From: Guillardia theta CCMP2712
Taxonomy: Eukaryota > Protista > Cryptophyta
DNA length: 64,000 nucleotides
NCBI RefSeq assembly: GCF_000315625.1
Contig: NW_005434552.1
Coordinates: 112,127 to 176,126, forward strand
Reading direction: 5' to 3'
Below the pieces are notes generated by a model. It searched no databases and was not told where the DNA came from. It saw only the letters and a list, made by a program, of their open reading frames with translations. Position numbers and translations under genes: made by a program. Position 1 is the first letter of the stretch, and each line of letters begins with the position of its first letter. Shown here one piece after another: positions 1 through 64,000 of this stretch.

Positions 1-316
1 CTCCCCCTCTCCATCTTTCAAGTCAGCCCCGTCGCTGCATGCGCCTCTAAATTGCTGCCCCGCGGTCGAGCACTTTCTCCCTAGTCCAAAGTTGCTGCCT
101 CCCTTTGCGTCTCAGCGCACCACCCTACCCATCCTTTCTCTCCACAGGCGGTTTTCAGGGTACTGAATAGGTTCAAATGTACCCACCCCATTACCTCAAT
201 TATTTTGTTTTAGACGGGGTAGGGTAGACACATACCCCTTGGAAACCAAGGAAAGGGCAGAGGAAAGGGCTCAAAAAGGGGTGGAGGGGTGGAGGCGGGT
301 AACGGTGGTTTGAATC

Positions 317-1311
317 ATGCGTGTGGTGGTAGCGAATGGCGACGAGGTGGGGGAGATCGAAGATCGGATGCAGGCAGCGGCAGAGGACGTCCTCTCCTCC
401 CTTCCTTCCAAGTCCTCCCTCGACAAGAAGATGATCCGCGGAAAGATCGCACAAATCTCTCAGTGCTTCATGCAGAAGGTTGTACAGCGCATCTGAACCA
501 GCTCTCTTCGTTTCCCTCCTGATCGCTCGCATCTCTTTATCATTTGATGATCAAACCTTCATGTTTGATACTATGCTTTGAATAATAATGTTATTCTGTT
601 TCTGTCATGATGACATTTTGTGCTGCATTCCTACAGGTCAAACGCAACACTCGATTGCAAGATGAAGAATGGAGCGACCAGGAGGAACGGGAAAAGAAGA
701 TGGCTAAGAAAGGTTGACAAACTCCTTTCACACGAATGAGAGTGTTTGTAACGTTCTGAGCAGAGGTCCTTGAGCCAGAAGATTTGGTGTTGAAGGCGAG
801 GGTTGAGATGCTGAGGAACAAAATCAAAGAATCTGCGGAAAGAGTCAAGAAGTATCGCACAAGCATTCCGGGCAAGATTTGTGAAGCCACCAAGGAACAG
901 ATTCAGAAATCATCAAAGCTGCTTGAAGAGGCGATAGAGGAGGAGGAACAGAGCAGCAAGGAAAGCGAAGTCGAGCAAGGAAACACATCTGCCTTGAGCA
1001 AGAACAAGGACATCTTTCTGGCTGAAACCACCAACATTGCACTCAAGGTGGAGGCCTTGAGAAAGAAGATCCCCGATCAGATCAGGGAAGGTCGTTCCAC
1101 CGTCCGGGTGTGTCAGGAATGGGCTAGGAAGCCGATCAGCGAGGCTGAAGCTGTGCTGGCCGAAGAACTCAAGGTTTGCTCCCTGACGCTACCTGCTTGT
1201 CGTAATGTCTGTGCAGGAAACACAGATGAACGCGGAGACGAGAAGCAGGCAAGCCAGTGCCATCGCTCAGCTCACAGCGTCTACTCTCACCGTCAGCAGC
1301 CTCCCTCGCTG
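317..1311 (+). CDS. Kinetochore Mis12-complex subunit Nsl1/Mis14-like protein (spliced, ~4 exons)
   Basis: Exons ~317-478, 637-712, 764-1173, 1217-1311 give MRVVVANGDEVG...EVLEPEDLVLKARVEMLRNKIKESAERVKKYRTSIPGKI...LRKKIPDQIREG. This resembles the Mis14/Nsl1 pattern EPxDxxLxxxV...R...P followed by a coiled coil. Confidence 0.5.
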
Positions 1312-1403
1312 ATCTCTATCGAAAACATTGCTTGTAAAATTATCATAATCGCTTTAAATGCCTTCTTGCTTGAAAATTAAAATCGCATAATCGACGAATA
1401 CAT

Positions 1404-3037
1404 TCATGTCTCATCCTCATCCTCCCCCTCCTCCCCCTCGCCCTCTTCCTCATCTTCCGAGGCATCAAGTCCGAGCAACTTAGCAGCCTCTTCTTTGGTC
1501 TTTGAAAAATCATGTCAGCTGACGACGAGACTGGAACACTTACAGTTTCTCTGGGATCCTTATCAGGTTGGACCAGAATTGCCTTTCCTTCTTTTGCTAC
1601 CCCAGCCATCCAAATGAACTGTGAGAGGATAAGAGGCAACCACAGCTGAGGCCATGCCTTGATGGTTATCTCACATCTCCGTTCTTGCACAGGTGTATTT
1701 CCATCCCGGTCCCGTCTTCTTGCTCAACGATGGAGGAGTCTTTGGGTTTCGAAGTCTTTACAAACTTGAGGTCCTCTTGTCAGCTTTGCGAGATCGGGTG
1801 AATATCTTACCTTCATCTCATTCGAAATCACAGCCCCGTCTTCTCCGAAAGAATAAACCGTCCAGTTTCCCATCTCTACTTTTTCAGGCAGTTTCTTTCC
1901 CCCTCCCTACAACAAGCTTAGAAATGTTTTCAAAATCATTTTAGAATATCACCTTTGCCAGCAACTTCTCTAAGTTTGGCAACGTGAACATGAAAGGAAC
2001 CTGCACAAACTATCGGCAACTGTTGACAACTGGTTCAAGCTCCACCAAATCGCCTGCGGGAGTGCAGGACAGCACTGGCCGACTTGGTCGATTTCTGAAT
2101 TGAATCTGACAAGTGGAAAATTGACTGCGGAGGAGTCAGAAACATCGAATACAGTCAGATGTATCAGAAGCTGCAAACTCACACAAGCTCGATGACAACT
2201 CCGCTATGTTCATGGCGCAGATACATGTGCTCGTTCTTGTACTTGTCGGTGCCTCTTGCGCATTTCCACAGGCCACTTGGCCCCTTGCTCAGCTCCATCG
2301 CTATTCCTGACGAGGACGCGGAGAAGGCCTTCTAAGCTGTAGATGAGTCTCTTCATCTTTCATGTGCTATTGCCGTACCTGTGTTTCTTTGTGCCTGTCC
2401 TTCACCGACGTCGCCGTGCATTGCTCGCAAGCGTCCCAGTCGCACACTCGGCACCCAAACATGCTTGTGCCCTTGGGGAACGACTGAGACTCGTGTGCGT
2501 CGCAGAAAAACTCGTCATGGGGCGTGAGGAAGAAAGTAAGAGGATGTCCGTTGGGACAAGCCTTCCATTGTTTCTGAAGGGCATTAGATCACAATCAGGA
2601 CGTAGATCAGATCACAACCAGCACGTAGATCAGATCACAACCAGCACGTAGATCAGATCACAACCAGCACGTAGATGGTCACCTTCTTGCTGCTTTGATC
2701 TCCCTCCTTCTCCTTCTTCCCTCCGCCTCCTCCATCTTCGTCAGATTCAACACATGCACTTTGCCCGACTCACCTTTCACTTCCGCTTGTCGGAAATCCC
2801 ACGGGGACGAGCTGAGAGGCATGGGAGGAAGAGGAGGCACGTCTGCGAGGCTGACGGTCAGCAGATAGGATGGAAGCACACAGGCTCACCCTCCTCCTCC
2901 TCTGCCGCCGCCTCCGACTTTCGTTTCGATTTCTTTTCCTGTATTTGCACGTGCTGAGCTTCATCAAAGCAGTGAGGGAGCGGCGTGCTTGCCTTTTTCA
3001 ATGCTCGTTTCTGCTTCTTGGACAGGCTCTCCTGCAT
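1404..3037 (-). CDS. Hypothetical protein with a Cys/His zinc-finger (C1/ZZ-like) and acidic C-terminus, multi-exon
   Basis: Minus-strand exon ~2405-2570 reads CPNGHPLTFFLTPHDEFFCDAH...FGCRVCDWDACEQC. The last exon ends SEDEEEGEGEEGEDEDET* at 1404. GT-AG introns are visible. Confidence 0.5.
2600..2675. repeat. Intronic tandem repeat, 23-bp unit (cgtagatcagatcacaaccagca) x3
   Basis: Contiguous direct repeats with no spacers. Confidence 0.85.
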
Positions 3038-3224
3038 CGGATCATCAAACACCCTCCCCCTCCTCCTCCTCCTCCTCCTCCTCCTCCTCCTCCTCCCCGC
3101 CTTCTCCTCTTCCCCACCTCGCCTCGCGATGTTCTCTTCATTGCCCGATACAAATTGAGTAAAAGTTGGGGATGTAAAGCAACTGTGAACAACGAGTTGG
3201 ATCGCAGCGAAGGTCGAGTGACGA

Positions 3225-3680
3225 AGATGGTGTAGATGATGATGTAGAAGAGGAGAAAGAGGGTGTAGATGATGATGTAGAAGAGGAGAGATGAGAGATG
3301 AGAGATGAGATAGGCAAAAAGCAGATTGATGATTTAGGATAAGATGAGATGGAAGGTAATGTAGGAGGTAATATAGGAGAGTGTAATATAGATAGGGATA
3401 TTGCAGATCAGGTAGGAGCTGAATCAGAGAATGCAAGGGAAGACATCGTAAGTGATTAAACGATGAGAGAAGCAGATACAAGTGATTATCAAGGCAATGA
3501 GAAGATGACATAGCTGAAGATGAGAATAGCAAATTAGGAAAATGATGATGTAGAGGGCGATACATGAGGTTGAAGATAAGATGATGTAGAAGAAGGATGA
3601 TGATGTAGAAGAAGGATGATGATGTAGAGGACGATACATATGAGATTAGAGATAAGATGATGTAGAAGATCAGTCATAGG
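3225..3680. repeat. Degenerate low-complexity purine-rich tract (gatgatgtaga...)
   Basis: Recurrent gatgatgtagaag units. Confidence 0.7.
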
Positions 3681-3767
3681 ATAGGAGTAGTGACAATCTA
3701 TGTGAAAGAGAACGGAGGAAGGAGACGCCAGAAAAAATCGATTGCACTCATTTATAGTTGATCTTTC

Positions 3768-4485
3768 AGGGCATTCATTCCAGAACATGATTGGTAAATG
3801 GTGGAAGAAAAATGTCATCGATGTGGTAAACACTTCATTGACATTTACTCGTTGATGCTCATGAATGCTTCAAGGTCCATGGAGCTGCGTATTCAGGGAG
3901 GTTTGCGATCCACGACAAGAACACGCTGAGGTTGTCAACGTCTGTTGCCTCCTCAGTCTGACTTGTCTTGCGGACTGTTTGTCTTCTCTTGCTTCTCTTC
4001 CTCTGATTCAACCCGTGACGCTTCTCCTGGTCAGGCTGGTCAAGGGCATGTACTTCAGTGTGACGTTGCTAGCGGGGATATGGCTAATGTCACAAGTGAA
4101 TGAAGGAGGGCAGTGGCACAAGGTTGTCGTTGGATCTCGTTACAGCTTCTGATGCATGTTTGCGACAAGAATGCGAAAGAAGCAGCTCTAGATATGAAGG
4201 AGAGGTATGAGAGGGAGCAGAGGTACGGACAGCCCTCTCTCGCCCTCACCAGCTGACCTCCAACGAGCAGAGCGAAGCAGGACCCGGCATGAATATCTAC
4301 AACCATGAATGTTTCATTTAGAACGAGCATGACAGAGTCATGCAGTTGTATTGAGCCCTGCAGTTCCAAACGTGAGGTTATGGACATGTAATTTCTCATG
4401 TCGGATCAGATCTGTTATCTATCAAAAGGTATACAAGTGACTGGTTATGGAGAAGCCCATGTCTGGCTGCACCTATGATAGGGTG
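3768..4485 (+). CDS. Hypothetical multi-exon small protein
   Basis: Short open exons separated by ~50-nt GT-AG introns (MIGKWWKKNVIDV / VHGAAYSGRFAIHDKNTLR / LVKGMYFSVTLLAGIWL...). No family recognised. Confidence 0.3.
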
Positions 4486-5210
4486 ATAGGAGAAGCTGCA
4501 TTTAATACCTGAGTGAACGACAACAATAAACTCCAAACATATTTATCAAATAAAAAGATGAGAGTCAGGCGACAAAGGAATTGTCATGATGGCAAGAAAA
4601 CAATTTTCTTACAATATGATTCAGAAAGGAAGCACTGTTCTCCATTGTTTTCATCCCATCTCTTCAACTCTCAGATTGCTTCTATTCTGCTCTACTGAGT
4701 CATAACTGATTCCCCTCCTCCTCCTCCTCCTCCCTCCTTCCTTCTCTTCCCTGCCAGACTCTTTTTGCTAATTTAGTTAGGCCCGCCAATAATCCTAACG
4801 CCTCAGAGTAGCCCTATCCCCTTTGCTCTTTCCCTTCTCCTCTTCCGCCCTCCCTCCGCCTCTTCCTCCCTCCCTCCCTCCCTTCTCCTCTTCCGCCCTC
4901 CCTCCCTCCCTTCTCCTCTTCCTCCCTCCCTCCCTCCCTTCTCCTCTTCCTCCCTCCCTCCCTCCTTCCCTCCCCCTCGTGTTTCCTTCCTCCCTTTCCT
5001 GCTTTTTGCTTGTTCTTATCCTTGTAGCTCAGACATCTCTTCATCATTCAGCAAAGATACAGCGATTTGCAGCGCTCACTGCCTCTCTTTTAGTCCACGT
5101 ACTTGCTAGCTCTCCTATTACTTGTTCCCTGATCTCCTATCGCTCTTCTCCTCTTCGCTTTTGCTGTTGAGAGGTTCAAGCTCTTGCTTCTCTTCATCCT
5201 TCACCCTCCC

Positions 5211-6291
5211 ATGTCTTCTTCGCGTCCTGTCTCGGCCAAGCGGGTGGGACATCCGCTGCCCGAAGAGATAGTCGTCAGCAATCATCTCCAGCCTAGAAAT
5301 GCCCGGGAAGCAGAGACAAGGGCTCGCTTTCGGTTTCAAGAGGTATAGACCATGTGCCTGCTTCGCTTCTGAGCTCTTCTCTTCCCGCTGACAGGCTGTG
5401 GGGGCTTCGCTTGCGGCTCTCGTGCTGATGGGGATCGGCATCGGTCTGTTTGCTGTCTGGGCTAACACCTACCTCGCGCCCTTGGGAACCTACTACGAGG
5501 CTGCTTGCCTTGTGCTGAACTCCACACAAGTTGTCATCACTGACGGCTACATGCGCGAGCCGCTGTACCGAGCTGAGGTCTTGCTCAGCAACAAGGTCTT
5601 GTGCTACTTGCTCAGACAGTGTCAGGTGTACGTCTACGTCTTCAACACAAGCGAGACCTCCTGCTGCTGTCCCAACGTCTTTGGAAAGCAGCGCTGTGGA
5701 GAGTGGGAAGCAATCGCGTACGACAACATCGACGAGAGGTCGCTGCCGCTTTGGTCTGAGCGTATGATGAAACATGTTGTGCTGCAGCTACACGTCTGGA
5801 AGCAAAGCGTCTTTCTTGCGAGATTACGGTCACCCCGACACCTATCACAAGTGCTGGCATTCCCCAGGCATCGATAGTCATAAAGTCAGGCAGACGAGAA
5901 CTGAGTTGTGAGCTTGCAGACAAGAATAAGGTTGTGCTCATGAGGAGCTCAAGATCCATGTTCCTCATGCCAAGTTTGATCTCTTTTATCTTCGGGTGCT
6001 TGAATGATTTAAATCAGTGTGCATGGTAACTCCATGTCAGGTTGTACTTTGCGCAATCTTCGATTCGCAAATTCAGTGCTTACAGAACATCAGTGTACTA
6101 CGTCGACAAGTTCAAAGGGAGGCTGAAGGATGAGAACGTGAACTTTCTGATCGGAATGTTACATCGCTGATGTGTGCATGCAGAAAATTGAAGAAAAGGT
6201 CCCGCTTCAGAAAAAAACGTTGACACAAGAATTTCAGGAGGAAGAGGAAGAGGAAGAGGAAGAGGAAGAGGAAGAGGAAGAGGTCGGGTAA
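5211..6291 (+). CDS. Hypothetical membrane protein, Cys-rich extracellular loop, acidic tail
   Basis: Hydrophobic segment GASLAALVLMGIGIGLFAVWA, a Cys-rich region (SCCCP), and a last exon ending QEFQEEEEEEEEEEEEEEVG*. Confidence 0.5.
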
Positions 6292-6369
6292 GGCGTGATG
6301 TATAGGATAAAGAGATCTAAGTAACATCTTTACTTGACTTGTGCTCGAACAAAATCCTTCACCATTTCA

Positions 6370-7345
6370 GCTTCATAATGGATCCAGCTGTCGGCTATCG
6401 GCAAGCTCGAGCAGCGATCTTGTTCCTGTGCTGAAGATGTACGAAGGAAGTCCGTTCTTCCCTTCGATGATGGTCAAGGCGAACAATCTAGATACCTTCA
6501 AGAACAGCCAATGGATCTTTGGGAGCTATGAGAGGCAAACACGTGGAATGATTCTCTCGATCAAACCGTCGGAAGTGTTGGTAGTCTGGATCACAGATTT
6601 GCAAGGAGCTTCCACCCAGCTACCGCGCCTGAGCTGCCCTCCTGACAAGCTGCAAGTCCTCAATCACTTTGGAAACACGTGTTGGAGGCTGAGAGATCGC
6701 AGAATCTTACCCCCGGGATGAACAGGGACCCCACGAGTTCTATCCTGGAGATCTCCTGTGTGAGAAAGACAACTCGACTCCGGTGAATCGTGCCAACCTT
6801 TATGTGGTCATATCTGCCGACGAACGATCCCGGATGATGCTCGTTCGGAAGGTGATGGGATGCTTTTGACTTTTGAGCTGTCTGTTTGAGATGGCGTGTT
6901 GATCTCTTACGATTTGTTCCAACAGCCCTCACATGCGCGTTGTCAGGTGTTGGAGGAAGGGCAGGTTGCCGAGCAGCTCGATGCCAACAAGAACGACTAT
7001 GAAGTGATGAGTGCGTTTGATCTTCAGGTTCTGAATCCTAATCCTAATCCCTACCCCTCCCTCTCCCTCTGCTTCCCCCTCTCCCTCTCCCTCTCCCTCT
7101 CCCCCCTTCAACCAACGGTTTTTAGCTGACCTGCATGCTAGGCACATCAAGGTTTCAGCTTCCGCATGGGAGACATTGTTGTCAGGCTGGAAACAGGCGC
7201 AAGCTCTGACGCAACCAAACCCTCAGTCAAACAGGACGAGGACGGAACGAGGGAGATGGACGGAAGAGAGGAGGAGGGACGCCCTTTGGCAGGCAGCCTA
7301 GAGGGGAAAGAAAAGGATGCAGCTGTTCTAACTTCATCTTTGTAA
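6370..7345 (+). pseudogene. Fragment of a UBE2O/UBC23-type E2-E3 hybrid enzyme (middle region only)
   Basis: GSSCRL...PFFPSMMVKA...FKNSQWIFGS...LVVWI...HFGNTCWRL, then in another frame HEFYPGDLLCEK...VVISADERSRMMLVR, EVMSAFDLQ|AHQGFSFRMGDIVVRL. These match UBE2O/UBC23 motifs. The frame breaks at ~6720 and a stop at ~7345 precedes any UBC catalytic domain. Confidence 0.6.
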
Positions 7346-7516
7346 ATCAAAATCAGGACTTCCATGCGCATGACTTTACAGATGATTCGCTGGCAGATAG
7401 TGTCTGTTTTGCTTCATAAAAACAATAAATGTATCCTTCTTACATCAGCGCGCTCTTAAAGATGTTTGTATTCTACATGATGTATTGCCTTCTCACTGCT
7501 CCGACATGTTCCTTTC

Positions 7517-8878
7517 TCACTCTGTTACAGCTCCTTTCTGCAAGAACAATTTCTTCGCATCGTTTGACATGATTGCCCCACCGATTCGAGCTCCGATACA
7601 GTTGAGAATCGGGTCACTTCCACTGTATTTCTTGACGAGATAGAGTTGGTTATCTTCGAACAGTGCGAAGATCTTAATGCAGATGTCCGCACCAGTTACA
7701 GCAAGAACCTTTCCGTTCCACCCCCAACTCATGCATTTGATTTCAACACACTCCATGTGTAATTCTATGGTCTGAACGTGCTGTTTGACTCGGGTCTTCC
7801 AGGTTTCTATGATCGCTTCTTGCGAGCCAACTGCTATCATCTTTCCGTCCGGCCTGCAGCTGATGACCGAGATGGTGATGTCTGAGACGTTCTTGATCTC
7901 ATTGATACATTGCTCTGTAGCAACATTCCAAATCCGAATCTCTTCTTTGGTGGCAGAAGCAAGTATCTTTCCATCCTGTGCCCAGCTCAAGAAATCAGCT
8001 TCACAATCACTTCTCAGCTCGTGGCTGCAGATGTTCAGCTCGACGTCCCAGATCTGGATCACAGTATCATCCAGCAAGGAAACAGCAAGCGATCTTCTGT
8101 CGGGGCTCCAGCAAACGCAGCAAACATTGCGAACAAGCATTTTGGAGGGACCCTTCTGAAGACCGGATCGCACGTCCCATGCTTGAATCATGCCTTCGCC
8201 AGATACTGAGATTATCTTGCTTTGATCGATGCCCCAACTTGTTGCTGCGTCAGAGTCCCAAAAAGAATTCCTGCACTTCAAGCAAATATCGTCTTCTGCA
8301 ACATCCCAAAATTCAACATTGTCGTCATCTGACGCGATCGCAATTCTATCTCCACCTGGAGCCCAGCTCAAGCATGATGTGTTCGGCGTATTGTGGTACA
8401 ATGTTTTCAACCATCCTGTTGTGTTCCAGATTCTGAGTGTTTGATCTACATGTGCGGAGGCGAACTCCTCCCCAGCAGTCTTCCAGCTCAAGCATAAGAC
8501 TTTAGGAAGATCAGGCTCATGCAGACAGCAATGAATGTCAGCTGATCCAACCTCCCAAACCCGAAGAGCCTCGTCGTCCCAACCCGACGCGATGTAGTCT
8601 CCGTTGTGACACCAGCTCAAGCATGTTCCATTTCCTGCGGTCAGCTTTTGTGATCTGTCTCCATTGACGTGATTCCACACACGAATGGTGTTGTCATAGG
8701 CGGTCAAGGCGAGGCTTTTTCCATCTGAACTCCAGCTTAGAACCATGACTTCATCTTCACTGGGAGTGAGTGTGTTTGCAACAGTAGAATTATCTGCATT
8801 CCATATCTTAATTATTCCTTGCTTGTCGCCAACAGCAAGCAGCAATCCTACAGGATTCCAGCTTAAGCACGTTATCAT
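7517..8878 (-). CDS. C-terminal WD40 repeats of the same STAND gene, offset by a 1-nt frameshift
   Basis: 453-aa ORF of WD40 repeats starting mid-repeat (MITCLSWNP) and overlapping the upstream stop (ATGA). It ends LNCIGARIGGAIMSNDAKKLFLQKGAV, like the C-termini of NACHT-pentapeptide-WD40 proteins. Confidence 0.85.
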   Translation of the reverse strand: MITCLSWNPVGLLLAVGDKQGIIKIWNADNSTVANTLTPSEDEVMVLSWSSDGKSLALTAYDNTIRVWNHVNGDRSQKLTAGNGTCLSWCHNGDYIASGWDDEALRVWEVGSADIHCCLHEPDLPKVLCLSWKTAGEEFASAHVDQTLRIWNTTGWLKTLYHNTPNTSCLSWAPGGDRIAIASDDDNVEFWDVAEDDICLKCRNSFWDSDAATSWGIDQSKIISVSGEGMIQAWDVRSGLQKGPSKMLVRNVCCVCWSPDRRSLAVSLLDDTVIQIWDVELNICSHELRSDCEADFLSWAQDGKILASATKEEIRIWNVATEQCINEIKNVSDITISVISCRPDGKMIAVGSQEAIIETWKTRVKQHVQTIELHMECVEIKCMSWGWNGKVLAVTGADICIKIFALFEDNQLYLVKKYSGSDPILNCIGARIGGAIMSNDAKKLFLQKGAVTE

Positions 8879-11800
8879 TCTTTTTCATCGTTATGTAACC
8901 TCCGAGTACAATCACCCGACTCCACATCCCACAAGCTGACGACTCCATCAGACGATCCAGCTGCTAGCATCTTCTTGGAGGGATCAAGTTTCATGCAAGA
9001 TACAACCTGCAGTCTTGATCGAAAAGCATGTAAGCACACTTCTCTGTCAACCTCCCAAACTCGAACATCTCCTAGAGGTGAGCTCGAGGCCAGCATCTTC
9101 CCTCCTGGTCCCCAGCTCATGCTCGTCACCTCCCCAGCATGCTCCTCAAGCGAGCGGATGCATCTCTCCGACTCCACGTCCCACACCTCTATCAGCCCGT
9201 CCTCCCATCCCGTCGCCAGCGCCTTCCCGTCGGGCCTCCAGCACATGATGGAGACTTGAAGGTCGCGGGTTTGGAGGGAGTGGGAGCAGGAAGCTTGAGG
9301 GAGGTCCCAGATGTCGATGGAGGTACGAGGGGAAGGGCATGCAAGTCTCGTGCCATCAGGAGCTAAAACAGCCTCCGACTCATTGCATTCCAACTCTGGA
9401 AGAGTCTTTTCGTTGATAACATCCCAGATCCTTGTAATAGAATCAGAATCAGATATGATCCATCTTTCATCTCCTGAAATCTGAATGTACTTGATCGGAT
9501 CTTCGTGTCCTTGCAATGTGTAAACACATTGGCCTGACTCCAGGTCCCAAACTTGTATCACGCCGTTCCGTGATCCTGATACAAGAGTCTTTCCTTCGTA
9601 ACCATCAAAGCGTAAGAAAGTCACTCGCTCTGCAGTCTGCTGCAATGTCTTCAGGCAGATTCCAGACTCAACATCCCATATTCGGATAGTATGATCATTA
9701 GATCCCGAAGCTAACGTCTTACTCTCCGATCGAAAAGTTAAAAATGTGACATCTGCTGTATGACCTTTCAACATTCGAACACAGCGTTCTGTTTCAATGT
9801 CCAATAAACGAATGTGCCTCCCATTCCACACACTGGCAATCAGGATCATGTCTGAACACAGAAGAAACACTTCTGCCGCTTTTTTCACTTCACTATGTGC
9901 TTGTAGACTGGAGTTTGCATGTAAATCCCATACATCTACTATCGCACCTTCTTCCCACACTTGCGCGACTCTCCTGCCGTCTGGGCTCCATATCAACTGT
10001 TCTTTTTCCTCTATTTCCTTTCGCAAAGTGCATTCGACCTTGTTCGCTTCAAAGTTCCAGATTCGAAAATGATTTTCATCTGAGCTCAGAGAAATCATCT
10101 TCTCGTCAGAGCTCCATTCGATACCCGACACAGTTTCAGGAAGTCTCTCAAGCTTTTGTTCACAGTTTCCTGTCGTTGAGTCCCAAATCAGCATTTGTTT
10201 ATCATCTGATGTTGAAACACATTTGTGCTCGTCTGGATTCCAAGTCACACCTCTTATGGCTGAATGGTGCCCCGGATGAGTCAGAAGACAAACATCTGTT
10301 TCTGTGCTCCAAATTTGAATCATGCGATTCGCTGTGGCAGCCGCAAGAAGTTTGCCATCACTTGCAAAGTTCAATGCCTGTACTTCAGTCAAACTACCTC
10401 TGTCATTTCCACTCAGCCATCCATCATCATTCAAACTCCAAATCCTGATAGGACTATCAGCTGAGCTCGAGGCCAGCATCTTCCCTCCTGGTCCCCAGCT
10501 CATGCTCGTCACCTCCCCAGCATGCTCCTCAAGCGAGCGGATGCATCTCTCCGACTCCACGTCCCACACCTCTATCAGCCCGTCCTCCCATCCCGTCGCC
10601 AGCGCCTTCCCGTCGGGCCTCCAGCACATGATGGAGACATGAAGGTCGCGGGTTTGGAGGGAGTGGGAGCAGGAAGCTTGAGGGAGGTCCCAGATGTCGA
10701 TGGAGGTACGAGGGGAAGGGCATGCAAGTCTCGTGCCATCAGGAGAAATGGCTACAACGTCTACATCTGTGACTTCATGGATTGTAAGCATCACTCGTTC
10801 AGATTCGATCTCCCAAATCTCAATTCCTTTTGCCTCATTGTCTTCAGATAACAGTGTGATCAGAGTTGCTCCCTTGGGCCCAAAAAGAATCACAGACGAT
10901 CCATCTTTGAATAGTTGTACTTGGCTGATGCAATGTCCGGTCTCTATGCTCCATTTCCTGATCTTCCCATCAGTTTCAGCAGTATGAAGTAACTCATCTT
11001 CTGAATCGTAATGTAAATATGGTAATTCATCGAAGGGAAACCTTTCTTTTAGCTGCCCTGACTCCGCATCCAAAACCAAAACAAATCCACTAGACACACC
11101 GACGATAATGAACTTACCGTCATCAGTGTAGAGGAGAGCCTCGATTTTTTTTTCAGTTGGAATCGGCTCTTGTATAATGTTGAGTAGCGCAGAAAGCAGA
11201 TTCGAATCTTCTTCTCGCTGCCTTCCTTGTACTGCTCCTTCGTCCTTACTGTTCACACCGTCCTCCTCGTCGTCCTCCTCGTCGTCCTCCTCGTGGTCCT
11301 CCTCGTGGTCCTCCTCGTGGTCCTCCTCGTGGTCCTCCTCGTGGTCCTCCTCGTGGTCCTCCTCGTGGTCCTCCTCGTCGTCCTCCTCGTCGTCCTCCTC
11401 GTCCTCCTCGTCCACTTCTTGTGCTCTGTTGTGGATAAAGGAAAGCAGACTGGATAGGTTCCTCTGACTTTCTTGTACAGCTCCATCTTCTCGGTAGTCC
11501 TCCTCATGCAGTTCGTCCGATTCTTGTAGATCATCAAGCGTACGTGTATACAGGCATGCCTCAGTCTCTACGTCCCAAAGTTGGATGCTAGATAAGGATG
11601 CAGCAACAAAGGTCCTCCCATCAGGCCCATGCATCACTCTTTGAATGTCTCCGACCAGCTGAGGTTCGAGTTTGCGCCAAGTCTGTATCGGCTGATCGTC
11701 TTGTATTTCAAAGGTACATTTCCATATTTCACCACAGGAGGTTGCAACGCAGAGATTGCTTCCGTCCGGCGAAAAGCTTATCCCTTCGCTGTCTTCCGCA

Positions 11801-14148
11801 CATATTATGCTAGTATCTCCTTCCCCATTAAATGGAAATTCGCCGAAGAACATTCCAGTCAGGTTGGCGTCTGTCAGATCTGTCTCCAAGAACCAGGCAT
11901 GACACGCGTCTACCTGCGATAGATTGGCGCCTCTGAAGTTTGTTCGATGCATAACAATGTTTCGCAAGACAGCACCGCAGATCTGAACTCCAGACAAGTC
12001 CATCCCTGCGAACGACACGCCAGCAGCTGTCAGGAGGGTTGCTGCATTGGCTGCTGCAATGACCCGTGGACTTGAATCTGACTCAACTCCTCGAGATGCA
12101 CGAATAATTTCAAAGAGTTTCTGTTTGAATTGTGACGAGGTCTGCACAGACAGAACAAGAAACTTGATTGTCTCAACATCATGGTTAAGAAGACGCAGGC
12201 CCAGTCCATGCAGCATGACTTCATCAACGCAATCTCTAGTTAGCGTCCTCTCAACAATTTCTTGTGCAAGGAAAAAGCTTCTAAAACTGTCGTGATCGAA
12301 GTGGATACTGATTGCTTCAGCATGATCTGAGTTTGTCGTTGTTTGATGTATCAAGTGCTGCGAGAGCAAGCAGAACCCCACGTTTTCCTTGACATCTGTA
12401 CCAGCTGGCATCGAAAAGGGACTTTTCTGCAGAAACTGCTGTGAGGTCTCGAGCACAAGCCGGTTCTTGCCTGCACGGTGCATCTCAAAGGAGATGACTC
12501 GCACAGCTTCAAGGAATTTGTCCGGGTAATTCTCTTCTGTTATCCCAACTAGGTTGAAGCTGTCCTTTATCCCGGCCTTGCCTTGAAGTTTGAACCATTC
12601 CATTACGAAACATGTCTCAGCATACGTGGCATAAAGGTCGATTTTCGTCATGGGACAAGCGACCGAGAAGTCGTGTCCTCCATGACACAAGCGAGGCAGA
12701 GCTGAGATTACAAGCTTGAAAGCAAGTGGGGTTGTGACAAGTTTCTGCAAGTCTGGTCTTGCATCGAGAGCTGTTCGATAATCTTCTGCGGTCCAAGCAC
12801 TCTCAACAGGAGGGATGCTCATCTGTAGAAAACATGGAACAAGATCCCTGGCCTGTTTGAAACTCAAAGGACATATCCAGTAAGCATCCAGTGTTTTGCT
12901 TGTTGCTCCATCTGGATAAAATAGAGAAAATGACTTTCTACCAGATCTCAGAAACTCGCTTCTGCAGGTAACAACAACCTTAATGTTTGAATTGCCCCTC
13001 ATCTCAGCCACATACTTCTTCACCACGTTTTCTTTCATTCTGAGCTCATCATATCCATCTAATATCAGCACGAAAGAGTTTTGTTGCACAAATCTTCTCC
13101 ATTCTTCATCGGGCAGCTGGTGCCCAAGTTGTTTCTGGACGAATTCTCTGATACCCATTTGATACACAAGTTGCACGAATATTGGAACAGCATGGCACTC
13201 CTTCCATTCCTGCCACAATTCAGCGCTCCACTTCTTTGTAATCGTAGACTTTCCACTTCCCGCGGCTCCTTGCAGGAGTAAAACTTTGCTTTCGCTTGAA
13301 AGGAACATTTTTAGGACTTGACGAGACGGGATACTGTTGCTCTTCACATCGTCGGGACCAGTGTCTGTACAGGATATTTCAAGGTAATCTTGCAAAGTCT
13401 CTTCGACGTTGTCATCCATGAAGGCAGTCTTGAGGTTAGATCGCAACGTCCTGACAAGCCTGCCTGCAATAGACAAGTGCTCATTTCGTTCTGGTTGTAT
13501 CATTCCACTTTTAGGATCAACTTTTTCTGCAAACCTGTACCTAATACTGAAACACCATGCATTGAGAATCATGTTTGCCTTGAGAGGAGCAATCGGTGGA
13601 CTTTGAGAGCTTATCAGATGAAGAGAGACTTGATCTGTTTGGAACTTTGAGTCTTTGGAGTTGACATAATCTTCTACGAAAAACTTGATAGGATCATCTT
13701 TGTCTTCCTCTTTCTTAGTGATTAAATTTCCATCTTTGTCACCATGTGCTCCTGTGTTCACGTGAATAGCTTGGTTGAGCTTGGCTGCCAACTCAAGTAT
13801 TTTCATTACGTGCTCGTCGTGTACCTCTTTATCGCATTCCCAGAGGATTTGTCGAGGGTTCAGCTGAAGTGCAACGAAAGGACAACCTGGAAGCATGAAA
13901 TGACCAGTCTCAGTTTTCATCAGACCCAGCTCATATGCATTCTTCGCCAGGTTGTAGACTTTTCCAGTTCTAAGGTTGTCGCTTCCAGCAAGGCGCGATT
14001 TCGCCTCTGCTTTCTGTCGCTTGGATCCATCACCAACTCTGTCGGTACATCCACGCTTCATTTTGCAGTGGCGTAGAAGTGAAGCGCAAGATGGTGCTAG
14101 GAGGGTAGTACCAGCCTGAGAACAAGAGCAGCGAGTGAGGGGGGTCAT
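8875..14148 (-). CDS. NLR-like STAND protein, main ORF: Tox-HDC-like N-terminal domain + NACHT NTPase + pentapeptide repeats + WD40 repeats
   Basis: 1757-aa ORF. Walker A LLLQGAAGSGKST (~13243-13280), Walker B FVLILDGYDE, sensor VVVTCRSEFL, TTPL motif, FDHDSFRSFF. AAANAATLL...ANLSQVDACHAWFLETDLTDANLTGMFFGE pentapeptide region, then many GH...WD repeats. Confidence 0.9.
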   Translation of the reverse strand: MTPLTRCSCSQAGTTLLAPSCASLLRHCKMKRGCTDRVGDGSKRQKAEAKSRLAGSDNLRTGKVYNLAKNAYELGLMKTETGHFMLPGCPFVALQLNPRQILWECDKEVHDEHVMKILELAAKLNQAIHVNTGAHGDKDGNLITKKEEDKDDPIKFFVEDYVNSKDSKFQTDQVSLHLISSQSPPIAPLKANMILNAWCFSIRYRFAEKVDPKSGMIQPERNEHLSIAGRLVRTLRSNLKTAFMDDNVEETLQDYLEISCTDTGPDDVKSNSIPSRQVLKMFLSSESKVLLLQGAAGSGKSTITKKWSAELWQEWKECHAVPIFVQLVYQMGIREFVQKQLGHQLPDEEWRRFVQQNSFVLILDGYDELRMKENVVKKYVAEMRGNSNIKVVVTCRSEFLRSGRKSFSLFYPDGATSKTLDAYWICPLSFKQARDLVPCFLQMSIPPVESAWTAEDYRTALDARPDLQKLVTTPLAFKLVISALPRLCHGGHDFSVACPMTKIDLYATYAETCFVMEWFKLQGKAGIKDSFNLVGITEENYPDKFLEAVRVISFEMHRAGKNRLVLETSQQFLQKSPFSMPAGTDVKENVGFCLLSQHLIHQTTTNSDHAEAISIHFDHDSFRSFFLAQEIVERTLTRDCVDEVMLHGLGLRLLNHDVETIKFLVLSVQTSSQFKQKLFEIIRASRGVESDSSPRVIAAANAATLLTAAGVSFAGMDLSGVQICGAVLRNIVMHRTNFRGANLSQVDACHAWFLETDLTDANLTGMFFGEFPFNGEGDTSIICAEDSEGISFSPDGSNLCVATSCGEIWKCTFEIQDDQPIQTWRKLEPQLVGDIQRVMHGPDGRTFVAASLSSIQLWDVETEACLYTRTLDDLQESDELHEEDYREDGAVQESQRNLSSLLSFIHNRAQEVDEEDEEDDEEDDEEDHEEDHEEDHEEDHEEDHEEDHEEDHEEDDEEDDEEDGVNSKDEGAVQGRQREEDSNLLSALLNIIQEPIPTEKKIEALLYTDDGKFIIVGVSSGFVLVLDAESGQLKERFPFDELPYLHYDSEDELLHTAETDGKIRKWSIETGHCISQVQLFKDGSSVILFGPKGATLITLLSEDNEAKGIEIWEIESERVMLTIHEVTDVDVVAISPDGTRLACPSPRTSIDIWDLPQASCSHSLQTRDLHVSIMCWRPDGKALATGWEDGLIEVWDVESERCIRSLEEHAGEVTSMSWGPGGKMLASSSADSPIRIWSLNDDGWLSGNDRGSLTEVQALNFASDGKLLAAATANRMIQIWSTETDVCLLTHPGHHSAIRGVTWNPDEHKCVSTSDDKQMLIWDSTTGNCEQKLERLPETVSGIEWSSDEKMISLSSDENHFRIWNFEANKVECTLRKEIEEKEQLIWSPDGRRVAQVWEEGAIVDVWDLHANSSLQAHSEVKKAAEVFLLCSDMILIASVWNGRHIRLLDIETERCVRMLKGHTADVTFLTFRSESKTLASGSNDHTIRIWDVESGICLKTLQQTAERVTFLRFDGYEGKTLVSGSRNGVIQVWDLESGQCVYTLQGHEDPIKYIQISGDERWIISDSDSITRIWDVINEKTLPELECNESEAVLAPDGTRLACPSPRTSIDIWDLPQASCSHSLQTRDLQVSIMCWRPDGKALATGWEDGLIEVWDVESERCIRSLEEHAGEVTSMSWGPGGKMLASSSPLGDVRVWEVDREVCLHAFRSRLQVVSCMKLDPSKKMLAAGSSDGVVSLWDVESGDCTRRLHNDEKE
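9079..10745. repeat. 284-bp direct repeat pair (9079-9362 and 10462-10745) inside the WD40 region
   Basis: Both copies encode PDGTRLACPSPRTSIDIWD...GKMLASSS. One substitution seen (LQV vs LHV). Confidence 0.95.
11260..11412. repeat. Coding 12-bp tandem repeat encoding EEDH/EEDD
   Basis: (gtcctcctcgtg/c)n gives DEEDDEEDHEEDH... within the STAND ORF. Confidence 0.9.
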
Positions 14149-14269
14149 AAGTTGAATACCTTTAAACTAGTTCAGAGCTGTTTCTACAGAAAACTTTTGC
14201 TACATTTGTGAGCTCTGCCACTACTACGACTACTTACCATAAACAAGTGTGGAAGTGAAAACTGGTGAA

Positions 14270-14820
14270 TGGGAGAAGAGACGAGAAGACAGGCAAGTCT
14301 CGTGATTGTGAGTGAAGAGAAAAACAAAGACAACAGAGAAAAAAATGCGCTGGAGAGGAAAGGCAAGGAGGGAGAAGATTCAACGAAGAGAGAAAAGGAA
14401 AGTGGAGGAGAGGAGGTGGGAGGAGGGGTGTGGAAATGAGAGGATTGGAAAGGAGAGGAGAGAGGTTACGAAAGGAAAAGAAGGGGTGGAGAGGAGATGA
14501 AAGCAAAGCAAAAGAGATGAGATGAGAGGGGAGGCGAGGCGAAGAGAAGAAAAGAGAAGCGGACAGGACAGGACAGGACAGGATAGAGGAGAGACAATGG
14601 AAGAGGAGAGGAGAGGGGAGCTCAGGAAAGAAGAGGACATGAGAAGAAAGCTAATGAGAGGAGAGGAGTGGAGAGAAAAGATGACAGGACAGGACAGGAC
14701 AGGACAGGACAGGACAGGACAGGACAGGACAGGACAGGACAGGACAGGACAGGGGAGAAGAGGGGGGAGAGGAGAGGAGAGGAGAGGTGGACAGGACAGG
14801 AGAGGAGAGGAAGAGACACT
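14270..14820. repeat. Purine-rich microsatellites incl. (ggaca)n
   Basis: Direct inspection. Confidence 0.85.
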
Positions 14821-15363
14821 CTCTGAGGAAGTGAGGGGAACTACAGGTGCAGTGTTTAATGGAGAGAGGAAACCGGGGGCGGGCCTACAAGAGGATCGTG
14901 GTCAAATTGACAGAGATAGTCCATTTATATTAGGAAGACAATCGAGAGATTGATAACCTAGGGTGTCACGAGTAGACTGTTTGATCTAGCTGGGAACCTC
15001 CGGGCTCTGATTCAATTTCAACAAGTGAAATGAAATCGAAATCTGTTGCAAGCTGGCCTCAGTAAAGTCATCTGCTCTGCTGTCTGCTGTAACATGATGC
15101 TATCTCAGTAGGCCCGCCTCAGAACAATCTGATGCGTCCTGAGACGGGCCCGTATCAAGCGGTAGGATGTTGTCCTTCTTCATATCCTCCGAAAGTACTA
15201 TAAACAAGGAGGGCTCATGTCGGGGGATCAGCGGGTTATTACGGGGCCTCGCATGGTTTCTGATTTCGATGAAGCTGAGGCAGGCCCGCGTAGGTCCGGT
15301 CCCTCCAGGCTTTGGCTACGAGAGTCGATTTTGACTGAGAGGAGTGACGGGAGGGTTCACTTA

Positions 15364-15578
15364 CACCCCTCCTCCTCGCACCCCCCTCCTCCTCGCACCC
15401 CCCTCCTCCTCGCACCCCCCTCCTCCTCGTACCCCCCCTCCTCCTCGCACACCCCTCCTCCTGGCACCCCCCTCCTCCTCGCACCCCCCCTCCTCCTGGT
15501 ACCCCCCCCTCCTCCTCGCCCCCCCCTCCCGCACCCCCCCTCCTCCTCGCACCCCCCCTCCTCCTCGCACCCCCCCTC
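15364..15578. repeat. Minisatellite (ccccctcctcctcgca)n
   Basis: About 11 imperfect 16-20-bp units. Confidence 0.85.
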
Positions 15579-15614
15579 TTCTATGCTCTCCTCTCTGCAA
15601 CTCAGATCGTCACC

Positions 15615-16800
15615 ATGAGCGACAAGAAGGTCTGCAGAGAGACAAAGAGCTTGTCAGGGCTCAACGCAACAGACTTCTTCAAGCACTCTCACCTCGCGCT
15701 GCTCTTTGCTTGCATGAAGGTTTGATCGAATGATCTCATGTCAAGTTTGCGTCAGCCTGATGATGAGCCAGGGGCTGCATGGCGAAGTAGAGAGTATTCT
15801 CAACATGTTCAATAGCACAGACTTGGATGTGGAATGTCTGGTCAATCAGAGTCAAACCGACGGATGGACAGCTTTACATTACGCTGCTAGCACAGGTCAA
15901 ACTCAGATTGTCAAGACGCTGCTGTCGCATCGAGCTCTTGTCAACGTCGCCACGCGCTTATCTCGCTCGACGGCTCTTCACCTCGCCGCTAAGAGGTGAG
16001 AGGCGGACGGAGGGTCAATGTGCTTGACAAGCTGAGAGGGGGCACGTCGACATCGTCCAGCTCCTGCTGCACAAATTCGCCAAGAATCGAAAAGACTCGC
16101 GAGGATGGACAGCACTGAAGTTTGCAGAGGTAGAGGATGAGCGAAGGGAGATGATACTACTGATGATGCCTCCTCCTCCCGCAGTCAGCAGGCCATCTCG
16201 AAGTAGTCCGACTGCTTGCGGTGAAAATGATGTCCATGCTCCTACAAGTGAACTGGATCGCAGAAAACCTTCTGGAGGAACGTGGTGGCCGCAGAGTGAG
16301 ACTGACTTATCTCTTCCTCACTGTCAGCTGACCGTGCGACAGCCTTCAGATGGGCGAGGAGATCCTTCATTGCGAGCTCGTCAGCGAGAGGAAAAGCTTT
16401 CGACTCTCCAAGGCTTTGCAGGGATGCGACGCCTGCTCTTGCTCTTCTCCTCCCACGTTGGCTGACGTCGCCAGGAACGGAGCTCACTGGAGCCTTTCGA
16501 GCTTGCAAGACTTGACCCTCTCCTCTGCTCCCACTCTCGCCGCCCATAAACATTCTTCTCCAGCAGAGGAGCCAGCTGTTGGATTAGCCAGGCTGTGAGT
16601 CCAGCTTCTTGTCTTGTTCCCGACTTCTCACGTCTGCACAGCAAAATATTCAAAGAGAGTTTGCCGAGGCTGATTGTTTAGAGACAGTCTTGTACGTTTT
16701 AATGCATGAGTTGCTCTGCGGGAGATGTAGCATCTGCTCTGTTTGCATTCCGAAATGCTTCAGAGAGAAATTCATTGTGTTTCAGCTTGTGCTTCATGCG
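15615..16800 (+). CDS. Ankyrin repeat protein (multi-exon; 3' end uncertain)
   Basis: DGWTALHYAASTGQTQIVKTLL, RSTALHLAAKR|GHVDIVQLLL, RGWTALKFAE|SGHLEVVRLL. Confidence 0.8.
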
Positions 16801-17174
16801 TGAAGATATACCTCTAGTGTGTGCCTGTCACTATCAAGCACAGACACAAGATTGGAGGTAATATGAAGGAATAAGCCTGGACGAGATGCTTATGAACTCA
16901 GAGGGGCTTTAGACTGCGAGGATGGAACTGAAGTAGAATCTGCTCTTCCTTTCCTTCTGCAGTTCACAAGACTTGTTGGTTCTAGATCAAGTTAGTGATG
17001 TTTAACTTTACTCTACCTTACTTTGAGTTTGTGAGGCAATTATCTTCATCCTGATTTCTTGAATCGTTGAATAAACTTTATATTCACGCTCATGGACACC
17101 TTTATTGACTGAACAAGAAAGGCAAACCGGAGCAAACAAAGGAGGACGAGGATAGAGCCAACAAACCCGCCTCA

Positions 17175-17530
17175 ATAAAATACTAGGAAACGAAGGAGGC
17201 AGCGAAAACCGCTACTCCAACCACGCAAGCGACGGCATGCACGACAAGCAGGGGAACAAGGATCAGAACAACGAGCAGTAGCGCAAGGCCCCTGCGAGGA
17301 GGACGGCAAGACCCATGCGAGAGCGATACTGCCGAAACAGACGAGCACGCAAACGATGAAAGCCAGGGTCCCCATACACCGCCTCCTGAGCGCATCCATC
17401 CCACTCCGCTGTCAGCGTAGCTCCATGGTGATCCGCCAGGTACCAGAGAAACCGCAAAGCGTCAGCATGAAGAAGACCATCCGTACCTGCAGTGAAGGGA
17501 AGAAAGGCCTTCGGCGGGTGATGGGTGCCA
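17175..17530 (-). CDS. Small hydrophobic membrane protein, hypothetical
   Basis: Hydrophobic minus-strand segments (LAFIVCVLVCFGSIALAWVL; LALLLVVLILVPLLVVHAVACVVGVAVF). Exon structure not resolved. Confidence 0.35.
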
Positions 17531-17666
17531 TAACTTGCGCGATGATCCGAAATCTTCTGTTGGGCGAGGGACCGGTGACGTGGGTCCGGGTGGACACATA
17601 GTTTTGAAAGCCCAGTTTGACCTTTTTTTTCCCCAGCGTTTTCCGTTGCATGCAGAAGAGGTGAAG

Positions 17667-22820
<5,154 letters not shown>

Positions 22821-22914
22821 GTGAGACAAAATGATGAAAAACAGGAGGGGGAGGACGAGAGGAGGGGAAGAAAAGGGAGAAGGAGGATGGAAGGGGAGGG
22901 GAGGCGAGAGGAGC

Positions 22915-23232
<318 letters not shown>

Positions 23233-23877
23233 NNNNNNNNNNNNNNNNNNNNNNNNNNNNNNNNNNNNNNNNNNNNNNNNNNNNNNNNNNNNNNNNNNNN
23301 NNNNNNNNNNNNNNNNNNNNNNNNNNNNNNNNNNNNNNNNNNNNNNNNNNNNNNNNNNNNNNNNNNNNNNNNNNNNNNNNNNNNNNNNNNNNNNNNNNNN
23401 NNNNNNNNNNNNNNNNNNNNNNNNNNNNNNNNNNNNNNNNNNNNNNNNNNNNNNNNNNNNNNNNNNNNNNNNNNNNNNNNNNNNNNNNNNNNNNNNNNNN
23501 NNNNNNNNNNNNNNNNNNNNNNNNNNNNNNNNNNNNNNNNNNNNNNNNNNNNNNNNNNNNNNNNNNNNNNNNNNNNNNNNNNNNNNNNNNNNNNNNNNNN
23601 NNNNNNNNNNNNNNNNNNNNNNNNNNNNNNNNNNNNNNNNNNNNNNNNNNNNNNNNNNNNNNNNNNNNNNNNNNNNNNNNNACAGACCTGCTTTCCATAT
23701 CACCTTCTTCAATCCCTTTCCTCTCCTCCCTCCTGCTCGTTCGTCTCCGCCTCTCCTTCTCCTTCTGTTCCCCCCTCTCTCTCCACCTCCATCATACTTC
23801 TCCTCCTCCCATCCTCTGTCCCCCCTCTCTCTCCCTCCTCCTCCTCCTCCTCCTCTTCCTCTTCCTCGCTCGTTCTT

Positions 23878-24009
23878 ACCGCCTATTGGAGACTTGTCGC
23901 TCCCAGTCACAAACTTGAGTAACAATTTCTTATGCTCTAGGTCCCACTCGCGCACAATCTGCATCAGAATCAGACCTTTCAACTCTCCTGCTCCTGCTGC
24001 TCCTGCTGG

Positions 24010-24072
<63 letters not shown>

Positions 24073-24116
24073 AGCTCCTGCTCCTGCTCCTGCTCCTGCT
24101 CCAGCACCTCCTCAAT

Positions 24117-24150
<34 letters not shown>

Positions 24151-24415
24151 ACCAGCTCCAGCTCCAGCTGCTCCTGCTGCTCCTGCTGCTCCGTTCTCGT
24201 CCTTAACTCTGCTCTCATTCTCTCTCAATTTCCTTCTCCTCCTCTTCAACTTCTTTCCCTTCCTCTTCTCCACTCTCTCGCGTTTACCTGCCAGAACCAT
24301 TCAACGGCTTGACTGCTCGCGCTATACCCGCCCGCGTATGTCGCTGCCTCCTCCAGCCCTTTGAAGTCAAGATTTGGAGACCCGCAAACCAGCACCTGCA
24401 TGAACAACTTTCACT

Positions 24416-24499
<84 letters not shown>

Positions 24500-27400
24500 T
24501 TTCCTCCTCCCACCCCTCCTCCTCCTCCTCCTCCTCACAGCGGCAGCAATTGGTACTTTCTCGTTCCCTCCTGTCCCCTCCTCATGACCCTTCTGCCTTC
24601 TTCCTCGCTCCCTACGTTTCTCTCCCTTCCATTTTCTCACCTCCAGCTCTCGCGGGCTGAGCAGCTTTAGAATCCCCTCCTGCTCGAACATGAAGAGAAA
24701 CCCCTCCTTGAAGGGCTCGAACTGCGAGCTGACAGAGGAGGACAGGAGGTACTCAACGTATCGCTGCACGTACTCCCTCCTGTTGCTGTTTGTTACCTCC
24801 ACGTCTCCTCCTCCCTCCTTCAGCTCCACCACCCTTCTCTCCCCGAACGACTCGATCGCTGCCTGGAACGTCAGGCAGAAGACGTCCTGCACGTCCCCCG
24901 GCCCCGAGTACTCGAGGAGGGCGAGGAGGCCGCGGGAGGTCTCAGGACTGAGATCGGCAACGTCCTGGTGGTTGAGGGGGAGGGAGAGAAGCTTTTTCCA
25001 TAGCACGAGAGGCAGCTGAAGGTCAAGGAGCACGTGGTTGTAGACGGCAAGTCCCAGCAGCAACCCCACCAGCATGAACTCCTGGGAGGACTCGAGGGAG
25101 GAGGGGTTGAACCAGAGGACCCTCGTCTCCTCCTGCTGGAGGAACATACCGAAGGAGGGATCGAAGAGCTGCTGAACTATGAGCGCGAAGAACTCCTTCT
25201 TCAGCCCCCCCTCGTCAACTCCCTCCTCCCCTATGAACACAACCTTGAGCGGCTTGAACAAGTCGCTCTTCCTCTGCCGGCAGAGCTCGTCTAGCGCATC
25301 TTGCAACAGGTGAGATCGACGCAGTCGGATGATGCAGAAGGCAGGATGCGACGGGGGGATGCCGCTGCTGCTGGGAGGAGGGAGGGAGTACCCGTCCTCT
25401 GCCTTCGCTGCATGAGCCCTCTTGCTCCACAGCAGCCCTCCTACCGTCGCCTCCTCCTGCTGGACCAGCGAGCTTGTTGCGATACCTATGATCTGCTGCT
25501 GCTGCTGCCGGTAGCTAGCCTCCACCTGCAGCAGCTTTGACTTTGCCTCGTCGTTGAGCAGGAAGGAGAAGCGGCAGAAGCTGAAGTTTGCGCGCCAAAA
25601 GTCGTAGGAGGCGACGGGGCCAGGCAGCAGCTGCTGGGCCCTCCTCCACGAGATATAGTCAAAGTTCCAGTCGATGTGCTCCGAGATGAACTGGTTGTAG
25701 AACTTCCGCGCATCCAAACTTGGCGAGTCGACAGCCTTGAGGGCGTTTGCCTTGTACGCCAACTCCAGTACGACGATGACGTCCTGGAGGGGCGGGGAAA
25801 CTTGTTTGATCGCCTCGATCTCCTTGCTGAGAAAGTTGTTGAGGGGGGAGACGATCCTCGCGCCTAAGATATCGAGCGGACTGCGAGACCACCAAGACAC
25901 GATCTGCTTCCTCCGTTAGCTCCTCCCGTCACCTGCTCCCGTGAACTCCTCTTCCCGTTAGCTCCTTCTCCGCTCCTCTTCCTCTCGTCACTTTTCTCGT
26001 CCCTGTGCTGCCCTTCATGCTGCTCATCCTTGACTTCGGCGCCTCTCCATCCCTCTCGTTCTTCTCTCCCTCACTCTCTTTCCTACCCCCATTCTCTTCT
26101 CCCCTCCGCCTCTCCTCCCCTCCGCCTCTCCTCCCCTCTGCCTCTCTTCCACACTTTCTCTCCCTGTACCTGCTGCATCGTTGCATCATCGAAGCCAGCG
26201 ATCACTTTGCAGACAAGTAGAATGAGGTTCCCTCCAAACCTCTCGTTGCACATCACCTGAGCAAATTCAGCTGCTCCCCCCTCTGCTGCTCCTTTTCATA
26301 CTCTTCTTCCTCTCCTTCCCAACCTTCTCCCTCTGCCACTGCCTCTGCCTCTGCCTCTGCCTCTGCCTCTGCCTCTGCCTCTGCCTTTGCCCCTTCTCCC
26401 TCCTCCCAACTCACAGGGTTTTGAGCCAGCAGGATCGCAGCTTTCGCCATGGCGGTGCAGGCCTGAGCGTTGAGTTTCTTTCTCTGCTCGAGCATCTCGT
26501 TGAGCAAACTGCTCGTCGCGTCCACCAGGCTCGGCAGGTTCATCGCGCCCAGCGCCTGAATCAGCTCCACGTAGACCAGCTCGACTCCGAGGAAGTCGAT
26601 CCCCTCCCCTCCGCTTCTTGCGAAGACAGCGTTGAGGGCGGAGGAGGAGGAGAAGAGAACCTTAGTCTGGTTGATGAGCTCCGGCACCTGAGAGCTGATC
26701 TCAAATAGTATATTTCAAGCCTGCGACTCTCGCTGCAGCCTTTCTCTCCTTTCTGACCATCCTGTCCTGACCTGTCCTGACCTGACCTGACCTGACCTGT
26801 CCTGTCCTGTCCTCATCCTCTCCTCTTCCCCTCTCGCTTCTTTCACATCTTTTTCAACATTTTTCACGAGTATCAACAACTTACAGCAGTCGATCTCGTT
26901 CTTGACTCGGCAATCAGTTTTTGCAGTTGACGAACAGCAACAGAACCAAGAAGAGCTGTAAGCGAATCGTTCAGTCCCCCTCCTACGCATGAAGTCCTCT
27001 TTTGCCTCCTCTTGCTCCTCCTCTTGCTCCTCTTCTTCTATTTCTCCTCCCCCTCCTGCTCCTGCTCCTGCTCCTCCATCTCCCCTTGGTATGCCCGTCT
27101 CCTTACCGTAGTGATGCATCCTGTGAGTGAAGAGCTCCTGATATGCTCCGATTGTGACCCCGCTGGTCTGACCTCCTGCTGCCAGCAACTGAACCTGAAG
27201 GGCGCGGATCAGGCGATGATGTGGAGAGCAAGATGGAACAAGAAGAGCAGGCATTCGACGAGCACCAGGGGAAGAGTAGCTCCAAGACTGGGGAGAAGGA
27301 GAGCAGAGCACCAAGAAGACCGACGAGGCGAGAAGGAAGGAGGGAGGGAGGGAGGGAGGGAGGGAGAAGAAGAGGGCAAGGAGAGAGGCAGGGAGGCAGG

Positions 27401-29027
27401 AGGAGGAGGAGGAGGAGGAGGAGGAGGAGGAGGAGGAGGAGGACTCACCTGCAGGAAGCTTGAGTTCAAGGCCTTGGCGGCGACGGGGCTGAAGGGCATG
27501 CGAGCAAGGTGTTGCTCCTTGAGGTCAGCCGAGATCTCAACGGGCGTCAGCGCCTCCTGGTGGTCGCTCCCCAAGAACAGCTGCCCGTACTCGTTGGACC
27601 CGCACACAAACAGGACGCCGCTCGAGTCACGGAAGAGCGTGTGCTCGTAGCCGCAGGAGACTTCTGATATCTCCTGCTCCTCCAGCCTTTCTACCCTCCT
27701 TGGACGATGTTCGTCCCTCCTGCTCCCGTGTCCGAGCTGGCCCTTGCTCCCCATGCCGCAGCTGTAAACCTTGAGGTCGCTGCAGAGGAAGACGGAGTGG
27801 TTCCCCCCGCACGCCACTAGCTTCACGTTGCTGAGCGAGCTGACCTTCTGCGGGGTCCAGCTGATGTCCTCCTTCTCGTTCGAGTGCATCCACTCGATTG
27901 CCGCGTCCACCCCGACGTTGTTGCTAGCCATGAGCGCGCCCTCCGCCTTCTCCTGCGCATACCCCATCTCCAACAGAGTCGACAGCATCGCCTGGTTGAT
28001 CTCCGCCATGGATATCTCCCCTCTTCCTCCCTCCGCTCTCAGCCCGAGCTGCCCGTGCTTGTTCAGCCCCCACATGTGCGCTTCTCCTGTGCTCACTACA
28101 GCAGCACTATGATTCTCCCCAGCTGCGATCTGCACGACAGGAAGCGACCATAGCGCGCCGATCACTCGGGGAGTGCAGCAGTCCTCCCCGTCCCCGTGCC
28201 CGAGGGCCCCGTAGGCCGCCAGCCCGCACGAGAGGACTTGGGATGTGCTGGTAAGGATGAGGGTATGCGACTCTCCGCACGCTACCTGCATCACGTAATG
28301 CTCTCTGAGCGATCGGATCAGCCGCGGGACCTGGGAGGAGCGGAAGGTATCGTGCCCGCACTGTCCTCTGTCAGAGTTCCCCCAGGTCACCAGCTCGCCG
28401 TCCTTGGTGATGAGCGCAGAGTGCTGTCCTCCGCATGCCACGTCCACCGCCGCCATGGACCTGATGGACAGGTCGTTGTCGAGGTTGACGCGGATGGGGA
28501 GGAGGACGTAGCTTTCCACCTCCTTCCTCACGTTGCACTGGCCGCAGTCGTTGAGCCCGAAGCAGAAGGCCTGCAAGGTTGACGTCCGTCAGCAGCAGCA
28601 GCGAGCACAGATCCTCTCTTCCCCCTACCTCTCCATCTGCTGTCGAGCACAGGACGTGATTCCCTACGGCCATCCTCGTTATCCTCTTCGCTCCCGCCCC
28701 TCCCAGCGAGACAGGTACGGGCACCATGCTGTCCTTGTTTGTCCCCGTGCCTAGTTGACCGAAAGATCCGTTGCCGACGAGCCAAGCGCTGATGGCCTGA
28801 TTCAAGGAGGAGGGCTTCGTGATCTGGAGCGCCCTGAACCTTTTGAGCCGGTCCCTCGAAATCTCTTCTACCTCCATCGTGTCTGCTTCACTCCCTCCTC
28901 CTCCTCCTCCTCCTCCTCCTCCTCCTCCTCCTCCTCCTCCTCCTCCTCCTCCCTCTGCCGACGTACAAGCTGTGTCGTTGACCTCGCTTGTGAACTCTGG
29001 GATTATTCTCTCCTCTTCTTCCTCCAT
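23878..29027 (-). CDS. HERC-type E3 ubiquitin ligase: RCC1 repeats with embedded UBA domain + HECT domain (C-terminus lost in gap)
   Basis: RCC1 repeats (VACGGQHS...WGNSDRGQCG, IAAGENHS...WGLNKHGQLG) and UBA (LSTLLEMGYAQEKAEGALMASNNVGVDAAIEW). HECT motifs LKVVFIGEEGVDEGGLKKEFF and LLLKFVTGSDKSPIGG. Confidence 0.9.
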
Positions 29028-30094
29028 CTCTTCTTCTCAGTACATCTGAGCCTGCTCAAAGACTTAGGAGGATCAGCAAGCGCATGCCCAGAAAGAACCT
29101 CCCCTTGAAAGACCTCACCCCTGCTGCAGAACATCGCCCCTCTTCCTCTCTCCTCTCTTTCTTCTCTTGTATGCTCTAAACTTGAAGCAAACCCAGCTGG
29201 CTCATACATTCCTGCGATCGGACTTTCGGCCAACTCTCTCCTTATGCCTCGTCTCGTCTCGTCTCGTCTCGTCTCGTCTCGTCTCGTCTCGTCTCGTCTC
29301 GTCTCGTCTCGTCTCGTCTCGTCTCGTCTCGTCTCGTCTCGTCTCGTCTCGTCTGCTCGGATCTGACCAGACAAGACCAGACCAGACAAGATCTGACCTG
29401 ACCTGATCTGATCTGATCTGATCTGATCTGATCTGATCTGATCTGATCTCGTCTCATCTACTTCTCTTCTACTTGCTTTCCTCTTCTCTTCTCTTTCCTT
29501 CGCTTCATTCTTTCTTCGTTTCAGGCCATTTCACGTAGAATCCACAGGTTCAGTTCCGAACCTTCTGGATTTTGCGACCAATTTTCGAAGGTAGTACTTT
29601 CATCTGACTATTTCAAACATTTTGTTCAAAAATATCATTCTGAAGATTCTCATTGTGAAACAAAACAATTAGTTTTAGTAATATTTTGAAATTATGAAAA
29701 ATGAGATATTCGCTTATAGCAGGGGCACTTCCTAGGAAACTGTGGGGGCGGTAGAGGGTGGGGTCCCTATGTCTTAAAGAGTAGGGACTGAGTGGGGAGG
29801 AGGTCCACATTTACGAGCGGGGAAGAGGGCACATCGAGAAGGCGCAAGATGGCGTGGCGGTGGGGCGAGAAGAGGGCGGTACATGCTGCGATGCAGGCTG
29901 GAATCCTCCTCCTCCCTCCTGCTCCTGCTCCTCCCTCCTGCTCTAGATCGTATCATGCTTCCTCCCTCACTCCCCCTCTTCTCCGATGCCCGGTCCTGTC
30001 AAGTCGTCCACCGTGCCAACACAGGATCCGGCAGCATCCCCCGTCGACGCGAGGATCGGGGTCATGGTGGGGAGCAAGTGAAGGGTCTCGAGGC

Positions 30095-30831
30095 ATGTCC
30101 AGTCAAGACGCGGCTGACAATCACCCGATGAAGTACAAGCCCAGAGACGAGGCATGCTTCCCCTCTCTCTTGGGTTGAGCTGACCAGACTCTTTCATTGG
30201 GCAGGAATTCATGCCTCTAACGGAGGAGCAGAAAACCTTCGAGCTCTGGAATCGTCTTCACATGCCGTACTCGAGATACTTTCTCCCTGCTCTCAAGCCC
30301 ATCTACTCTGCCGTCGCTTCCAAGGCCGCCTCTCTCATGCAGGTCTTGCCCTGCCCTCTGCCCCCACCGGTTGACCAGCTGGCAGGATACGGAGTTACCT
30401 AAGATCTTAGACATCGGATCGAGTGTAGGAGAACCTTCTCTGGTGAGGATGTTCAAAGAGATTTCCTGTCCTCTCCTCCAACGCCGCTGCCTCTCCTCCT
30501 CTCCTCTCCTCTCCTCTCCTCTCCTCTCCTCTTCTTCCCTCTCCTCTCATCCACTCCTTCCTTCTCCCTCCCCTCCTCTCCTCTTCCCATGTTTCTTCCG
30601 TCTTTAACCTGCCTGTTTGTTTCTCTCACGCTCTTCTTGCAGTCCATCGCAAAGATGCTGCAAGACAGCACCGTCCTGTCGACAGATATCTCAGCGAGAA
30701 GCGGTCTGCTCTCGAAAAAGGGCGGGGGGGCGGCGGGGGGTAGGACTGTTGGTGGATGATGATGATGATGATCATGAGCATGAGTATGTGGATGAGGATG
30801 AGGATGATGGTGATGCTGATGCTGATGCTGA

Positions 30832-30872
<41 letters not shown>

Positions 30873-33013
30873 ATGATGATGAGGAGGAGGATGGGGAGGA
30901 AGAGGAGGACGAGGACGAGGAAGAGGAGGAGAGGAGGAGGAGGAGGAGGAGGAGGAGGAGGAGGAATGGAGGAGATCATTTAATGATTGAGAAGGAGAGC
31001 GGGTTGGGGTTAGATATATCGTGGGTCATGATGACTGTAATGACGTTGTGACTTTGTATCAGTCGTCATGGGAAGAGCACGAGCAGAGCAGAATAACGTA
31101 AAGAATATAGAATTCTTCGGCTGCAATGCTGGTGAAACTACTTGACTTTTCTCTTGCTTTACAAGTCTTCTTTTTCATGATTCCATCTCTCAATCTTGCT
31201 GCTGCTCCCGATCTTTCATCTCCTCCAGTTTTTCTTCATCTGCTGCTCCTGTCTCCCCATCTCTTTGTTTGCATTGATACGTTCTCCAGACAACCTCATG
31301 TTCGATGCCGAAAGTTTCGACCTGGTCCGTCTCCCCCCTTGTGCTTCGAACGGTTGACGACTGCAGGTTTCTTCTTCCTTCCTCCTCCCTTACGTCGACG
31401 TCTCTAAAGTAGCGGATGAAACCTTTGTGAGTATTCCTCTCCTCTCCTCCACCTTCTCCTCCACCCCCTCCTGCTCCCTCCCTCCCTCCCTCCCTCCACT
31501 TTCGCCTGCCTCTTCCCCCCTCGCTCCCTCTCCCGCTCCCTCTGTCTCCCTCCCTTATTCCCTCTCCCTCTCTTGCCTTATCACTCCTCCTCTTGATCGT
31601 CCTGCAGCGTGTGCTCAAGTTGGGCGGCAAGCTCCTCCTGGTTGACTTTGCCAGCGAGGTTCTCCTCTTCCTCCTTTCGCTCAAGTCTGAGGTGCATGCA
31701 GGAAGCTGATGTCCTCCGACCCCTCCTAGCTGTGAGTAAAGGAGGGAGATGCTAACAAGAGGCACCGTCGTCGTCATAGTCGTCGTCATCACCATCACCA
31801 TCATCACCACCACCACCAACCCCAACCATCACTACCACCACCACCATCGCCGCCACCGCCGCTGCCACCACCACCACCATCAGCATCATCATCATCAGCA
31901 GCAGCTACAGTGGCACTGAACTTTGCATCTTTGACCATGAAGGTGTTGGATGCGTTTGTGCCCGATCGGAAGCAGCTTCCCCCGCAGCAAGGTTGGTCTT
32001 CCTCCAGGATCCTTCGCTTGTCACTCCCCTTGACTCCTCCTCCTCCCCCTCCTCAGGTTGCTATCCCGATCGCTGGGCAACCCAGGTGGAGCAGCTGAAA
32101 GCGGAGCTGGAGAGGGCGGGGTTCCAGGACATCACCTACGAGAAGGTGACAAGGAGGAGGGGAGAGGAGAGGAGGGGAAAGGAGAGGAGGGGAGAGGAGG
32201 AGAGGAGAGGAGGGAAGGGGAGAGGAGAGGAGAGGAGGGGAGAGGAGAGAGGAGAGGAGAGGAGAGGAGAGAGACGAGACGAGACGAGACGAGACGAGAG
32301 GAGACGAGACGAGACGAGACGAGACGAGAGGAGAGGAGAGGAGAGGAGGGGAGAGGAGAGGAGGGGAGGGGAGGGGAGGGGAGGGGAGGGGAGGGGAGGG
32401 GAGGGGAGGAGAGGAGAGGAGACGGGGGGAAGCACGAAAGGGACAGTGTTGTGAAACCAGGTCGACATTGAGTTGGACATCGTTGTGAGCGTCGAGGAAG
32501 CGTGGGAGATGTACAGGTAAGAGAATGATAGCTCAGGAGGAGGAGGAGGAGGACGAGGAGGAAAAGGTAGAGAGGAAAAGAGAGCGAAGGGAACCGGGAG
32601 CAGAAGAAAGGCGGTGTGGAGGTGGAGAAGAAATTTTTGTCCTTTGTTCACCCCGATGGCAGGGAGTACATCGAACAACTATTAGAACATCAGGTTTGCA
32701 TATCGATCCTTGAACTTTTCTCTTCCTGACCTCTTCGCTCCCTCCCACAGAAAGCAGATGTCTCCACTGCCGCCAGGTTTGTCTTTGGGCCGTTTGCTGC
32801 CAGTGGACTGACGAGTGAGATGGTAGAGAAGTCTTCATTAAGCACCTCGAAGATCGCAAACTCATCAGGGATGGTCAGGTTTACCTATGGCAGGTGAGCT
32901 GCTCGAAAGTTTCCTGCGAAAGTGTTCTCATGGTGTTGTTACAGGAGAGCAGAATCTTGCTGATCGAGGCGAGCAAGCCGATGAAATCATGGTTTCAACA
33001 GCTGTTTGAGTGA
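30095..33013 (+). CDS. Class I SAM-dependent methyltransferase (many microsatellite-filled introns)
   Basis: KILDIGSSVGEPSL|SIAKMLQDSTVLSTDIS motif I, RVLKLGGKLLLVDF, and LKAELERAGFQDITYEK. Confidence 0.7.
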
Positions 33014-33198
33014 TATGAGTACATCTTGACGCGGGCTTGATTGTTTTCCTCTCTCCCTTCCTCCCAACAATCCACATCGCCCCTTGATTTCACAACACAT
33101 GCTTTAACGTCGTTGTACGTGACATTTTCTCAGTTTATCTCACAAGTTTAACAGAGGAACTATTTAACAACGGCGCATCCTGCGCATATTCTCTCATA

Positions 33199-33903
33199 TC
33201 AGCTCTTCTCCACCCTCAACCACCTTGCATTCATCAGCATCTCAACATCATCGATTCTTGCCCCAGCAAACACCACATGATGCATCAGACGCTTCTGCTT
33301 CTTCCTCTCGCCCACTAGAGGGCTCGCGAGCGGCTCCTGGCATCCCGCCCGCTCGTCACACTCACTGTCAAGCAGCTTACCAATCAGCTCCACAGAGTCC
33401 ACGTGGGGGAGAGAGCACGCGCGGAGAGGACAGGCATCCGCCATGTCCTCCTCCTCCTCGCGCTCGTAGCTGTGTTCGTGCTCGTGCATCGCAAACCTGT
33501 CAGGAATCTTCACCGACGTCCTCTCCTTCTGCGGAGGAGGAACGTGCCCAACGTGATGCAGCTCACTCTCCTCCAGCATCGCCGGGATGAGCTCCATACT
33601 GTCGACATGCTTTAACCCCTTGTCACTCTCATTGGGAACTTGAAACAAAGAGTTGATCGCTTCTTCTTTGGACCACTTCCTGCAGGCCTGCGGCACGTTC
33701 TGCTGCTCGAGCCATCCTCGCCCACCTTTCACTCCATGCTCTGTCGCCTTCACTCGCTCGTCCTCATCCATCTCCGCTGCCTCAACGAGCGAAAGCAACG
33801 AGGGAGCTGAACTTGAATGCCGAAGACGGGGCAAAACAAAGTCGTTCTTAACCATTTCAGCGATCTTGGAGCTACAGGGAATGAGCATTCCTCTCAAAGA
33901 CAT
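33199..33903 (-). CDS. Hypothetical protein (234 aa, single exon)
   Basis: ATG-initiated non-repetitive ORF with an internal repeated motif (KHVDSMELI / PHVDSVELI). Confidence 0.55.
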   Translation of the reverse strand: MSLRGMLIPCSSKIAEMVKNDFVLPRLRHSSSAPSLLSLVEAAEMDEDERVKATEHGVKGGRGWLEQQNVPQACRKWSKEEAINSLFQVPNESDKGLKHVDSMELIPAMLEESELHHVGHVPPPQKERTSVKIPDRFAMHEHEHSYEREEEEDMADACPLRACSLPHVDSVELIGKLLDSECDERAGCQEPLASPLVGERKKQKRLMHHVVFAGARIDDVEMLMNARWLRVEKS

Positions 33904-34834
33904 TACTTTTCCTCACAGGTGACAATCGTCTTACTTCAATCTACCTGTCAAACAATCACAAAATATCAGAATGGTACAACGTTGGAGAGTGGGATTGTTT
34001 GGAGGGAGTCTCTAGAAATAGGCAAACTTGGGGACTCATTCGTCTTAGAATTAGAGGTGAAAACTGATAGAGATTGAAAATAATGCGAGAACACTCTGAA
34101 GCATCGTTCCGACTGCGAACCTTCACTCCTCTTCCCTCCGCTCACACCTATGCAAACGACCTCATACTGTACCTTTGATAAATTCGTTGTTTCTGCCCTT
34201 GCCCGAGTCATGCAGCTCAGCGATTCGTATGATGTCCTGACATCTCACATTCCTATCGACTCTCTGCTCATGCCGTCCTCCTACCCTGCCCCCCACCTCC
34301 TCGCACCATGCTCTCAACCCAACTGGCTAACTGGCTACCGTGACAGCCATTTTCTTTTGCTTTTGGTTTTAAAACACTTTTAATCGACACATTTAAAAGG
34401 GGAGGCTTCAGCAGCTGTAGATGCAAGATCGCGATGCTTCGCTTGGTCGGCCCCATATAAATCACTTATAATATAACAACATTATATTAGGTTCTAGAAG
34501 TGATTCCGAACTGGTAGCCGATCAGGGATAAATGTTTATAACATTGATATGATTTGAACGTGTGTACAATTACTTATACGTGAACCCCAGAAGGGTTTAC
34601 ATCGCGCACATATAAGGCCCAAACATTCTATTTCTACGTCGTTTAGTTTACAAAAACGTTATTAATTTATAAACAAGTTATATAATTGCGTCTAAAGCCG
34701 GTCGCATCAAAGAAACATTGACTACGGAAGCCGAGATTTTGACTGTATGACCCATATGTTGACTATAATGGTTAACGCCTGTAGTTTACACTGTGCTTTC
34801 TTGACTTTGAGCATGCAGCCTTATTGACTATAGG

Positions 34835-35525
34835 ACTCCGGGCCGGTGACGGGCCCGCCGGCGGTCACCGGGAGTCCGGTCACCGAGTCGCGCGGCGGCT
34901 CCCGGAGTCCCACCCGGCGGGCCGCGCCGTCGGACGGTCTCGCCAGATTGGCTTCTTCCGAGTCTTTACTCAAAGTTAAGTTAAAAATCACTCAGCCGTA
35001 GTCGGCGAGGACAATCAGGAGAGTCGAGGAGGGCAGGCTTGACCCTGACACTGTCCGGCGCACAGGCCCCGGCCAAACGGCGAGAAGAGAAAAGACAGCG
35101 AGAAAAAAATTCATGATTGGCTCGGCGTGCTGCCATGATCATCAGAGCATACGCTATGCCATGATGATAAAAGGCTGGCCGCACTGGCAACCGTGACACC
35201 GTGCCACTGCCGGTGCTTCAAGGCTTTGAGTAAAGGTGGCCCGCCGGTGTGATTCAGTGATGTGATGGATGACTCGGCGGAGTCGGTGTCACGGCCGGAG
35301 CCTCGGCGAGTCACACCAGCGGCCGGCCCGGGCCGCGCCGCGGCCGTGCCCGCCGCGGTCACGGCGGGCGGCGGCCGCGGCAACCCGATCGTACGGTGCG
35401 CGGCCTCAGTACACTCGGACTCCCGGGAACTTTGGAACGGTCCGGCCGGGCCAGTGCCGCCGACCCTCTGGCCGGCCGGCCGGCCGGCCCGGGGTGAATT
35501 TTTTTCGCCGGGTGCTCTGCCAGCC
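34835..35525. other. Very GC-rich block dense in short palindromes (ccggccgg, gggccc, ggtcaccgg)
   Basis: Sharp compositional shift from the AT-rich 34440-34830 segment. Contains ggggtgaattttttt at 35491. Confidence 0.7.
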
Positions 35526-37278
35526 GCATTTTTTCAAAGTTTTAGGGAACGTACAGGGGTATTGAAAAAGGGGGTGGGGGTCGCTTTTACACCCGTACCA
35601 TTTCCATCACTCTGAGCCATAAAATATGGGTGGGTCCTAGGCCCCTTGCACCATGACCCAGTGAAGTTACCGCTTTCCTTCCCAAGATGTACGTTAGATG
35701 AACTGAAGGGGTGGGGGTATATCAGACACCGGTACATTTGAGCCACAATACCATATAAAAGTGTGGGTATCACACTCCATCCCGTACTACGGGTACTACT
35801 GATTTACTCGATTGCGGGGGCGAATATTTCTTGAGCAGCTTTGGCTCCTTAGAAGTTGCCTGCGTCCTCCCTCCACGCACAGGCAGACGCACATGGTTCT
35901 TATCTCTGCTGGTTAGCTTACGATGTTAGCTACTCTCTCAAGGACATCTAGTTTCTCAGCCAATGACACGAGATAGAATATATTCCCTTCATTGCCATGT
36001 GCCTTGCGATGAAATGAGAGATGCTGGCAGACTCGTCTCCCGCTATCAAGCATGTCAGCAAGGCAGGGCGTGTTTGTAGTTGATGCCGTACAAATTGCTC
36101 ACTGTTATCTATCTGGTTTGGAGAGTAGAACAGCAACTTGTGATAGTGCAACAAGTCGATGATGTTGTGAACATTCAATTCACACATGTACAAATGAATG
36201 AGAACACCTGATATGTTGAAAACAAATTAAGTATCCATTGTCACAACTTGTAAGTTCAAACTCAGGGTGATAAAGACGTTTGGAGCTGCTCTCGGAATGT
36301 TGCATACTAGGGTTGTGAGAAGTCACGCACTGTAACAACTTCGTGTCACTGTCACAAAGATGTTGATGATATTAGACGAGCCTCAGAATCGAAGTGAGGA
36401 AAAGTATCTATTGAACAGCTGAATCATTGTGCATGTACGGTGTGGGTAGTTGAAGTAGATGTATTCTGGATGTAATGAAGAAGCTGTGAAGCTATCTCCC
36501 TTTCATCTCTGCATTTCCTCAAGGATGCCGTGTGGTGCATTTACATGTATTTGTCTGATTGCATAATGAGAATCGGAGGGTGCGAGGCGGTCCCGGTATC
36601 TTCGTGCTGCATCCTCTGTCTCATGGCAGGCCTGGAAGTCACATGCAGATCACAGCAGCAGCGGGTCAGCGATCGCATCATGCACAGCGACGTCAGGCGA
36701 TCTCGCTCAACGCGATCAGAGCGTGATGGAAGGCTGCATGGGCTGATGGAGGAGGGAGAGGGAGGAGAGAGAAGGGAGAGGACGAGGTGAGCAAGAAGGG
36801 ATTTTGCATGTGATCAGATTGTGAGAGAAGGTCACGTAGGCTGATAGAAGAAGAGGCGATAATGTGATTTACTCTCACAAAAGAAACATCTTATACAAGA
36901 TCACGTGTTGTGCGCTTCTCTGAATCCTCCCCTTTCAGCCTGCTCTTCTGTCTCTCGGGCTTCTTGCTCCCCGCGTCCCTCATCAGAGTAGACATGTGGC
37001 CTCGTGCTCGTATTGCTTGCCATGCACATCCTGCGAGAGGGAAGAGAGCGGAGCGATCGAGAAGAGCTTGTTGCCGCATCAAGATGAAAGCATGAAGCAG
37101 AGACAGACTAGAGGTGTAGGAAGGAGGCAAGCATGCGTGGTCACGAGAGGACTGAGGCAGAGATGACCGAAGGTGACGAGGGTCAGTCTTAAGATGTGTG
37201 TGAGAGAGGAGAGAGTACATTCATGCCCCAGCTCTGCCTGCCTGCCTGTCTGTCTGTCTGTCTGTCTGTCTGTCTGCC

Positions 37279-37352
<74 letters not shown>

Positions 37353-37390
37353 GCTGGCTGGACTGTCTGTCTGTCTGTCTGTCTGTCTGT

Positions 37391-37435
<45 letters not shown>

Positions 37436-38567
37436 TGCCTAACTGTCTGTCTGTCTGTCTGTCACTCTCACGTGCGTCCTGTGCGCTGCTCTGAGCCACG
37501 GACGAGCGCTTTCCTCGGAGGAAGACTGTGGGCGGGAGCGATGGGAGGAAGCAGGAGAGTAGAACGACGTCAGAGCCGACGGCAAGGGGAGGAAGGGATC
37601 TGCAGGTAGATCAGAGACCAAGCCTTCAGTGATCAAGAAACACGCAGGGGGAGGGGCAGAGTGATGGAGGAGGCAGGGCAGGGCATGCGAGCTCGCCGGA
37701 CGGGTGGTGTAGAGAGACGGGAGGGGTGTTTCGATGAGCCTGGGAGCCNNNNNNNNNNNNNNNNNNNNNNNNNNNNNNNNNNNNNNNNNNNNNNNNNNNN
37801 NNNNNNNNNNNNNNNNNNNNNNNNNNNNNNNNNNNNNNNNNNNNNNNNNNNNNNNNNNNNNNNNNNNNNNNNNNNNNNNNNNNNNNNNNNNNNNNNNNNN
37901 NNNNNNNNNNNNNNNNNNNNNNNNNNNNNNNNNNNNNNNNNNNNNNNNNNNNNNNNNNNNNNNNNNNNNNNNNNNNNNNNNNNNNNNNNNNNNNNNNNNN
38001 NNNNNNNNNNNNNNNNNNNNNCCTGTCGCCTTCCTGCCATGGCGACGGAGGTTGGTCGCAGGGAGGAGGCGGCGGGAGGCGAAGGTCGGCGGGCAGGGGC
38101 AGAGCACGGGGGAGGGGGGGAGGGGGGAGAGGAGGGAGGGGAGGGGAGGGGAGCGGGGAGGAGGCGTAGGGGACGGGATTGGGAGAGAGGGAGAGAAGCG
38201 TAGGGCATGCAAGACATATAGTTGTGGTGTAGGTGACAAGATGAGTACCAGATGTGAAGGGGAAGGAAGAGAGCAGGACAGGAGAACATGCAGGATCCAG
38301 GGAGGGAGGCATCACGACGACACAGGGGAACGAAACCTTGTTGGCAGAGATGCGGGAATAGTTGACGAGGCGGGAGGAAGCCGAGGGCGAGAGGGGATGC
38401 TGGGGTAGAGAGGAGGGAGTCATGGTTGACGAGGCGTGAGTGAGGGCATGAGATGGGTCGGAGAGCTCAGCAGGCGAGGCGACAAGGCTTGAAAGTTTAC
38501 AGCATGCACGCTGATGGGAGAGAAACGAAAGTAGGGCAGACACGCAGGAAAAAGAGCTCAGTGCATG

Positions 38568-39059
38568 TGTTACACCCCGAAGCTTTACGGGTTGCACACT
38601 AGCCAAGCGAATGCTCAATGAACCTCCGCTGGATCACACAGAAGGTGCTAGATAGTATTATCAAGCTTTATTGCAGCAACCACACCAACACAGGGAAATG
38701 CGTGGTACACAGAGGGAGGGAAGACAGACCCCCTAGAGATGAAGATCTTGATCCTTTTATAGCCCTGTGGGAGTCCCAGGGGTAGTGGTCCTCGCTTGCA
38801 CGAGTCTTCCTGCCTCGTGCCGTCGCTATGGCCCCTTTGGTCCATGCGCTGCTCCTGTTCTTGTTTCTACCAGAAAGGAGAGCTCCACCGGTGCTTGATA
38901 GGGAAACCGTCCCGGAGGGGTCCGACTTCTGAACCAAAGTAGCCGTTAGAGAATCACTGTCTTTCGTCTGGATAGTTGTAGAGGCTATCCTTGTGTGCTG
39001 TCCACATTTCGAGTGTTGACCACTCCTGTGTTGGGCTCGCTAGCCTATGAGCTCTGATA
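38568..39059 (-). repeat. 3' LTR
   Basis: No difference seen from 44450-44941. On the coding strand it contains TATAAAA (~38756-38762) and AATAAA (~38667-38672). Confidence 0.95.
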
Positions 39060-39164
39060 CGCTCTTTCTGCGCTTTCTTGGAGTGCTCAGGACTCAGAAA
39101 ACTTCGCTTTCTTTGCTCTGATACGCTCCCGCAAACTCGCACCTAGACCAAAGTCAAAGAGCGG

Positions 39165-42100
39165 TCAAAGGCGGCGTGAACGCCGTCCCTGAGCAGAGGA
39201 AGGTACCGGACGTCGCTCACGCTGTTTGGCCCTGTCGTAGCGTTGAACCAAATTGCGAAGCGCTCGAGTGCGAACGAGATGTTCCACTGGTTCCCAGGTG
39301 TCATCAGCAGAGGAGAAACCTTTCCAGCGAACGAGATACTCCTTGCGTCCGCGCTGCGTTCGATCAGCGAGTAGGCGCTCCACTTCATAGAAGTCCGGGA
39401 GAGGCTGGGGAGGCGGAGCGGAGTCCAGCTGGGGCTGTCGTTGAATGTGAGGACGAAGAAACTTGGCGTTGAAGACGTCGATGGTCATCCTGGGGAAACG
39501 TTGCTGCACGTTGATTCTGTAGTTGTTGTTGGATAAGACTTCAGTGATCACAAAGGGTCCCAGAAACTTTTCACGAAACTTGCGCACTTCAAAGGTTTGA
39601 TTGAAGAGTCGTGCATCCAGCCACACCTGATCACCAACGTGCCAGTTGAGAACTCTGCGCGTCTGAAGTAAAGCAGCTTCGGTGCGATTGGCCATTGCTG
39701 CGAGCTTGTCGCGCACGACATTCTCATTCACCTGGATGAGATCAAGTGTAGATTGCACCTCAGGAATCACCGGACTGAGCGTCAAGTCCATGGCGGAGCG
39801 AGGATTGCGACCGTACTCCACTTGAAAGGCCGAGAGACCCGTTTCCTTGCGAGGCGCATGGTTGAGGGCAAACTCGAGAAAAGGAAGATGAGAGCTCCAA
39901 TCGTCACGAGCGGCGGTCAGGCGCGTCCTGAGCATGTCGAGGATGGTAGCGTTTGCGCGTTCCACCCGGCCATTGCTCTGAGGTGATACTTTGGATGAGT
40001 GGCGACCTGTACACCCAGAGTCTCAAACAACGCATCCCAGAAGCGGGNNNNNNNNNNNNNNNNNNNNNNNNNNNNNNNNNNNNNNNNNNNNNNNNNNNNN
40101 NNNNNNNNNNNNNNNNNNNNNNNNNNNNNNNNNNNNNNNNNNNNNNNNNNNNNNNNNNNNNNNNNNNNNNNNNNNNNNNNNNNNNNNNNGTCAACCATGA
40201 CGAAGATGGCGTCATAGCCTTCAGAGGTAATGGGAAGTCCGCTGAGAATGTCAACGGAGAGTACGTCGAATTTGTCAGCCGGAACGTCATGGCTCTTTGG
40301 AAGCCCCACAGGCCTCTGCTTGTATGCCTTGGCGGCTTGGCAGGTCAGACAAGAATGCACATAATTCTCAACATCACGCTTCATGTTGGACCAATATACC
40401 TTGGTGGCCAGGTCGAGATATGTCTTGTCAGAGCCGAGGTGACCCGCTTCGTCATGGCCCATGCGGAGTATGGCTGGCCGCATGGCGATGGGGATGCAGA
40501 TGCGACGACGACCCAAGGAGTCTTGATGGAAGAGCAGTTCGTCTTGGTAGATGAACGACTTGCATCCTGGTTGTCCTACCAGCTCGCCGTCACGTCCTAG
40601 TTGAAAGAGGATCTGGAAGTCCGGGCAGGTCGCATAGTGATGGAGGAGCTGTTGAGAGAAGTTGGCATTGGTCAGGATCTGGATGTGATGCAAACCCACG
40701 AGGAGATCTCTGGCCATGTCGTCAATGCGCGTCTCGCGAGCTGCAGCGGATGCCGGATCGGGCGAGGAGTCGACCACACGGCTGAGCGCATCGGCAACAG
40801 AATTCTGTTCCCCTGGGATGTGCTCGATTTCCATATCGTACTGCAGGAAGATAGACAGCCATCTGGCAAGGCGAGGGGATAGCTCAGGCTGAGTCGTCAG
40901 GCGAATCAAGCTATGATGATCGGTTTTGACTTTGAAGCGGCGTCCGATGAGGTAGTAGGAGAAGTTCTTCAAACTCTCCTTGAGAGCCAAGAGCTCGCGT
41001 TCATAGGTCGAATAGTTGCGTTCAGCGGAAGACAGCTTCTTGCTATAGTAGGCGATTGGATGCTCATTGCCATGTCGATCGCGTTGATGTAGAGTTGCGC
41101 CAATGGCTAGGTCACTAGCATCGGTGTACAGGATGGTCGCACGATCCTGCTGAAAGTGCCACAAGACTGGAGTCGTGGCTAATGCCTGTTTCAAGGCATC
41201 AAATGCGATCTGAGCAGATTTAGTCCACACGAAACGGCGCTGACTGTTCTGTAAGAGATCTGACAGCGTAGAGGATAGGCGCGCATAGTTGCTGACGAAT
41301 TTGCGATAGAAGTTTGCCATCCCAAGGAATGTACGCAGTTGTTTGACGGAAGCCGGCGTCGGATATTGTTGAATGGCCTGGACCTTGTTAGGCTCCGTGG
41401 CGATGCCAGCTTGGGTGATGGTATACCCCAAGAAATCAAGCTGCTGTTGCATGAATAAGCACTTGCTACGTTTGACATAAACTCTGTGCTCACGGAAGCG
41501 CTGCAGGACGCGGCGAATATCCTCGAGATGCGCTTCTTGCGTGCCCGCTGTACAGAGGAGCACATCATCAACGTACACAAGCGCGTTGGGGATATCAGCC
41601 AGTATACCTTGCGTAAACTTTTGGAAGGCGGCCGTCGCTGTTTTCAGACCGAACGGAAGCGCTTTGAATTTGTAAGCCCCTTGCTCAGTCACAAATCCTG
41701 TGTACTGACTGCTCTGAGGTGTGAGCTTCAGTTGCCAAAACCCGCTAGCTAAGTCGACTTTGCTCAACCATAGCGGAGTACCTGGCGGGTTTGCTGCCAG
41801 TTGGCGCCCCACACGCTCCATGAGTTCTGTGGGAATGGGAGGGGGAAAATTGTCATCGATGAGTTGTGCATTAACTTGCCGATAGTCCACACAGAAGCGC
41901 CAGATGGGCTCACCATTAGGCGAGGTGCCTTTGCGGACGAAGATAACCGGACTCTGGTAAAGAGCATTGTCGTCCCGTTCAATGAGGTCGCGCTCCAGCA
42001 GGAAGCGAAGTGTGTTTCCCATCGGAGTTTGAAGCGCCGAGGGAAGACGATATGGACGAAGACGCACCGGCTGCGCGCCTTCGCGAACCTTCAGGTCGAC

Positions 42101-44359
42101 ATCATACTCTCCGCGAGAGATGGGAGCCTGGATTGGAAGTTCATCGACAATGACGTCGTCGAAGTCCTTGATCAGCTGCTGAAGTAATGCCGCGACGGCG
42201 GCGTCAAGGGATTCGGGACTCGGATCCGACGGGGCGTGCATCGTAGTCGGAAACTCTTCTGTCAGCGACGTCATGATCCAAGGGAATTCATCGGGACCCA
42301 GAGGTCGCGATCCTGCTAGATCGTGTCGCATGTCGTGACACAGCGTGTCAGCACTGTGGTGAAATATGCAAGCACCCGCAGGCGTCGTTTGCGCTGAGGA
42401 TGTAGCAGCCGGCAGACCACGCGGGAACATCATAGCGACAGGAAGCTGCTGTCGACGTCCGGGGTAGGTCGAGGAGGGAATGGAAATCCGTCGTTCATAG
42501 AAGTCGATCTGCATCTTTAACTTCGTGATGAACGGGTGGCTCAGAATGGCGGGCAGCGCCGCGTGTGCATCAAGGATGAGGAACTCCTCCTGAGCCCTGA
42601 CGTCAGTGCCTGTGATCCGGAAGTCAAGGTGACATGCGTCCCGAACTATAACCGATCTGTCGTCCTTGGCGAACTGGACCTTCACCGGGGTGGCGATCTT
42701 GTGCGTAGATAACCTGAGTTCGTCTACAATCGCACGCGAGAGAATGGATGCCTGCGCCCCCGTGTCCAGGAGCGCCAGGATTTCTCTGGGTTGTTCTGCT
42801 CGTTCCGACTCAATTTGAATGGGCAGGTAGAGCAGGTTGGAGTCGATGTCTGCCGCCTGAGTCAGCGTCGAGGCGGTCTGAACTGTCAGCGTATTCATTT
42901 GCAGCAAGTCTTGTGCTTCGCCATCAAACTGCACGTGGTGGCGTCGACGAGACTGAGCGTCAGCACGCTTACCCTGCCGAGTCGTCACGGCAGCGGTAGT
43001 GGGCTCGTCCTCTTCACCAGAGGGGAATTGTTCATCTTCGCGCGCTGGCGAGGACGATGCACGAGGGGATCGTGCGCGGGCCTGATGAGGGCTCTGGCTG
43101 CGACGAGCTCGTCGGCAGTCCTTAGCATAGTGTCCCGAGCGTCCACATGCATGGCAGATGACATTGCGGCGCTCGGCGCTGGGTGATCGAGAAGGCTGTC
43201 GCTCCTGGCGACGGCCGTTATCCCGTCGTTGATCCCTGGACGAGTGACGTCCTGAGCGACCCCTGCCCGTGCCAGGGCCGGACTGGTATCGTGGGGCCGG
43301 TGTGTGCTGCGGATTGCCCCCCGAACGAGACTGACCCGGGACTCCCGTGACAGCAGGGGTTCCCTTACCTCGAGTGGGCTTACCCGCAAGCACATGCGAC
43401 GTCAAAGCATTCAGCTGTTTGACGGACCCATCTGGCATCGTGCAGTGGGCATACGCATCTAGTGAGACGCAATATGTGGCGAGCTGGAGAAACGTCGGCT
43501 CCGATCCTGTCGTTTGCAGATGGGAGGCACTCCATGCATTGAGGAGAAGCTTCGTTGTGACGTTAGTGATGCCCGTTGCAAAGCGTTCACGCAGGATCAC
43601 ATCGGTGGCGAATGCCGCACCACCGGGAATGAGATCTAGTTGTTCTTTGAGAAGCTTCGTACGCTTGTAGTATGTTGCCATGGATTCTTGCGGCTCCTGA
43701 CGGAGGTGATCCAGACAGGCAACGAGTTGTGCTCGAAGTCCCAATGGCATGTGTTGGGACTTGAGCTGGGTGGCGAACTTCACCCAGGGAAGCTCTCGAA
43801 GTTCGGTAGCCGAATAGGCTTGCACATAGTAGTCGCGTGCCGCCTGGTCCAAGAAATCCAGGGCACAAAGAACCCAGCAGGCTGTGGGTATCTGATGCAA
43901 CTCTAGTTCATACTGCATAGCTGTGAGCCATGTGAGAATGTTGCGTTGTGGTGACTGCCTCGTAGTGTCCAGCTTTGGCACTGAGCGCAACTTTGCCACC
44001 ATCTGAGCATGTGTGTCACCTGACACATTGGAGCGTCCCGCCGCTGCGGGATGCTGTCCAGTAGAAGCAGCCGGCGTCGGCGCCGCGGGCTGCTGAGGGG
44101 CCATCAGAGCACCCATCTGAAAGGCGGCGGCTAGTTGCGCCTGCAGCAAGGCCACTTGTTGCGCGAGACCCTCCATCGTAAGCGTCTCCGTGGGCACACC
44201 AAAGGTTTGTGGCAGTTGCTGGGTATCTTCCTCCTGAGGGAGCAAATCCTCCGTATCGCTGTGACCCGCCGCAGACTGCCATTCCGTATCAGAAAGCAGT
44301 GCGTCTCCGGTCGCTGTCTGTTTGCTAGCGTGAGCAGTGCGACGTGTATAATGTGTCAT
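39165..44359 (-). CDS. Gag-Pol polyprotein: gag zinc knuckle, aspartic protease, RT, RNase H, integrase, chromodomain
   Basis: CHACGRSGHYAKDC; LLDTGA; WRFCVDYR, LPFGL, YVDD; TDASD...YERELLA. Integrase HDEAGH...CLTC and ERANATILDMLR; chromodomain FYEVERLL...EYLVRWKGFSSADDTWEP. Gap at 40048-40189 and a 1-nt frameshift at ~39983. Confidence 0.95.
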
Positions 44360-44449
44360 CAGGGGTAGGCAGGGGAAAGGGGGAAAGTAGAAACACGGTC
44401 ACCACAATTCCGCAAGATAACACTGCACCAACACTTCACTACCAATTTA

Positions 44450-44941
44450 TGTTACACCCCGAAGCTTTACGGGTTGCACACTAGCCAAGCGAATGCTCAA
44501 TGAACCTCCGCTGGATCACACAGAAGGTGCTAGATAGTATTATCAAGCTTTATTGCAGCAACCACACCAACACAGGGAAATGCGTGGTACACAGAGGGAG
44601 GGAAGACAGACCCCCTAGAGATGAAGATCTTGATCCTTTTATAGCCCTGTGGGAGTCCCAGGGGTAGTGGTCCTCGCTTGCACGAGTCTTCCTGCCTCGT
44701 GCCGTCGCTATGGCCCCTTTGGTCCATGCGCTGCTCCTGTTCTTGTTTCTACCAGAAAGGAGAGCTCCACCGGTGCTTGATAGGGAAACCGTCCCGGAGG
44801 GGTCCGACTTCTGAACCAAAGTAGCCGTTAGAGAATCACTGTCTTTCGTCTGGATAGTTGTAGAGGCTATCCTTGTGTGCTGTCCACATTTCGAGTGTTG
44901 ACCACTCCTGTGTTGGGCTCGCTAGCCTATGAGCTCTGATA
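44450..44941 (-). repeat. 5' LTR
   Basis: No difference seen from 38568-39059. Confidence 0.95.
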
Positions 44942-46548
44942 GCATGTCAACATGTTGTACAAGCAAGCGAAGGAGGAGAGCAGATGGTGGCGGTGGTTGA
45001 GGTGAAGGGCCCACAGCAAACATCCCAAGCGATCAAATAGGAAAAAGGGAGGAGGAGGAAGTTAAAAGTTGGTGATGGTTGCAAAGGTCACAAGGGCGAC
45101 TGCGCTGGGAAAGCAGGAGGAGGAGGAGAGGGGGTTGGGCAGGGGGGGGCAGGGGAGGAGGAGGAGACCAGGGTACGGCAGACACGCAGGAAAAAAGAGC
45201 TCAGTGCATGTCAACATGTTGTACAAGCAAGCAAGGAGAGAACAAAAGGAGGTTGGACGACATGGAATGGTCCAAGGGCGGGCAGGGCGCTGGTGGCGAT
45301 AGAGAGAGAGCAGCGTCAGACTTCAGCATGCCCGAGCGACGGAGATACGGGACGACTGGAACATGAGGGACAAGGCAAACGGCGAGCAGAAGCGAAGCCA
45401 GAAAGAACAGCTCCCAGAAGCCGCAGGGGAGGGGAGGAGGCAGGGCAGGGCATGCGAGCTCGCCGGACGGGTGGTGTAGAGAGACGGGAGGGGTGTTTCG
45501 ATGAGCCTGGGAGCCCAGCCAGCCGGGGTGGGGGTGGGGCGAGGTAGNNNNNNNNNNNNNNNNNNNNNNNNNNNNNNNNNNNNNNNNNNNNNNNNNNNNN
45601 NNNNNNNNNNNNNNNNNNNNNNNNNNNNNNNNNNNNNNNNNNNNNNNNNNNNNNNNNNNNNNNNNNNNNNNNNNNNNNNNNNNNNNNNNNNNNNNNNNNN
45701 NNNNNNNNNNNNNNNNNNNNNNNNNGAGCTTGCAGGGGGGAGGATGCACCCCCCTAGTTTGGCTCCCTCACCACCCCCACCCCTCGAGACTCCTGTCGCC
45801 TTCCTGTCATGGCGACGGAGGTTGGTCGCAGGGAGGAGGCGGCGGGAGGCGAAGGTCGGCGGGCAGGGGCAGAGCACGGGGGAGGGGGGAAGGGGGGAGA
45901 GGAGGGAGGGGAGAGTGAAGGGGAGCGGGGAGGAGGCGTAGGGGACGGGAGTTGATTGGGAGGACAAAGAAGGGAAGGCAAGCGAGAGGGCAGTAGGGGA
46001 GGCAAGAGGAAGAGCGATAGAGACGCAGGCAGGAGGGGACGATACGGGCATAGAGGGCAAGCCATGCAGTGCCGACATGTCTGACATGTGCATGCAGGCA
46101 TACACTCTCCCGGGTAGGTAGCAGATGACAGGAGAATGCGAAAGCGACGGGGATGAGGACGAGACGGATGGAGAGTGAGCAGCAAGCCGACAAGCGATGG
46201 GGAGGACAGAGAGTACAGGGCGACCGGTGATGGGAGGGAGAGCGACGGGCAGCAGCGAGAGGAGGCGACGACTCAACAGACTGGAGCAGGAGGGAGCAAG
46301 GAGGCAGCGCGCGGGCAGGCCAGCGAGAGCCTGAAGCGCAAAGACGTCAACGTCGTGTCGTTGAGGAGGAGGAGGTCGGGGGATGGGCAGCAGACATGGG
46401 TCAGGTTAATCAATGCTGACGTTTTCTTCTGTCAGCGCTGTTATGTTTGTATCTCCTTGCATCTTACAACAGCATGTATGCTATCCTCTATGCCTCCGCT
46501 GACGCCCCTCCCCTCTTCACATCGCCGGGGGGGGCCTCCCTCCCCTCT

Positions 46549-46915
46549 TCACATCTCCTCCTCGTCCTCGCACGACAAGTACCACTCCAGCCAGTGCGCG
46601 TCGATGGCTTGCGAGGAAGGCTCGGGTGCTGACTCTGTGTGCGACCCTGGTGTCTCCCCCCGGCTCTGCGGGCTGCTCGTTCCCTCCCCGTCGATCCTCG
46701 GCGTCGTCCTGCTGCTTGACGACACCCCGCGCTGCTCGTCTCCGCTCCTCCGCTGCCCTGCGACGCCGTCCAGACGCTCGCCGGGCCCCGGCGAGGCGGC
46801 ACATCTCGCTCGGGCGGCGCTCGTTGCCCATGCCCGCTCCTCGTCGCGCTCGCGCCTGCCCCGGCCCCTGCCTCTGCCCCTGCCCTGCTCCTCTCTGACC
46901 GCCGACTCCTCCTAT

Positions 46916-46946
<31 letters not shown>

Positions 46947-47267
46947 CCGAGGCCGAGGAGCAGGGCCTGGTTCCCTGCCCTCCCGTCGCGCAGCTCAGCG
47001 TACGGCCATCGCTGCACCCCGAGGAGGCGACAAGATCGCTTGAGCGTCGTCAACGAGATGCCCTGCCAGCGTCGTCAGGCGCATGCGAGCAAGCTTGCTC
47101 GAGCTCGCGCTCGCGCTCACCAGGAACTTGGCCGCGTCCTTCTGTCGCATGTGGAAGAGAGGCTCGATGATGGTGAGGTCGAGCTGCACGTCGTAGGCGC
47201 TTGCTCCTTCCCCTGCTCGCTTGGGGGTGACGGTGACGGAGTCTCTTGCCTTGGGTTGCTCGCTCAT
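46549..47267 (-). CDS. RWP-RK domain transcription factor (left-arm copy)
   Basis: Exon 1 VQLDLTIIEPLFHMRQKDAAKFL, a gtgagc...ctggcag intron, exon 2 GISLTTLKRSCRLLGVQRWPY. The probable C-terminus WLEWYLSCEDEEEM* is in another frame, so a further intron or a frameshift is required. Confidence 0.85.
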
Positions 47268-48127
47268 CCCCTCAGTCTCTCGGGCCCCTCATCCGCGAGC
47301 TCTGACCCACCCCCGGGCCAGGACGGCCCCTCGTCCTCGAGTCCTCACCTGAGCTCTAGGGGGCTTGAGCTTGCTCGTGCGAGGGGGGGCAGGCGCGAGA
47401 GAAGAGAGTCGAGGCGATGACTGGAGTGATGTTGGGGACGGAAGGGGAGGGTAGACGGTCTACTGCTGCTGCTGCTGCTCCCTCCCCTTCCTTCTTGCTC
47501 TCCGCCCTGCCGCCATGCGCCGGGCGTCCGCCTGGGCGTGGTGATTTTTTTAGGAGATTTTTTTGTTAGTCTTTTTTAGTCTTTGTTTGGTCGGGTAGGG
47601 TGGGTGGAGTGTAGGGGGTAGGGGTGAAATTTGAAAGTGTATGTGCGGTTTCGGCGTTTGATTTTGGTCATCCTGCAGGAGTACGGAGGGGTGCTTTAGA
47701 GGGTGTGCGGTTGGGGTAAAAGGGAGGGGTAGGGGGTAGACAGACCGGATGTTCAGGGAGTGGGGAGGGGTCCAAAAAGGGTCACGACGACCCGTACTGC
47801 ATCCCAATCGCTCCAACTTGCTGATGGGACGATACTCTTTGCTGTTTTTTTACACCTCAATCTTGGTCAAACCATTTGTCTTGCGAGTGCGAATCGTGAA
47901 GAAGAATGCTGCAAATGAGCACAGTTTGTTTTGATGTTTCAAAGATGCAGAGAACAACAACGATAAAGGCCCAAAAACACATTATTCGACTTCAAAGCAT
48001 GCATGCTGATTTCATTTGGCAGTGATTCCCATACAAGATTCAATCTTATTGATATCAGAGAAGACAAATATAAGGGAAACTGAAAGAAAAGTTATCATCA
48101 TCACCCATGAGCAATTCAGCAATGAGC

Positions 48128-51100
48128 ATGCAGTACGGGTTGTCGTGACCCTTTTTGGACCCCTCCCCCACTCCCTGAACATCCGGTCTGTCTACCCCCT
48201 ACCCCCCCTTTTACCCCAACCGCACACCCTCTAAAGCACCCCTCCGTACTCCTGCAGGATGACCAAAATCAAACGCCGAAACCGCACATACACTTTCAAA
48301 TTTCACCCCTACCCCCTACACTCCACCCACCCTACCCGACCAAACAAAGACTAAAAAAGACTAACAAAAAAATCTCCTAAAAAAATCACCACGCCCAGGC
48401 GGACGCCCGGCGCATGGCGGCAGGGCGGNNNNNNNNNNNNNNNNNNNNNNNNNNNNNNNNNNNNNNNNNNNNNNNNNNNNNNNNNNNNNNNNNNNNNNNN
48501 NNNNNNNNNNNNNNNNNNNNNNNNNNNNNNNNNNNNNNNNNNNNNNNNNNNNNNNNNNNNNNNNNNNNNNNNNNNNNNNNNNNNNNNNNNNNNNNNNNNN
48601 NNNNNNNNNNNNNNNNNNNNNNNNNNNNNNNNNNNNNNNNNNNNNNNNNNNNNNNNNNNNNNNNNNNNNNNNNNNNNNNNNNNNNNNNNNNNNNNNNNNN
48701 NNNNNNNNNNNNNNNNNNNNNNNNNNNNNNNNNNNNNNNNNNNNNNNNNNNNNNNNNNNNNNNNNNNNNNNNNNNNNNNNNNNNNNNNNNNNNNNNNNNN
48801 NNNNNNNNNNNNNNNNNNNNNNNNNNNNNNNNNNNNNNNNNNNNNNNNNNNNNNNNNNNNNNNNNNNNNNNNNNNNNNNNNNNNNNNNNNNNNNNNNNNN
48901 NNNNNNNNNNNNNNNNNNNNNNNNNNNNNNNNNNNNNNNNNNNNNNNNNNNNNNNNNNNNNNNNNNNNNNNNNNNNNNNNNNNNNNNNNNNNNNNNNNNN
49001 NNNNNNNNNNNNNNNNNNNNNNNNNNNNNNNNNNNNNNNNNNNNNNNNNNNNNNNNNNNNNNNNNNNNNNNNNNNNNNNNNNNNNNNNNNNNNNNNNNNN
49101 NNNNNNNNNNNNNNNNNNNNNNNNNNNNNNNNNNNNNNNNNNNNNNNNNNNNNNNNNNNNNNNNNNNNNNNNNNNNNNNNNNNNNNNNNNNNNNNNNNNN
49201 NNNNNNNNNNNNNNNNNNNNNNNNNNNNNNNNNNNNNNNNNNNNNNNNNNNNNNNNNNNNNNNNNNNNNNNNNNNNNNNNNNNNNNNNNNNNNNNNNNNN
49301 NNNNNNNNNNNNNNNNNNNNNNNNNNNNNNNNNNNNNNNNNNNNNNNNNNNNNNACTTGTCGTGCGAGGACGAGGAGGAGATGTGAAGAGGGGAGGGAGG
49401 ACGAGGAGGAGATGTGAAGAGGGGAGGGGCGTCAGCGGAGGCATAGAGGATAGCATACATGCTGTTGTAAGATGCAAGGAGATACAAACATAACAGCGCT
49501 GACAGGAGAAAACGTCAGCATGCCCGTCGCTCTCCCTCCCATCACCGGTCGCCCTGTACTCTCTGTCCTCCCCATCGCTTGTCGGCTTGCTGCTCACTCT
49601 CCATCCGTCTCGTCCTCATCCCCGTCGCTTTCGCATTCTCCTGTCATCTACTACCTACCCGGCAGAGTGTATGCCTGACAGAAGAAAACGACAGAAGAAA
49701 ACGTCAGCATTGATTAACCTGACCCATGTCTGCTGCCCATCCCCCGACCTCCTCCTCCTCAACGACACGACGTTGACGTCTTTGCGCTTCAGGCTCTCGC
49801 TGGCCTGCCCGCGCGCTGCCTCCTTGCTCCCTCCTGCTCCAGTCTGTTGAGTCGTCGCCTCCTCTCGCTGCTGCCCGTCGCTCTCCCTCCCATCACCGGT
49901 CGCCCTGTACTCTCTGTCCTCCCCATCGCTTGTCGGCTTGCTGCTCACTCTCCATCCGTCTCGTCCTCATCCCCGTCGCTTTCGCATTCTCNNNNNNNNN
50001 NNNNNNNNNNNNNNNNNNNNNNNNNNNNNNNNNNNNNNNNNNNNNNNNNNNNNNNNNNNNNNNNNNNNNNNNNNNNNNNNNNNNNNNNNNNCTACCCGGG
50101 AGAGTGTATGCCTGCATGCACATGTCAGACATGTCGGCACTGCATGGCTTGCCCTCTATGCCCGTATCGTCCCCCTCCTGCCTGCGTCTCTATCGCTCTT
50201 CCTCTNNNNNNNNNNNNNNNNNNNNNNNNNNNNNNNNNNNNNNNNNNNNNNNNNNNNNNNNNNNNNNNNNNNNNNNNNNNNNNNNNNNNNNNNNNNNNNN
50301 NNNNNNNNNNNNNNNNNNNNNNNNNNNNNNNNNNNNNNNNNNNNNNNNNNNNNNNNNNNNNNNNNNNNNNNNNNNNNNNNNNNNNNNNNNNNNNNNNNNN
50401 NNNNNNNNNNNNNNNNNNNNNNNNNNNNNNNNNNNNNNNNNNNNNNNNNNNNNNNNNNNNNNNNNNNNNNNNNNNNNNNNNNNNNNNNNNNNNNNNNNNN
50501 NNNNNNNNNNNNNNNNNNNNNNNNNNNNNNNNNNNNNNNNNNNNNNNNNNNNNNNNNNNNNNNNNNNNNNNNNNNNNNNNNNNNNNNNNNNNNNNNNNNN
50601 NNNNNNNNNNNNNNNNNNNNNNNNNNNNNNNNNNNNNNNNNNNNNNNNNNNNNNNNNNNNNNNNNNNNNNNNNNNNNNNNNNNNNNNNNNNNNNNNNNNN
50701 NNNNNNNNNNNNNNNNNNNNNNNNNNNNNNNNNNNNNNNNNNNNNNNNNNNNNNNNNNNNNNNNNNNNNNNNNNNNNNNNNNNNNNNNNNNNNNNNNNNN
50801 NNNNNNNNNNNNNNNNNNNNNNNNNNNNNNNNNNNNNCCTTGTCCCTCATGTTCCAGTCGTCCCGTATCTCCGTCGCTCGGGCATGCTCAAGTCTGACGC
50901 TGCTCTCTCTCTATCGCCACCAGCGCCCTGCCCGCCCTTGGACCATTCCATGTCGTCCAACCTCCTCATGTTTGTGTTCGATTTTGTTCTCTCCTTGCTT
51001 GCTTGTACAACATGTTGACATGCACTGAGCTCTTTTTTCCTGCGTGTCTGCCGTACCCTGGTCTCCTCCTCCTCCCCTGCCCCCCCCTGCCCAACCCCCT

Positions 51101-52540
51101 CTCCTCCTCCTCTTGCTTTCCCAGCGCAGTCGCCCTTGTGACCTTTGCAACCATCACCAACTTTTAACTTCCTCCTCCTCCCTTTTTCCTATTTGATCGC
51201 TTGGGATGTTTGCTGTGGGCCCTTCACCTCAACCACCGCCACCATCTGCTCTCCTCCTTCGCTTGCTTGTACAACATGTTGACATGCACTGAGCTCTTTT
51301 TCCTGCGTGTCTGCCCTACTTTCGTTTCTCTCCCATCAGCGTGCATGCTGTAAACTTTCAAGCCTTGTCGCCTCGCCTGCTGAGCTCTCCGACCCATCTC
51401 ATGCCCTCACTCACGCCTCGTCAACCATGACTCCCTCCTCTCTACCCCAGCATCCCCTCTCGCCCTCGGCTTCCTCCCGCCTCGTCAACTATTCCCGCAT
51501 CTCTGCCAACAAGGTTTCGTTCCCCTGTGTCGTCGTGATGCCTCCCTCCCTGGATCCTGCATGTTCTCCTGTCCTGCTCTCTTCCTTCCCCTTCACATCT
51601 GGTACTCATCTTGTCACCTACACCACAACAATGTCTTGCATGCCCTACGCTTCTCTCCCTCTCTCCCAATCCCGTCCCCTACGCCTCCTCCCCGGTCCCC
51701 TNNNNNNNNNNNNNNNNNNNNNNNNNNNNNNNNNNNNNNNNNNNNNNNNNNNNNNNNNNNNNNNNNNNNNNNNNNNNNNNNNNNNNNNNNNNNNNNNNNN
51801 NCCCCTCCCTCCTCCCCCCTTCCCCCCTCCCCCCGTGCTCTGCCCCTGCCCGCCGACCTTCGCCTCCCGCCGCCTCCTCCCTGCGACCAATCTCCGTCGC
51901 CATGGCAGGAAGGCGACAGGAGTCTCGAGGGTGGGGTGGTGAGGGAGCCAAACAAGGGGGTGCATCCTCCCCCCTGCAAGCTCCTTGACGCTAGGCCGAG
52001 ACCCCACCCCTGCTCCTCCCATCACCCCACCTCTCCCGATCCCACCGCTTCACCCCTCGCCTCCCTCCTCCCANNNNNNNNNNNNNNNNNNNNNNNNNNN
52101 NNNNNNNNNNNNNNNNNNNNNNNNNNNNNNNNNNNNNNNNNNNNNNNNNNNNNNNNNNNNNNNNNNNNNNNNNCGCCCACCCCCACCCCGGCTGGCTGGG
52201 CTCCCAGGCTCATCGAAACACCCCTCCCGTCTCTCTACACCACCCGTCCGGCGAGCTCGCATGCCCTGCCCTGCCTCCTCCATCACTCTGCCCCCTCCCC
52301 CTGCGTGTTTCTTGATCACTGAAGGCTTGGTCTCTGATCTACCTGCAGATCCCTTCCTCCCCTTGCCGTCGGCTCTGACGTCGTTCTACTCTCCTGCTTC
52401 CTCCCATCGCTCCCGCCCACAGTCTTCCTTCCCCTCAGGAAAGCGCTCGTCCGTGGCTCAGAGCAGCGCACAGGACGCACGTGAGAGTGAGAGACAGACA
52501 GACAGACAGGCAGGCAGGCAGACAGACAGGCAGACAGGCA

Positions 52541-52577
<37 letters not shown>

Positions 52578-52632
52578 ACAGACAGGCAGGCAGGCAGGCA
52601 GACAGACAGGCAGGCAGGCAGGCAGACAGACA

Positions 52633-52665
<33 letters not shown>

Positions 52666-53574
52666 ACAGGCAGGCAGGCAGACAGACAGACAGAGCTGGG
52701 GCATGAATGTACTCTCTCCTCTCTCACACACATCTTAAGACTGACCCTCGTCACCTTCGGTCATCTCTGCCTCCGTCCTCTCGTGACCACGCATGCTTGT
52801 CTCCTTCCTACACTTCTAGTCCGTCTCTGCTTCATGCTTTCATCTTCATGCGGCAACAAGCTCTTCTCGATCGCTCCGCTCTCTTCCCTCTCGCAGGATG
52901 TGCATGGCAAGCAATACGAGCACGAGGCCACATGTCTACTCTGATGAGGGACGCGGGGAGCAAGAAGCCCGAGAGACAACGTGGAAGAGTGAGGGTAAGA
53001 GGGAGGGGTGAAATGAAGAGCAGGCTGAAAGGGGAGGATTCAGAGAAGCGCACAACACGTGATCTTGTAAAAGATGTTTCTTTGTGAGAGTAAATCTCAT
53101 TATCGCATGCATCTTTCTGTCTCTCTTTCACACACAGGAAATGTCGATTTCCTCCTTTGTCTTTCAACTTCACTTTCGCGCTCGCTCGCTTTTTCGCTCT
53201 TCTTCTATCAGCCTAATGCAAAATCCCTTCTTGCTCACCTCGTCCTCTCCCTTCTCTCTCCTCCCTCTCCCTCCTCCATCAGCCCATGCAGCCTTCCATC
53301 ACGCTCTGATCGCGTTGAGCGAGATCGCCTGACGTCGCTGTGCATGATGCGATCGCTGACCCGCTGCTGCTGTGATCTGCATGTGACTTCCAGGCCTGCC
53401 ATGAGACAGAGGATGCAGCACGAAGATACCGGGACCGCCTCGCACCCTCCGATTCTCATTATGCAATCAGACAAATACATGTAAATGCACCACACGGCAT
53501 CCTTGAGGAAATGCAGAGATGAAAGGGAGATAGCTTCACAGCTTCTTCATTACATCCAGAATACATCTACTTCA
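48128..53574 (-). repeat. Right arm of large inverted repeat (several N gaps; holds the empty TE site)
   Basis: Reverse complement of the left arm minus the retroelement. Confidence 0.95.
48429..49386 (+). CDS. Inferred second RWP-RK gene copy (right arm), mostly in an N gap
   Basis: Sequence on both sides of gap 48429-49354 mirrors the left copy: the 5' region at 48128-48428 and the 3' end ...LSCEDEEEM* at 49355-49386. Confidence 0.65.
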
Positions 53575-54484
53575 TCTCATACCCCCTACACACGCACACA
53601 CGCACGTACACTACTATTTCGAGACTTGTTAAATCACAACAGCAGCTCCAAACAGACAAGGTGTTCAGGTTTGATCACGCAAACTTCATCATTTTGCTCT
53701 GCGACATGTAGAGCTCTTGCTCTGCACACCAAAGTCTCTCCTAATCACCTCAACCCTCTTAGACGTTGTATCATCTGTTCACTGTTCTACGAGTAGCTTC
53801 GTCAACGCCTACAACTTTGGTACTGCTCTTCTGTGTTGTCATTAATGACCCAAGTGCTCTAGTGCGGAAAAAAGAAAGAAAGCTCTCATCGATAAAGGAG
53901 AGTCTTTGCTGTCTGCACTCGTAAGTGATCTGTTCTCGCCTTTCTACTGCAATCGGTAATCTACGCTGACTGTTCATGCTAGTTTGTAGATCGAACGAAC
54001 AAAAAGTTCTACAGTTTGTCAATTCAACAGAGCAAAGATCAGCATCAACAACCACCAAAGTGTAAAAAGAGCTCAAATCGACAACAGAACAAATCATTTC
54101 AACCCGGTAGACATGCTCTCCTGCATTTTGAACCACTTCCCTTCGATTGAACATCGGACCCCCAATCACACCAGGTTTTCTGTTGCCTTCCATGTTCGCT
54201 CAGCGTCGAGGAGTTCGAGGGCAGCAGGGACACAAAGAAGCGATGTGAGGAGAGGAAGAGGAAGGAGTGAGAATGGCTGCAGGTCCGCAGGAGAGGAGAA
54301 CGGGACTAGCTGCTGCTCGTGAAGGGCGAAAACTATTCGCCCCCGCTTGCCCTACCACCGGTGGGCTCACAGTCAAATGTCTACCTACCCTATACATCCA
54401 CTGCAATTCATAAGAAAAAGTACCGGTACTGGCGGCGGTATGCGGGCCCAGTACCATTCAATCACACAGTCATGACCAAGGGCA

Positions 54485-55340
54485 TTTGAAAAAAATTCAC
54501 CCCCGCGCGTTCGGACTTCGCCGACGCGGCCACAACTCGGAAGTTCTTCAACGGAAGTTCGGCGGCCCGACCCGGCCCGGACTGTCACGGGCCGGGCCGA
54601 GTCCGGCCCCATGCCGGCCCCGCCGCCGACTCGGTACGGTCTGTCGGCCCGGACAGTGACTCAGCCGGGCTGCGAGTCCGATCACTGCCCGGGGCCCGGG
54701 CCGGGGCGGCGGCGGGCCGGGCGGCCGCCGCCGGCCGCCGCCGCAAATTTGGCAAATTCGGACTCCGGGGGGCCCGGCCGATTGAACGGTTGCGGCCACC
54801 GTGGCTCCGTGTGATCGGACCGCGCGGCCCGGCCCGGCGGATCGTTCGACACAGCGGCGGGGGGCCGGGGTGAGCACCGGGCGGCCCGGCAACTTCGTGT
54901 ACCGTGACTCTGTGATGCCAAGGCCCGCCTCCCAGGCTCACGGCCGCCCCGGCCCGCCCGCCGGTGGCGGGCCAGGCCCCTGCGGCCGGGCCCGGCTTAA
55001 GTCCTCCAGGCTTGCCGCTTGAACCGTTGAACGGCTGTGGCGGCCAGCACCGTGGCAGTGGCTTTAAGTTGCTACTTGAAGTTGCAGTGCAGTTACGACT
55101 CCGACGGCGGCCCGCCGCCGGTCGCCGGGCGGCCGCCCGGGGGCGACCCGGCCCGGGGCCGCCCGGCCGGTCACGGCCGCCGTCGGAGCGGCCGGCGCCG
55201 GCCCGGCCCTGCGGTTGGACACGGTGACCCGGGACCGTACCGTCGGACTCCGGGACTCGACTGACTCACCGTGAGTTACTCCGGCCCGCCGGCGGCCCGC
55301 CGGGCCCGCGGGCCGGCCCGGTCCGGGGGCCCGGCGGTGT
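54485..55340. other. Second very GC-rich palindrome-dense block
   Basis: Same motif vocabulary as 34835-35525. Begins with aaaaaaattcacccc, the reverse complement of the 35491 motif. Confidence 0.7.
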
Positions 55341-56258
55341 GAACTTGACTTACGGTACTTACTACTGTCTTTTTTTTTTATTTTAGAACTGTAAGATGAT
55401 TATGGGTTGGTGGTCCTTCTAACAAGGGTAGGTAGGGATAATACAAGTACCGGTACTTTTGAAAGGAAGAAGGGGGGTTATATACTGTAATTTATCATAA
55501 CAAGCGGGTGGGGTAGGAATGGAACAAAAAGCACTAGGTACCTGTTTGTTGCGAGGGTAGGGTACATACGATGTATACCTGGGTGGGGTCATCTATTGTA
55601 TGTTTCCGCACGTGTGCCAAGGTGATGGTGGGGTACCATCACATGTAGGGTAGGTGAAGATATTATGAGATGTAAATGGTATCGGGGGTGGTATATTGTG
55701 AAAAGGGTGGGGGTACTCGGGTATGGGGTAGGTAGTGACTTGAGCGTTCTTACGGGGTGGGGTATGTAGCAAAATGGGGTGCAATCTGACTAGGGGTGGT
55801 GTTGTATAGTCAGGAAGCTACGCAATGGCACTGTGAATCATGAAGGCTGCAAGGAGGAGGAGGAGGAGGAGGAGGAGGAGGAGCAGCAGCAGCACGAAGG
55901 AGAGATGAGGTTGAGGAGATAGTTGAGAACATGGCAGAGATGGTAGAACGAAGATGACATATACTGCAAGAAAGTAGATCAAACTCGTGCATTTCGAAGA
56001 AACCCCATGATGAATATGAACGAGAGCGAGAATGTCGATGAATTGAGCGGATTGATACTGAATCAACATCGCAGGTCGATGGAATATAGCCTGTGATCAT
56101 TATCTTTCAGCTTGTCACGCAGAGAAGAGAAGAAAATACAACCCCAAGTGTATTTCACACAGCGGGTCTCCGTGGATACAGAATTTTGACAGGTTTCTCT
56201 TGAGGGTGACACATCATCGCGAGTAGTACAAGTTCGAACACGATTGCAGGAGGTCAGA

Positions 56259-57891
56259 ATGGTGAGGTTTGGAGAGATGTTCAAAGATCTTGTCTTTGCT
56301 GATTGGGCAGAGGGATATATCATGTACCACCATCTCAAGCCTCTCGTCAAGAGAGTAGGGTTGATCATGGGAGACCGGGACCGGGTGGCGAACCTACGGT
56401 TTGTGCAGAGGGGCCAGGAGGATGCGGAAGAGGCGTTCTGGCTGGCCCTGGAGCAGGAGATCGGGAAGGCCAACAACTTCTACCAGGTCCAGATGAAGAG
56501 GGTAGAGGAACAGATGTCAAGCATAACGTGGGAGATGGACAAAGTGAAGCGGCTGCAGGAGGTCCTGATTGACGAGGGGCTCCTGACTGACTTCCTTCCC
56601 AACGGCCTCTACGGCCCCAAGACGCTGGACGCCATGGCGAGGTACAAGGGGACGGTCGAGCTGCCCGATGCTTCTCCTGCCTCGCTCGACGAGATCGCCA
56701 ACTTCTATGCTACCCTTGACAGGCTGCAGGAGTTTGTGATCCTCAACTACGTCGGTGAGCTGATCGATCTGCTTGCTTCCTCCTTCTCACCTCCCTGCAG
56801 TCATCGCCAAGATCGTCAAGAAGTACATCAAGAACGCCAAGTCCGACGCCATGCGGGTCAGGGTGCTGGACTTGCTGCCCAGCTGGCAGATCTTCGCCAC
56901 TCCAGGGCTGGTTGACCTCATGTGCAAGGCGGAGGCGCTGGTGGCAGGAGACGTGGCGGTGGGGACGGCGAGGGTGATGGAGGGAGAGGCCTGGATCGAG
57001 AGCAGAGTCATCTACAGCCGCATCATGTCACTTGCCGCTCGAGCAGAGAAGGAAGTATCGTTTCCTCCTCTCCCCTTCACCGTCTACTCGCGCTCCAAGC
57101 TCGACATGGAACCGCAGCTGCAGTGCGCTAGTGTTGCAGAGGACTGCCTCACAACAGCCCTCAAGGAGTGCCAGAGCCCGGTGGCTCACCCGGCAAGGAC
57201 CAGGAAGAAGGAGGGGTGGTCGTCCACCCATCTGTCGCAGGACCCCGTCCTGTGACGCACGAGGTCGTGGGGAAGCAGCGAAAGGTGTACAAGGTTGCGC
57301 TAACAGGAGGGCCGTGTGCTGGGAAGACAAGCTCGCTGACCAGCATCGCCGACTACTTCAGAGGGCTGGGATGGCGAGTGTACGTGGCTAAGGAGTCAGC
57401 ATCGATCGTGCTAGGAGGAGGAGTCAACTTTGCCAACCTCAACTCGGAGCAGATCTTTGAGGTGCAGCTCGCGATTGTGAGGAATATGATGACGCTGGAA
57501 AGCTCGTACGAGGCCATCTGCATGGCGAGCGATCAGGGGGAGAAGTGTATGGTTGTGTGCGACCGAGGTATCATGGACGCGTCTGTCTACTGCGATCATG
57601 CCACATGGATGAGGGTGATGGAGAGCGTCGGGTTGGATCACTCGAGCGCGTGCGATGCGAGGTGAAGGAGGAGGAGGAGGAGGAGGAGGAGGAGAAGGAT
57701 AGAAAAAGATTATGCTGCTGCTGCCGTTGGTGCTTGTGATGGTGATGGAAGCTTTTATGACGGGACATGTTCGATGGTCTCGTGATTCATGTGATGATCA
57801 ATGCTTGGCAGGTATGATGGGGTCTTGCACTTGGTTACAGCAGCTGATGGAGCAGAAGAACATTACAACTTGGTGAGAAGATGTCAACAAT

Positions 57892-57927
<36 letters not shown>

Positions 57928-59610
57928 TCCTCCTCCTCCTCCTCCTCCTCCTCCTCCTCCTCCTCCTCCTCCCCGCTCCGTCGCTCCGTCGCTCCGTCGC
58001 TCGCTCGCTCGCTCGTGCTTGTTCTTGTGCTCCTGTACTCCCAGCTCTTGGTGATGACGATGCTCGCTTCCTCTGACCTCTCCCCCTCCTCATCCTCCGC
58101 AGGAGAGCAACACCGAAGGGGTCAGGACGGAAACGGCGGACCAGGCGCGGCATCTCGACAAGAAGACTCACTCAGCATGGCGCTCGCACCCCTGGCTCAC
58201 CTTCATCGACAACTCCACCGACTTCAACAACAAGGTCAAGAGGGCAGTCGCCGCCATCTGCGGCATCGTCGGCGAGCAGGCGCCCAACTGGACGCTGAGG
58301 AGGAGAAAGTTTCTTGTTTCCTCGGCAAACTTGCGGCAGAGTGGGCTAGACGTGACTACCTCGGACTGCGACTACACGTACCTCGTGAGCACGGACGGGA
58401 AGCAGCATCGGCTGAGGAGGAGGGTGGCGGACGGAGGCGTGCTCTACACACACATCAAGAGGAGCGTCAATGAGAGGGGGGAGACTATGGACGTCAAGTG
58501 CAACATCGATCGCAGGAGCTACCTCGAGCTCCTGTCCCACCAGGACCCCGATAGACTTCCCATCCGCGTTGTCCGACAGGTCCTCCACCTACTCCTTGCC
58601 CCTCCTCCTCCTCCTCTTGCTCCTCCTCCACCACCTTTTCTCTCTCCTCCTCCTCCTACCGCCTTGTCCCCTTCCCTTCCCATGCATCCCTCTCCTCCTT
58701 CCTGTTCCCGCCCGCTCCTCGTACACCAGCACTTCCCTGTCAAGCTATCTCGTCATCCCTTCCTCCCTCCCTCCGCCTTCTCTCCTCTTCCTCCTCTTCA
58801 TTCACATCGTCTCTCACTTTTCTCCTCCTTCATTCAGACGTTTGTCTGGAAGAATCGTCACTTCTGTCTCAACAACATCTTATGCGCTGCCCCCTCATCC
58901 AACGACCGCCAGGTAGTCCAACCGTAGCCTTCCTCCCCTCCCTCCCTCCTTTTCCTCCCCTCCCTCTCCCCGTTTCCTCCCCTCCCTCGACTTTCTCTGC
59001 TCTGCTCTGCTCTGCTCTGCTCTGCTCTGCTCTCACTCTCTCAGCAGTCCCCGAGAGCCTTCGGCAGCATCACTATCTTGAACTGCTGGTGTGAGGATGA
59101 CGCCAACCTGATCCTCCCACCTCCTGAAGTGAGACCCTCCCTCCCTACCCCCGCCCTTCCCTTCCTCCTCATGCAGCTGATCGACTGCTGGGCTAGGTTG
59201 TCCAGATGGAGAAGGAGGTGACAGGAATGCTCGAATACTCCCTCTTCTACCTCTCACAAGTCAGTTCCTCCTCCTCCTCNNNNNNNNNNNNNNNNNNNNN
59301 NNNNNNNNNNNNNNNNNNNNNNNNNNNNNNNNNNNNNNNNNNNNNNNNNNNNNNNNNNNNNNNNNNNNNNNNNNNNNNNAAGTCCAGTTCCTCCCTTCCC
59401 TCCTCCCCTTCCCCCTCCCCCCTCCTCGTCCTCCCCCTCCCCCTCCCCCTCCCCCTCTTCCTCCTCCTCGCCCTTGTCCTCGTCCTTCTGTACCCCCCCC
59501 TCCTCCTCCCCCTCCTCTGTTCTCATCGCTTTGCTTTTCTCTTCATTTTTCTGGTTTTTCTTAGACTTGAGCAGGTCAATCCCAACAAGCTCAAGGAAGC
59601 AGGAAGTTGA
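56259..59610 (+). CDS. SPX domain (with PG_binding_1-like insert) fused to TTD14-like P-loop (AAA_28) and CYTH-like domains
   Basis: SPX: MVRFGE...WAEGYIMYHHLK...FWLALEQEIGKANNFY...LQEFVILNYV|VIAKIVKKYIKN. TTD14-like: VYKVALTGGPCAGKTS, VVCDRGIMDASVY, RYDGVLHLVTAADGAEEHY, IDNSTDFNNKV, RRKFLV, QHRLRRR, RQ|TFVWKNRHFCLN. Confidence 0.85.
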
Positions 59611-59669
59611 TGGAGGAGGAGGAAGAGGAGGAGGAGGAGGAGGAGGGAAGGGCGGTAGGGGTCCAAAGG

Positions 59670-60135
59670 CTAGGGGTGACGAGGTCCGAGAATCAAAGCC
59701 TCGGCAAACATGGTTTCCCTGCCGTCGTGATCACTGAAGAGGGAGGGAGAGCTGTGAAGTAGAGTTGAAGATTTGTGTTGTCAAAAGGAACGATGGAGGA
59801 GGACGAGGACGAGGACGAGGACGAGAAGGAGGACGAGGGTGAGAAGGAGTCACCTTGACTTCATCCGGGGATGGAACATGTCTGGATCTTTCTTGTAAAG
59901 TTCTGCAATCAACTCGTTCACCCACAACCCGTAGGCTCTCGAGCTCACCTTCTTTCCTTGCGCCCCATCCCACCACCATGGACGAGGTCAGCGGCTGCTG
60001 GGGTCTAAGCTTGGGGGGAGAGCAGGGGAGGAGGAGAGGGTCTCACCGTGGCGTACTTGTCTGTGGGATCATGCTTTGACCTCTCGTGCCTACGCATGTC
60101 AATCCTCAACCTGCATGTAGCGTCAGGAAATAATA

Positions 60136-60168
<33 letters not shown>

Positions 60169-61304
60169 ACCCCCCTCACTGCCTCCTCCCTCCTCTCGCC
60201 TCTTGCCTCACCCACCCCTACTCATCTTCCCCCCTCCTCCTCCACTCTCTCCCTCTGGTTTTCCCATCCTCATCCTCTTCTCTTGCCTCTCCTCCTCCCT
60301 CGCTTGCCGTTACCTCTCGTTCGACGTGTACTCCTTGCGGCGTATGGAGGACAGCAGCACTGACTCTCTTCCTCCCAGTGAGACCGAGTTCCCCATCGTC
60401 CTCGGATCGATCCATCGCACGTTCTCCGCATCCTGCCAAGTCTGAGAAGCTCCGCCAAGCAGGGAGGAAGAGGACTGCTCCAGGTCTGCACTCAGCTGCG
60501 GCTCAACCACGAACTTCGTGTCCTGTTGTATCATCGCTCTCGTCCTCTCCTCCGCCAGCAGCTCGTGCATGATGCGCAGGAGGTCCTCCTCCACCACTTC
60601 GTCGAAAGAAGTCCCTGAAGGCCTCCGTGAGCTCTATCCTCCTCCTCCCAATCATCATAATCATCTCCATCATCATCATCATCATCATCGCCGTCGTCGT
60701 CATCATCATCATCATCACCACCACCACCACCATCATCATCAGCATCGTCATCATCATCATCATCATCCCTCTTTCCCTCTTCCCTCTTCCTCTCTTCCAT
60801 CTTCTCTTCCTACCGTCCACCGTCTTGAGCATCTTTCGTTCGTCGTACCACGCGAGCATGGCGTCCGCCTCTTCGAACCAGGCCTCGTCCCCATCCTGAC
60901 GGTCACAATCATGCGCGCGATATGTTGAGGTACAGGAAAGAGCAATGGGGGAGGAGGGAAGGAGAGCAGGAGGGATTGAAGGAGAGAGCAAAGCAAAAGG
61001 AGCAGGAAGCTGGCGTTGGAGGAGGAGCAGGACGAGTAGCAGGAGCAGGACGAGTGGCGGCGGGGGCAGAGGCGGCGGGGGCGGGGGCAGCAGCAGCAGC
61101 AGCAGCAGCAGTGGTGGTGGGATGGAAAGATAAGCTCACGTCAATGAGGATGACATAGGAGAGCTTCTTCTTCTTCTTCTTCAGCGCTGCCTCAAGAGCC
61201 TCTGCCTCCTCCATCGTCCTCGGAAACCCTGCCAGCAGCCCCCCTCCCCTCCTCTCCACTGCGTCCGCCGCTGCCTCTGCGATCTTCTTGGGAGAGGTAG
61301 CCAT
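59670..61304 (-). CDS. Hypothetical protein with degenerate adenylate-kinase-like N-terminus and cilia-protein-like C-terminus
   Basis: GLLAGFPRTMEEAEALE...YVILID is AK-like. Later exons read KHDPTDKYAT|PLTSSMVVGW and ETMFAEALILGPRHP*. Confidence 0.5.
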
Positions 61305-64000
61305 GCTGGCGGGGAGGAGAGGGGAGGGAGGAGGAGAGGCTGTAGCAGGGAAGGGGGAGGGGAGGAGGGGGATGGGCAGCGCTGATCGAAGACGCTGAGC
61401 ATGCGAGGAGGCGGAGGCTCCCACAAGAACTACCAGCATGGCGGCAGTTGAGAAGTGCGCTCCCCTTTTGGTATGGGGGTAGGGTTAGGAGGACGACGGG
61501 TAGTGGAGGTGATTTTGATGGGATTTCATCTACTGTGAAAGTGAATAGTCGGGGTGGGGTCACCAAAATGGGGGTGGGGGTGGGGTTACTACCGTAACGA
61601 TCCCCCTCTAAAAGAAGGTAGAGGAAGCCTCGTAGAGGAGGGGGGAAGAACTTGTAGAGAGGGGCTGGGGGGGAGTGGAGGAGGAGCAGGAGGCGAAGGG
61701 CGAGGCAAGGAGTGCAGAGGGATAAGGGATGAACGAAGACAAGCAGGTATGAAAGTAAAGATGGAACTGTCAGATGAAATGCCTTAAAGGAAAAGAACGA
61801 GAAAATTAGAGATTGGTTTTTCTCCATTTCATTTCCAATAATGGGCAGATTATGCACAATCTTATTGACTTCCTTTCACTCTCATACTCGCAAGTTTCGT
61901 TTCCCTCCAATCTGCCATGACAGACATCAGCATGGAAAAAAAGACCATCGGTAGAGACAATAAACAGTTTCACAACATCAGAAGTCACTTATAATCATTC
62001 GGATCATCCCCGAAAGATGGTGTTTTTTTGTGATTGATTTCGTCGTTTGCAGTTCGCACAGCATCGTCATTATCATCATCTCTCTTCCTCACTCACCATC
62101 AACGTGTCGACCTTCGTCCTCCGGTCCCCCCCCTGGGTCTCCTAACCTGCGTTTTCAGACGTGAGAAGCGAGGAGGAGGGCGAGGAGGACGAGGAGGAGG
62201 AGGGGAGGAAGCGGGGGAGATGTCCAGTCCCTGATCGCCAGTGCATCATCGTCTTGCTAGCACTAGAGGTGTAGAGACCGACCCTTTCGCACGATCACGA
62301 GCCGCATTCGCCATGAGGTGGCTGGGCGGGGAGGGATGTGCTTGCTTGCGGGAGAGCAACCAGAAAGACATGAAGGGGAGCAAACAAGGCAGATGTACAA
62401 AGGAGCACATGTCTCGTCCCAGAACAATCCAGAATGTCATTGAGCAATCTCATGCCGGTGAAAGAAAGACGAGCACGTGTTGCACAGTCACGAGATGCCT
62501 TCACCATGCAGAGGTTCGGCATGGAGGGACGTGCGTCATGTGAAAACTCACAGGATCGCTACCTTGCAGTGTTGGTGCATCGAAGAGATAAGTAGAAGAT
62601 GAAGAGACTTTGTGTGAGACCTGCACGAAGCATGAGCGGCAAATCAGATCATCAGAGGCAGTTGTAGTGGTTCAGTGGCATCAGACAAAATAATCTTCTT
62701 GGGTGTCACGTATGATGAACGTGTACGAGGAATTCTCACTTCACATGCCGACAACAGGGAGAGGACATGCACAACACAGCGGCGAACCTCACCTTCACAT
62801 ACCCTGAACATTATGTTCAAAGCTCCACCCCGTCTCGATGTTCACTTCTCTTGGACAAGATCTGTTGGTGTCATATCAGGATCCTTCAAGGATGAGAGAG
62901 GATGTATGCGGAACACCAAGATGAAATCAAGAGAACATGAGATCATCAAACTAAATTCCACGAGTTATCTAGCATTCAAAACGACCAGATGCCATCATTG
63001 CGATGACACGCGATGGCTTTGGAGATACCGAATGCATGGGTAAGAATACACATCAACGTGTGCTTACCAACTCATGACTGTCTTGTCATCTCTTTTATCA
63101 TCATCTGAAACCTTGATGCGTCCCCTCCACGTTGACCATATTCGTTGCGTCCCTCGCAGCCGCAAGTTGTGTGACCTGTTACAGGTGTCAGGTGAACGAT
63201 AACAACATCTCTCTGCTAATGATTGAGGACAAGGCTCTTAGTGCGCCGGTGAAAGCAGTTTGTTTCCTCACTGACAGTCGGAGGGAGCGCATAGCTTCTT
63301 GGTCTCATCATCGAGCCTCCACCAATGCAAGAGAGGTCAAGGGCAGGTGCAGGGAATATGAGATCACGCGACAGGGGGCATCGACAGATAAATGTTGTGG
63401 AAGAGCAGGAAGAATAGCGGCTGAGCGGAGGCAGAGAGGAGGGTGAATAGAGGAGGTGAACAGAGGAGGAGCAGGAGGAGCAGGGGGAGCAGGGGGAGCA
63501 GGGGGAGCAGGAGCGGGAGCAGGGGGAGCAGGAGGAAAGAAGAATAATCGCCTCTCGTACCATTGCCGTAGATCCTCCACGTGCAGCAACTACCCACCCC
63601 CTTAGTGCATTTGCCCTTCAATCCCTCCCTTTCGACCCCTCCTTTTCATATGGTTGACCACCCCTTCTCTCCCAAAAAACGTGACCACCATCCAATTCAG
63701 GATGAATCCATGGGTGTTTGAGTAGGTAGGGGTACCCACGTTCTTCGATCATTGTCCCTCATACCGACCGCTGGTTTGTCACAGGCCCGCCCCGCTGCCC
63801 GCCCGCAGGCCCGCCCCGCCCTCATGTTCTAAAGCCCTCATACATGGAATGAGCGGGGATGAGGGCAATCTGAGTTGGACGTGACTCCGTTTGTCAGTAG
63901 TGACGTGCAGTATGAGGGTCGCAACGGGCATTGGAGGGGGTGGGGTGCTATGAGGGGGGTGAGATAGCATGGGGTGGGGTAGTGTGGACCTACGTGTGAG

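Follow-up and report, generated by a model that had tools for sequence, protein, structure and literature searches.

What is encoded at positions 7517 to 14148 of the stretch of the Guillardia theta CCMP2712 genome analysed here (64,000 nucleotides, hereafter the window), and what might the N-terminal tip of this protein do? An earlier note, made from the letters of the window, had read it as an NLR-like receptor of an alga in which WD40 repeats sense a ligand, a NACHT NTPase oligomerises and an N-terminal protease of the Tox-HDC family, known from bacterial polymorphic toxins, is thereby switched on. NLR-like STAND receptors are modular proteins. To our knowledge, little has been mapped of the effectors that they use in organisms other than animals, plants and fungi, and we know of nothing reported on innate immunity or programmed death in cryptophytes. 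We are aware of no solved structure and no assayed activity for Tox-HDC, whose function has been predicted from its toxin context.

The gene and its reading frame

In the reference sequence, the locus is divided between two open reading frames (ORFs) on the minus strand, 8875-14148 (1757 aa) and 7517-8878 (453 aa), which are out of frame with each other and share the four bases 8875-8878. The region and the motifs reported in the earlier note were found in place, but the range that it gave holds two ORFs in the reference.

7517..14148, minus strand: whole coding region; two reference ORFs, joined into one frame by reads
8875..8880, minus strand: frame break adjoining a homopolymer run, where one base is missing from the reference relative to the reads

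When public reads were aligned to 8700-14650, a T inserted behind 8880 was seen in three of the five DNA raw reads of one run, and the extra base was likewise present in the contigs of two further runs, which come from different studies (depths 19 and 103). Since three independent runs carry this base, a single frame is restored and the locus is one gene rather than two. The split is an assembly error in the reference, the WD40 blade at the break is continuous, and the gene model is corrected here to a single gene in place of two ORFs. The encoded STAND/NLR-like protein, of about 2,180-2,210 residues, is composed of a Tox-HDC-family domain, a conserved linker, a NACHT NTPase, pentapeptide repeats and about 28 WD40 blades, in this order. 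It is free of stops across the 1757 + 453 codons, and its catalytic-signature and Walker motifs are all intact. The homology and domain searches described below were run on the two ORFs separately rather than on the joined read-through protein. The cryptophyte family to which the gene belongs has a lower GC content than its flanks.

Between 8700 and 14117, the contigs follow the genome without a single joint in the read alignment. At their 3' side they end some 115 nt past the stop codon (7517), and upstream of 14117 their depth is lower by a factor of 4 to 15. Taken together, these observations amount to mRNA-like behaviour, and indicate that the gene is transcribed, without an intron across the long ORF, in two runs that are only presumed to be RNA. 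The single run recorded as RNA contributed six reads over the locus.

Both transcript-like contigs stop at 14117, adjoining a pyrimidine-rich tract and a CAG, in a region where the 5' end may lie:

14116..14240, minus strand: candidate 5' end region; acceptor-like CAG at 14118-14116 and candidate donor ATG/GTAAGT at 14240-14231

A 122-nt in-frame intron between this donor and this acceptor is a hypothetical sequence model, and no joint supporting a 14240/14116 intron was seen in the aligned reads or contigs. Translation probably starts at the ATG at 14061-14059 (ORF aa 30), which is preferred because M30 and the following residues ('MKR...') match the starts of paralogs L002 and L004-L006. The choice of 5' end leaves the domains unaffected. 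A 28-nt loose end at 14117 of one contig was considered as a 5' exon and rejected: it occurs neither in the window nor in the genome, half of it resembles inverted 14024-14038, and it is probably a fold-back assembly chimera.

Homology of the N-terminal tip to Tox-HDC

The N-terminal tip of the protein carries three short motifs, all of which precede the Walker A (aa 294-302) and Walker B (aa 361-368) sequences of the NACHT:

13507..13932, minus strand: Tox-HDC-family domain, ORF aa ~73-214; alpha/beta fold, H135, D160, S175 and C199 conserved
13741..13764, minus strand: motif 1, HVNTGAHG (N131, T132, G133, H135, G136), aa 129-136; glycine-rich loop directly after a beta strand
13669..13683, minus strand: motif 2, FFVED (D160), aa 156-160; helix in the model
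13546..13563, minus strand: motif 3, NAWCFS (C199, S201), aa 196-201; strand-to-helix junction

The H, D, C signature which the earlier note had described on the N-terminal side of the NACHT was thus recovered on translating 8875-14148 (minus strand), and it is conserved in homologues. A phmmer search of 1.84 billion representative proteins yielded 82 hits at E <= 0.001, and 57 of its hits were aligned with the window domain and seven paralogs (65 sequences). The sole invariant column of this alignment is C199, and N131, T132, G133, H135, G136, D160, S175, W198 and S201 are each kept in at least 90% of the 65 homologues. The same motifs are invariant across 11 paralogous copies in the genome. 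Judged from these alignments, the motif set is far beyond chance. The three-motif pattern of Tox-HDC, consisting of [SG]xH, a conserved D/N and an absolute C, is represented here by TGAH135G, FFVED160 and AWC199.

Comparison with the Pfam model of Tox-HDC (PF15656) gave, for the window domain, an E value of 0.12 and 13 bits, below the cut-off of 21, a match which is not evidence when taken alone. The family was matched, however, by eight of the 11 paralogs (best E 4.7e-5) and by 26 of the 65 aligned homologues (best E 6.6e-8). Among the proteins that phmmer matched directly to the window domain, P0045, P0051 and P0060 each bear a precomputed PF15656 annotation. When the 11 cryptophyte domains (alignment A1) were compared by hhalign with 17 members of the other main clade (alignment A4), the profiles aligned motif on motif with 99.8% probability and an E value of 2.6e-29; clade A4 includes PF15656-annotated proteins. 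In addition, a homologue from Hanusia phi (P0002), 51% identical in the domain, carries precomputed PF15656 (PF15656.13) together with NACHT (PF05729), Pentapeptide (PF00805) and WD40. On the basis of the paralog matches, the annotated hits, the profile alignment and the annotation of P0002, homology of the tip to Tox-HDC can be regarded as established at the sequence level, with the signature residues intact in this copy. The assignment made in the earlier note therefore holds, even though the Pfam match of the copy itself is sub-threshold. Of the families to which that note had pointed, Tox-HDC was reached through paralogs and profiles, whereas the caspase clan gave no Pfam match at E up to 10. 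A sequence-profile search of the PDB with the tip returned only a spurious match to SYF2 (E 0.038).

In the 2012 description by Zhang, de Souza, Anantharaman, Iyer & Aravind, Tox-HDC is the tip at the C-terminus of polymorphic/RHS toxins that proteobacterial pathogens secrete, and it was predicted to be a 'thiol peptidase or transglutaminase' (PMC3482391). Pfam searches with the ORFs of the window protein found no RHS, secretion or releasing-peptidase domain. That the protein falls outside the definition of a toxin tip is a matter of context rather than of homology.

The NACHT, pentapeptide and WD40 body

The remainder of the protein consists of the following elements:

13018..13284, minus strand: NACHT P-loop core, aa 289-377; Pfam PF05729, E 3.2e-7, 30.8 bits against a cut-off of 26.7
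13243-13269, minus strand: Walker A, GAAGSGKST, aa 294-302; intact
13045-13068, minus strand: Walker B, LILDGYDE, aa 361-368; intact
11896..12051, minus strand: pentapeptide-repeat linker, aa ~700-751, between the NACHT module and the WD40 array; Pfam PF00805, E 3.5e-8
7517..11826, minus strand: WD40 array, about 28 blades in roughly four propellers, across the frame break; Pfam WD40/propeller families, E down to 1e-131
11224..11439, minus strand: 12-nt coding microsatellite encoding an acidic D/E/H run in the first propeller region; repeat search family D1; reads cut there
9076..9362 and 10459-10745, minus strand: internal duplicate in the WD40 array, 287 nt, 99% identical; repeat search family D2

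The number of blades follows from a WD-motif count of 18 in the first ORF and 10 in the second. By Pfam, the WD40/propeller signal is strong from aa ~1049 to the end of the first ORF, and the second ORF is WD40 throughout. The contig in which the internal duplicate is collapsed has about twice the depth (243 vs 131), which supports a real duplicate; the microsatellite, too, is borne out by the reads. With an NTPase bearing Walker A and B motifs and with C-terminal, superstructure-forming WD40 repeats, the protein has the features of a STAND/NLR-like member of the NACHT clade. The effector-NACHT-WD40 layout of the earlier note was borne out by the Pfam matches and the located motifs. The pentapeptide linker occurs as well in the paralogs.

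A family shared with Hanusia

The genome was searched for further copies (87.1 Mb in 669 contigs), and at least 11 full paralogs of the tip domain were found, all of them in very long open frames and each followed by a P-loop. Four paralogs were extended (1443-2116 aa), and all four possess the NACHT-pentapeptide-WD40 body. The nearest proteins in public collections belong to another cryptophyte, Hanusia phi, in keeping with the algal host proposed from the letters. In a maximum-likelihood tree of the domain, the copies from cryptophytes fall into a single clade (support 100/99), within which the Hanusia sequences are interleaved among the paralogs. This interleaving places the expansion of the family before the divergence of Guillardia and Hanusia.

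The same tip on other STAND proteins

The search for other proteins combining Tox-HDC with a NACHT, which the earlier note had suggested, was productive. Bacterial and metagenomic examples were found, as well as one on an NB-ARC protein:

P0017, 699 aa: tip N-terminal, NACHT downstream
P0026, 1573 aa: tip N-terminal, NACHT and HEAT downstream
P0057, 1364 aa: tip N-terminal, NACHT and ankyrin downstream
P0045, 1134 aa: tip N-terminal, NB-ARC and TPR downstream

In all four, the tip precedes the P-loop by 80-110 residues. The contig of P0045 is bacterial-looking, with Fic, HTH and group II intron maturase genes, and another long contig bears stand-alone Tox-HDC genes beside NB-ARC genes. The STAND fusions are scattered over the domain tree. 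Judging from these sequences, the pairing is not unique to algae, and an effector module would be expected to show just this kind of repeated fusion to the N-terminus of STAND NTPases. Related loci (alignment A3) were found in two named genomes only, a Simkaniaceae MAG and a Chlamydiota MAG. Finally, the endofungal bacterium Mycoavidus cysteinexigens has a protein (P0085) with a NACHT-pentapeptide-WD40 body, 30% identical to that of the window protein and without the tip.

A transfer from bacteria is suggested as possible by the lack of an intron across the long ORF, by the GC content below that of the flanks and by the Mycoavidus-like body. A wider reading, which we offer tentatively and consider somewhat doubtful, would integrate these data as follows: Tox-HDC might be a structurally unsolved class of cysteine enzymes that serves as a STAND-activated executioner in bacteria and in the alga, being a fused effector on NACHT or NB-ARC proteins and stand-alone or repeat-fused in chlamydia-like symbionts (the Simkaniaceae and Chlamydiota MAGs), and the cryptophyte family could be a bacterial conflict system that moved to the algal nucleus and then expanded.

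Predicted fold of the tip

An AlphaFold2 model of the tip, built on the 65-sequence alignment, reached a pLDDT of 94.3 and a pTM of 0.90. Briefly, the modelled chain starts with a beta hairpin and continues with beta-alpha-beta units. His135 is found just after a strand (model residues 74-78), Asp160 falls inside a helix (model residues 99-110), Ser175 is in a strand, and Cys199 sits at the junction of strand 139-142 and helix 147-150 (model residues). In Tox-HDC, the H, D/N and C would be expected to sit each at the end of one of three consecutive strands and to make up a single active site. The strand which contains Ser175 (aa 174-178) is an extra one, placed between the strand of the His and that of the Cys.

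Structural searches with this model stayed at background level. Foldseek against the PDB gave dual-specificity phosphatases as its best matches (E 0.05), and a second look at its top 1000, re-aligned with VIA, returned the same matches. A wide VIA search of 48,161 representative chains likewise produced background only, BFVD yielded nothing, and the shape search of the ESM Atlas reached TM values up to 0.52, background again, with clusters of PTP-fold and Mur-ligase-C proteins. A protein atlas search returned no usable match. The model thus presents the tip as an alpha/beta sandwich of the Rossmannoid kind, for which these searches gave no solved relative. The caspase-like fold envisaged in the earlier note did not emerge, the model being confident and a match to caspases or to any solved fold being absent.

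Proposed mechanism and alternatives

The reading that we favour, and to which we give a somewhat better than even chance, is that of an intact, transcribed gene for a STAND/NLR-like Tox-HDC-NACHT-pentapeptide-WD40 switch, in which oligomerisation triggered by a ligand would activate a cysteine enzyme for defence or death. In such a switch, the WD40 array would keep the NACHT off until it senses a ligand, derived from a pathogen or from stress, upon which the NACHT would oligomerise in a nucleotide-dependent manner. Oligomerisation would cluster the N-terminal Tox-HDC domains and so turn on a cysteine-dependent activity, of the thiol peptidase or transglutaminase type, and the activated tips might then damage the cell or the invader, resulting in a defence or cell-death response. 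We infer the switch mechanism, the oligomerisation step and the peptidase activity by analogy, the mechanism being established for Apaf-1, NLRC4, plant NLRs and NLR-like proteins of fungi and bacteria.

As to the chemistry of the tip, the 'protease' label is a prediction that goes back solely to the 2012 paper (PMC3482391). The tip could instead be a cysteine-dependent enzyme other than a peptidase, such as a deamidase or transglutaminase, or one acting on a nucleotide or another small molecule, with the NTGxHGxxxG loop that follows a beta strand serving to bind a phosphate or a ligand; the logic of the STAND switch would be unchanged. This is rather unlikely in our estimation, given that every structural match was at background level and that cofactor-binding families obtained no Pfam score. 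A PTP-like CX5R phosphatase in particular was rejected, the arginine being unconserved in alignments A1, A3 and A4.

A housekeeping role is less likely still: the protein would be an NTPase for signalling or scaffolding, similar in type to NWD1/TEP1, rather than an immune or death switch, and its Tox-HDC domain would serve normal physiology as a processing enzyme under regulation. A lineage-specific expansion to at least 11 paralogs, an internal duplication and a coding microsatellite are typical of conflict genes; moreover, the tip is related to predicted toxins, and its fusions to STAND proteins in bacteria look like conflict systems.

A caspase-fold protease (caspase/CHAT/C80-like), which the reading of the motifs as HG...C implies, we consider very improbable. 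The tip bears a superficial likeness to the caspase pattern, in that HG comes after one strand and xWC after another, and a caspase- or flavodoxin-like sandwich had been speculated for Tox-HDC in 2012 (PMC3482391). However, caspase, gingipain, legumain, CHAT and C80 structures are absent from the top 50 of the 48,161 chains and from the re-aligned Foldseek top 1000, Pfam detects none of the clan at E up to 10, and in the model the additional strand separates the His and Cys strands.

A pseudogene or assembly artefact (two ORFs, frameshift, repeat collapse), which the overlapping reference frames, the 99% internal duplicate and the microsatellite might bring to mind, is scarcely credible in the face of the extra base, which three of five DNA reads share with two independent sets of contigs, the roughly twofold depth of the duplicate, the stop-free codons and the intact catalytic and Walker motifs.

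The switch with a Tox-HDC effector that we favour appears to be new as a combination. In the literature searched, Tox-HDC is mentioned only in Zhang et al. 2012 (PMC3482391), and no link of Tox-HDC to NACHT/STAND proteins or to cryptophytes was found. The earlier note had known of no description of a Tox-HDC and STAND combination, and none is present in the searchable literature, although the architecture is visible in the automatic Pfam annotation of P0002. The protein would thus represent a modular NLR-like receptor with an effector type undescribed in the literature searched, the function of which we infer from its sequence. The cryptophyte gene family provides a second, independent context for Tox-HDC, and it points to a regulated, dangerous activity.

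Comparison with known systems

The tip shares with the Tox-HDC domains of bacterial toxins (PF15656; PMC3482391) a homologous sequence, the same motifs ([ST]GxH, D and an invariant C) and an alpha/beta fold. In those toxins, however, it is the C-terminal tip of a secreted protein, whereas here it is placed at the N-terminus of an intracellular eukaryotic STAND NTPase.

With Apaf-1/caspase-9 and NLRC4/caspase-1, the likeness lies in the proposed principle, namely that a cysteine enzyme becomes active once oligomerisation of the STAND NTPase has arranged it suitably. The means are different: a separate protease of the caspase fold is recruited there via CARD, while in the cryptophyte protein an enzyme with no detectable caspase fold is fused in cis.

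Fungal NWD/HNWD proteins (HET-E/HET-D type) resemble the cryptophyte family in their tripartite logic, in the NACHT and WD40 body, in the lineage-specific expansion of paralogs and, to some extent, in internal WD40 duplication. They differ from it in their tips, since HET, HeLo, PNP_UDP and patatin domains are absent here (for HET, no Pfam match at E up to 10 on aa 1-280), and in the pentapeptide linker, which is present here. In addition, a highly conserved repeat array is found in the fungal proteins, in contrast to the one near-identical internal repeat pair of the window protein.

With the bacterial NACHT/NB-ARC conflict systems (bNACHT/Avs-like, with modular N-terminal effectors), the likeness lies in the metagenomic and bacterial proteins that bear the same tip on NACHT, NACHT and HEAT, NACHT and ankyrin, and NB-ARC and TPR architectures, and in the body of Mycoavidus P0085. 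The gene described here differs in being a nuclear gene of a eukaryotic alga, and the defence role of the Tox-HDC-bearing members is putative. These bacterial parallels suggest that Tox-HDC and the STAND NTPase may form a cross-kingdom pair of effector and switch, which is testable.

Reading frame and internal repeats of the NLR-like gene

In the homopolymer run at 8875-8880 of the window, the reference assembly is one base short compared with independent reads and contigs, and it is because of this missing base that the WD40 gene appears split into two ORFs in the reference. Two kinds of repeat were found within the WD40 array, together with a candidate donor on the upstream side of the gene:

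9076-9362 and 10459-10745: direct repeat of 287 nt, 99% identity, copies 1383 nt apart
11224-11439: coding microsatellite with a 12-nt unit, encoding an acidic (D/E/H)-rich run between WD40 blades
14240-14231: candidate donor, ATG|GTAAGT

The 287-nt pair, which is a recent internal duplication or the product of gene conversion, is collapsed in the contigs, at roughly double the depth, and short reads break at the microsatellite. Further upstream, from 14250 to 14700, the gene strand is an extreme CT-rich low-complexity tract that includes GTCCT repeats; this region may represent a promoter or 5' UTR.

Base composition and neighboring features

The GC content of the gene (8001-14000) is 45-49%, versus 52-59% in most adjacent 2-kb bins. 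This low GC and the intron-free ORF would both fit a possible foreign (bacterial) origin of the NLR-like gene. Other features of the window are as follows:

24284-28576, minus strand: HERC-like gene in several ORF pieces, with a HECT domain in 24284-25900 and RCC1 repeats plus UBA in 27209-28576
39917-44359, minus strand: ORF of 1480 aa with protease, reverse transcriptase, RNase H and integrase zinc-binding domains
about 48430-51000: assembly gaps, filled with N

The 1480-aa ORF represents the pol of an LTR retrotransposon of the Ty3/gypsy type. The HERC-like gene, presumably split by introns, is found in pieces, whereas the NLR-like gene has a long ORF free of them. At about 48430-51000, the N runs account for the bins of low GC and for pseudo-ORFs that overlap one another in every frame.

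Tox-HDC-like domains in paralogs and in other contexts

Two further observations concern paralog loci of the same genome. In L010 (G000:C118:112594-116049), about 640 residues of extra open frame precede the Tox-HDC domain as a putative N-terminal extension, and in L012/L013 (G000:C44:476715-477193), the domain of one paralog is divided between two frames, which could reflect a frameshift, a pseudogene or a further assembly error.

Among the homologous proteins, P0014 carries the Tox-HDC-like domain fused to a Nakanori-like domain and P0042 carries it fused to a SAM domain, thereby extending the range of Tox-HDC-like architectures beyond STAND proteins. Finally, an ENA metagenome contig (L018, 16.7 kb shown) carries Tox-HDC as two stand-alone genes of 223 and 224 aa, each adjoined by an NB-ARC gene and with ankyrin-repeat genes close by, an arrangement that is possibly a split version of the Tox-HDC/STAND fusion.
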